From: Octopus vulgaris
Lineage: Eukaryota
Assembly (NCBI GenBank): GCA_951406725.2
Contig: OX597834.1
Location: forward strand, 22,816,001 to 22,880,000
Reading direction: 5' to 3'
DNA: 64,000 bases
Shown: positions 1 through 64,000 of the stretch, piece by piece
Layout of the letters: each line of letters starts with the position of its first letter
Position numbering within the stretch: position 1 is the stretch's first letter
The notes under the pieces: model-generated
What the model was told of the DNA's origin: nothing
The model's database searches: none
What the model saw: the letters and a program-made list of their open reading frames with translations, nothing else
Translations under genes and position numbers: made by a program

Positions 1-395
1 CAAAGTTGGCGGCATGTCCTCCACACCGTACAAATGATGTACTGCTCGCGGTGGCGCTGGAGAGAGTAGAGTTTCAAGGCTTTAAGGCGGTCCCAATAAT
101 CGAGAGCAGCCATGCCTTCAATTAGTTTAGTGAGTGCCCTCTGGGGTGATTCAATCCTCGAGATGTTTTGTCTTGTATGGGGAGACCACAGTGGGCAGCA
201 GTATTTGGTTGTACAAAGGAGGAGAAAAGTGGTATGATGACACCTTGTTCTCTGGACCGGAAGGTTCTTAAGATCCAGGAACTCATCCTACGAGCCATAT
301 CGACCTTATTGTTGATGTGGGCACTCCAACTGAGATTGTCATCAACAATTACGCCCAGGTCTCTGATATTGTTAGAGGCTGTGAGCGGTTCCCCT
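1..395 (-). mobile_element. CR1/Jockey-group LINE ORF2 C-terminal fragment, decayed
   Basis: Translation IRDLGVIVDDNLSWSAHIN...ILRTFRSR is typical of the post-RT region of CR1-like LINEs; frameshifted. Confidence 0.7.
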
Positions 396-480
396 GAATA
401 AGTCCTGGGATCGATTTGTTCGACTAAAGGCGGTGCTCCAGCATGGCCGCAGTCAAATGACCGAAACAAGTAGAAGAGTA
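396..480 (+). mobile_element. 3' fragment of the abundant tRNA-derived SINE
   Basis: Matches the 3' end of the full copy at 26476-26858 (cgactaaaggcggtgctccagcatggccgcagtcaaatga). Confidence 0.75.
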
Positions 481-530
481 AAAATATAATTTTATAAAAA
501 TATTTCCTTCAAACTTAAAAATTAGAGATA

Positions 531-1049
531 TCTATATATATAAAACTGTAGTTGTGTGAGTGTCTGTCTCCTACAATTTAGATTCCTAACTCCTCCCACA
601 TTTTGCGGTGCAGTTTAACCAAATTCGGGTATCTTATAGTCGTGATTAATATCGAGCCCGTCTGGCTATTAGCGCGCGTCTACGATGAGTCTACGATTTT
701 AAAAATAATTTAACATCATTTTTTTTATTCCATTTTAATGCATAATTTTTCGTGTGTCGATGGCGGCGGAGTTGGCGTCCACGCTCAAACACCTGCACCT
801 GTGTTTGCTTCTCCCCCTTCTTCCCTCCCTCGTGAAGCTGTGGGGAAGGGAGTTTAAGGAAATCAACGTCGTAATGCGTTGTCAAGGAGACCAGCGTTCT
901 TTTAGAACAACGACTTCATGGCTTGAAGACACCAAAACAGAAATGGCTAAGAAAGCCCGAATTGGCATCTATAAAGGAAGTAACTCTCTAAAAATGCTTA
1001 TATAGTTATTTCCCTTACAAACCCGAGCAACGCCGGGCGATACTGCTAG
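531..1049 (+). mobile_element. Non-autonomous Helitron
   Basis: 5' TC, 3' CTAG, subterminal hairpin cccgagcaacgccggg, inserted between A and T; related copies at 35895 and 44106. Confidence 0.75.
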
Positions 1050-1667
1050 TCTTGAATAAATTAAAGAATATGAATCTTAAATATACGATCACACATGAAG
1101 TAAAAGTAACGTATTTTATTTTCAGTATTTTTCATTTTCTAACTTTAGAGCATGTGTCTTTACGTATGATGCTAGTCCCTACGGTGATCTTGCTGGCATT
1201 TGTACATATAGTGCCCACCCCTGCCAAATTTGTGTCTTCATAACTTTCCAAAAAATGCATATTTTATGATAAAAATTTCTACAAATATTTTTCAGATGGT
1301 GTAGATTACGATTATTTCGGAATTTAACGTGCAAAAAAAAAAAAAGATAGGAGGAAATAGGTGGGTGTGCTCACATACTAACATATCTCGGAATTTTTTC
1401 GAAGTTTTAAATTTCCTTTTGTAAATGTATATATATGATGTAAACCAGTTTGTATGTCCGCGCACCCAGCAGTCATTGTTTTTCATGCGTAATTTTGATA
1501 TGATCCCAATCGACATCAACTGAAAGGTATTTGTAAAAGAAAAAATTCATGAACAAATCCCAGTTTCTCTGAAAGTTATGAGGAAACAAAATGAAGAACA
1601 TTACCAAAGTCCCTACCCTGTATGCATCACACATAGCCAATCACTAAAACAAGTAGAAGATAAAAGA

Positions 1668-1681
1668 TATCTATCTAGTTC

Positions 1682-1748
<67 letters not shown>

Positions 1749-1918
1749 GCCAGCTATTTTTATATCTATCTATCTACTTATGTCTGTCTGTCTATCTATC
1801 TGTCTGTCTGTCTATCTATCTACCTGTCTGTCTTTCTATTTGCATGTCTGTCTGTCTGTCTACTTACCTATCTGCCTGTGTCTCTGTATGTCTATCTATC
1901 TGTCTTTCTATCTGCATG

Positions 1919-1983
<65 letters not shown>
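1668..1983. repeat. (TATC)n/(TGTC)n microsatellite
   Basis: Directly visible tandem tetranucleotide. Confidence 0.95.
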
Positions 1984-1984
<1 letters not shown>

Positions 1985-2200
1985 GTCATCATCATTTAAT
2001 GTCCGTTTTCCATACTGGGAACTGGCAAGCCAGGAGGTGGCACCAAGCCCCAATCTGATCTGGCAATGTTTCTACACCTAGATGCCCTTCCTAACACCAA
2101 CCACTCCAAGAGTGTAGTGGGTGCTTTTTACATGCCCCCAGCACGGGAGCCAGTCGGGGCTGGTATGGGGAGCCAGTCACATGGCACTGGGATCGGCCAC
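1984..2200 (-). mobile_element. Interspersed retro-repeat with (GAT)n tail
   Basis: catcatcatttaatgtccgttttccat end is shared with copies near 13330, 20855, 47480, 52520 and 59900. Confidence 0.55.
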
Positions 2201-2235
2201 AACTACAGTTTCCATACACCCTCCCACCCACACAC

Positions 2236-2266
<31 letters not shown>

Positions 2267-2473
2267 CATACATACATGTATGCATATGTATATCAATTCA
2301 TAAATCTGACAAGACCTGTAACACTGCCACTTGAAGACAAGACTTATATGCTCTGTTTGCAATGCAAAATTTCAAACAACCCTCAAGACTTGAAAGCCAC
2401 TTATGTGCTTATGCATGGAATAAATGCACATCTAACAAGAAGTGGGCAAGCTTTGAATAGGGGCAGACCACCT

Positions 2474-2727
2474 ATACATACATACATACATACATACATA
2501 CATACATACACACACACACATACATACATACATACATACATACACACACACACATACATACATACATACATACATACATACATACATACATACATACATA
2601 CATACACACACCACACACATACATACATACATACATACATACATACATACATACATACATACATACATACATACATACATACATACATACATACATACAG
2701 ATAGATAGATAGATAGATAGATAGATG
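2474..2727. repeat. (TACA)n plus (GATA)n microsatellite
   Basis: Directly visible. Confidence 0.95.
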
Positions 2728-2834
2728 TATATATATATATGTAATAGATGTATTACATGAAGCTTTTCACAAGCAAGCTGTTCTGTTAATCATCTCAGCT
2801 GGGACCCTCGTCGTTGTAACCGACAGAGTGTTCC

Positions 2835-2840
2835 ATATAT

Positions 2841-2927
<87 letters not shown>
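2835..2927. repeat. (TA)n microsatellite
   Basis: Directly visible. Confidence 0.95.
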
Positions 2928-2930
<3 letters not shown>

Positions 2931-3269
2931 TATGCTTTTGCTTAGGCATAGTGATACAAATAACCTGTTGTTGGAACCCTCTATTTGCTTCAGAATAAAG
3001 CACTGGATTAGTAGAGAGCATAATAGGATTAATTCTATGACAAGTGAACTGGAATGATGTAATTAACTTCATTTGTTAACAGCTGTTTCTGTTATAAGAA
3101 GCAGGGCGCTTAGCCCTGCACGCTTGTGCACCATCCTTCCTGGAGCCTATGAACGATGAAAAAGCACTGTTGTCAGTGCACTGCTTCTTACTGCTTCTTA
3201 TTGCAGAAACTTCTCCAAAAACTGGCTACCTTGTGGCAAAATTTGAAATAATTATCATTATTATTTATT

Positions 3270-3490
3270 AAGGTGGCGAGCTGGCAGAATTGTTAGCACG
3301 GTGGATGAAATGCTTAGCAGTGTTACACTCATTGCTTTGTTCTGAGTTCAAATTGCGCCGAGGTCAACTTTACCTTTCATCCTTTCGGGGTCGATAAATT
3401 AAGTACCAGTTGAGTACTTGGGGTCGATGTAATCGACTATCCCCATCCACCAATTCCATGCCTTGTGTCTATTATAGAAAGGATTATCAT
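3270..3490 (+). mobile_element. tRNA-derived SINE, second family
   Basis: A/B-box-like head (tggcagaattg, gagttcaaat) and core tttcatcctttcggggtcgataaattaagtaccag; fragments also near 13620-13760, 33715-33850 and 57815-57910. Confidence 0.65.
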
Positions 3491-4174
3491 CATCATCATC
3501 AGCGTCAGCAGCAGCATCTACAGAACAAAATATTGTGCCTCTCTTCTTCCCTGTAACTCCCATGGTACAGCCACCTGTCCCACAGCAGCAAACATCACTT
3601 TATTAAGTAAGATTAATCGAACATACTGTAAGCTTAAGGTACTAATAACATTTCATATATATTACAGGATTTGTATTGATTACGGACAAAAAAATATGTT
3701 TATATTACATTTCTAATGTCGTTTGATATTTTTTTTAAATAATTTCAAATAAGTTTCTAATTTAAGTACAAAACCAGAAACTTTTGAGGAGAGGGGATAC
3801 TTAATATCATTGATTGCAGTGATTGACTGATAATTTATTTTTTCAACCCGCAAAAGTGATAATAAAACACGTTCGCCAATTTCTGGTATTTGACGTTTTA
3901 TTCGGTTCATATAGGTGAGTTAGAGTTACCTCCCCTATACTGATTTCGTTTTCTCTTTCGAATGTTTTGGCACGTAACTTGAAAAGTTGTTAGGATGTAG
4001 GAAGTGAGACACGAGATCTAAAGTTTTGTGTAGGGATTTTAAAAATAAATGTTATACGGCAAAATGAAGGAAAGACAGGAAGGTAGATGCGCTAGAATAG
4101 TTATATACCAGTCTTACACCTATTATGTTCGGGAGTACGGAGAATCTTGCCTTTCACAATATAGAAACATTTCT

Positions 4175-4590
4175 CATTGGTACCAATTGACAAAATGGGA
4201 AAGTCGTTGCCTCGGATGAAAGAGAGGGAGGTGCGCTGAAACAGCCACTCTGAATTGTGAGGCACGCATTCACAGACAGCAGTCTCTGCCCCGATAGTAG
4301 TGAACAGAGATATGGTCCAGGGACCAAGATCGCTGGAGGTCTCAACTAGCGATCGATAACATGACATTTTTTTTTTCTCAGCTTGACTAGCAACGGAGCA
4401 GGGACTGGTGGCTAACAACACTAAGTTGCGGCTGGAGACGTGTCACAGCATGTGACCTCCCAGATAAGCGGCCCACCATAATGGTACGGGAAAATTGTCA
4501 TACCGTCCAGCCGTCTCCCATTGTAGTCCTACGGCCTCGAGTTGAGATGGGAAGCCTGCAGTGTCTAGGCGAGGTGTTAGATACTGACCG
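4175..4590 (-). mobile_element. CRE-clade non-LTR retrotransposon, restriction-like endonuclease domain fragment
   Basis: Frameshifted motifs DGMTIFP, WEVTCCDT, AEKKKMSCY, VETS..LGP, WLFQRTSL..IRGN. Confidence 0.65.
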
Positions 4591-4905
4591 AAATGGTAAC
4601 ACTTACTTTCTTCCCTTTCCCTTCAGCTCACTGAATTGCGAACTTTATTAAAGAAAACTTCTGCTTAAAATTGTGTTACAGCATTGCTTTAATCATAATG
4701 GCTAAAACAGACCGCTGGTTTTGCATTCAAATTTAAACTCTGAGTCGGTTTTAGGGTTGTTAAGAATGTTTGAATTGTGAGATTATATGTTCAACTATTT
4801 CAGGTTAGAAAATTGACTGGACGTCTTATAGTTATTGATAAGTGAGAATAAGTTACAATTAAATGGAAGAAATTATAAATGTAAAAATAATACTTCTGAT
4901 TATAT

Positions 4906-5985
4906 ATGGGCCCCAAATATGCGAACCTGTTCGTTGGCTACGTTGAGGCCCAAATATTGTCAAGTTTCACTGGTCCCACTCCCGAACTATACGGTCGTTA
5001 TATTGACGACTGTATCGGTGCGACCTCACTTTCCCGCAAACATCTAGACTCCTTCCTCTTTTTTGTCAAATCTTTCCATCCTGCCCTCCACTTTCCCTGC
5101 ACTATTTCCGACACTTCAGTCGCCTTTCTCGACATTTCGGTCAGCATTCATCTCTACACTCTCACCACCTCCATCCACTACAAACACACAGACTCACATT
5201 CATACCTCAACTTCTCCTCCCCCACCCTAAACACACCAAGCTCTCCATCTCCTATTCCCAACTCCTCTGTCCACGCAGGCTCTGCAGTGACCATGACTTT
5301 GAGACTCAGTCTCAACTCATGGCTTACCACCATCCACACCGCCGTTACCAGAGCACTTCCGTGAAACGTGCATCCGCTCTCTACCCCCGCCCCACCGTCA
5401 CTCATCTCCCGTTTCTTCCTCACCTATCTCCCCACCATCCTACCTCTCCAACGCACCATTCTCCGAGCCTTCCGGCGACTCCAGTCCAAACCCTTCACTT
5501 CGCACATCTTCCTTAACCGACCTCTCCCCTCCGTGAAACGAGCCCGCAACCTACGAGACCTCTTGATCCACAGCTTCTTCCCTAATGCAACCTCCCAACC
5601 CAGCTCGTTCCCCTGCTCCCGCCCAGGCTTCCACACTTGCCCCTATCTCTCCAACACCACCCTCCTCACAGGCACCCACCATCGACCCTATCATATCACT
5701 GACTCCTTCACCTGCACTTCCAGCAACGTCATCTACTGTATCTACTGCTCTCTCTGTCCTTCTCTATACATCGGTCAAACGGGACGCCGCTTGACTGACT
5801 GGTTCGCGGAACACCTCCGAGACATCAGACTCGGCAACGACATCCCGGTCTTGCGCCATTTCCGCTCTACCGGTCATTGTTTAAAACACCTTTCTCTGTT
5901 CGGGTTATCCTTGCACAGGGGCCATCCGAACTCCCGTCTTCATCACGAACAGAGATTAATCTTCTCTTCGCTCCTTTGCGCCATA
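4906..5985 (+). mobile_element. Penelope-like element (RT C-terminal half plus GIY-YIG endonuclease), decayed
   Basis: MGPKYANLFV, RYIDD, FLDI, YKHTDSHSYL, then CTSSNVIYCIYC..C..LYIGQTGR; broken by frameshifts. Confidence 0.85.
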
Positions 5986-6411
5986 TGGGCTCAACTCTGC
6001 TCCCCTCTTCATCTAACCCTCCTCCACTCTCCTCTCTTACCTACTTCCTCCCACCCACCTCTCCTCTCTTGCCATGATACCTATTTCCCCTCTTCTTTCC
6101 TATCCACCTTCTCCCTTGCACCCTCTCCTTTCATCGACACCCCCTCCCTCGTTACCCCACTCCTATACATTCCAACCCCACTGTCCCTCTACATCTTATC
6201 CCACTCCACTCTATCCCTTACACCCCAGCATTGCTTCCCCACACCCCAACACCACCATACCACACCACCCCGTATGTTCACGTTTGCATTTGAAGTAAAA
6301 TTGGCTATAGTAGTTCAGGTTAAGGTTAGGACTCTGAGAACAATAGAAACTAACTTAATCCTTCAGTAGTCCAGAAATAGCACTTAGATCTCTCTTCAAA
6401 TACCCTACAGA

Positions 6412-6703
6412 GATTATCCGACAAGTCATCCTAACGAGACGTCTGCTTTGGCCGGGTCATGCCCTCCGTCGTCAACCAGGAGAATTCATCTACGAAGCAA
6501 TTTCCCCAGCTCCCCTTCAGGGTTGGCGAAAGCGATGTGGTGGACAACGAAAAACCTGGAATAAGGAGTGGTTGGAGATCACGCGGTGGTTAGCCTCAAA
6601 TCGCCAGGATTGGTCGGCGTTTGTGAGTGATGCAGCATCGAGGATGAATGAAGCCAGCTCAACCCACCCCGGGTGAATGCTGTCTCAAGACAAGAAGACA
6701 AGA
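6412..6703 (+). mobile_element. RTE-type LINE 3' end fragment
   Basis: RRLLW.GHALR-like C-terminus followed by a short tandem (caaga) tail. Confidence 0.55.
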
Positions 6704-7029
6704 CAGAGATTATTAAAAAGGGGAGGAAGAACACAAATAATGTAACACTAAATACCTGTAAAAAGAGGTACGTTCACAGTTGGAGTTGACCTAGAGCTGA
6801 ACATCATCTGAATGGAAACTTAATGTCTTTTCTTATGACGCTCCGAGACAATTATTTTTAAAATACATGAATAAGAGAATATTTTTTTAAAAATTAAATG
6901 CTCCCTGTATACTTCATTTGAATATATCAACCGAATTTTGAAGTTTTTTTTTTAATGAAAAAAAGATATTTCAGAGTTCCTCTCTTAAAAAAACCCCTGA
7001 ATTTCTAACATTCTGTCAAAATTGTTGTA

Positions 7030-7918
7030 CAGTACCATACAAAAGTTTTCTGGGCCTGTTAGAGTCATCTCCATACTTAATCATTATATTTTGTAGTAGG
7101 GGTTCTGAATGAGAGGGAAAGATGCGAGACGACCACCAAAACTAGCCGTGCAAATTTTCGGCCACCTCACATAAACCAATCAAGATGTAGAGTTTTAAGA
7201 CAGAAAAATTTCTACAATGAAAAATTATTTCATAATGTCCACTTCAAGAAGTTACTGTACATTGTTAATATTTCGTGTGGCTTCCCTTAGTTTGAACAAT
7301 TGCTTCAATGTGCCTAGGGAGAGATGCGTTTAAATCCTTCACCATCTTCACAGATATGCGATGCCATTCTCTGTGGCTGAGCCCGCATAACTTTTCTAGA
7401 TTGCGTGGTTTCCTCTGACGAACTCTTCACTAGTTCTGTCCACCTTTAATCGATGATATTTTAGTCAGGACTCTGAGCTGGCTCATCTCCCAATACGATA
7501 ACACCATCAGCCAGACTCTGTTGTGCTGCATATGATCTGTAATATGGAGGTCCGTCGTGCTGAAAAATCTCACCTTCATCCAAGTCTGGTATCAAATTGT
7601 CCTTCAGCAACTGGATTATATTTGGCACTATTCAAGTTACCATCAATTTTAACTAACTTTCTTGAACCATCACTTTTTATGTATCCCCAAAGCATCAGAC
7701 TCTTACCCCCCAAACTTCACTGTTTTCGTTATGTAACGTGGGTCCTTTCGTTTTCTAATAAGCAAAAATTTATCAGAAAGCCTCCAGAAAAATGAATGTG
7801 AGGTGGCCGAAAACTTTTGCACGGCTACTTTTGGTGGTCAGCTCACATCCTCCCCTCTCATTCAGAACCCCTACTACAAAATATAATGATTAGGCATGGA
7901 AATGACTCCAGTAGGGCC
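7030..7918 (-). mobile_element. Decayed Tc1-family transposon with long TIRs
   Basis: TA|CAGT left end; ~120-bp inverted repeats at 7052-7172 and 7796-7918; minus-strand remnants KTVKFGGKSLMLWG, PAQSPD and SLPRHIEAIVQTKGSHTKY. Confidence 0.8.
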
Positions 7919-8583
7919 AATGTTTCATATGTAAAAAAAAGCGCAATTCGTAACATTACTTATAAGTTGGTAATTAGTGGAAATTTACAATAGTTTAAAA
8001 TAACCGAAGACTTTTGAACGGTTTTGTACTTAGCTAGTTTTCAATTAAAAATATTAAAAAAAATTATTTCAAATTATAGCTTCAGAATCAATAAAAATAA
8101 AATAAAGATATTGAATTCCTTTTGAAAAATTGTGTTGAATGTTTAGTTTTTGTAATCTGACATTAAAAAAAAAACTTATTTTTCTCTTCGTGCAGTGTTT
8201 CAATGACAACTAAATAAACGAATTCACCATTGCTTCTGTGTGTTATAGGAGGCAAAGTGAACAAGCTTTTTAGAAGTGAAATGACAATAATTTTCATATC
8301 TTTTCTGGCTATATAGCAAGATATAAAGTTATTCTTGTTTATTCAATGCAAAAATATTCATCTTTATTCTTGAAAATAAACAAAGAATTAATTTTCCTGA
8401 CAATACCCCATCAGGAAAGTAAGTAATAGGTCGAAAGAGAAAGCTTTAAAATAACATCAAATCGGTTTAGAAGGCAAAACAGACTGAAATAATTGAGAGA
8501 AATGTGTACTGTTGAATTTGTGATAAATAAAAACGTGTCAGTTATCGTAAATTTTAAGAAAATCAAATTTATTCGAGATGGGT

Positions 8584-8675
8584 AAACACATAAAATATCA
8601 GAAAATCGAAGCGGTTAGTGTTCCTGGCTTGTGAAATGAGTGTCGTCTACTACGTCGGTGCCTCCACTATAAATA
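8584..8675 (+). promoter_or_regulatory. Histone H1 promoter: H1/AC box (AAACACA, 8584-8590) and TATA box (TATAAATA, 8668-8675)
   Basis: Motifs seen directly, in the usual order upstream of the H1 ATG. Confidence 0.65.
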
Positions 8676-8762
8676 CGGCTGACTTTCCTCGAAGCGGGCA
8701 TTAACGCAAATCGGTGTTGTTGATACAAGTCATTTTACTGCAATTGATATCAATTAATCATC

Positions 8763-9311
8763 ATGAGCGACTCTACTAAACCAGCCAAAGACACTACTAA
8801 ACCGGCCAAAGCCAAGTCTACTAAGCCTAAGGCTCCTCCTAGCCATCCCAAATACAGCGAGATGGTTGCCAGCGCTATCAAATCCCAGAATCAAAAAGGT
8901 GGTTCGTCTAAAGCTGCTATCATGAAGTACATTACCGCCAATTACAAAGTTGGAAACAATACTTCCCGGATCAACGGTAACATCAAACTTACTCTGAGAC
9001 AAGGTGTTCTGAAGCGCACTCTTGCTCAAACTAAAGGTGTTGGTGCCAGCGGTTCTTTCAAACTCCGCAAGGCTGAAGCCAAAGCTGACAAGAAACAGAA
9101 GAAGGTGAAGAAGCCCGCCAAGGTCAGCAAAAAGCCTGCTAAGAAGACCAAAGCGGCGAAACCTAAGAAAGCTGCATCAAAGTCTGCCAAACCCGCTAAA
9201 GCCAGGGTAGTCAAGCCCAAAAAGGCTGGCGCCAAGAAGGCAGTGAAGAAGGTAGCGAAGAAGCAGAAACCCGTCAAGAAACCAACTACAAAGAAAGCTT
9301 CCAAAAAGTAA
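8763..9311 (+). CDS. H1: Histone H1 (linker histone), intronless, 182 aa
   Basis: Globular domain HPKYSEMV..AI...GGSSKAAIMKYI...QTKGVGASGSFKL and a Lys/Ala/Pro-rich tail. Confidence 0.97.
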   Translation: MSDSTKPAKDTTKPAKAKSTKPKAPPSHPKYSEMVASAIKSQNQKGGSSKAAIMKYITANYKVGNNTSRINGNIKLTLRQGVLKRTLAQTKGVGASGSFKLRKAEAKADKKQKKVKKPAKVSKKPAKKTKAAKPKKAASKSAKPAKARVVKPKKAGAKKAVKKVAKKQKPVKKPTTKKASKK

Positions 9312-9335
9312 ATTATTTTTGAAAAGCTTTTAAAG

Positions 9336-9351
9336 GGCCCTTTTTAGGGCC
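9336..9351 (+). terminator. Histone 3' stem-loop (SLBP site)
   Basis: GGCCCT-TTTT-AGGGCC, ~25 nt after the H1 stop. Confidence 0.9.
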
Positions 9352-9548
9352 ATCAACAAGTTTTGATCGTATATGAATCGACTTCAATACGCGATTTTGT
9401 GTGAGTTCGTTTTTTTAGATCAATCGTTAAGTATAACGGTTTCGTGGAGAAATGGCGGCAAGGGCCTTTAAAACTTTTCGTTGGTTATCCCTAAGGTTTG
9501 CAAGAATTTTTTATTAGTACCTTGTATTTGAGGATGGAAGGCTAGACG

Positions 9549-10275
9549 AAAGCTACCAAAAAGTAAATGATTTTTGAGAAGCTTTTAAAGGGCCATGAAC
9601 TAATTTTGATTGTTTATGAATCGACTTCAATACGCGATTTTGTATGAGCTCGTTTTTTTAGATCATTCTTCCGTATTGTCTTGGATAATCGTTAGCTATA
9701 ATGGTTTTTGTGGGGAAATGGCGACAAGGCCCATGGAAGCTTTTCGTTGGTCATCCCTAAGGTTTGCCAAATATTTTTGAATATCCTATATTTGTGGTTG
9801 GAAGGCGAGATGAAAGAAGACCCCAAGTTAGTTTTACTCTTTTATAATACAAAATCGATAGTTTCATAACTGAATACATATACGATGGCTATGAGGGAGT
9901 TATTGCACTACGACTGAAAAAAGATCATTTTTATCCACATAATCGCTTATCTACATTTTAGAAAACGTATTTTTGCGAAATTCTATTTAAGGCCTTGGCA
10001 ATAACTGCATTTAGATGCACCAGTATCTTTGCCGCTTAACTTGAAACGTTTTCGAAATAGATGTTTAAAAATTTGCAGTGAGTTTCGAACCATCTTTTTA
10101 TTACCATTTTCCGTAAATTTAGCATTTCTTTGAAGATCTTTTAGACACCTGTTCAAATAGTTTAATTTGCATGTGCAATATGTTACTAAATGGGTGAGGG
10201 GGTAGGGACTAGGGTGAAGTTTTTGGTTCACTAAATACATACAACCCTGATCGGCGGGTAACATTTCCATTTTTT
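9549..10275 (+). repeat. Remnant of a second H1 3' end and flank with the stem-loop deleted; paralogous to 16444-17300
   Basis: aaagctaccaaaaagtaa...taaagggccatg repeats 9297-9548 without the hairpin and is near-identical to 16446 onward. Confidence 0.85.
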
Positions 10276-12404
10276 ATACACTTGACGTATTCGCAAGGTG
10301 TCTGTAGTTCACATGACTGAATATTTGTGCTTAGAAGGAAAAATTCGTCAACGCCTTCGAAATATGTTCTATTTTATTTAAAAATTGCTTTATTAAAAGA
10401 AAGGGCACTAAACTGACAATCCCTGTCTGGTTGAAATTATCAGTGGAGCATTAAGCCATAGAATTGGCCTGAAAAGTAAACGCAGTGACCCCACACTCAA
10501 GTTTTTGAAGTGGTTTTCGTTTTATCATCGTGTAACCTGTTAACCTGCCACTCGGTCTGCTAGAAACAGCAGCACAACTTCCTTCAAATTACTAACAATT
10601 TTACCTACATTCGATGGTCATGGCAAGATAGGTTTGACCAATGAGGCTGACCTAAACATGTCTCGCAGTTTCATTTGTCGTGAGTGAATTTTCTATTTTC
10701 AATAACAAATTATTATAATCTTATCTGCAAGGCAGGCGACATACCTACAAGTCTAGGAATCTTGCCCGCCTTTTTTGACACTGGTTACCAACCACTCACA
10801 AATTCCGGCTGTTGCTGGCGGATTTGTATTTTAAGCGGGAAGTGGGCCTCTTAGATGTTTAGTTATATTAATGCATGTTTTTTTAAAAATTTTGCTGAGG
10901 TACGTTTCCAAGAGTGTAGAGTATGCTGGTGAAGTCTTGTCCTCATTTACATTTTAAGCCAGTAATGGGCAGCATTTTTTCGAAAAGTGTGCTGCATGAG
11001 ATATGGTTCCTCATCAGAACAGCCAAACTATAAAAGAATGAAAGGTAATTTTTCGTTGCTTGCTATTCAGAAAGTCCTACGGACTGCAGTTTGCTCATAA
11101 CAGTTCTAAGCTCGACAACGTAAAGTGTACTAGCCATCTCAATGTGGCTAGCTGTTATCAAAATAAAAAAAAGTCGGCTAAAATCAGCAGCTCATCTCCC
11201 TTCAAATTGCAATTCTATTTGTATTCGATGATAGCTTAGAATAGATTTGACCAAAGGGACTGACCAGAGATCTGAATGTCTCGGTTGTGAATTCTCTGCA
11301 AATTATAACTCCGATCTGAGATAACAGATCGATACAACTAAAGTTTAGTGCCTCCAGCGACTTTGCTTCATCATTTGCTGACAAATGCATGTATTTTTTA
11401 AACTAAATTTTACAGGGTGTAGATTTTTGAAAAAAAGCTATCTGAAATGAGTTCTGGATCATTATTTCTTTTCCTAGTCCCTGACTTCGTTAATCACCGT
11501 TTTCGTAAATGCAGCATTTTCCCATCTAATTCAGTTTTGCTTGAAATATTGTGTAATTTACGCTTTTCGAGATGCTTTTGTAACTGAGTACTTTTACAAG
11601 TGCAAGTTAATAAAGAGAAAAAAAGATTCATTAACATGTTCGTGATAAACACATACAAAAACATTTGTGTGAATTTCCACTAGAAAATACATACTATTAA
11701 AATTGTGAGATAACTGGTGGCACTAAACTGTTGTTATACTATTATTCTACTTATGAAAAGGCATGGATTGTTTTCTAAATAATAGGGGGGAAATATCGTA
11801 TCTCAACATCGCAACGTAGACCCATGAAAACATTTCTAGAAATTTTCCATTTGAATATATACATTGATAAAGTTATTCGGGAACGTAGCTCGTGGGGCAC
11901 TGAAATGTATTTATAACGATGAGTACTGTAAAAAAAAAAGTTGTGAACATAAAGCAACAGGTATCCTCCTGTTTTAAGATCGCTTTCAACCTGTTTAAAT
12001 TTACCACCCGGGGATTCAAGTATCTCTTATTTAATAGATTAAATGCTGTAAGTTCAGGGTTTTTTCCCTACCCGATACAATAGTAATGTGTAGTGATATT
12101 TATTTCTTCAATTTATAAAATTGCTATGGTCCTATCGAACGAAATTTAGTCTTGTTTCTACTAGAATGCAGGACAAGGTTGAGTTCTTGTTACTGTGTGC
12201 CAATTACGATTAAAAATGTTACTATTTGAATAATGTAACAGAAAAAAAAAAAACGACCGCCAAATTCAATCGGTTATTTTCCCACGTTATTGAAAAGAAA
12301 ACCTTGTTGGGTGGGAAATGAAATTCGCGCCGAACAATAAACTTTCTCATTGTCGTTTTGCTAACGAAGACGGTTTTGCTACTGAGTCTAAATTAAAACA
12401 TTGA

Positions 12405-12955
12405 AATATTTAATGCATTTAAGTACTGTGTGAGTTAAAAGTAGAATAGTTAATTCATTCAAGGACGAGACATTTAAAATGGAGGTGGAGGTACCTCCTT
12501 TGTATATGGGACAGTCATCCTTTTGGATAAATCTCCCATATACCTTAACGGGAAAAGTTTAGGAACAAAGAACACATACATTAAAAATTGAAATTTGAAA
12601 AATATTCTCTATTTTATTCTTTTCAGAATTGTAATCTCTCTTCGAATATTAAGAAATAAAAAAAGTTAACTCATTTGAACTCGAATATAAACAATCAATG
12701 TCTGACAGTTCACGCTGTGGTCACCAACGAAGAGATTTTATAATTGCTTGTGTAAATTAACCTGCGTTTAAATACCGTAAGAACAGTTTGTCTAATCAAG
12801 ATTGAGATATTTAAAGTAAAGGGGAATTTCAAATTAAGAGTGCCATATTCGAAGGGAACGAAGGGGAAAATATGATCTCCAGAAATATTTTTTTTTAAAT
12901 GAAAAGAAAAAAAAAACTTATTCAAACGAGATTGAATAAGCTCTTTTCCATTTTA
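12405..12955 (+). repeat. Local segmental duplication block, paralogous to 17982-18525
   Basis: Long colinear match from tttaatgcatttaagtac to aacgagattgaataagct. Confidence 0.85.
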
Positions 12956-13200
12956 TTTTAATGCTAACACAATTAGTACTAATTTGTTGGCCTAATTTTT
13001 GCATTTTCGTTGTCAATGATGGGATTTATCTGTCAGTAAATTTGCATTTAAATATCGTGAGAATGAAAATCATTCTCACGATATTTAAAGACAAAGCAAA
13101 CACCTTATTCAAGAGCGAAGGGAATTTAGAATAAGGTGGGTGGATATAGAAGAGCCCTTACCCTAAGGAAAACGTTAGGAAACAAAGGGCAAAAATATTT

Positions 13201-13495
13201 TTTTAAAAGGCGGAGATAAAGAATACGCTTACTTGCGAAAGTGAAAAATACGTACGCCCGGTTTTAGGAATGTTTGGGTTTTTGTTAGACCGAAAACGGG
13301 TGGAGTACGCATTCTTTACCTCTGCTTTGGCGTTAGGAAGGGCTTCTGGCTTCCCAGATCCCCGGTCGAACCGTCCAACCCATGCTAGCATGGAGAACGG
13401 ACGTTAAATGATGATGATGATGCCCATTCACGTTTTCGAAGGTAACCCTAAGTGTAAACACGGGGTGTGCGTATTCTGTACCTTCGACTTTTAAA
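13201..13495. mobile_element. MITE-like element interrupted by a retro-repeat fragment (13330-13422)
   Basis: Imperfect terminal inverted repeats ttttaaaaggcggagataaagaatacgc / gcgtattctgtaccttcgacttttaaaa; related inverted piece at 16853-16957. Confidence 0.5.
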
Positions 13496-13779
13496 AATTG
13501 GAATTTAGAAACAGATAATTTGGATAACTTTACAATAACATAGTTTTATTGTTCGCCCTCTTGTTGATATTGAAATGCGTTTAAAATACGAGCTATTAAT
13601 CAATCAATGCAGGTATAGTTCTTTCTAATCAGCACAAGGCCAGAAATTGCATGTATATGTGAGAAGTGGATTGTATTGACCCCAGTGCTTGAGTGTTACT
13701 TCATTTTATTAACCCTGGAACAACGAAAGGCAAAGTTGACTTCAGTGGGATTTGAACTCGGCGAGATAACACAAGGTAC

Positions 13780-13945
13780 ATTCCAGCCACTTTTTGAAGT
13801 CCAATAGAAAGCCTGCAAAGTGAAGGTGTCCTGGACCCTTGTTACAGCCTCATTCATCTTCAAAGCGACTGTCCCTGATGTTCTTCAGCTTAGCGAACAA
13901 AATGTCAAAAGGAGCTAGGCCTGGACCATAGGAATGGTGAAAGTG
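13780..13945 (-). mobile_element. Mariner transposase C-terminal fragment
   Basis: HHSYGPGLAPFDILFAKLK resembles the mariner HPPYSPDLAPxDF motif. Confidence 0.55.
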
Positions 13946-14699
13946 TTTTGGTGCCTATCTCTGTCAGTTACAAGAACACTTGTCACTGAGCACCCTGGGA
14001 ACAAACTGCCCAAATTTTACATTATATACAGATCTTCATGAATAATTCTGTGCTCAGTTGCCTTATCAACTCCAAACTATGTACTTATTGTCTTTTTTAT
14101 AGACACACGATGATCTTCATCTAGATGTTTTCTCTTGGTATAAAATACAGGATACAGCAAATTTTCTGCTCAATACCACAGATTTACTTGTGACTTACTT
14201 GACCATAGCTGATTGAGCATGTACCTTAGTGCATCTCTGTTCATGAGCAGTAGTGGGGGAGCATCAAAGCCAAGTGTTGAGAGGAATTCTTTGGGGTTTC
14301 AATAATTCACTGCTGTAAACATGGGTATTTCATTCACTCTCCTTAAACAACCCTTATTCAGGCACCTTTGTAGTAGTATGGGCTACTCGACCTGAAGAAA
14401 ATTCTAACTAACTCCACCTGCAAGTTGAAGCCCAGTTAGAATTTTTATGCACTGTTTACCTTGATATGAGGTCACCATATTGCATAAATTTGGTTGTGAT
14501 GCATATGCTTCATGTACCCTTATCAGATGAGTATAATGGTTATACTGGGCTTCATATATTTGTACCCCAGCATTTCCCAACCATGTTAAGAACTTATCCG
14601 AAGTTGTTTGACAGACTTCATACCCCATCTTTTTGTATGGCTCAGTGTATGAACTGAGCACATTATGACCTAGGCTCAAAACATATCTTATCAGTTCAC

Positions 14700-15728
14700 C
14701 ATTAAGTGAAACCGCTCTCTCTCTCTCTAGCAACTGAATTACATCATCTGTGACTTCATTTGCCTGTGTATTTTGTTGAATTTGATGTAATCTTTCTTCT
14801 GTTCTCCTGCTTTAAAACCTATAAATTCATAGATACAGTTTGGCTGTATGTTTTCTCAAGCAACTTTCATGATTGAGGATTTCATTTTATCCTATAACTT
14901 ATTTACATCACCATCAAATTTGAATTCTTCCCAGAGGTCTCTAACTTCAGTTTTATCCTCCTCATTAAGCTATCAAAATAATATGCCTTGTAGTTAGCTA
15001 TCCATCAATTGTTTGGAGCAAAGATGTGTTTTTGAGAAATTGTACTTTGTCTTATCAAAAAAATGATTATATGAGTTTATTAAGTGGCTTTGTGCATTGT
15101 GTAAAAGGAGTAATACTTAGTTGGAAAATTGTGCCTGGCATTGCGCTTCTCTATAAAGTGTGCAAACCTGTCTCGGTAATGGTTTGTGGCCAGCCAACCA
15201 TGTTTGAACACTAAATCACAGATATATTAATCTTATGAAAGCCTTTAAAAGATGTTGGATTTTAGTAAGCATTATGAAATAAAAGCACCATAACTAAGTG
15301 CTTTAATTTCATATTACTACATTTTCTTCCACAATTAGCATCAGGGGATGTTTTTGAAGTGTTAAAGCCTGGTTCTAATTTTCTCTCTACTCAAAAGTCC
15401 AGGCAGAAAAACACACCCTGGGGGGAAAAAAATCAACTTTCATTACTTATTCTTGTGTATAGAATATTTAGAACCGTCATTTTCGCCAGTTCTTCAGGAT
15501 GTTTTATAGCAATCTCCGGATTGACAGTGATAGCTTCAGTAGTCATTTTAACGTTGTGCAAATGAAGGCATCTCTTAAAACTTTCAAACCAAATTTTGTT
15601 AATGAGAAGATGCATCTTCCTTTTCTCTGAAAATCACTGAACAAACTATTGGCTTTCGGTTGAATGGCCATTGTGTTTATTGGTAGTACATTAAATTCAG
15701 TCAAATCATTGATCCAACGTAATCTTTT
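14700..15728 (-). mobile_element. Decayed pogo/Tigger-family transposase, truncated at the mariner insertion site
   Basis: WINDLTE..PINTMAIQPKANSLF (CENP-B-type HTH), WFESFKRCLHLHNVKM, LLLLHNAQSH, TSLLQ..ANYKAYY, VRDLWEEF; many stops. Confidence 0.7.
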
Positions 15729-15730
15729 TA

Positions 15731-16272
15731 CGTGGTGTGATCAATAAGCAACATGACCGTTGTCATGGTAACGAAGATAAAGCACGCAGAGTGAAGCCGC
15801 TCGGCACCTGAGAGACTTTACAATCTGCTGTGCATGCGCACTAAGTTTTTACGTTCTAGCCCACTTCCGTTGTTTACAGTAGTTCTTGGGAATCTTAAGT
15901 GTTTAGCGTGTATTTGTCGCATTAACCATGTCAGAGAAAGTCGAGCAGAGAATCTGCATCAAATTTTGCCAAAGGCTTGGCGATACCTGCCTAGAGACCT
16001 ACGCAAAGTTGCAGATAGTTTACGGAGAGGAGTGTATGAGCCGCACACAAGTCTACGATTGGTACAGACGTTTCCAATATGGCCGGAGAAGTGTGGATAG
16101 TGACGAACGGTCAGGGAGACCCGCAACCAGCAGAACGAATAAAAACATCGCAGATGTGCTTGAAGCTTTGAAGAGAAATCGAAAAATCACCATCCGTAAG
16201 TTATCAAAGGACGTGAACATTAGTTACGGTTCGGTTCAGTCCATTATCACTGAAGATTTGGATATAAAACGC
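15731..16272 (+). mobile_element. Left part of a mariner element (TIR, 5' UTR, HTH-coding region)
   Basis: TA|CGTGGTGTGATCAATAAG terminus; translation EQRICIKFC..VYGEECMSRTQVYDWYRRF..DERSGRP. Confidence 0.85.
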
Positions 16273-16473
16273 GAGCCTGCGAAAGTCGCTAAAATGTCTG
16301 GTACTGTGAAAAACAAACCGGCGACACCTAAGAAGGCAGCATTAAAGTCTGCCAACTCTCCCGCAAAATCCAGTGTAGTCAAACCCGAAGAAGCCAGCGA
16401 AGAAAGTGGAGAAGCAGAAACCCGTCAAGAAACTAACAGCGAAGAAAGCTACCAAAAAGTAAATGACTTTTGA
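15928..16473 (+). CDS. Chimeric ORF: mariner bipartite HTH (aa 1-115), H1-derived basic tail (aa 116-153) and frameshift-derived acidic tail
   Basis: Uninterrupted ATG-to-TGA ORF whose 3' part aligns to H1 9110-9311; expression unknown. Confidence 0.6.
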   Translation: MSEKVEQRICIKFCQRLGDTCLETYAKLQIVYGEECMSRTQVYDWYRRFQYGRRSVDSDERSGRPATSRTNKNIADVLEALKRNRKITIRKLSKDVNISYGSVQSIITEDLDIKREPAKVAKMSGTVKNKPATPKKAALKSANSPAKSSVVKPEEASEESGEAETRQETNSEESYQKVNDF

Positions 16474-18559
16474 GAAGCTTTTAAAGGGCCATGAACTAGT
16501 TTTGATTGTATATGAATCGACTTCAATACGCGATTTTGTATGAGCTCGTTTTTTAGATCATTCTTCCGTATTGTCTTGGATAATCGTTAGCTATAATGGT
16601 TTTTGTGGGGAAATGGCGACAAGGACCGTGGAAGCTTTTCGTTGGTCATCCCTAAGGTTTGCAAGATATTTTTGAATATCCTATATTTGTGGTTGGAAAG
16701 CTAGATGAAATAAGTCCCCAATTTAGTTTTACACTTTTATAATACAAAATCGATAGTTTCATAACTGAATACACATGCGATGGCTATGAGGGAGTTATGA
16801 TACTAGGACTGAAAAAAGATTAGATTTTATCGCTATCTGCACCTTGGAAAACGGACGGAGGTAAAGAATACGTACACCACTCGTTTTTGGCGTAACAAAT
16901 ACTCAAATCCTAACCAGCGGGTGTACGTGTTCTTCACTTTCGCCGGGAAACGTATTTCTGCCAAATTTCATTTAACGTCTTGACGACAATAACTGCATTT
17001 AGATGCTCCGGTGGCTTCGCCGCTTAACTTGAAACGTTCACGAAATTGTTGATTTTAAAATATTTGCTGGCAGCTTCGAATCGCCTTTTTATTTGTAAAT
17101 TTAACACTCGTCTCTTTTGAAAATTCATATAAATCTCCGTATTTGTAAAACAGCTGTTCAAATATTTTCATAATTTGCCTGTGCAATATGTTACTGAATG
17201 AGTGAGAGGGTAGGGACTTATTTTCTAAGACGAAGCTGCTAATGGGTCAATAAATTCATACAACCCCGATCGGCGGATAACATTCCTACACTTATATTTT
17301 CCGTAAAATTTTTTATATTTCTTTACTCTTCTTTGGAAGGCGACCATTTACTTTGAACAGCAGAAATTGCAAGACAAGAATTGAAAAAGCGACATTTGCT
17401 TTGAAGTAATGTATGGACGTGTGCGTGCTTGTGAACGAGAAAGTGTGAGTGAGTGAAGGTGTGTTGTATTTTTTTTCTTTTTGCATATATGTGTAAGTGG
17501 CACTCGCTCTCTCTCTCTCACACACATCATCTTTCATATGCACGTATATATATATATCAATACATATACATACATCTCTTTTGTATGTGTGTGTGTGAGA
17601 GAGAGAGCGAGTAAAGGTGTGTTGTCATGCATGTATGTGAAAGAGGCACTCACTCTCTTTTACTTGTTTCAGTCATTTGACTGCGGTCATGCTGGAGCAA
17701 CACCTTTAGTCGAAGAAATCGACCCCAGGACTTATTCTTTGTAAGCCTAGTACTTATTCTGTCGGTCTCTTTCACACACATACATACGTCCATTTCATAT
17801 ACACAAACATACATCTTTCACTTTCTCCTCTATTTCAACTTCCTGCTGTCACTTCAAAGCAAATATCGTCTTCTCATTTTCTCCTCACTTTAAAGAAATA
17901 TAAAAAAACTTTACAGAAATTAACAAACAAAACAGTTGTGATTTTGGACAAGTCTGCAGCTACAACTGAAAGATTGCCAAAATTTAATGCATTTAAGTAC
18001 CATGTGAGTTAAAAGTAGAATAATTTATTCATTCAAGGATGAGACATTTAAAATGGAGGTGAAAGTACACCAGTTTCAGATGACTGTCCCATATACCTTA
18101 ACAGGAAAAGTTATGGAACAAAGAACATAAGTATTAAAAATTGAAATTTTGAAAAACATTCTCCATTTTATTTATTCTTTTTTGTTTTCAGAATTGTTAT
18201 CTTTGTTGGAATATTAAGAAATGAAAAAAAAAAGCTAAGTCATTTAAACTCGAATATAAATGATCAAAGCCTGGCAGTTCGCACTGTGGTTGCCAACGAA
18301 GACAGGGTTTTTATAATTGTGTAAATTAACTTGCGTTTAAATACCGTAAGAGCAGTTTATTTATTCATGGTTGAGATATTTAATGTAAAGGGGGAGTTTC
18401 AAATTAAGAGACCCATACTGGAAGGGAACAAGGGTAAAAATATGATCCCCAGAAATATTTTTTTAAAAAATGAAAGAAGAAAAATAAGAACTTATTCAAA
18501 CGAGATTGAATAAGCTTTTTTTCCTTATTCAAGGGCATGGTTGCCCTCCCTAACACCAC

Positions 18560-18620
18560 CAGTTATGGCACATAAATACACGAACATAGGTTGTCAAGCT
18601 GTGATGGCGGGGACAAACAG

Positions 18621-18655
<35 letters not shown>

Positions 18656-18805
18656 CCATGGGCTTCTTTCAGTTTCTGTATATCAAATCCAATCACAAGG
18701 CTTTGGTCAACCCAATGCTATACTAGAAGACACTTGTCCAAGGTGGCATGCAGTGTGACTGAACCTGGAACCATGTGATTCAGAACCAAGCTTCTTACCA
18801 CACAG
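18560..18805 (-). mobile_element. tRNA-derived SINE, diverged copy
   Basis: Reverse-complement match to the 26476-26858 family. Confidence 0.7.
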
Positions 18806-19107
18806 CTAAACCATATAAAAGAATTCAACATGTGCAACCGTTAATCCAGACAATTTTTTTTCTCTCCTCATTTCTTTCTGAGCAAGAGCACAGGCTCAAA
18901 GCATCAAAAACTCTTCCCTTTCTCTTGAGTGTCAAACTACTACACTTTGTTTGCTCTTCCCTCAACTGTTTCTGTCTTTTGTACAATTTTTGAACCATGT
19001 GTATGTATGTATGTGTATATATTTCGCTCAGGCTTTGCAAGACTAATAGCCTGGTGTAGAGCTCAATGTTCATATGCTTCTGAACGAAGTGTTAGTTGAG
19101 TAATAAG

Positions 19108-19417
19108 AAAAGAGATGACAAAGGAATAAATGATTATATTATGAACTTCATTAGGTTACAGTGGTTTCTGCTATGAGATGCTGTGAAGTCATAGCTGAGT
19201 GCCTGAGTAACACCTTGTAGCTTCATCAGAGCCTCAGAGATGAAGTGCAGTTTATTTGGGAAAACAACAGAAAAATTTACACTTCATATTTGAGGGTCTG
19301 ATGAAGTTATAAGGTGTTACTCAGGCACTCAACTATGAGTCAACTGCATTTTATAACTGAAACAGCTGTAAGCTAATGAGGTTAATAAGATAATTGTTTA
19401 TATCTTTGTTCTCTTTT
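19108..19417. repeat. Imperfect ~310-bp palindrome with hammerhead-like motifs (Penelope-type)
   Basis: Arms ~19108-19250 and ~19275-19417; CTGATGA...GAAACAGCTGTA in the right arm. Confidence 0.7.
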
Positions 19418-20181
19418 ATATATATATATATACATATTATACACACACACACGAGTGAGTGATGGAATGAAGTACTCGACACATTTGACAGGAGATAGAT
19501 ATGTATTATGATACACTTAATATAGGTGTATCATTGAAAAGCAGCATCTAGTTTCCATCCTAGAAAAATGCTTTTATAGTTATGTGTTAAAAACAATACA
19601 GTATACCTCAGTGTTATTCAGATAACTTTGTTGAATGTAATGCTTATCTATTAATATAGCATCTACCTTGTGGCTTTGAGGTCTGTGATGTGGTTGTTTA
19701 TTTTTAGAATGACATTGTAGGGTAGGTGTGTGAAGCTGGACAGTCACCTTGCATATAAAACAGAATGTTTTGGACTGGATGTGGCCAGTTTAAATACTAA
19801 TGGGTTAGTGAAAAGCACTACTTTAATTTTTACATTGCGGAGTGTTGTTGCACTTAAAAATTCCAAATTAAGATGTCTGTCAATGAACACATTTTGAAGT
19901 TGAAAAATTCTTTGTCAAAAATTTGTTCTTGTGTTTTGTTGCCAGTCATAGAATAAACTAAAGGAAATTGTACTTGTCACAACTTGATTGAAAGGTTAGT
20001 TTTGCTAGTGTTGAGCTTGATGTGGGAGATTACAATTCTGTTGCTTATGTAGGAGTCCTTATTTCTTGACACTTCAGTGCAGTTTCTGTGAGGATGGACA
20101 ACTTCATTTCTTGTTCCATTACGTGTCTTGCTGTCAAGGAATATTGCTTAAAAGTGCAATAACACCTTGCTTTAGAGTTAA

Positions 20182-20384
20182 CTCTTTTCATACCAACCTA
20201 CCTGAGACCAGCCCTGGTTTTTGGATACAGATTTCTTGTTTGAAGGGATGTACATTAAAAGCTTCCATCAAAATTTCATGGTAAATTAATGTTCCAAACA
20301 CCAGTTTCAGAAGGAAAGTTATTTTACTAAATTCTCATTTTAAAAATTAATTAAAACAAAGGCAAAAACATGGTAACATAAGGT
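20182..20384. mobile_element. piggyBac-like MITE, diverged
   Basis: TTAA flanks; similar to 54584-54789. Confidence 0.5.
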
Positions 20385-21890
20385 TTAAGCCTGATGGAAT
20401 AAACAGCCTCAATAATACCCATCCTGCCTGTATTTCTTCCACCAAAATTTCGGTTTAATTTATGTTCCAAACACCAGCTTAGGATGGATGAAGTTATTTG
20501 CAAAATTTATAGAAACAAAAGCTGTGTATTTCAATAGAATTATGATATAAAAGTTAACTGATGGTGTAGAAATAGTGGTGTCAGGATGGACATTCAAGGT
20601 ATGAGGTGGATAGACGTGAATGTGAGAGAAGGGTCCAGGAGCCTGGATGTTATGAGTATGGGGGAGTGAAAGATGGGTGAGGGGTGGTAAGTGACCACTG
20701 TAAAGATTGAATTGGGTTAGAGGGGTGGATGAGGTAGATGACCCACGGGGCAAAGCAACAGAAAAATGATGATACAGTATGACACATACCTATTATTTAG
20801 AACTTCGTGTGTAGTTTTGTATACAAGGTGCATGAGGTATTTGAAAACATCATTTGATGTCCATTTTCCATACTGGCATGGGTTGGACAAGAGCTGCATC
20901 AGGCTTAAATTGTCTGTTTTGATATGGTTTCTACAGCTGGATGCCCTTTCTTATTCCAAGCACTTTAAAGACTGTACTGTGTGCTTTTAATTAAACAGTT
21001 CTAACCTAGCAAAAACCAAATGTATCTTCATAAAAATTTGTGCTCATATTCTTGATAAACCTTCTTAAGAGGTTATTCTATGAATCCACCTTGACTACTT
21101 CAGTCTGTGACTAGAATCGTCAACTTGCCTTCACTAAATGGTCCTTATCTACTGAGTCTTCACAAATACACTTCACACCTTGTCCAAGTGTTCTATTGCT
21201 AAGTTCCACAGTTGAAAACATCAAAATACAAAGAGAAAAAATGAAAACAGACTTTATTCCTAAATTATTTAGTTACATCTTGTAAATAATTTATGAACAT
21301 ATTTTCCTATTTTTATGTTTATTTTATGTTTTGCAAGACTACTGATGTGAAATCCTGTGTGGAAACAGATAATATATTTCAGGATGGTAATTTAAAAAAC
21401 ATTTTTATTAGCTTTACCATTGTTTTTATTTTAGTGTCCTTTGCCTGAAATCTTTTGTCACATACCTGTGACCTCTCCAACCCATATCTGCTCCTGATTA
21501 GTCCATTCCGTTTTTCTATCGTGTGTATCCACCAGTTTTGTTTCACTTATATTTTGGAAGAAAAAACCCCATAATTATTAGCATCTCAGTTATAATTTAT
21601 CTCACCAATGTAGTTGTGATTATATAAAATATATTGTGAGGTGAAGGTACACTGTTATATAGTCTTTTCTGTGTCAAAGTGATTTGTAATAAAGGGACAT
21701 TTTTGAGAGAATGATTTACCACCAGTGTCAGTTAAATGGCTTTGCCCCTGTATGAAGATATTTGTGTCTAGTTAAGCTACCTACATGAGAAAACGAATTA
21801 CCTCATATCACAATGATAAGATTTTTCCTGTATGAATACGTTTGTGTCTAGTTAAATTTCTACTCTGTGAGAATGTTTTCCCACAGATAT

Positions 21891-22554
<664 letters not shown>

Positions 22555-23548
22555 CACAGAGATATGGTTTTTCTCCAGTATGTATCCGTCTATGAACAGT
22601 TAATTTACTATTTGAAGAGAATGATTTACCACAAATATCACAGTGATATGGCTTCTCTCCTGTATGAATACGTCTGTGAGTAGTTAAGCTACTGGTCTGA
22701 GAGAATGATTTCTCACAGATATCACAGTGATATGGCTTCTCTCCCGTATGAGTACGTTTGTGTACAGTTAATTGACTATTTCCAAAGAATGATTTACCAC
22801 AGATATCACACTGATGTGGCCTCTCTCCAGCATGAATGCGTTTGTGAGCAGTTATTGAACTTTTATAAGAGAATGATTTACCACAGATATCACAGTCATA
22901 TGGCCTCTCTCCTGTATGAATACGGATGTGTACTGTTAAGTCAGCACTTACAAAGTATGATTTACCACAGACATCACAATGGTATGGCTTCTCACCTGAA
23001 TGAATACGTTTGTGATTAGTTAAGACACTTCCTTCGGAGAATGACTTACCACAGATATCACAATGATATGGCTTCTCGCCTGTATGAATGCTTTTATGAA
23101 AAGTTAAGCGAACTTTTTGAGAGAATGATTTACTGCAAACATCACAGTGATATGGTTTCTCCCCCGTGTGAACGCGTGTGTGCATTGTTAGATGATATTT
23201 CTGAGAGAATGACTTTTTACATGTATTACATTGGTAAGATGTTTTTCTTCTCTCTTTTAACATCCCATTAGTAGTAACATCAATCCTTTCAGACTCTGTT
23301 TCACATTTACCCTGTTTCTCACATAATTCTTCATTTTCCATAGTTATTCTTCTTTCACAATTTGTTATCTTGTTTTGATTTTTGAAATCAAATTACGATA
23401 AATGTAAGCAAACAATGTTTTGCTTTTAGAAGTGTTGAGATGTATTGTAAGATACAGATAAGGAAATGATTTATTCTCACACAGAAATGCTGATAGAACA
23501 GCAGGGACAGGATGAAATATCTATATTTTAGGAAAAAATTTATCAGCA

Positions 23549-23620
23549 GCCAGCCATGAGACTTGAACTCACATCCCTGTGATTACCGGTCAAGTGCTTT
23601 ACCAATTAAGCTAATATTTC
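23549..23620 (-). other. tRNA-like sequence (probable SINE head or pseudo-tRNA) in the ZNF1 5' UTR
   Basis: tagcttaattggtaaagca A box and gagttcaagtctc B box; acceptor stem unpaired. Confidence 0.5.
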
Positions 23621-24264
23621 TACAGCTATATTGCCATCAACTGGAATCTTTGTCAATAGCTGGTGTGACCACATACTCCTTTGCAAATTTTTCAAGTTTT
23701 TATTAGTATGCAAGATTGGATTGTTTTGTATATATTGCAGACTGTGGACGCAGTGAAATTCTGACAGTAATTTCAGTTCAGAGCCAACATTTCATAGGAA
23801 ATCCACCATAGATGTAGATAAAGGGCATTTATTTTCTGTACAATGTCTTCCTCTGGTCTTTAAAAGAAGTTGTTTTCTGGTGGAAGTGAAGTAAAATATT
23901 CTTTTATGCCAGACTTCTGATATTCTGAAACAATACAGAAACAGTGTAAACAATAAGCAATACTTAAAAGTAGAGATTCAATAGTGAGAAATTTCTTTAG
24001 ATAAACTGTTCAATACAAACTTTTACCTGATGAACTGAACTTTAACTTGCAATTAAAAATTACATCATGTAATCTTGGAGGACTATGATGAATAAAAGGG
24101 GGCTGAGGACTGATCCTTGGTGAACCCCTACTTCTACCTGTAATTCTTCCCTATACTCATTGCCAACCCTCACTTTACAGACAGCATCTCTGTACAGCTC
24201 TCACCAACCAATTTTCACATTTATTTTTTGTCTTATTTCAGACATCAGACACCAGCACTTTTTT

Positions 24265-24530
24265 TTAAAGCCTGGTACTTATTTTATTGGTCTCTTTTAC
24301 CAAACCACTAAGTTATGGAGATGTAAACACAGCAACACTGGTTGTCAAGTGGTGATAGGGGAAGACACATATATATAAAGGGCTTCATTTAGTTTCTGCC
24401 TAGCAAATCCACTCACAAGGCTTTGGCCAGCCTAAAGCTTTAGTAGAAGACACTTGCCCAACATGCCATACAGAGGGACTGAACCTGGAACCATGTAGCT
24501 GGGAAGCAAACTTCTTCCCACACAGCCACC
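24265..24530 (-). mobile_element. tRNA-derived SINE in the ZNF1 intron, preceded by an RTE RT fragment (~24075-24200)
   Basis: SINE family match; RT motif VGVHQGSVLSPLLFIIVL. Confidence 0.65.
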
Positions 24531-25532
24531 ATGCCTGAGCTTAGTTTCACAGATTTAGAGACACCCACAAAAGTTTGGACACAATTTATCAGACAGCAAT
24601 ATCCTATCTAATTCTGATATACCAGTTCATTATTAAAAAAAAAAAAATCATTCATTGCCGTTACACTGTCGAGTTTCGGACACGTTTCAGAAATTTCACA
24701 TTCTGAATCATAAACGAAACATCGCCATTATGGCGATCCTTCGGTATATGTCCCGTAAGTGGCTTTGTTTACATTTCTGAAGATAACAGAAACCCTTTTC
24801 TCCCCCCCCCCCATATATATATATATATAAACACTTTCTTGAAATGTATCCGGTACTTCCGGGTCGTATACCGAAGTTATGCCAAAATTATGATTATTTT
24901 GTGATTTATTTAATTTGCTAGCTAGTCGTTGTAGGATCGACTACGCGAGTGCGCGCACCGGGACCACTGTTCTCAAGTAGCACCGAACATGGAATGAAAT
25001 ATATTTATTTATGAACTTTAAACTGAACTTCCTTTGTTTTATAAACCTAACAGAGTGGTGATATGTAAATTAACGAAGGTATAAACCTGATGTAATTAAA
25101 CGAAGGCTGACGTCAGATTTTTCTACTTTCACTTCTGACAGCTAATACCATGACAGTGCCAAAAAAAATATTTACTTTGTGTAAAAAATTATTTATTTTG
25201 TTTAAAAAACAAACACTATTCTTAAATAGTACCCAATGTTGTTTTTTGAGGATTATGAATTTTGGTAGATTAAAAAAAAATTGCAAAACAATTCTGAAAA
25301 GAAATGGCGATTGAATGAAGAAAATAAAAGGAAGGAATATATACCTCGTATAAACTTGAAGTTATCATATGAAAGTCAGTGGTGGTGGGCATGTGTCTCG
25401 ATGACTAGAGGATGACTGTGCTTGTATGTACAGGTATATATAAAACAATAGGTAAATATGACTACTTCCCAATGAAATTAATCTTTAGATGGATGTGATT
25501 CTACTGAAGATAAAATCTTACAGCAAGTCGAA

Positions 25533-25557
25533 GTCAATATCCGGTTGAGCATGCGCA
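25533..25557 (-). promoter_or_regulatory. Conserved ZNF upstream motif, unit 1
   Basis: GTCAATATCCGGTTGAGCATGCGCA, present once per ZNF unit. Confidence 0.75.
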
Positions 25558-25653
25558 TGGTGAACTTCACGGCAGGTTGGTTTAGCAGGCGCTTACGTAT
25601 GCATACGTATACTAACGCTCATACAAACATGCACATATATATATATATATATA

Positions 25654-25914
25654 CAATTGCAGCGTGGAAGGTGTTTATAAGCCATTTAAGAAACACACAA
25701 AACCGTTTGATTCACTTCAACATTTAAATTTAATTTGTCAAAATATTTTCGTCGCTTTGAGACCGCGACCTGTTGCACGAAGTTTTGTCAGTGAACAGGT
25801 CGCAATCTGAAAACGACGAAAATATTTTGACAAATTAAATTTAAATGTTGAAGTGAATCGAACGGTTTTGTGTGTTTCTTAAATGGCTTATAAACACCTT
25901 CCACCCTGCAACTG
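25654..25914. repeat. Near-perfect 260-bp palindrome
   Basis: ~120-bp arms that are reverse complements of each other. Confidence 0.9.
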
Positions 25915-26475
25915 TTTTCGTTCCAGCATACGATCTCAGATCAAGTCACTCGCTATGCAAGTACATCTCCTTAATATATATATATAGGTTGTCTCCCTTG
26001 GTACACTGTCAGCTGTACCTGCATACTATTTTCCATTTTGACAGGCAGTAAGCCAAAACCAAGAATACACTGCTCAACAATAAGGAAGTGTACGTGTGTT
26101 TTATTCTTGTTAAAGAATAACAAATTTGTACTCTAATACAAAAGCATGGAGTATTTCTTTAGGTTAATGTAAAATTGTTTTTATTATAACCAAACATAAA
26201 AAGCAAACATTAATAAATATGTATATATAAATTACACCTCCTGTTTAAAGCTCCAATGAAGCTATAGAGTGATAGACAGGCATTCAACTAGGAGTGCATT
26301 GCATCTTATTGCACAAACAGCCATGAGATAATCAAGCTTATGACATAATTTCTTATTCCTTTGTCATCCCCAATTTCTTACTCTGTTTTGAAGCATTGTA
26401 CATTGAGTTCCAACACCAGATTATTGCTGTCACTATGCCTAAGTGAAATAATAATAAAAAATATATATATACATA

Positions 26476-26858
26476 GGCACAGGACTGGCTGTGTGGTAAG
26501 TAGCTTGCTAACCAGCCACATGGTTCCGAGTTCAGTCCCACTGCGTCGCATCTTGGGCAAGTGTCTCCTGCTATAGCCCCGGGCCGACCAATGCCTTGTG
26601 AGTGGATTTGGTAGACGGAAACTGAAAGAAGCCTGTCATATATATGTATATATATATATATATGTCTGTGTTTGTCCCCCTAACATTGCTTGACAACCGA
26701 TGCTGGTGTGTTTACGTCCCCGTCACTTAGCGGTTCGGCAAAAGAAACCGATAGAATAAGTACTGGGCTTACAAAGAATAAGTCCCGGGGTCGATTTGCT
26801 CGACTAAAGGCGGTGCTCCAGCATGGCCGCAGTCAAATGACTGAAACAAGTAAAAGAG
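26476..26858 (+). mobile_element. Full-length tRNA-derived SINE
   Basis: tggctgtgtggt A box, gagttcagtccc B box, internal (TA)n; many copies in the window. Confidence 0.85.
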
Positions 26859-27272
26859 AGAGATACATGTAGATAAATAAGTATTTTGTCTTGTGCCACA
26901 AGGAAGTATTTTCTACGCATCATGTATTTAATAGCATATCAACTCTACCATGATAGTATCCCTAATTTACAGCAATGTATATTTTCAGTTATTTACCCAA
27001 TGTCAAATAAATCAAAAGTATCCTTTTCATCATCATCATTCAGCATCCATTTTCCCTCTTTCAGAAATATGTCAAATGGACTATGTATGATTATATTAAA
27101 AAAGTGGTTTTATTAACAATATCACAGTGGTAAATTATCTAACCAATGAAGATATAGTTATGATTATGTGATATGAAGTTCGTTACCAAACTATTATGTC
27201 TTCTTTCCTGTGAGAATAATTTATGCTTACATGTGATAATTTTTCTAAAAATAATGTGTGAGATAAATATCC

Positions 27273-28448
27273 TTATTCTTCTGTATGAATACGAACATGT
27301 GTAGCTAGGTGACCTTTTTTAGAGAATGATTTACCACAGATATCACACTGATATGGACTCTGTTCTGTATGAATTTGCCTGTGATTAGATAAAGAACCAC
27401 TGTGAGAAAATGATTTGTTACAGATGTCACAACGATATGGTCTCTCTCCTGTATGAATACGCTTGTGACTAGTTAAGTTACTAATTTTACAGAATGATTT
27501 GCTACATATGTCACAGTGATATGGTTTCTCTCCTGTATGGATACGTTTGTGAATAGTTAAGTAACTTCTTTCAGAGAAAAATTTGTCACAGATATCACAG
27601 TGATATGGTTTCTCACCTGTGTGAATACGTTTGTGTTTAGTTAGGTTACCTGGATCAGATAATGATTTACCACAGATATCACAGGTATATGGCTTCTCTC
27701 CTGTATGAATATATGTGTGTACAGTTAATTCACCCTTTGCAGAAAATGATTTACCACAGATATCACAGAGATATGGCTTCTCTCCTGTATGAAGTCGCAT
27801 ATGAGTATTTAAGCTACTTTTCGCAGAAAATGATGAACCACAGATAGCACAGTGATATGGCTTCTCTCCTGTATGACTACGCTTATGAGTAGTTAAGTGG
27901 CAACTAACAGAGAACGATTTATCACAGATATCACATTGATAAGGCTTCTCTCCAGTATGAATGCGTTTGTGAGTAGTTAATTCACTACTTCTGGAGAAGG
28001 ATTTATCACAGATATCACAGTGATATGGTTTCTCTCCTGTATGGATACGTTTGTGTACAGTTAAAGCATTTCTATGAGAGAATGATCTACCACAAGTATC
28101 ACAGTGATATGGCTTCTCTCCTGTATGGATACGTATGTGAGTACTTAAGTCATTACTTCCAGAGAATGATTTACCACAGATGTTACAGGTATATGGCTTC
28201 TGCCCTGTATGAATGCATTCATGTACAGTCAATGCATTTTTGTAAGAGAAAGATTTACCACAGGTATTACAGTGATATGCTTTCTCACCTGTATGAAAAG
28301 TTAACTGATTTTTTTCAGAGAATGTTTTGTCTCCTGCATGAAAGTGATATGATGTTTTTCCTAATTCTTTTAACATCTTATTAGGAAAATCTATGCTTTC
28401 AGACTCAGCTTTAATATTCACTGGTTTTTCACAGAATTCATTTTCCAT
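27273..28448 (-). CDS. C2H2 zinc-finger protein 2 (12 fingers plus 1 degenerate, 391 aa)
   Basis: Tandem C2H2 array. Confidence 0.92.
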
Positions 28449-29096
28449 AATTATTCTTTTCTGATCACTTCTCTTCTCATATTTTCTTAATTAATTCTAC
28501 TGCAATTTTTCCATCACATGTAATTTTTGTTGATATCAAAAGATACTGCAAACTCCTTTGTAAATTTCTCCAAGTTTAATTAAAATGCAACCAAATCTTG
28601 AACATATTCCTGACAATGAAGGAGAGAAATTTTGTTAGTGACCTCAGGTCACAAGAAACATTTCACTTAAAAAGATAGGGTTATATCCTTTCTATAAAAT
28701 ATCTTCCTTGACTTTTTTTAAAGATGATGAATATTGAAGATACGTCTGAAAAAATACTTTTATGCCAATGTCATCTGGTTTTTCTGAAACAAAAGAGAAA
28801 GAGCACAAGATATAGGGCATACTTAAAAGGAAACATTCAACAGTAGAAAATTTACTACATTTCTATTCATAAACTGTAGATATAAACTTTTATGTTGATG
28901 ACTTAACTTTAAACTTTAATTGGTTATCAAAATGACATCATACGATCTTGCGTGAAGTCTATTGCCATCATATTCTATGAAATTACATTAAACTGCAGCA
29001 ATTAGTGGCAGAAGGAGAAAGTAACTTATAGACTTAGCAAAGCCCATAGCTGGCAATGGCAACATAAAACCACCATGACGGAGCCTTGGAAATAAT

Positions 29097-29517
29097 GGAT
29101 CTTTGCGGTTTGAACGGCAGTTTTTTCTAGCGGTGTGATATAAAATTGTCACCCATAATTATGATCCTAGTATCGATCCATTGCATTTCAATCTATTTTA
29201 GATTTAGCGGTGGTTAGGGGTGGGGTAAGGGTATCTTTTCTTCTTCACAAATGTAAATAAACCCAATCTGTTTCTTAAACGAGGGACATATTGATGACGC
29301 ACAGAATGCTTACACCTCAATGGACGGTCAGGGATTGGTTAAAATTGCCGAAATGCAAGATCTTTTAGACGAAATATGTTACAAACTATAGAATTTTCTC
29401 AATAAAGCCAAGAGAAAATGATGTTTTATAAACACATTCTACCAGTATACGAAGTTTAAATTTTTTTTAGTTACCTAGAAATTATGTTACAAACTGCCGT
29501 TCAAACCGAAAAGATCC
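29097..29517. mobile_element. MITE with ~27-bp TIRs in the ZNF2 intron
   Basis: ggatctttgcggtttgaacggcagttt / aaactgccgttcaaaccgaaaagatcc. Confidence 0.7.
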
Positions 29518-29824
29518 GACCTTTGGTCAAAATCACGTTGTTTCAGAGATGTGACGAATTTTACGACAGATCTAGCAAAAATAAACAGTGTTGAGGAATG
29601 AAAAAAACAAACAAACGAACGGTTGAATGAAGAAATATAAATTAATATACCTTGTATAAATAAGTTATTTTTTAGGAAATCGGCGATGATGATCAGTGTG
29701 TTGGTGAATTAAGAATAAATATGTTATGCTATTAGCCTTTAGTAACCACGGTTTATGCTAAATAAAGTATTCTTTAGGCAGGGCGATCGGCATTAGGGAT
29801 AGCCTTTCATATTGGCAGACTAAA

Positions 29825-29849
29825 GCCAATATCCGGTTGAGCATGCGCA
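29825..29849 (-). promoter_or_regulatory. Conserved ZNF upstream motif, unit 2
   Basis: GCCAATATCCGGTTGAGCATGCGCA. Confidence 0.75.
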
Positions 29850-30139
29850 TGGCGGTAGCGTGTTGTGTGGAGTGAGTCGTGTGTGCAAGCTTGCATTTGG
29901 ATATGCGAATGCATGTATATGTATGCATAGAAAAGCACTTGTAAACAAGCGAGGTACCTTGTTTATGTTGTTTGAATTAAAGATTCTTCGGTATAAGTAC
30001 CTGATACATTTCAAGAAAGTGTTTTTTTTAAATATGAGGTGGGGGGTAGGATTAAGGGTGGGAGAAAAGGGTTTCTGTCATCTTCAGAAATGCAAACAAA
30101 GTCACGTGTGTACCTATACCGAAGGATCGCCATACAGTA

Positions 30140-31960
30140 CATAAGATGATTTTGAAGCCGTGTTGAACTCCATCGCAGTCACTAATGACGACGTCATAAT
30201 GTCTGTTCCACAGCACACTGTAATACCAGAACTGTCTCTGGAGCCAACCTTCCTGGAAGTGGTAAACTCTATTAAACAGATCTCTTCTGGTAAAGCACCT
30301 GGCAGTGATGCTATCCCTCCTGAAATTTACAAGCATGGTGGACAGATGCTTTTTAAGAAACTGCACGACCTCTTCATAAACATCTGGAAGGTTGGCCGTG
30401 TACCACAGGACTTGAAGGATGCTTCAATTGAACATCTGTATAAGAACAAAGCAACAGAAATGTCTGTGATAATCATTGTGGAATATCGCTGGTAAAATTC
30501 TTGCTCAACTCATTCTTGACAGAATCATCTGACACGTTGTAAATGATATCTATCCAGAATCGTTGTGCGGATTTTGCTCTGGTCGTGGCACTATCGACAT
30601 AATCTTTTCCCTCCGACAGGTCATAAAAAATGTACATGAGGAAAATCTTGAGTTCTTGATATTCGTTGACCTTACAAAGGTCTTCAACACTGTTAACCAG
30701 CAAGCACTATGGAAAGTTCTGAAAAAGCTTGGTATACCTGACAAGACGTTAAATGTTATCATCTCCTTTCATGGGAGAATGAAGGTTGCTGTCATGCCGG
30801 TGGGGAATCTTCAGCTTCCTTTGACGTTACAAATGGTACTAAGCAAGGTTGTGTTATGGCTCCTGTTTTGTTTGCACTCTTATTTTCAGTGATTTTCAGT
30901 GATGCACAAAGTGATGTCAAATTCCAGTTTCGAACAAGTGGTGGACTATTCAATCAGCATTTCAAAGCAAGAATACTGCCATGTACCAGTATCATTCCTG
31001 ATCTACTTTTTGCAGATGCTGCTGCACTAGTAGTGATCTTTTTAGAGGAATCTCGAACTTCTAGACCAGTTTTCTGCTGCATGTAAAGCCTTTGGTTTGA
31101 CCATCAGTATAAAGAAGATGGAAGTAATCCACCAACCTTGCCCTACTCCTAAGCAAATTCGAGGTGTCAAGCAGAGGCCACCGGTTCACAATTTTCCTGA
31201 CACTCCTATACAGTTTGATGGGAAAAGCCTTAATTATGTGAAGTCATTTACATATCTTGGTAGTAAAATGAATTTGAGTGCTTCCCTTGATGATGAAATC
31301 ATCAACTGTCTTGCAAAGACAACCAACGCATTTGGTAAATTCTGTCATTGCCTATGGAACAAAAAGGGCCTCAAACTTGATACCAAAAAGTAGGTCCATA
31401 CAGCAGCCATTCTTACTACTCACTTGTATGGCTCAGAATTGTGGATACCCTATAGACAATACATTAAGCAACTAGACATCTTCCACAAAAACTGTCTGAG
31501 GACAATCTGAGGTTATTCACTAAAAGTCAAAGTTTCTAATGCCAACTTTTTAGCAAGTGTAAGATTGGTGGAATTGAGAGCTTCCTTATACAATCGCAAT
31601 TGTGTCGGGCTGGTCATGTCATCAGAATGAGTGATGAAAGAATACCCAAAGTCTTCATGTACAGCGAGCTTGAGAGTGAACACAGATATAAGGACAAAGC
31701 TGAAGCACAACCTCTTAGTGATGAAGATAGCTCACAATACCTTTGAGCAAATAGCCTTGGAGAATGTTGTGTCAAAATGGTATTAAACACTTTGTTGCAA
31801 CCAGCATTAACAGGCTTTGGAGTGCAAGGCAAAGGAGAAAAGCAACTGCAAATACACCACCTACACTGGCCAGTAATCCTCAAACTTCCAACATTTGTGG
31901 CCTTCTTTGCAAATTGTTGGTGGGTCTTAAAAGTTATATTCAACATAAGCATTATGACTG
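30140..31960 (+). mobile_element. RTE-clade LINE reverse transcriptase region, decayed
   Basis: GKAPGSDAIPPEIYK, CGF.SGRGTID.IF.LRQ, FVDLTK.F, QGCVMAP.LF, LLFAD, FTYLGS; multiple frameshifts. Confidence 0.85.
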
Positions 31961-32024
31961 ACAAAGTAAGAGTGCGTTGTTGGAGCCTTATACATCAAAA
32001 CCGATGGGCGAGTCCGTCATACAA

Positions 32025-32056
<32 letters not shown>

Positions 32057-32079
32057 CAGGACATCAAGAGTTTCACCTT

Positions 32080-33035
32080 ATGGTGAAACTCTCTGCAATG
32101 GGTGTGGGGGATGACCTGGTTTTAACTGGTTGAAAGGCTTCATCATCAGCCGAAAGGAGGTAGTCACAGTTCTAGGACAGCACTCTACACCATATGAGAT
32201 GTCATCGGGTGTACCACAGGGATCTGTCCTTGGTCCACTCCTGTTTGTGGCATACATTAATGACATAGATGCCAATTTAAAGAATGCCACAGTATTGAAA
32301 TATGCAGACGACATCAAGCTGTACCTTGAAATCAAGAGGACTGATCCTGATGTCTACAACTCTTTCCTGCAATCAGACCTAGACACAATGCAGCAATGGA
32401 TCACAGACTGGCAACTGAAACTGGCTGTGGACAAGTGTACCACCATGCATTTTGGGAGAAAAACCCTGCGTCCACATACTCCCTCCACAACACTGATATC
32501 AAGAAATCCTCTTGGGAGCGTGACCTAGGCATCACTGTCAGCAGTGATTTGCGTTGGACAAAGCATATCTCTAAAATTGTCAAGAAGGCCGAGGGTGTCT
32601 TGGCATCACTCAGCAAGACTTTTGTTAGCCGCTCTCCAGCCATCTATTTAAAACTGTATACAGCTATGGTACGACCACACTTGGAATTCGCATCATCAGT
32701 TTGGAATCCCTATCTTGCTCAGAACATTGACCTCCTGGAATCTGTCCAGAGACGTGCAACCAAACGCATACCCTCCATCAGACACCTACCATATTCTGAG
32801 CGCCTTGTTTCCCTGGGCATGGATTCACTGAGGCTCCGGCGTCTGGCGACGGACTTGGTAAACACCCACAAGGTTATCAACCACCTCACCAACAACAACA
32901 CTGAACACCTTTTTGATCTCCATGTGTTTAACACACGTGGACATGCCTACAAAGTCAGAAAACAACACAGCTCCCATGACTTTCGGAAACATTTTTTCAC
33001 GCTCAGAGTTGCTGAAGCATGGAATAAACTGCCTG
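32080..33035 (+). mobile_element. CR1-like LINE ORF2 3' part
   Basis: SGVPQGSVLGPLLF, YADDIKL, VRPHLEFAS.VWNP, TRGH; one frameshift near 32461. Confidence 0.88.
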
Positions 33036-33668
33036 TGTCTATGTTTTTCGTCTCTCTATGTGTTCGACGTCTTTTTGGTGTCCTGTACACATATATGCGT
33101 GTATATGTACATGTAGAGGTAGGTACGTATATATATGCATATATTTTATTAACAATTATTATTATTATTATTATTATTAAAAACCAACCAAGAGGATAGG
33201 TATTAAAATATTTAATTAGGGTAAGGTGAATTTGAATCTTACAGCTGTTTCTGGGATATCCCAAGTGATAGGCTAGCATGTCCATACACTAGGTGAGTAT
33301 GTACGAAAGATCTAGACACAGAAATTCACAGTGTATAAGGAATAAAATAGTAGATAGAGGAATATACATACACCTCATTTGGATATTTAGCACTTCCAAA
33401 GTTTCACCCACTATGAAAAAAATGTAGCCTGGATGTTATCTACTCCATTCCTTAACTCGTTTTCTTTTCGCATACCCGGCAACCCTGGTTGCCTACCATG
33501 AAATATAAAAAGAATTCAATTTATTGTACTTTGATAAGAAGAAAATCCACAACCTTCCCTCTCAATAAATCACTATTGTCCCTGAAAGTTGTTTTCTTAT
33601 ATTCACTACAGATGGCTTGAAGCTGACTTTCTTCCTACACGTTGATCCTTAGATCTTATATATATATA

Positions 33669-33713
<45 letters not shown>

Positions 33714-33946
33714 AGGTTGACTTTGCCTTTTCATCCTTTCGGGGTCGATTAATTAAGTACCAGTTTCGCACTGAGGTCGATGTAATCGACTTAATCCCTG
33801 TCTGTCCTTGTTTGTCCCCTCTATGTTTAGCCCCTTGTGGGCAATAAAGAAATGTATATATATATGTATGTATGCATGTGTATATATATATATATATATG
33901 TGTATGTACATATGTATGTATATATGTACATATGCGTGTGTATGTA

Positions 33947-33986
<40 letters not shown>

Positions 33987-34777
33987 CACGTTCACAAATC
34001 ACGGTAATAATTTGAAGTTCATCGAAAGTTATCTCCCTTGCAACAATTTGTCTCCTGCGTTCCGTTAGGGGCATAATTTACCCAACCATCACACCTACAT
34101 GCTTGCAATGCGCACGCATACACTTACACCGACACAGTTACACGCGCACACAGAAGCTCACGCTTGCACGAATACACGCCATGGACCAGCAGACGTTGAA
34201 TGGAAGTTTGTAGAATTTGGTTTCTTATGTTGCAAAATTTACCTTATCCCAAGATTAATTGAAGAAAATGTTCGCACTATGGATATTTTGTTACATATAT
34301 TGTCTAGTTTACATATTGGATAATTACGTATAAAGATAATGGGTGAGTAATATTTCTTTCTTAAACACAAAAAAAAAAGTTTAAAAGTTTAAAAACGAAA
34401 AAATTTGAAAATATAAATTAAAAAATAAAAAATTTTAATGATTTAAATTTAAAAATTTTATATATATATGATATTATATTTATTTTTTTGTTTTTTATGT
34501 TTTGGTTTATGTCTTTCACTGTTTGAGTTGCCTAATAGTGGTTTTATCTTCAATTCAATTTATATTTATACTAAATCCTAAATCTAATTTTTCCCTGTAA
34601 GTTTGGATTTACTCCCTAATATTATTATATACATATATACACACACATATTGTTTTAGTGTTTGACTTTAATGGAAATATATTGTCATATTTTAGTGTCG
34701 TCTGCTTTTAATGGAAACCATAACTGTTATATCGTCTAATGGAAAAGTTAGGATTAGAGTCATAGTGTTTCAGTATT

Positions 34778-35153
34778 ACTCTTTTACTTGTTTCAGTCAT
34801 TTGACTGCGGCCATGCTGGAGCACCGCCTTTGGTCGAGCAAATCGACCCCGGGACTTATTCTTTGTAAGCCCAGTACTTATTCTATCGGTTTCTTTTGCC
34901 GAACTGCTAAGTGACGGGGACGTAAACACAATGCTAGGGGGACAAACACAGACACACAAACACACACACACATATATATATATATACACATATATACGAT
35001 AGGCTTCTTTCAGTTTCCGTCTACCAAATCCACTCACAAGGCATTGGTCGGCCCGGGGTTATAGCAGAAGACACTTGCCCAAGATGCCACGCAGTGGGAC
35101 TGAACCCGCAACCATGTGGTTGATTAGCAAGCTTCTTACCACACAGCCACTCC
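34778..35153 (-). mobile_element. Full-length tRNA-derived SINE
   Basis: Reverse complement of the 26476 family. Confidence 0.85.
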
Positions 35154-35462
35154 TGTCTACTTTTAATGGAAAAATTAAGCTGTGATATAAAATAATCGAT
35201 AAATTTTCAGAGTTACCAAAAAATCTGCCTCAACAAATTTGATATGACCCGCGCATTTATGGAAATGTGGACATTGAATGATGATATCAATATATTGCAG
35301 TTTGGGGAGGGTCTGTGCTGAAGTGGAGGGCAAATTGGTTGGCCTCAATGGTGGCTCTCTTGTTCTGCTATCATCTTCATTTTAATGTTCTCTTTTCCAT
35401 ACTCGCACAGAATTTATTGAAGTGGATTTTCTATGACATTCCTATCATCAACCTTCACATTT

Positions 35463-35521
35463 TCGGGCCGACCAAAGCCTTGTGAGTGGATTTGGTAGAC
35501 GGAAACTGAAAGAAGCCCGTC

Positions 35522-35561
<40 letters not shown>

Positions 35562-35761
35562 CTGTGTTTGTCCCCTTAGCATTGCTTGACAACCGATGCT
35601 GGTGTGTTTATGTCCCCGTCACTTAGCGGTTCGGCAAAAGAGTCCGATAAAATAAGTACTGGGCTTACAAAGAACAAGTCCCGGGGTCGAGTTGCTCGAC
35701 TAAAGGCGGTGCTCCAGCATGGCCACAGTCAAATGACTGAAACAAGTAAAAGAGTAAAGAG
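35463..35761 (+). mobile_element. 5'-truncated tRNA-derived SINE
   Basis: Same family, opposite orientation to the 34778 copy. Confidence 0.85.
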
Positions 35762-35894
35762 TATTTTCAAGTAAGGCAATACTTTTCCATGACCGGACAT
35801 GTTTTTGCAGAGAAATGACAGTGATGTTCATTTTGCAGCTCTCACACGGTGATAGTTGTAAATAAGCAAAGAGACAGTAACACACACACGCACA

Positions 35895-36180
35895 TCTTTA
35901 TATATAAAAGTGAAGTTGTGTGTCTGACTCCTACGATTTAGATTCCTAACTACTCCCACATTTTGCGGTGCAGTTTAACCAAAACCAGGTATCTTATAGT
36001 CGTGATTCATATCGAACCCTTCTGGGTATTAGCGCGCGTCTACGATGAGTCAACAATTTAAAAAAAAATTTACCATCATTTTTTTCCCATTTTTAATCCA
36101 TTTTTTGGCTATAACTCTCTAAAAATGCTTATATAGTTATTTCCCTTACAAACCCGAGCAACGACGGGCGATACTGCGAG
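35895..36180 (+). mobile_element. Non-autonomous Helitron, internally deleted relative to 531-1049
   Basis: 5' TC, shared body, same hairpin, 3' CGAG|T. Confidence 0.72.
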
Positions 36181-37299
36181 TAATTATATATATATAACTC
36201 CTTTTACTTTCCATCTACCAAATGCATTCACATAGCTGTGGTCAGCTCGGGACAATATAAGACACTTGAGCCAGACATAATTTACAATTTTTTTGTTTTT
36301 TGTCGTTGAAGAAATAGGTTAACGTGATGCCACAAATTTAGTAGAATTCCAAACTGTACATGAGTAATGTAAACCTTACGTAAACCTATCGAGTTACCAT
36401 TATTTGTTTTTGATCATCTTCAATAACAACATATCAACAACGTTGTTCCTTTATTAATCAAAAAAAGGAAGCAATTAAAGTACAAATAGAAGAGAACTCA
36501 AGTTTTATTTCATTTTGAATTTAAGAAAAGTCACAAAGGATGTTGAAATGAAATGATGGTGAGGATTTGGAGCTTCAAAACCTAGAGAGTACAAGCTTGA
36601 GAAAATGTGGTGATATCTTGTATGACAGAAATGTCCAACTGACACCAACATAGGAAAGGAATAAAAACACGGGAGGCATTTAATCGTAAACTATGCATTT
36701 AGGATCAGTTCAAGATTAATTACATAGACTTGACACATGCAATTGAAATTTAGCTTAACAATGCCTGGAAACTGTTAAAATAACTCAAATCTTACGAACA
36801 ATGAAATCATCCCTTTGATAAGATTCACACATAATAAACGTTACATGAATGAATGTATAATGATATATTTATATTCTAATATAGCATGACGAAATGTTTT
36901 CTAGGCTTTCTATATTTAATCATAACAAATGTTGTGATTGACTGGTTGTATACTGTCAACTTAACGTAACAGTCCCGTATGGGAATTACACCACCGCTGT
37001 TTAGCCCTAGGAAGCATCGAACGCTTCCTGTCGGCTTTGACACAGTTCCTGTGTCCTTATATTTGTGAATGTTGTGATTGAATTCCTGATAGATACAGTT
37101 GTGTTTATCATAGATTTTTGAAAGATTGTTGTCACACACCTAGATTTACCTTCCATTGCGTGTACATTTCTACAAGTAACTCTTTATATAGAATCACATT
37201 TTGCATTGAAAAGTTTATCGTTCTGTATGAAATCATGCATGTATAGTTGACTGTCTACCAGTATAGAATGATTTACTACAGATATCACAGTGATATGCT

Positions 37300-38781
37300 C
37301 TAACCCGTATGAATACGCATGTGTCTAGTTAATTTATTTCTAATATAGAAAGATTTTCCACAAATTTCACAGCTATGTGCTTTTTCCCCTGTGTGAATAA
37401 ATTTGTGTTTCAACAAGCTACCATTTTCAGAGAATGATTTGCCACATATATCACATTGGTAAGGTTTTTCACCTGTGTGAATGCGTCTGTGCCTATGTAT
37501 GTCACTACTTACAGAGAATGACTTACCACAGATATCACAGTGATAAGGTTTCTCACCCGTATGGGTGCGTTTATGTTTAGTTAACTCACTGCTACCACAA
37601 AATGACTTACCACAGATATCACAATGATATGGTTTCTCTCCTGTATGAATACGATTGTGAATATTAGATGCACTTTTATCAGAGAAAGCTTTACCACAGA
37701 TATCACAGCGGTATGGTTTTTCCCCTGTATGAATCCGTTTATGCCGATGTAATTGATCACTTCGAGAGAATAATTTACCACAGATTTCACATTTAATTGA
37801 CTTTACTGCAACATGAATGTATCTATGTGCAGTTAAGTTGCCATTTTCACAGAATGATTTACCACAAATGTCACAGTGATACGGTTTCTCTCCTGTATGA
37901 ATTAATTTGTGTTTTGCTAAATTGCCATTTCCAGAAAATGATTTACCACAGATATCACAGTGATATGGTTTCTCACCAGTATGAATACGTTTGTGTATTG
38001 TTAAGTCACTACTTCTAGCAAATGATTTACCACAGATATTACAATGGTATGGCTTCTCTCCTGTATGAATACGTCTGTGTTTAGTTAAGCCATCTCTGCA
38101 AGAGAATGATTTACTACACATATCGCATTGATATGGTGTCTCACCTGTATGAATACGTTTGTGTGTGATTAATTCATTACCAGAAAAAAATGATTTGCCA
38201 CAGATATCACATTTATATGGCTTCTCTCCCGTATGAATACGCTTGTGTTTAGATAAGGCATTACTTCCAGAAAAGGATTTACCACAAATATCACAGTGAT
38301 ACGGTTTCTCTCCTGTATGAATGCGTTTATGTCGAGTTAAGTCACCACTTCCATAAAAACATTTACCACATATATCGCAGTGATATGGTCTTTCTGATGT
38401 ATGAATGTATTTGTGCCTTGTCAAGTAATAAGATGCAGAGAATGATTTACCACAGACATCGCATTCATATGGTTTCTCGCCAGTATGACTAGATGTGTGA
38501 ACTGTCAATGCAGTCTTCGATAAGAATGTTTTACCACAGATGTTACAGTGGTATGGTTTGTCTTCTGTGTGATACCGTTTATGTCTAGTTAGGTGTATTT
38601 TTTGAGAGAATACTTTACCACAGTTATCACAGCGATATGAATTCTGTTCAGTATGAATACGTTTGTGAATGGTTAGGCTGTATTTTTTAGGGAACGATTT
38701 ACCACAGATGTCACAGCAACATGTTTTCCCTTTCTCTGTACGTGTGTCATCAGCCAGTTTCTCATGCGACTCATTATCCAT
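37300..38781 (-). CDS. C2H2 zinc-finger protein 3 (17 fingers, 493 aa)
   Basis: Tandem C2H2 array. Confidence 0.92.
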
Positions 38782-40360
38782 ATTTTTTCTTTGCCCGCTG
38801 TTATTTGTATATTCTTATTTTTGTTTTTGCAATATGAGACATCAACTGAGATGTTTGTCAACATATGATGATGCCGGAAACTTGTTTGTAAATATTTAAT
38901 TTGAATGCGAATTTCACTTGTCCATATTCAAGATAGTAATGCAGATGAAGTTTACCGATTTTCTCTGTACAGAGAAAATATTGGATCTAGTCGGTTTGGC
39001 TGCCAGATCAGAAATACTTCAATCCAATTCTACTGAAAATGACTAAAAAGTTTGTTGTGTAAAGTTAAAAAATATATATATTTTCAATGATGAACAGTAT
39101 TCTTGATGCATGTGTCATTTGGTATATCTGAAATAAAACAGAAACAGTATTAAATATCGGAGATACTTAAAAGTAGATTATTTTAATAGGCATTCTTTCG
39201 ATATAGATATTTTATCTGTCATTGCTTCCCAGCTGTTTTGATGGCGTGTTCGGTAAAATCCGTAAAAAGATTTCATGTATTTACTTTTTGTTCTGATAAT
39301 ACCACACGCTTTGATGTTCAAGACCGACTTTCTTTCTCTTGGATCGCCAAAATTGCTGACATGAAAGAGGAACGAACTCCAGACGCTGTGTGCGTATATG
39401 TATGTATTTCAAAGGTACAGCCTTGTCATACAATGTGTCACGCTGATTCTGTTTGAGAATTACATTAAGGGTATACGTGTTTGTGGAATACTCAGCCACT
39501 TACACGTTAATTTTATTGTGAAGGTAATTTATTTGATCGAACCACTGAATGTTCATCGTCAAAACCGATGGAAAACCCATCATGTGTGTATGTATGAAAG
39601 GTTCAAGAAACAAGACAAAAAATTACAAAAATCTAATCTAAAAAATAACATAAAGTATAACAATAGTAAAAAAAAGTACAGGTGTGCACGATGTGTGTGT
39701 TCGGTGACGGTAGCTGTCAAGAGAATGAAAGCTGGTCTTGAACATCAAAGCGTGTGTGGAATAAAAGAATGTCCAGATATGAAGATCTCTCAACACAAGT
39801 AAAGCAGTGGATAGAAATTAGCATTGTGTTTGTGAGAGATGTTGCTTGATGAAAACTTGTTGCTATCATTGCGCGAATAAGGACGACAAATTGGCAGAGC
39901 GAGAGGGAAAATGCTTACAACTATACTTTTACATTTCTCATTACATATGTTGAACTAGAGAAAAGTAGGCTGTAACACTTTCTTCTCTGTAGTCATCTAT
40001 TGTTATTCATAACCGTAGCTCTGTTTTGATTGTGTAGACGTGTGATCAAAGCCAGGTTGTTTTCATGGAAGTCACGAATATTATTACGGCAGATCAGTTG
40101 AAAGGAAAAGGATTGAATGAAGAAATATCAATACACATACCTCGTTTAAATCGCATGTAATATCAGGAAGTTCATGACGTGTTGATGAATGGCAAAGATT
40201 TGCATATATAGTCATATGAAACTATGCCGTCATATTATATGTAATATGGTACTCAGCCATGGAATCCTTGTTTAACGTTATGTGAAATGTTTTCAAATCC
40301 TTGCGTTTTGAATGAAGGTTTAATTTACATTTTTTTTTAATTACATGGCAGTGTCATTGC

Positions 40361-40380
40361 ATATCCGGTTGAGCATGCGC
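40361..40380 (-). promoter_or_regulatory. Conserved ZNF upstream motif, unit 3
   Basis: ATATCCGGTTGAGCATGCGC core. Confidence 0.7.
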
Positions 40381-40749
40381 TTGACTTGATTACACACGAA
40401 CTGTAAGTTGTGTACAGCAAAGGCGCCGTTTTAAACGTAAACACGCATATTTTCGCATAGACGAATGTATAAAAAATACATACGTGAGTACGCTCCCACC
40501 CAGCCGACTGTTTCCTCATGGTCGCGGTATGTGCTAGAAACAACAGCACATACTACATACCTTGAATCACACCCCTTTTCGCCTGAAATATTTACAAATT
40601 TTTTTCTCTTTTTTTTTTTAAATACAAATTTTATAACATGTCTGTATATGATAGAAATATAGTACAAAAAAAGACAAAGAATAAAGCAAAAAAAAAAAAG
40701 CGAAAGAAAAATGTCGATGCAGCACTAATTGATTGCACACCACAAGGTT

Positions 40750-41135
40750 CAACGGAACCTACTGAAGCAAGCCAGCATGTTCACGGCTTTACCAAGGGCA
40801 ATGGCGAGACTAAGGCGTTGGGAAAACCAAGCACCCTGACAGGCATCACCTGACGCTTTGGTGAGGCGAGCTGCCAACGATAAGAACTCAGCCGTTAGTG
40901 GCCCAGTCCCTTCAAAAGTTTCAAACGTCACAGGTTGGAAGAGATAGTTCACTGCCAGGTGCTGATAGTTAAGGGTTTTGTTCCATTTGGCTACAAAATC
41001 AGCGATCCTCCCATTTACCACAACATGCAGGATGTGGGTGGGGGCATAACAGTCACAGACTGTGGCGTCCCAGATGAGGCATCTACCCAGGGACAGAGGG
41101 TAAGACCATCAGGTCTCTTCCCATCACTGATATCA
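40750..41135 (-). mobile_element. CRE-clade retrotransposon endonuclease domain fragment
   Basis: SDGKRPDGLTL.PW, LIWDATVCD, FQPVTFET, WFSQRLSLAI..G. Confidence 0.72.
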
Positions 41136-42264
41136 GAAAACAATGCCACTGGTTATGGTGAAAAAGTACCAGCCAAATGCATACCAGAATCTTATGTATT
41201 AAATGCATACAGCTTGTTTGAACCTATTGCTCCAGGATAAATGTGAACAAAATATAATATCAATGCAGCTGAGTAGGAATTTGGGGAGGAGATAAACAAT
41301 TCTTGACTGATAAAACTTGTGATGTGAAAGGTGCACCAGCTTAAGAATAAATCGATCACAGTTGGGTTAGATTACAGAAACACATTTCATTATTTTACCT
41401 TGCCTGTAGATACTAGAATCCCTTTGACTTAGCAAGGAACAATATTGGATCACTGTTCTGAAAATGAATATATCTATTGTGTTGTCATGTTTGTTCTAGA
41501 TTATCACCAATAACAAAATATCAACAAATATGTTCCTTTATTAATAAAAAAAGAAGAAACTAAAATACAAATATGAGAACACAGGTTTTATTTCAGCTCC
41601 AATTTATTAAGAAAAAATCACAAAGAATTTTAAGGTCAGGATGAAGATTCTGACCTCCAAACTGAGAAAATGTAGTGGTATCTTATACAATAGACATGTT
41701 CCCAGGGCAGCATGGGAAATGAATAAAAGGACTGGAGACATATAATCACAGACTATACTCTGTGCATTTACAATCAGTTCAACATCAATTACATTGACAC
41801 ATGCAACTAGCATTTAACTTAATGATGGTTAAGAACTGATGAAATAACTCAAATCTTACCAACAATGAAATCATTCCTTTGATAAGATTCTTCATACATA
41901 AACTTTAAACTAGAATATATAAAGTACATGAATGAATGTATAATGATATAATTATATCCTAGTATAGAATGATAAAATGTTTTCTATGGTTTGTGTATTT
42001 CATCATAATATAACAACTGTTATGATGTTGTCTCTGATTTATAACAATATTTATTAATTTGTCTTTTTCTTTCCATTCTGGAGAGAGTTTCATGGGATAT
42101 ATGAGTTTCCTGAAACAATGCATTTGTTAACATATTGCAATGGTAAGATCACACCAATGTAAATATAGTGTTTATTATAGATTAAAGAGGTGTTACTCAT
42201 ATATTTGCTCTGTGTCAATACATCTATGAGTAACACTTTTCATAGAATGATTGTGCTGATAGGT

Positions 42265-43380
<1,116 letters not shown>

Positions 43381-44105
43381 TTATTAGCTTATTGCCAACA
43401 AATATTTCTACTGCAGCATCTTCATTCGCTGTGATTTCCTAAAGCGAAGTATTTTGTAAATTTGTTCAATTTTAATTTAAAAACGAAATAATCCTGCACA
43501 TATTCAAGGCAGTGAAGAACTGGAAATATTTCTCATTAGTTCCTCCACTGGTTCATATAAACAGAATCATATCTGCTCTGTACAGCATCCTCCATTTGTC
43601 TTTAAAAGATCCACTTGAAGCATAAGAAATCTTCTTAAGCCAATGACATCCAATATTCTGAAATAGAGAAATGATATTAGCTATATAGAATACTCCGAAA
43701 TAGCGATTCATTGGAAATTTTACTACATTTCTATTTTGATAAGATGATAAATTGAGGTGTAAGTGTGGCTTTGTGGCTAAGATGTTTGCCTGCTAACTCC
43801 AGTGTTTCAGGTTCAGTCCCAATGTATTGTACCTTAGGCAAGTGCTTCTGCTGTAGCCACAGGCTATTTAAACCTTGAGAATGGATTTGGTAGATGGAAA
43901 CTGAAAGAAGCCCATCCTGCATGCTTATAAATATGTGTTTACGCAAGTGCGAGATAGTATATTTTTTGTCTCCTGTGACTGATGTAAATGTGTGCCAATA
44001 TTGTACTACAAGAGCATGTCTGCCCATGGGGAAATATTACCTCGCTGGGAAACAGGTAAAAGTTGGTAGTGGACTGAAAGTAAATACCATCGTTTGTATG
44101 AACCA

Positions 44106-44497
44106 CTAGCAGTATCGCCCGGCGTTGCTCGAATCTGTTTCGACCCTTTAGAATTGGAATTTTTGAAAAGTAAAAATTTTGCATTATGTAACTTGTTATT
44201 CTCTTCAAGTGAACATTTTTCTGGTTGAAATACACCGAAGAATGGCGACACAGCAGTCAAAAAAATCGTAAAAAATAGTGATTTTCATAGAAAAAAAGCA
44301 CCATTTTGATGTAAATAGTTTTTGGTGTTAACATGGTCCGATTTGAATTTTTCTTCTACGGAAGGAAGAGCAAGCCTTCTTCTATCATACTCTCAATTTT
44401 GGTCAACTTGTGCCGCAGGGTCTCGGAGGAGATGGTGTTGGTTGAAAGCTACCAAACCTGCCATACACAGACAACTTCAGCTTTATATAGAGAGAGA
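44106..44497 (-). mobile_element. Non-autonomous Helitron with a different body, in the ZNF4 intron
   Basis: Minus-strand TC start; 3' cgagcaacgccgggcgatactgCTAG identical to the 531-1049 end. Confidence 0.72.
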
Positions 44498-45048
44498 TGA
44501 GGCCATTGAGCATTGTAGAAGTGAAGGGAAACCCGAAGTCACACACTATGTATATATATATATAACAGGAAGCTTTATGAAAATAAACAAAAGACGAAGG
44601 CAGGTGGAGTACAAACAAACAATTGTATTAGTATGGCGCTCAGGAATATAAATAAATCAAGTCTTTTACGTTTCGAGCCTACGCCTTTCGACAGAAAGAT
44701 ACACAGAAAAAAATAAGGAGAGAAAAAAACTGCGTGCAGAAGCTAGCGATTCAACATATACACACACACACACAAAGCTTCTATCGGTTTCCATCGCCCT
44801 AGAGCTATAGTAGCAAAAACCTATCCAAGGAACCATAGAGTGGGACTGAAACTGAAACGATGTCAGAAATTGAACACGGCCTTGCTTGCACAATTTCATA
44901 AATACATATAATACACACGTACATATATTATTACACTTTACCATTTTCTCTTGACGTAAAGTAATAACAGATAACAAGTCTAGATGTGACTTCAGATATG
45001 ATGTCTTCTGAGACTACACATTCAATATTACCTAGGTGCACAATTATA

Positions 45049-45233
45049 TTGGGTTGGTGCATAAATTTTATTTAACAAAAACATCTTTAAATGACGGTCT
45101 GACCGTCTGCCAAGCAAAATGGGAAACAGTAATTGAAGTAGATGGTGAATATGCTCCGGAATAATCATTTAAAGATGTTTTTGTTGAATAAAATTTGTTG
45201 AAAAAAAGCCGCAATAATTATGCACCAATCCAA
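45049..45233. mobile_element. Mariner-derived MITE
   Basis: TA target duplication; TIRs ttgggttggtgcataa / ttatgcaccaatccaa; internal WETVIEVDGEY remnant. Confidence 0.8.
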
Positions 45234-45910
45234 TACCATCTCGAGAATCAAATGTAGCAAACAAAAGACAATTTCAAAAGAAATTATATATTTCGTAGTT
45301 GTCTATGAACTATCTTAAAATTTTCAGAATAACGTGGAATTTTCCATGGGTACTGCTAGTGTAAACGTTAAGGTAGATATATGTATACATTGCATACCCC
45401 TACTCCGGAGAACTAGTTATCCTATTCTTTTAGCTATTATACTTTATTACTTTACAAAGAGAATTCATCTTACGCTTCTCGAACTTTTTGCAAGAAAAAA
45501 AAGGGTAAAAAAAAAAAGATACAATTGCTTTTATGCTCTTCTTTAACCCGGCCAGGTTTGATTGAGCAGATGATCTGTGATCCAGTTTAGACTGCTTACA
45601 GGGATGTTGTTACAAATTTTGAGAGATTAAACAAAAGAAAACTTATAACGATCAAACTGTAAAAAAGAAATTGAGGAAAATTATAAACAAAAATACCTTG
45701 TATAAATGTCAGGTATTCGCAAGTTAGTAATCGGTGGCGATATGTGTTACTCAACAGAGCAGTACAATGTAGATATCATATAACTTCAGATACATATGAC
45801 TATTTTTCCATTATTTCATGTTTGAAAATAAATAAAATAATTCTTTGGATAGACTTGATACTAGTTAATGATATTTTACGACATTCCTCACTCTAGACGG
45901 GCGGTGCAAA

Positions 45911-45935
45911 GTCAATATCCGGTTGAACATGCGCA
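45911..45935 (-). promoter_or_regulatory. Conserved ZNF upstream motif, unit 4
   Basis: GTCAATATCCGGTTGAACATGCGCA. Confidence 0.75.
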
Positions 45936-46479
45936 ATGCGAATTGTCATTTTAGCGAAGGAAATTTTAAGTGCGGACACTGCATTAAGCATGTGTACATA
46001 TTTCAATGTATTTATAACCTGACTTGTTCTCTATATGTTCAATGTTGTTAGGTCTTTGTAGATGATCATCGTCTTTTAACGACATAGTATAGAAGGAAAG
46101 ATATCAGGGTAACTCCGTTCGTAGGAGAGGATGAAACATTGTAACTGAATAAATCGGGAAGTTAAGAGAAGTTAGAAGTACTTAAGAAGACAAGAGAAGC
46201 TGAAAAATATTGAAGAAAAAAGAAAAAAATGTGAAATTTTAATAGACTAAGCAAACTTCAAAAGACCATCGAAGAAACTCTGTATAAAATGTCAAATTCT
46301 GGAAGAATTTCGTAAAATTTTGAAAGCTTCAAAGTCATGAAATTATAGTTTAAAGATTGATGAGTAGGTAGGTAGGTAGATAGATAGGACCTACAAATGA
46401 CATGTAATTTGTGGATAGCCTTGTTCCTAGTTGTTACGTTCAGTTCACATTCGTGAGCGTTTTCAGATCAAAGACCTTT

Positions 46480-46790
46480 AGACGTTCATTTTGCTATATG
46501 AGGTGTTTATTACCAGCGATGGTTAAGGCCCTGGAAGCAGCTAAGCCTAGGGCTCTCTTTTTAATGAAATATGTCTCCTTTATTCTGAGGTTGACTGCAT
46601 CTGTCGCTTTTGCCAGTATACGGGTGGAGAAACCTCCACCCTAATGTTGGTAGTGTTGGAATACAACACTAGGTCATGTGGAGGTATTCCTTTAATATGA
46701 AACTGTCTTTTTATCCTATGTATGTTTCGCCGCAAGAACACCATTTTGTATACCACGCGAGATTGAAAACAACTGGCCGTTGTTTGTTGG
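46480..46790 (-). mobile_element. Penelope-like GIY-YIG fragment
   Basis: CSCGETYIG and LRIKETYFI remnants. Confidence 0.5.
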
Positions 46791-49140
46791 CTGCCTTTCT
46801 TTGATTGGGCATTGGTTCAAACAGCATGTGTCCAGTGTGTTGTTTGTGTGAGAGAGATAGTGTCAAAGGGTGTGACCTCGTCTCGTGATTCTGAAGGGGA
46901 GACCAGATATTGGTTCTCATTAGGAAACAGCCTAACCAAATATAAAAATCCACAACCCATCTATATAGGTTACACAGGTGGCCCTGATGTCTGATATAGA
47001 ACTACAAGTTAATACGGCAACCCTAATTTAACTATGGCTCAACACTACGGTAACCCTGATGCCTATCATTAAATTAGTGTCCAGCAAACTAACCTGACAG
47101 AAAAGGGCCAGCAAAACAGCTTCCAAAATGTCAAAACAAGCTACGACGACTCAATTATGGCAAAGAAACGAACAACATAACACTCATAAGTAAATGAAAC
47201 GATTTATTTATACATAAACTTTACACTATTTACAATGGTTACTTGCTGGAGACTGTGGTGCTGTTTGCCTGCAGAGAGACAGGAATATCTGTTGTTTTGG
47301 CTTACAATTAAACAGCTATTTGTTCATGGTAGCAAACGATTCATTTTAAGCCAGTGTAGAGCTGTGACAAAGAAACTTGTCTTTTCCTGGGCCGCTAATG
47401 CTTTTCTCTGTCTTGTATTTCTATATTTATAGCCATTTAAAAATAAACTGTTATGCTTGGGCAGTTTCACCTATAAAATCATCATCATCGTTTAATGTCC
47501 GATTTCCATGCTAGCATCGGTTGGACGAATGACTGAAGGCTGGCGAACTAGATGGCTGCAACAGGCTTCAATCTTGATCTGGCAGAGTTTCTACAGCTGG
47601 GTGGGTGCTCTTCCTAACGCCAACCACTCCGAGAGTGTAGTGGGTGCTTTTACGTGCCACCGGCACGGGGGCGGTACTGGCAACGACCTCACTCGAATCT
47701 TTTACACATGCCACCGGTACAGGTGCCAGTAAGCCAATGCTGGTAACGATCACGCTCAAATGGTGTCTTTTAAGTGCCACCGGCACGGTGTCCAGCAGAT
47801 ATTTAATACTGTAACGGTGCTTAAAAGAGCCAAATCTGTGATGAATTTGTTCTGGCTTTTTAAAAGTTGGCATCAACCCACTTTACCTAATATTGATGAT
47901 AATGATCCTCACACACATTTGTTTTTATGTTAAGTTATAATAAAACCATATTTATATTAAATTGAAGGATTACTAAATACTCTTTGTAAAGTTTATATTT
48001 ATTATTCTTTAACAAGAATAGTATTGACAGCGACTTTGAAGTTTTGGCCTGCTAAGCTATCATTGAACTGGCTTTATATAGTTTCTGTTAAGTTAAAATT
48101 TTCAGGGGTAGGTGAAGCTATGTGGAATGATAATTAAGTTGTAAAGTAGGTTGTGATGGGGAAATATTCTGAAAGATTTTTATTGAATAAATTTAAGGTT
48201 GTATTATTATTTAGAATGCGTGTAGAACTTTGTAATCAAAATTCAGTCCATCATTTAAACCTTAGTAATCAGGTAAGGTTTTAGGTGGAAAGGTAAGTTG
48301 GTCTGTAGGTTTCTTTACTTGTTGCTGGCTCTCACTTGGCTACCATCAACTAACTGGCTATATCACATGTTCATACTATAACCATCATTGTTATTATTTA
48401 ATGTATCAAGTTATTTTATTTTTTTTATCTCTCATTCACTGTTTGATAACCTCTTTACCTAGTATTTAATACCAATTTCTGTCAACAAATTATAATTTCA
48501 AAGCACACAATTAATGTAAAGCTTAAGAAATACATTTTTTTGTGAACTCTATTATTTATGGTTGTCCAATCCAAACTGTGCCAGTGTACTGGGAGAAGGG
48601 TGCATTGATGGATGGCCCACAAAATATAATACCATGTATTTATATTTATACATGCAAATTAGCATTGAATCATTAAATAAATATGACAAAAATATAAATT
48701 TTACTGACAACAGAACCAGTCTTTTATTGGGATACACAGATAATTAAAATTTAAACTAGAATATTTACTAGATACATGAATAAAAATGCATAAGATTGAA
48801 ATTATATACAAGATACAATGGTATTGTATCATGTATTATTTCTTTTGCACAGATGTTGTATAGAATATATATGAAGAAGCTGAAACAGTACTTTCATGAG
48901 CAATATTAGCGTTAAGATCTGTCACCAATGTAGATATTTGCTGTGATTGTACAAAACATAGTGTTAAGAGGTTTTTATTGAAGTATTGTTATCTGAGATG
49001 TTGAAGGCTTTGTCAAATGGATTCTCTGTGTGAATATATTTCTGTGTATATATTAACACAGAGTCACTTCTGAAGTTGAAAGCATTTACTCTTTTGCAAA
49101 AATATGCACATATGTAGTTATGTGATATTTATCACTAATA

Positions 49141-50256
49141 TCAACAACATAGTTTTTCTTCTGTATGAATACACTTGTGCCTAGCTAAGCTACCTGTGTG
49201 GGAGAATGATTTATTACAGATGTCACAGTGGTATGGTTTCTCACCTGTATGAATGCGTTTGTGTCTAGTTGCATTACTACTTTTAGAAAAAGTTTTACCA
49301 CAGATATCACAGTGATATGGCTTCTCACCAGTATGAATACGTTTGTGTTTAGTTAAGTGACTTCTTTCAGAGAAAAATTTATCACAGACATCACAGGGAA
49401 ATGGCTTCTCTCCTGTATGAATACGTTTGTGTTTTGCTAAGTTACCTGGGTCAGATAATGATTTACCACAGATGTCACAGTGATATGGTTTCTCTCCTGT
49501 ATGAATGTGTCTGTGGACAGTTAATTCCCCACTTGCAACAAATGTTTTACCACAGATATCACAGAGGTATGGCTTTTCTCCTGTATGAATGCGTTTATGT
49601 ATAGTTAATTGACTATTTGCAGAGAACGATTTACCACAGATATCACAGTGATATGGCTTCTCTCCTGTATGGATGCGTTTGTGACTGGTTAAGTGACTAC
49701 TTCCAGTGAATGACTTACCACAGATATCACAATGGTATGGCTTTTCTCCAGTATGAATGCGCGTGTGGGTAGTTAATTCACTACTTCCAGAGAAAGATTT
49801 ACCACAAATATCACAGTGATATGGTTTCTCTCCAGTATGAATGCGTTTGTGGATAGTTAAGGCATTTCTATGAGAGAATGATTTCCTACAGATATCACAT
49901 TGGTATGGTTTCTCTCCTGTATGGGTACGTATGTGAGTAGTCAAGTCACTACTTCGATAGAATGATTTGCTACAAATATCACAGTGATGTGGTTTCTCTC
50001 CAGTATGAATACGTTTGTGTTTACTTAAGACACTTTCTTCAAAGAAGGACTTACGACAAATATCACAATTATATGGTCTCTCTCCTCTATGAAAGCATTT
50101 GTGAGCAATAAGGTTACCATTTTGAGAGAATGATTTACCACACATATCACAGTGATATGATGTTTTTCCCCTGTCTTTCAGCATTTCCTCACAAAAATCC
50201 ATAGTTTCAGATTCTGTTTTACATTTAACCTGGCTGTTTTGTAAGTCATTTTCCAT
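49141..50256 (-). CDS. C2H2 zinc-finger protein 5 (12 fingers, 371 aa)
   Basis: Tandem C2H2 array; ATG at 50256 chosen because its context matches the paralogues (the ORF track starts at a TTG). Confidence 0.92.
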
Positions 50257-51016
50257 AGTTATATTCAAACTTCAAGTTATATTTCAAACAACTGTGATCT
50301 TCCTCGATACATCACTATATCACAAATTTCAAATATGTGTCAAATTCTTGAGGATGCCAAATTACCTTGTCACATTCTAAACAGCAAAAGTTTTGAAACT
50401 TTAACAATTTCAGTTCAAAGGAAAGGTTCAATAGGAATTCAACAATGGATTTATACAGAGAGGATTGTAAGTCATGTGTAATGTCTTCATTTAGATTTTA
50501 ATAGATAAATTTTGATGATGTATCTTGTGTGTAAATTCTTTTATACCAATGTGTTCTGAAATAATAGAGAAAGAGTGTAAGATATAGGGATTACTTAAAA
50601 GCAGAGAATCAACAGTTGAAAATTTTTCCTACAGTGAGCAGAAGGTAATTAAGTTGGTTATGGAGGCAGTAGAAGTTGCTTCAAGGGTTAGAAATGTGAG
50701 TCCTGGTGGGTAGTTAGTGACTGGAAACAAGATAAGGCTCGGTGAACCATAGATGGGTCACCTTATAGAATTTTGGTATATCACTGTCGTCACTTCCGGT
50801 TTCTATCGCAATTTACTTTCATTTTTTACGGACAACTTACTTTCACTATTTTACGATAATGAACGGTATTTTAAACAAATACAGACGTGAAATCTGACCT
50901 GAACAATTCAAATTTTACTTCTTAATTTAAAATTATATCATACAACCCTGTTTGAAATGAACATATTTATAGACTGCAACTTTAGATTGTGTAACATTAC
51001 ACGTGTTAACCTATAG

Positions 51017-51204
51017 CAGGGGTCCCTAAACTTTTTACGCCATCGACCCCTTCAAGGAATCCTCGACTCTTCATCGACCCTCCCCCCAGGCATGTACAAG
51101 AAAATAAATAATAATAAAGTTGATGTGCTGTTATGCATTTATTGACCCCCTGAATAGTCCCACGGATCCCCAGGGGTCGATATCGAACACTTTAGAGATA
51201 TCGG
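51017..51204. mobile_element. hAT-like MITE in the ZNF5 intron
   Basis: CAGGGGTCCCTAAACT end; degenerate 8-bp TSD acctatag/aactataa. Confidence 0.5.
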
Positions 51205-51644
51205 AACTATAAAATAGTGGATTTTAACACTCGTCTGACTCCAGAGAGGTCACTGATCGTCGTATAGTCTCCGGTAAAATGTGACTAAACTCACGTTTAA
51301 AGGGGTGCAACGAATTTGATGACATCAAACAAAATGAAACATTATATCAATAAAAGATGGAAAAAAAAGAGGAAATCAAGAGGACAACATGAACAAAAGA
51401 TACCAAGTATGAATTATAGCAAATTGTTTGAGGAAATCGGCGACAGTGGACATGTGTGTTAACCTGAATACAGAATTAGTACTACATGAATATTACAATA
51501 TAGTAGGTATATGTAAATATTACAGTAAATAAATAGGATTACTTTACCATGAGTTTATGTTTCAGCTAACAAAAATATTCTTTGCATGGTTGAGATTGGA
51601 ATAAAAATATTGTTTAGCTGTCAATCTGTACAGTGATGTTTTCG

Positions 51645-51669
51645 GTCAATATCCGGTTGAACATGCGCA
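51645..51669 (-). promoter_or_regulatory. Conserved ZNF upstream motif, unit 5
   Basis: GTCAATATCCGGTTGAACATGCGCA. Confidence 0.75.
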
Positions 51670-51696
51670 CGCATGGCGAACTTCTTTGCCAGTTAA

Positions 51697-51953
51697 AAAT
51701 AATAATAATAAACATTGTGTACAGTGCTCAGGTGCACTACAACTCATCTAAAGTGTATATATAATCAGGTGTAGTTTCGACGGATTTCGGAAAGCATGAG
51801 GGCCTTAAAGGATGCAGTGTCATGGCAGTCAACAACTGACGCAGGCAGTTTATTCCATGCTTCAGCAACTCTGAGTGTGAAGAAATGTTTCCGAAAGTCA
51901 TGGGAGCTGTGTTGTTTTCTGACTTTGTAGGCATGTCCACGTGTGTTAGACAC
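51697..51953 (-). mobile_element. 3' end of a CR1-like LINE, same family as 32080-33035
   Basis: NTRGHAYKVRKQHSSHDFRKHFF identical; includes 3' UTR and (TTA)n tail. Confidence 0.85.
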
Positions 51954-53049
51954 AGGACTTGTCTATGTCGAAAAACCATTTTTCCATTCCGTTATCATCG
52001 ACGTGGGCGAGCGCGCGTGTCTATCTATCTATCTATCTATGTTTGTGTGTGTGTGTTTCTATTTAGCATGCAGTTTAGTGTAAAAAGGTGAAAGTAAACT
52101 TTGACGCCCGTGTCATACCACAATTTCGTAAACACAGGCACCCAGTTGTGTGATAATATTGTAGTGATAGTATAGGCATTTCAGAAGTAGCAGTTGAGGT
52201 ACGCCGCTGTAATGTGTTATACCCAAAAGCACCTGAGAAAATCCTCAAGGACGCGTTTGTTATCTGATGGGTGGGTTTCCCGAGTAAGTTCATATATAGT
52301 TGTAAAGTTCTGAAACATTCCTCAATTTTTGTTCCTCCAATGATGAGAGAATCCATACGTAAACAGTAAGGGCGGCGAATGCTCCACAAAAAAAAAAAAA
52401 TGAGGTGACAATGCTGAACGGGAGGTGCTTTATGTGCATTGTACCTGAATGGTCTATGAGGCAAATTAGGTTCGGTGACTGTGGAAAAGCTATATGTATT
52501 TTTAACGCATAGTTTTATATCATCATCTTCATCATTTAACATCCGTTTTCCAAGCTGTTATGGGTGGGACGGTTTGGCAGGAGCTGACTAATTGAAGGGC
52601 TGTTCAGGCTCCCTGTGTGTTTTGGCATGGTTTCTACGGCTGGATGCCTTTTCCTAACGCCAACTATGTTACAGATTAGGAATGCTTAGCTGGAGAGGGT
52701 TGCAGTGGGTGGGACTGTATGCAAGGACAACCACACTTCTACTTAGCTTGACATGTCTTTTCAAGCGAAACAAACTGCCAGGAATCTTGGTCCCCTGTCA
52801 CCCCTTCTGTGAGTCCCAATGTCTGTAGATCCTTTCTCACCACTTTGTTCCATGTCTCCCTTGGTCTACCCCTTCCACATGTTTCCTCTACAATTAGATA
52901 TAGCACCTCTTGATGCAACTGTCTTCATTCATATGCATTACATAGTCATACCAGTGCAGTCTTCTCTCTTACACACTACATCTGATGTCTCGTGTGCCCA
53001 GTTTTTCTCTCAAATCATTTACACTCTGTCATATATGCACACTGACATT

Positions 53050-53650
53050 ACCCACCCAGGAAGCTCTCTTGAGGTAGTAAATAGTTTCTGCTATTTAGTT
53101 GACCAAATTAGAAAAAGGTGGTGGATGCTCTGAAAGTATTGTTTCTAGAATAAGAATACGATGTAGGAAGTTCAGAGAACTACTGCCTGTCTTGGCAGTA
53201 AAAGGACTCTCTCTCAGAGTGAAAGGTAGGTTGGTAGATGATATGATACTCGTGTCAGAACGGCTATGTTACATGGTTGTGAGACATGGGTTCTGACTGC
53301 AGAGAACATGCATAGACTAGAGAGGAATATAGGTTGTATGCTCAGTTGGATTTGCAACATCAGTGTGCATCACCAACAATGCACAGCTGTGTTGAGATAA
53401 AAGTTAGGCATAAGAGGGATTAAATGTGGTATGCAGGAGAGGAGAATGTGTTGGTTTGGACATGTGATGTGTGTGTGAAGACAGCTGTATACAGAAATGC
53501 CTGTCACTGAAAGTGGATAGGACCTTTGGAAGAGGGAGACCCAGGAAAAAAAAAAAGGGATGAAGTGGTGAAGACTGATCTTAGGATGTTGGGGCTCTGA
53601 GAGAAATTGACAATACGAGATGTTTAGCGATATGTGGTTCTAGAGAGGAC
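53050..53650 (+). mobile_element. RTE-type LINE C-terminal fragment
   Basis: LEVVNSFCYL, GGGCSESI..RIR..KFRELLP.L..KGLSLRVKGRL, WFGHV. Confidence 0.7.
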
Positions 53651-54583
53651 ATGTACATCAAACTGAGTGCTACAAGAGTTGTCTCCTACCCACACACTTT
53701 CACCCACTCTACCCTTAGAAACTGAACTACAACTCCTTTTCTAAACTGCATCTTTCTCTTCCTCACATTTGCTCTTCATAAACTTATTGTTTTCCAATCC
53801 TCTTTCTTGCCCTCAATACCCTACTCACTGCTCCCCCACCCCTAACACTCATACCCTATTTTTCTACCCAGGTTCTATGCTCAAATCCTTGTTATTTGTG
53901 AGCATACCCTAGAACTACACCATCTCTCTTCTGCTCTCTCTCTCTTATACTTATGCTGTTTTGTACTCTCTCTCTTTCTGTTGGTCACACTTTCTCTCCT
54001 CTTGTTTTTCCTCTGACTAGGTAACCAAGTATCTCCTTTACATTAGCACACTTGTTTCTGGCCTCTTTCTTGTACCTCTCTCTTTCATTGGATAACCATG
54101 TACCTCCTCTATGGCACGACACCTATTATATATATATATATATACATACAAACACACACACACATACTTATATCGTATTATAACTATTTTATTTTACAGA
54201 TAGTGCATTTATTTTTACCATCCTTTTACAGCAGTGTTTATAAGAATACATATCTCAGCTATTTACCTCACATCAAATGATACAGTTGCATTTCTTCTGT
54301 ACTATCTCACACAACATGGTGAAAGTGTAGTAAGATAATAGAAATGCTGTTAGTAGGAGAGATTAGGAAAGTGGTGGAAGAGAAAGCAATTAAAAATGAA
54401 AATAAAATAAAACAAGATAAAAAAGTGGAATGAGGAACTTTAATTTTTGTGATATAAAAGTTTTTAAAGGTTGTAAAAGTTCATGGATGTAAGAGATTAA
54501 GGATATGAACTTTTAAAACTTGTATATATTGAAGTCTGTCATGAAATTAAACCTCCCTGTTCCTTGTTTTGCATTTATTTTAA

Positions 54584-54789
54584 CCCTTTCATTACCAACC
54601 TGCCTGAAACTGGCTCTGAGTACAAATGCCTTGTTTTCATAAGTTCTGAATTAAAATCTTCCACCAAACTTTAGTCACAATTTATGTTCCTAAAACTAGC
54701 TGAATGATTATTTTACTAAATTCTTTGTTATATTTTCAGTAACTGAAAGAAACACAGAGCATCTCAAAATATATACAGTAACAAAAGGG
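54584..54789. mobile_element. piggyBac-like MITE
   Basis: TTAA|CCCTTT...AAAGGG|TTAA. Confidence 0.7.
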
Positions 54790-55139
54790 TTAATTTATTT
54801 TTCATTTCACTTCCTTCTTAATGGTGTTACTCTCTTATCTTACTATACTTTTTCTGTTCTGGAATTATGTTAGATGGAATACAAATTACTATACTGAAAC
54901 AAATTATCTATTTACAACATCACAGCAGTATGTTATCTCAGCAAAGTAGCTACAGTTACGGTTATATAATATATAATGTTAAAAAGTTATCACACAATTA
55001 TGTCCTTCCACTGGGAATACTTTTGTGGTGATAAGAAAAGTATCATTTATAGAAGAATTTGACACTGATTGGTTTATACCTGTATAAATGTAGATATTTG
55101 TAGTTAAGTGAAATTCTTTGAGAAAACGATTTACTAATA

Positions 55140-56921
55140 TCAGTTATAAGGCTTTTCTCTTGTATGAAGATCCCTGTGTCTAGTGAAGCTGCCAGTGTCA
55201 GATAGTGATTTGCCACAGATATCACAAAGATAAGGCTTCTCTCCTGTATGAATACGTTTGTGCTTATTTAAGTCACTACTTTGAGAGAATGATTTATCAC
55301 ATATATCACACTGATACGGCTTCTCTCCCGTATGTACACGAATGTGTGTTGTCAAGTAACTACTTCTAGAGAAGGATTTACCACAGATGTCACAATTATA
55401 TGGTTTCTCTCCTGTATGAACTCGTTTGTGTCTAGTTAAATCACCATTCTGTGTGAATGAATTACCACAAATATCACAGTGATATGGTTTTTCCCCTGTA
55501 TGAATGCGTTTGTGTCTAGTTAGGAAACTTCCTTCAGAGAAAGATTTACCGCAGATATCACAGTGATATGGTTCCTCTCCTGTATGAATTCGTTTGTGTC
55601 TTGTTAACTCACTACTTTGAGAATATGATTTACCACAAATATCGCAGTGATATGGTTTTTCTCCTGTATGAATACGTTTGTGTTTAGTTAAATCCCCATT
55701 TCGAGAGAATGATTTACCACATATATCACAACAAAATGGCTTCTCTCCTGTATGAGTCCGTCCATGCCTAGTAAAGTCACTACTTCCAGAAAAGGATTTA
55801 CCACAGATATCACAGTGATATGGTTTCTCCCTTGAATATTCTTGAGCAGTTGATTTACCTGAGTGTAACAATGATTTACCACAGATATCAGTACAATTCT
55901 GCTTGTCTCCAATATGAATGCGTTTGTGTTTAGTCACTTCTGAATTTTGAGAAAATGATTTACCACAGATATTACAGTGAAATGGTTTTTCTCCTGTATG
56001 AATACGTTTATGTCGAGTTAACTCACTACTTTCAGAGAATGATTTGCTACATATATCACAACAGTATGGCTTCTCTCCTGTATGAATTCGTGTGTGTTTT
56101 GTTAAATCTCCAGTTTGAGAGAATGATTTACCACATATCTCACAGTGATATGGCTTCTCTCCTGTATGAATACGTTTATGCTTGGACAAGTCTCCATTTC
56201 GAGAGAAATATTTACCACAGATATCACAGTGATAGGGCCTCTCTCCTGTATGAATGCGTTTGTGTTTAGGTAAGTTAGATTTTCGAGAGAATGATTTACC
56301 ACAGATATCACAGTGATATGGCTTCTCACCTGTATGAATACGTCTGTGACAAGTTAAGTTACCACTATGGGAAAATGATTTACCACAGATATCACAGTGA
56401 TATGGTTTCTCTCCTGTATGAATAAGTTTGTGCTTAGCTAAGACATATGGATTTGAGAAGGATTTATTGCAGATGTTACAGCGATATGGTTTCTCCCCTG
56501 TATGAATGCTTTTGTGAAAAGTTAAACGATTTCTTTGAGAAAATGATTTATCACAGATGTCACAGTGATATGGTTTGTCTCCAGTATGAATACGTTTGTG
56601 AGTACGTAATGCAGTACTATGGGAGAATGATTTTCCACATACGTCACACTGATATACTTTTATTCCTGTATGAATGCGTTTGTGAATAGTTAAGACATTT
56701 CTTTGGGAAAATGATTTACCACAGACATCACAGTGATATGGTTTTTCCCCAGTATGTTTTCTTTTGTGAGTAGTTAGGACACTTTTTTGAGAGAATGACC
56801 TTTTAAAGATATCACACTTGTATGATGTTTTTCGTATCTCTTCCACCATCTCATCAGCAAAATTATTTGTTTGTGGCTCAGTTTTAATCGTAATTGGTTC
56901 TTCATAGAATTTACTCTCCAT
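55140..56921 (-). CDS. C2H2 zinc-finger protein 6 (18 intact plus 2 degenerate fingers, 593 aa)
   Basis: Tandem C2H2 array. Confidence 0.92.
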
Positions 56922-57513
56922 AATTATTATTCCTTAAGCACTGCTTTGGTTTATATTTCGATCAACTGTAAATCGTTTTTGAAGTATGGAGATACCACAA
57001 ATTCTTTGTAAATATTTCCAAGTCTATTCCAGACAATGAAGTAGAATTTTGCTGATAATCTCAGTTCACAAGAAATATTTCACACCAATTCAAACATAGA
57101 TTTATACACGCAAGTTGTATTTTGTGAGCCCAATACCTTCCTCCAGTCTTTAAAAGTTGATAAATATTGTCCATGCATCGGATATTTCTGAAATAATAGA
57201 GAAAGTTTAAGTAAAAGGGGGTATTTAAAAGTAGGCACAGCATTGGAAGATTTACTACATTTCTATATTGATAAACTGGAGATATAAACATTTATATGGA
57301 CAATCTAGGTTTACTTCAAATATACATATTTTCAAACTACAGTTACATCCTAAAGCTGTGTAATATGTCAGCTTAGAGAAAGTAGTTGTAGATAGACGTA
57401 AGTAAAGCCTTATCAAGGCCCGTAACTCTCAAATTATTACACAAGTATGATGACACCACTAGCAATAAACAATTTCACTGAAAATATATCACAACACAGC
57501 AACACCTGATTCT

Positions 57514-57578
<65 letters not shown>

Positions 57579-58191
57579 CACATATATATATAAGCAACCC
57601 AATAGTAGTTCGTTACATTCTTCTGTTGGTATTTTTATAGCCCTAGGTCAGTACTGACTGAGCAGACTTGTGACCAAAGATTGTTTTTAGGGGTGTCACG
57701 AATTTTATGACTAAACATTAACCAAATTAAGAATACAATGAAAAGAAGAAACAAAACACCGATAATATCAAGAAATCAGCAACAAAAAATACCCAATATA
57801 AATCCTTTCAAGAAGGCTTGAAACTTTGGGGAGGGAGCTAGTCGATTACTCGACTTGTACTTAATTTATCGACCCCGCAAGGATGAAAGGCGGGGTCTGC
57901 CTCGGCTGAATTACCTAGTACACCTCGTATAAATAACAGCCAATATCAGGAAGACAGTGATAGTGGACAAATGTATTACTGAAGCGATAATTAGTATTTA
58001 TATATATATATATTTATTTTTTATAATGTTATATACATACATATATAACATTATAAAAATATATATATAACATGATGTATAAATATGATTACCTTTCTAT
58101 CAGCATCTATCTCACGCGAAATAATTTCTTTACAAATATGTAATTTAATTATGCGTATAATTACAGTAATCTTCGGCTTAAAGTGTCTGTA

Positions 58192-58216
58192 GTCAATATC
58201 CGGTTGAACATGCGCA
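58192..58216 (-). promoter_or_regulatory. Conserved ZNF upstream motif, unit 6
   Basis: GTCAATATCCGGTTGAACATGCGCA. Confidence 0.75.
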
Positions 58217-61200
58217 TAATGACTTCGGACACGCAACAAGTAAATAAAACAATATTCTGTCTATGACATCGACATTCATCACATACTTGTAGACTGTGTG
58301 TCTCTTTCTCTCAGACAGAATTAGGAGGAAAAATAGGCAATCTCTCGCTTTTGGTCTCAGACTTGCGATGATTGTTTGTTAATTTTTGTAAAATGTTTTA
58401 TTTATTTACTTTTGTTTTCGTGACGTGTAGAAGGCGACATTAGAAGTCGGAGAGAAGTGAAACACATTCGCACAATGTGTTTTATATGCATTTATGTATG
58501 TAGGTGTGCGTGCGTGCGCATGAGCGTGTTCAGCTCTATGCATTTGTATTCACTCACACACTGCTCCACAATAAATATGTTATGTATGTACGTGTGTATG
58601 AAAGATAATGGTTGTACGTGTGTGTGTGGGTGTGTATGTTTCTGTTCTGCTTTCAATTATTTAAATTCTTCTGAATCAGAAACTGATTTCCAACAAAGAT
58701 AGAAAGCAGGGTCGTTGGAAAGTGCATAATAAAAACAATGTCGCATTTTAAACTTGAGAAAAGCCTTGCAAATTTATAATGTGCAAGTTATGTATGTGTG
58801 CGTGTGTGTGTATGCATGCATGCATGTATGTGTTTTGTGCATCTCTGTGTATGTGGCTAGGGTTCCTTCTTACCTACTTAAATCTATGGAAAATCCGGAA
58901 ACTTTGTTGTGTGTGTAAAATCCAGGTTAGCATGCACTTCTCTGTTTTAGAACAGTTGAAGTAAACTTACGAACCGAAATCGATGTCCAAAAAGCCGTAT
59001 TAATGATAACAGACGATTTATTATTATGTTTTCTTTGGAATAAAATATCATTGTTTGTGTGGTAGTAATTTTTTCTTTCTTCCACTTCCTCTTCATACAC
59101 TATGATTATCTCTCACTACCCTGCTCACTGCATCATTGGTTTCCCCACCCACCACTACCTTCTTGGTTATACTCTGCCACATATATTATGACCTCCACAC
59201 CTTAGAGGGTATACTCTGGTGCTTGCTAGCATTTATCTTTCTCTTCCTTACTCTGCCCCAACCCCGTTCCTTGTGAGTACACCCTGGCACTTCACCACCA
59301 TATCTCTTTGTCTCCCACTCTCTGTTCCCCTTGCTTTTTACTCTGGTTGCATCAGCATGTATCTCCTCTACAGCAGAACACCTGCTTCTACTCTCATTCT
59401 TAATCCTTCTCTTGCATTACCCTCTAGCTAGGTAACCATGTATCTCCTCTACAGCAGCATACCTGTTTCTTTGTTGTTAACTCTCTCTCTCTGGCTGGGT
59501 AACCATGTACCTCCTCTACAGCAAGACACCTGCCTCTGTGTCTCTCTAACCTTTCATCATCTAACACAAGATCACCTCCTCTAATGCACCCTCTTTACTC
59601 AAAGATGCCTTGTCTTGCAAGATGCTTGGTGACCCTGTCTGTTCTGGTGCCACATAAAAAGCGTCCAGTCCATACTGTAAAGTGATTGGCATTTGGAAGG
59701 GAATCCAGCTGTAAAAAACCATGCCAAAACTGACCTCGCTTGTGCTGGTGCCATGTAAAAAGCACTCTATAGGGTGGTTAATGTTAGGAAGGGCATCCAG
59801 CTGTAAAAGCTTTGCCAAAACAATTAGAAGTCTGATGCAGTCTTGTGCCTGGTCAGCTCTTCTCAAACCATCCATCTTATGCCAACATGGAAGGTTAAAT
59901 GATGATGATCATCATTTAAGTTTAAGCAGCAAGAAGTAATAACTTAGGATTAAATACAGTAAATATTCATAAAGGCAAAAATATTCAAAAATGAACAATA
60001 TTAAAAATATCTCTATGTTCCATAAAAATATAAATTCCTCAATAGTTTGAATGTAATGTAAGATAATCTGACATTTTTTTGGTAAATTTATTTGCAAATA
60101 TAACAGAGATGCAGCATAAGATAATGTAATTTAATTCATTATTTCTTTGGTAATAATCTTTTCCTTCCTTATCAGGTAAATTAGCATCAATTTTCTGTTA
60201 TCTTTTTCTTTATTGGTAATCATCATTGCTTTTGTTGCTTTATTACTATTGTTGTTGAATCTAAGGTCACCCTAGTTTAATGAACCTTATGAACAAAGGG
60301 ATATTACCCATGAACATTCCTTCTTTTCTATATAGTTCAAGGACAACCTTATCAATGTTTTCTTTGTCTTTCAAAATGGTAGGAAATTAGGCTAAGAAAT
60401 CACATTTAAAACTTGTTTCCAAAATAATGTGAATGGTGAAAATGTATGTGTATAGACACAGGGTGTACAAGATATTTGAGGACAGATTTATGTTTATAAA
60501 AAAAAACAGGTATATAATAACAGATAACTTTATTTACCAAAAAATACTATGAGGATAAAAATAAACCTTCTTTTTTATAATGTTATTCAATAAAGTCACC
60601 TTCAGCTTCAACAACTGCTTCTATATGAGATCTAAATCATCTACATGTTAATAAATAGCATATTATCTCAGACAGTGGTAGTTATCCATGTTTCAATAAA
60701 ATAATGTTGCAATGGTAATTTATCACAAATGTCAGTTATATTTTGATGTTTATGAATATATTTGTCTCTTTAAGCTCCCTGTTTTAGAGAATGATTTGCC
60801 ACAAACATCAGTGTTCCTCTTTTGTATGGATATGTCTGTGTTTAGTTAATTTGAGTTTGAAAACTATTTATGTGAGGTATCACATATGACATATATTACC
60901 CACCTTATGAATGCACTTATATTTAGTTTAATGACTTTGATGAGAGAATAATTTACTACAAATGTTAGTGATATGGCTTGTCTCTTGTACGAAAACATGT
61001 CTGTATAAATCAGGCATTTCCATGGGAAACAGATTACCAGTATGAATGTGTTTGTATATGGTCAAGACATTTTTATGATAGTATCTCAAATATCACAGTG
61101 ATATGGTTTCTGTCACATGAATGTTTGTGAGTAGTTAAGTTAACAATCTGTGAGAATGATTTACCACATACCACTGTAATATGGCTTCTTTTCTATGTGA

Positions 61201-61274
61201 ATACATTTGTGAATGGTTCCTGTATAGTTATGTTTGTATTTAGTTGAATGACCTGGGTTTAAATATGATTTACC

Positions 61275-64000
61275 TCAGACACCACCGAGACAAGGTTTCT
61301 CTCTTGTATGAATGTGCTTGTGTGTTTTTAAGTTACCTGCTTGAGAGAATGATTTACCACATACATCACACTGATATGGCTTGTCACCTGTATGAATACG
61401 GCTGTGCACAGTTAAAGCATTTCTATAAGAGAATGATTTATCACAGATCTCACACTGATGTAGGTTTTCTCCTCTGTGGATATGTTTGTGTTTAGTTAAC
61501 TGTCTTCTGTCAGAGAAGGGTTTCCCACAGATATTGCAGTTATATAACTTCTCAGTTGTATGTACACATTCGTGTCTAGTTAAGACTTCTTGAGAGATTG
61601 ACTTACTGCAGACATTACAGTGACTTGGCTTCTGTTCTGTATGAATTTGTTTGTGTATTGTTAAGAGACTCCTACAGGAGAATGATTTACCACAGATATT
61701 ACAGTGATATGGCAACCCTCCACTATGAGTCAGTTTGTGCTTTGAGTAGTGACCAGGATCAGAGAATGATTTACTGCAGATATTACAATGATATGGTTTC
61801 TCTCCTGTGTGAATGCGTTTGTGAGTAGCTAAGTTACCTGCCTGAGAGAATGATTTACCACAGATATCACACTGATATGGCTTCTCACCAGTATGAATGC
61901 GTATGTGTATAATTAAGGCATTTCTATGAGAAAATGATTTACCACAAATATCACAATGATATGGCTTCTCTGTTGTATGAATGAGTTTGTCTGTAGTTAA
62001 GTCAGTTGCAACAGAAAAAGATTTACTGTCGTTATTACAGGAATATAGTTTTTCTCTTTTGTGAATGTGTTTGTGAGAAGTAAAGTTATCAGTTTGAGAG
62101 AATGATTTATCATATACATTGCACTGATTTGTTGTCTCTCCTGCATGACTACACATGTGTATAGTTAAAGAATTTTTACAAGAGAAGGATTTACCACAGA
62201 TATCACAGTCATATAGCCTCTCACTTCTATGCATATGTTTGTGTCCAGTTAAGGCGCATTTTTGAGAGAATGATTTATTACAGATGTCACAATAATATAG
62301 TTTTTCTCTTCTATGAATCAGTTTGTGTTTAGAGAAGTCACCTGGGTCAGAAAATGACTTACTACATATCTCACAATATGGTTTCTTTCCAGTATGAATG
62401 TGTTCGTGAGTAGCTAAGTTACCTGCCTGAGTGAATGATTTACCACAGATAATACATTGATATGGCTTCTCCCCTGTATGAATGCGTATGTGTATAATTA
62501 AAGCAGTCCTTTGGTAAAATGACTTACCACAGACATTACAGCGATATGGTTTCTCTCCTGTATGAATGCGTTTGTGAGAAGTGAAGTGAGCTAGATGAGA
62601 GAATGATTTACCACAGATATCACAGTGATATAGTTTCCTTTTCTTATGAATGAATTTGTGAGTTGTTAAGTTATTAATCTGAGAAAATGATTTACCACAG
62701 GCATCACACTGATATGGCTTCCTTCCAGTATGAATGCGTTTGTGAGAAGTCAAGTTACCAGCTTGTGCAAATGATTTTCCACAGATGTCACAATGATGTG
62801 GTTTCTCTCCAGTATGAATGCGTGTGTGTATAATTAAGGCTTTTCTACGAGGGAATGATTTACCACAAATGTTACAAGGATAGGGCTTTTCTTCTGTATG
62901 AATGTGTCTGTGAGTCTCTCCTATATGAAATTGTTTGTGAATAGTTAAGTTACTGATTTGAGAGAATGATTTACCACATACATCACAATGATATGGCCTT
63001 TCCCCTGTATGAATACGTTTGTGTATAGTTAGGGCATTTTTATGAGAAAATGATTTACTACAGATATCACAGTGATGTTTGTGTATGGTTAAAAAAATTC
63101 TGTGAGGGGATGATTTACCACTGTATTCACAGGGATATAACTTGTCTTTATGTATATATTTATGCTTTGTAAACTGACCTGGGTCAGAGAATGATTTACC
63201 ACAGACATCACAGTGATATGGTTTCTCTCCAGTATGAACATATCTGTGAGTGGTCAAGTTACCAGCCTGAGAGAATGATTTACCACAGATATCACACTGA
63301 TATGGCTTCTCTCCTGTATGAACACGTTTGTGTATAGTTAAGAGATTTCTTTGTGAGAATGATTTACCACAGATATCACACTGATATATCTTTCCTTCTG
63401 TATGAATGATTTTGTGTTTTGCTAAGTAACTTGGTTCAGAGAATGATTTACTGCATATATCACAGTGATATAGTTTCCCTCCTGAATGAATACGTTTGTG
63501 AGTAGATAAGTTGCCAGCCTGAGAGAATGATTTGCCACAGATATCACAAGGATAAGGTTTCTCTCCAGTATGAGTGCGTTTGTGTATAGTTAGAGCATTA
63601 CTATGAGAAAAACATTTGCCACAGATATCACAGTGGTATGGCTTCTCTCCTTTATGAATATGTTTGTGTTTAGTTAACTCACAACTTTCAGAAAATGATT
63701 CACCACAAATATCACAGTGATATGGTCTCTCTCCTGTATGAATGTTGCATTGTTTATTTAAGATATTTTCCTGCAAGAATGATGTGTCACCAACATCGCA
63801 CTTATATGGCTTCTCTTGTTTATGAAAATACATGTGTTTAGTCAAATCTTTATTTCTAGTGAATGATTTCTTACAGATTTCACAAAGATATGGTCTTTCT
63901 TCTTTATGAACATATTTGTGACTTGCGAAGCTACTTTCTTGAGTGAATGACATTTTACAGATATCACAGTGGTACAATATTTTTCTTGTATCTTTCAAAA
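61275..64000 (-). CDS. C2H2 zinc-finger protein 7 (>900 aa, about 30 finger units, some degenerate); 5' end outside the window
   Basis: Frame is open to the window edge; the TTG at 63998 aligns within the paralogues' N-terminal leader. Confidence 0.9.

Follow-up and report, generated by a model that had tools for sequence, protein, structure and literature searches.

An open reading frame of 181 codons in the genome of Octopus vulgaris begins as a mariner transposase and ends in DNA related to a histone H1 gene, and it raises the question of whether this join has given the animal a DNA-binding protein or is a transposon fragment whose frame happens to be open. A sequence-only reading had proposed a new chimeric protein targeted to mariner TIRs and linker-histone-like in nature or, failing that, a young, non-functional deletion product. 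We followed up that proposal in a 64-kb window (G000:C21:22816001-22880000) of the 2.8-Gb genome; positions below are those of this window. The reading that we favour, with a probability of about 0.6, is that this single-copy gene, in which a mariner DNA-binding domain is fused to the 3' half of a duplicated H1 gene, encodes a young, SETMAR-like, catalytically dead, domesticated TIR-binder with an incidental tail. Of the original proposal, the captured DNA-binding domain that could target mariner TIRs was supported and the linker-histone-like nature was not.

Anatomy of the fusion locus

The frame is indeed unbroken (15928-16473, plus strand, 181 aa, no stop). In it, a mariner DNA-binding domain occupies aa 1-115 and is followed by part of a duplicate of the H1 gene that lies 7 kb upstream, so that a transposase domain is in frame with host-derived sequence, as expected of a host-transposase fusion. 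The features of the locus are as follows.

15729-15730, plus strand: TA target dinucleotide at the mariner 5' end (from the sequence; the family consensus starts with TA)
15731-15758, plus strand: decayed 5' TIR, length approximate (5/26 or 6/28 mismatches to the consensus)
15759-15927, plus strand: mariner 5' UTR (consensus comparison; the X11 contig begins within it)
15928-16272, plus strand: HTH1, AT-hook linker (RSGRP) and HTH2, aa 1-115, without stop or indel (Pfam, copies, predicted fold)
16273-16284, plus strand: junction zone with in-frame microhomology, mariner VSAK and H1 KPAK (alignment to both parents)
16273-16389, plus strand: H1 C-terminal remnant in the H1 frame, aa 116-154, lysine-depleted (9 K/R in 39 residues; TPKK and SPAK motifs)
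16390-16473, plus strand: acidic alternative-frame H1 tail, aa 155-181 and stop (after a 14-nt deletion; 9 D/E in 27 residues)
16485-16490, plus strand: remnant arm of the histone stem-loop (12 nt lost between two direct AGGGCC copies)
16474-18150, plus strand: putative 3' UTR from the duplicated H1 flank (contig ends; ATTAAA at 18133-18138 by motif scan)
16459-18191, plus strand: putative optional GT-AG intron (C-terminus of the O. sinensis model mapped onto the window; absent among contig joints)
18192-18224, plus strand: alternative last exon, 10 codons and stop (O. sinensis model)
8763-9311, plus strand: intact H1 gene with a stem-loop at 9336, closest paralogue of the tail (Pfam, matches, alignment)
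9545-9935, plus strand: stretch behind the H1 gene that was copied later from the chimera's ORF end and 3' flank (3.5% divergence across 260 nt)

The consensus of the mariner family, built from 29 copies, matched 15729-16283 at 86% identity, beginning with the TA and the TIR, which bears out the claim that a mariner TIR and 5' UTR lie upstream of the frame. No other site in the window resembles a TIR. An alignment to the H1 gene at 9112-9551 (74%, E 1e-83) starts at 16274 and runs on into the 3' flank of that gene, again as had been claimed. Two further H1-locus blocks were matched, 9963-10265 and 12391-12952; since the latter is low-copy (3 matches), a segment of the H1 locus was duplicated. 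The tail DNA had 3 genome matches, all local, and among 11 H1-like loci the local gene was by far the nearest to it. With its tail matched locally only and one TIR in the window, the chimera is a single-copy, immobile locus. It has neither the catalytic DDD domain nor the two TIRs of an autonomous mariner; it is neither an H1 nor an autonomous mariner. Two simpler models of its layout were rejected: full tandem duplication predicts a second mariner downstream, and another model predicts H1 5' remains upstream of the mariner, and no homology to either was found at those places.

The window's setting is a cluster of C2H2 zinc-finger ORFs, tandemly arranged on the minus strand at 21682-63974, eight of them of 317-892 aa. 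Beside this cluster is a pair of divergent H1 genes in opposite orientation, each with a stem-loop: the gene at 8763-9311 and, on the minus strand some 4 kb ahead of the window, one at G000:C21:22811825-22812331. Among ORFs of at least 96 codons from 20 kb upstream to window position 22000, none encoded a core histone. A second group of H1 genes lies at G000:C2:70.43-70.78 Mb (L055, L058, L059, L061, L064), and no stem-loop was seen in the first 80 nt past the stop in the three of these genes that were checked.

The sequence-only reading had placed the junction at 16272/16273. The fusion itself is confirmed, and its exact site lies somewhere in 16273-16284, where codons 116-119 taken together differ from the mariner consensus at 4 bases and from H1 likewise at 4. 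Both parents read AK in the same frame there and share a 6-nt microhomology, so the in-frame join came for free. The junction is contiguous in genomic DNA and lies inside one exon; it did not arise by splicing, the usual though not obligatory route of capture. Since the region contains a local duplication and repeats, one might suspect the assembly of having joined a repeat to an H1 copy. The junction was bridged by contigs in 4/4 runs from 4 studies, which had been chosen from the 20 of 24 listed runs (7 studies) in which 93% or more of the words sampled from 16150-16480 occur; two runs were flagged as a possible source of the assembly. It is present as well in a protein model from another assembly, that of O. 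sinensis. The fusion is not an assembly error, and the chance of such an artefact is negligible.

That model, XP_029648964.1 (P0001), is annotated merely as 'protein GVQW3'. It has the same junction and the same frameshift, and it matches aa 37-177 with 0 differences in aa 37-154 (118 residues) and 2 in aa 155-177 (S160C, G161E). It starts at Met37, without most of HTH1, and its C-terminal peptide maps to 18192-18224 on the plus strand across the GT-AG intron. Being common to the two species, the junction and the frameshift are, by this sequence comparison, older than their split, dated to 2.5 My in the accessible part of PMC10700109. The prediction that related cephalopods would carry the same fusion held for O. 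sinensis and went no further: no other orthologue was found among 116 candidates or the best 150 of 8,108 matches. The exact proteins of the window were absent from a collection of 15 billion proteins. One further protein, P0002, agrees at six residues with the chimera and not with the main consensus, and its best match is the chimera locus; it was rejected as an orthologue from another octopus, given its older-subfamily residues and its continuation into mariner-like sequence.

The chimera is likely transcribed, a judgement in which the RNA status of the runs is a guess (none is recorded as RNA) and the spliced model comes from O. sinensis. The X11 contig agrees with the window at every letter and begins at 15869, ahead of the ATG; transcription likely starts within or before the mariner 5' UTR. 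Contigs in three runs end at 18115, 18129 and 18151, adjoining the ATTAAA at 18133. The contigs contain one coding difference, 16300 G>A, in one run. A>G differences occur over the putative 3' UTR at 16863, 17350, 17865 and 17915, that at 17350 in all four runs; they could be alleles or A-to-I editing.

The mariner domain and its relatives

The sequence-only reading had assigned both HTH motifs to aa 1-115. In Pfam, HTH_48 (Mos1-type; aa 7-52) scored above cut-off, and HTH_32 (aa 42-104) stayed below it. The only PDB sequence match was the SETMAR DNA-binding domain. AlphaFold2 predicted six confident helices in aa 3-110, with pLDDT mostly above 90, falling to 52-58 from about aa 121; a fold search with this model returned 5 matches with E up to 0.001, SETMAR and Mos1. 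Predicted model, fold search and alignment together give a bipartite HTH and AT-hook fold with its contact positions intact. Unchanged from the ancestor at positions aligned to SETMAR base-contact or dimer residues are T40, R61, R64, R90, Y100, G101 and S105, and C10, F13 and Y32; the SETMAR residues are as given in the accessible part of PMC9062482, with numbering mapped by alignment. A 23-nt TIR core had 5,236 genome matches with at most 2 mismatches (control, 0), and the mariner part is predicted to bind these approximately 5,200 candidate TIR sites.

Neighbouring transposase relics had been described as full of stops. In the window, blastn and tblastn turned up no other relic of the chimera's family; genome-wide the description fits, as 45/46 sampled copies were broken over the 115 codons and 1/46 (L031) was intact. 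The 46-54 copies used in the various comparisons were selected for similarity and do not form a random sample. L031 (G000:C10:34793604-34797153) has an open 202-codon frame at 1251-1856 on the minus strand, containing the HTHs and the start of the catalytic domain, and its changes score like neutral decay. Copies L004-L020 are non-autonomous derivatives, many with inverted arms of about 280 bp, that share a deletion of about 31 nt in HTH1. An older sister subfamily, about 20% from the main consensus, is represented by L070, L079, L087, L092, L096 and L097. At 44 subfamily-diagnostic sites the chimera has the main-family state at 34 and the sister state at 7. Its non-CpG divergence, 56/483 (11.6%), is higher than in any of the 54 main-family copies compared, which reach 11.2% at most. 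Because this copy is among the most diverged in DNA, the idea of a young deletion product seems unlikely. At most 5 of its 71 private changes are common to any of the 29 best DNA matches, and two diagnostic patterns gave 1 and 2 exact genome matches, the chimera included. CpGs are retained at the chimera (2/56 transitions, compared with a mean of 21%), and CpG observed/expected is 0.8-1.6 over 15600-17400. This low CpG decay suggests a germline-unmethylated site, and histone loci may give the same picture.

The ratio of amino acid to silent change was uninformative. For pN/pS we obtained 0.53 for the chimera, 0.83 for the 29 copies pooled and 0.45-2.34 for single copies, with the intact L031 also at 0.53; a dN/dS of 0.53 is not significant and does not discriminate. 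The tests that follow used an ancestor corrected for the sister subfamily, with the 7 sister states and one further shared site treated as inherited, from which the chimera differs by 30 nt and 16 aa changes in codons 1-111. Under neutral simulation the frame stayed open in 13% of runs (P 0.13, substitutions alone). Given an open frame, so few amino acid changes had P 0.04-0.05, the total BLOSUM score P 0.009, and the falling of changes on variable positions P 0.0002. The profile score was reached in 0/5,250 simulations, and in the version with a 1-bit penalty per change P was 0.0013; the penalty was introduced because the 162 homologues behind the profile and entropy tests were fetched almost all with the chimera as query and lean its way. 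All 13 of the 13 nearly invariant columns were kept. An earlier profile test was set aside as partly circular and run against the uncorrected ancestor. As a control free of chimera-query bias we used P0173, a full-length mariner found with L031 as query: a search with the N-terminus of this outgroup protein put the chimera locus, with 148 bits against 130, at the top of the 150 genome matches scored out of 30,166 candidates. The L031 query yielded 4 proteins towards an independent homologue set, too few for a profile. By these tests, and given an open frame, the amino acid changes appear to avoid conserved positions, as expected if the mariner domain has been under amino-acid-level constraint. 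Part of that constraint may predate the insertion, and since 7/44 sister-subfamily states are kept, some of the conservative changes may date from active transposition.

The histone-derived tail

The sequence-only reading described an in-frame fusion to an H1 tail and mentioned no frameshift. The ORF follows the H1 frame to aa 154. A 14-nt gap after 16389 then shifts the frame, and the ORF reads an acidic alternative frame to aa 181, instead of H1's own frame, which continues to a stop at 16460-62. The acidic frame was already latent and open in the parent H1. Residues 116-154 contain 9 K/R and 2 D/E (net charge +7) with two S/TPxK motifs; residues 155-181, predicted to be disordered, contain 2 K/R and 9 D/E. 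Over the 66 residues of aa 116-181 this makes 11 K/R and 11 D/E, a net charge of 0; the parent H1, by comparison, has 38 K/R and 2 D/E in a tail of 81 aa (net charge +36). The DNA origin of aa 116-181 and the 3' flank, along with the two S/TPxK motifs, is what the chimera shares with linker histones. It differs from them in the absence of the globular winged helix (PF00538, no Pfam match) and of the 3' stem-loop, 12 nt of which were lost from the chimera's flank, and in a tail that is net-neutral and frameshifted. The copy at 9545-9935 shares the stem-loop loss, and the loss is therefore older than the copying; this copy differs from the chimera at 9/260 sites (3.5%) and from H1's own flank by 13%, which suggests that gene conversion or unequal exchange took place later.

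What the protein probably owes to H1 is a flexible tail with possible CDK sites, and the gene a 3' end, and not chromatin compaction; the tail is most likely a tolerated linker. In the linker-histone account, the mariner domain stands in for the globular one, and chromatin at TIRs is compacted by the H1 tail. The 39 residues left in the H1 frame, with their positive charge and two motifs, are what that account can draw on. Against it stand the neutral charge of the whole tail, the frameshift of its distal part, the missing linker-histone match and the lost stem-loop, and to judge from its composition so eroded a tail would probably not function as a linker histone; we hold the account to be very improbable. 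An activator account makes the same acidity an asset, supposing that the protein activates transcription at TIRs and that the frameshift was selected for an acidic activation tail. It gains from the 9 D/E in a disordered last 27 residues, from the presence of the frameshift in O. sinensis and from the spliced end there, which adds Y, L and W. As a rule, however, such domains require aromatic or leucine residues, of which the acidic segment has few. Moreover, a frame that lay open in the parent needs no selection, and both interspecies differences (S160C, G161E) sit in this segment. Selection for an activation tail is accordingly improbable.

A further explanation is that the chimera is transcribed but non-functional, or no longer functional. 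Its frame would then be open by chance, having lain in a histone locus free of methylation, and its conservative changes would come from a low-copy sister lineage that was still transposing, or from a past spell as a transposon repressor. Several observations fit: the 7/44 diagnostic sites that match the older subfamily, a dN/dS within the range of dead copies, the one copy in 46 that is intact by chance, the frameshifted and lysine-poor tail, the absence of aa 1-36 from the O. sinensis model and the lack of a distant orthologue among the 116 candidates or the best 150 of 8,108 matches. Others do not. The private changes are found in no sister copy (at most 5/71 in the 29 best DNA matches), and the TIR, which an active lineage requires, has changed at 6/28 sites; the two subfamilies differ from each other at 1. 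The outgroup search was led by 18 bits, and 118 residues show 0 differences from O. sinensis. We regard this explanation as rather unlikely, and prefer that of a domesticated TIR-binder.

Origin, known systems and significance

For the domesticated TIR-binder we propose the following history. First, a mariner whose family numbers thousands of copies inserted at TA 15729, roughly 25-45 My ago by estimate; this date takes distances of about 0.10-0.17 and a rate of 0.0036 substitutions per site per My (accessible part of PMC13282606). A DNA join guided by microhomology at the AK codons would then have fused it in frame to the neighbouring H1-locus duplicate, so that the mariner lost its catalytic domain and 3' TIR, and H1 its globular domain. 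Following the deletion in the stem-loop, the transcript would run to the downstream poly(A) signal and become a polyadenylated mRNA, and the 14-nt deletion would have produced the acidic tail end. Selection has likely kept the two HTHs and the AT-hook. By analogy with SETMAR, the protein may dimerise through HTH1 and occupy TIRs. Initially it may have been a competitor or poison of the active transposase during a burst; it may now be a regulator or site-specific chromatin factor at approximately 5,200 TIR remnants.

Several known systems resemble the chimera in part. KP elements, which encode truncated transposase repressors, are mobile and multicopy, and their DNA-binding-only product could compete for transposon ends. 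The chimera resembles the P-element KP protein in this ability and differs in being a single-copy locus with one decayed TIR. SETMAR is the closer likeness: a mariner HTH1-AT-hook-HTH2 domain that is the chimera's best sequence and fold match, a single retained copy, and about 5,000 TIR sites in both genomes (accessible part of PMC9062482). The chimera lacks the catalytic domain and, by Pfam, the SET domain; its mariner part is N-terminal and gives the ATG, its host part is an H1 remnant, and TIR binding, demonstrated for SETMAR (same source), is for the chimera a prediction. KRABINER-type fusions likewise set a transposase DNA-binding domain beside host sequence and show signs of constraint, as the main text of Cosby et al. 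(bioRxiv 10.1101/2020.05.07.082677) describes. According to that text they result mostly from splicing to host exons upstream, and their effector, for example KRAB, is folded; the chimera was joined at the DNA level within a single exon, and its tail is disordered. The word 'histone' occurs 0 times in that main text. Drosophila LOC26532114 is, in the accessible part of PMC13548663, a young lineage-restricted gene with an intact HTH, a lost DDE domain and mild constraint (dN/dS 0.7); it has orthologues and synteny in four species, vs one close relative for the chimera, and the Drosophila Tc1/mariner DNA-binding-module domestications described there include no histone fusion. Transposon-derived factors in Octopus are treated in PMC10027918, the accessible part of which concerns six other families and contains 'mariner' once. 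A literature search, covering mostly openly accessible papers, found no published report of this fusion gene. The kind of event is thus known from SETMAR, the KRAB-transposase fusions and LOC26532114, and the novelty lies in the route and the partner of the capture.

In sum, we have in this locus a candidate for SETMAR-like domestication in a member of the cephalopods, whose gene regulation is suspected to have been shaped by transposons. Because both parents are present, as family copies and as an H1 gene 7 kb away, the birth of the gene can be read stepwise from the DNA. Its route differs from the splice capture of vertebrates, consisting of an in-frame microhomology join to a histone gene, the loss of a stem-loop and a tail in an alternative frame. 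One protein, one predicted 23-bp site and approximately 5,200 genomic targets make a directly testable system. A bolder and unlikely version holds that the gene, born by a DNA-level join, is an octopus-specific transcription factor acting at approximately 5,000 TIR remnants, with H1-derived CDK sites and an acidic alternative-frame tail; if it were true, the chimera would have wired a lineage-specific regulatory network in cephalopods.
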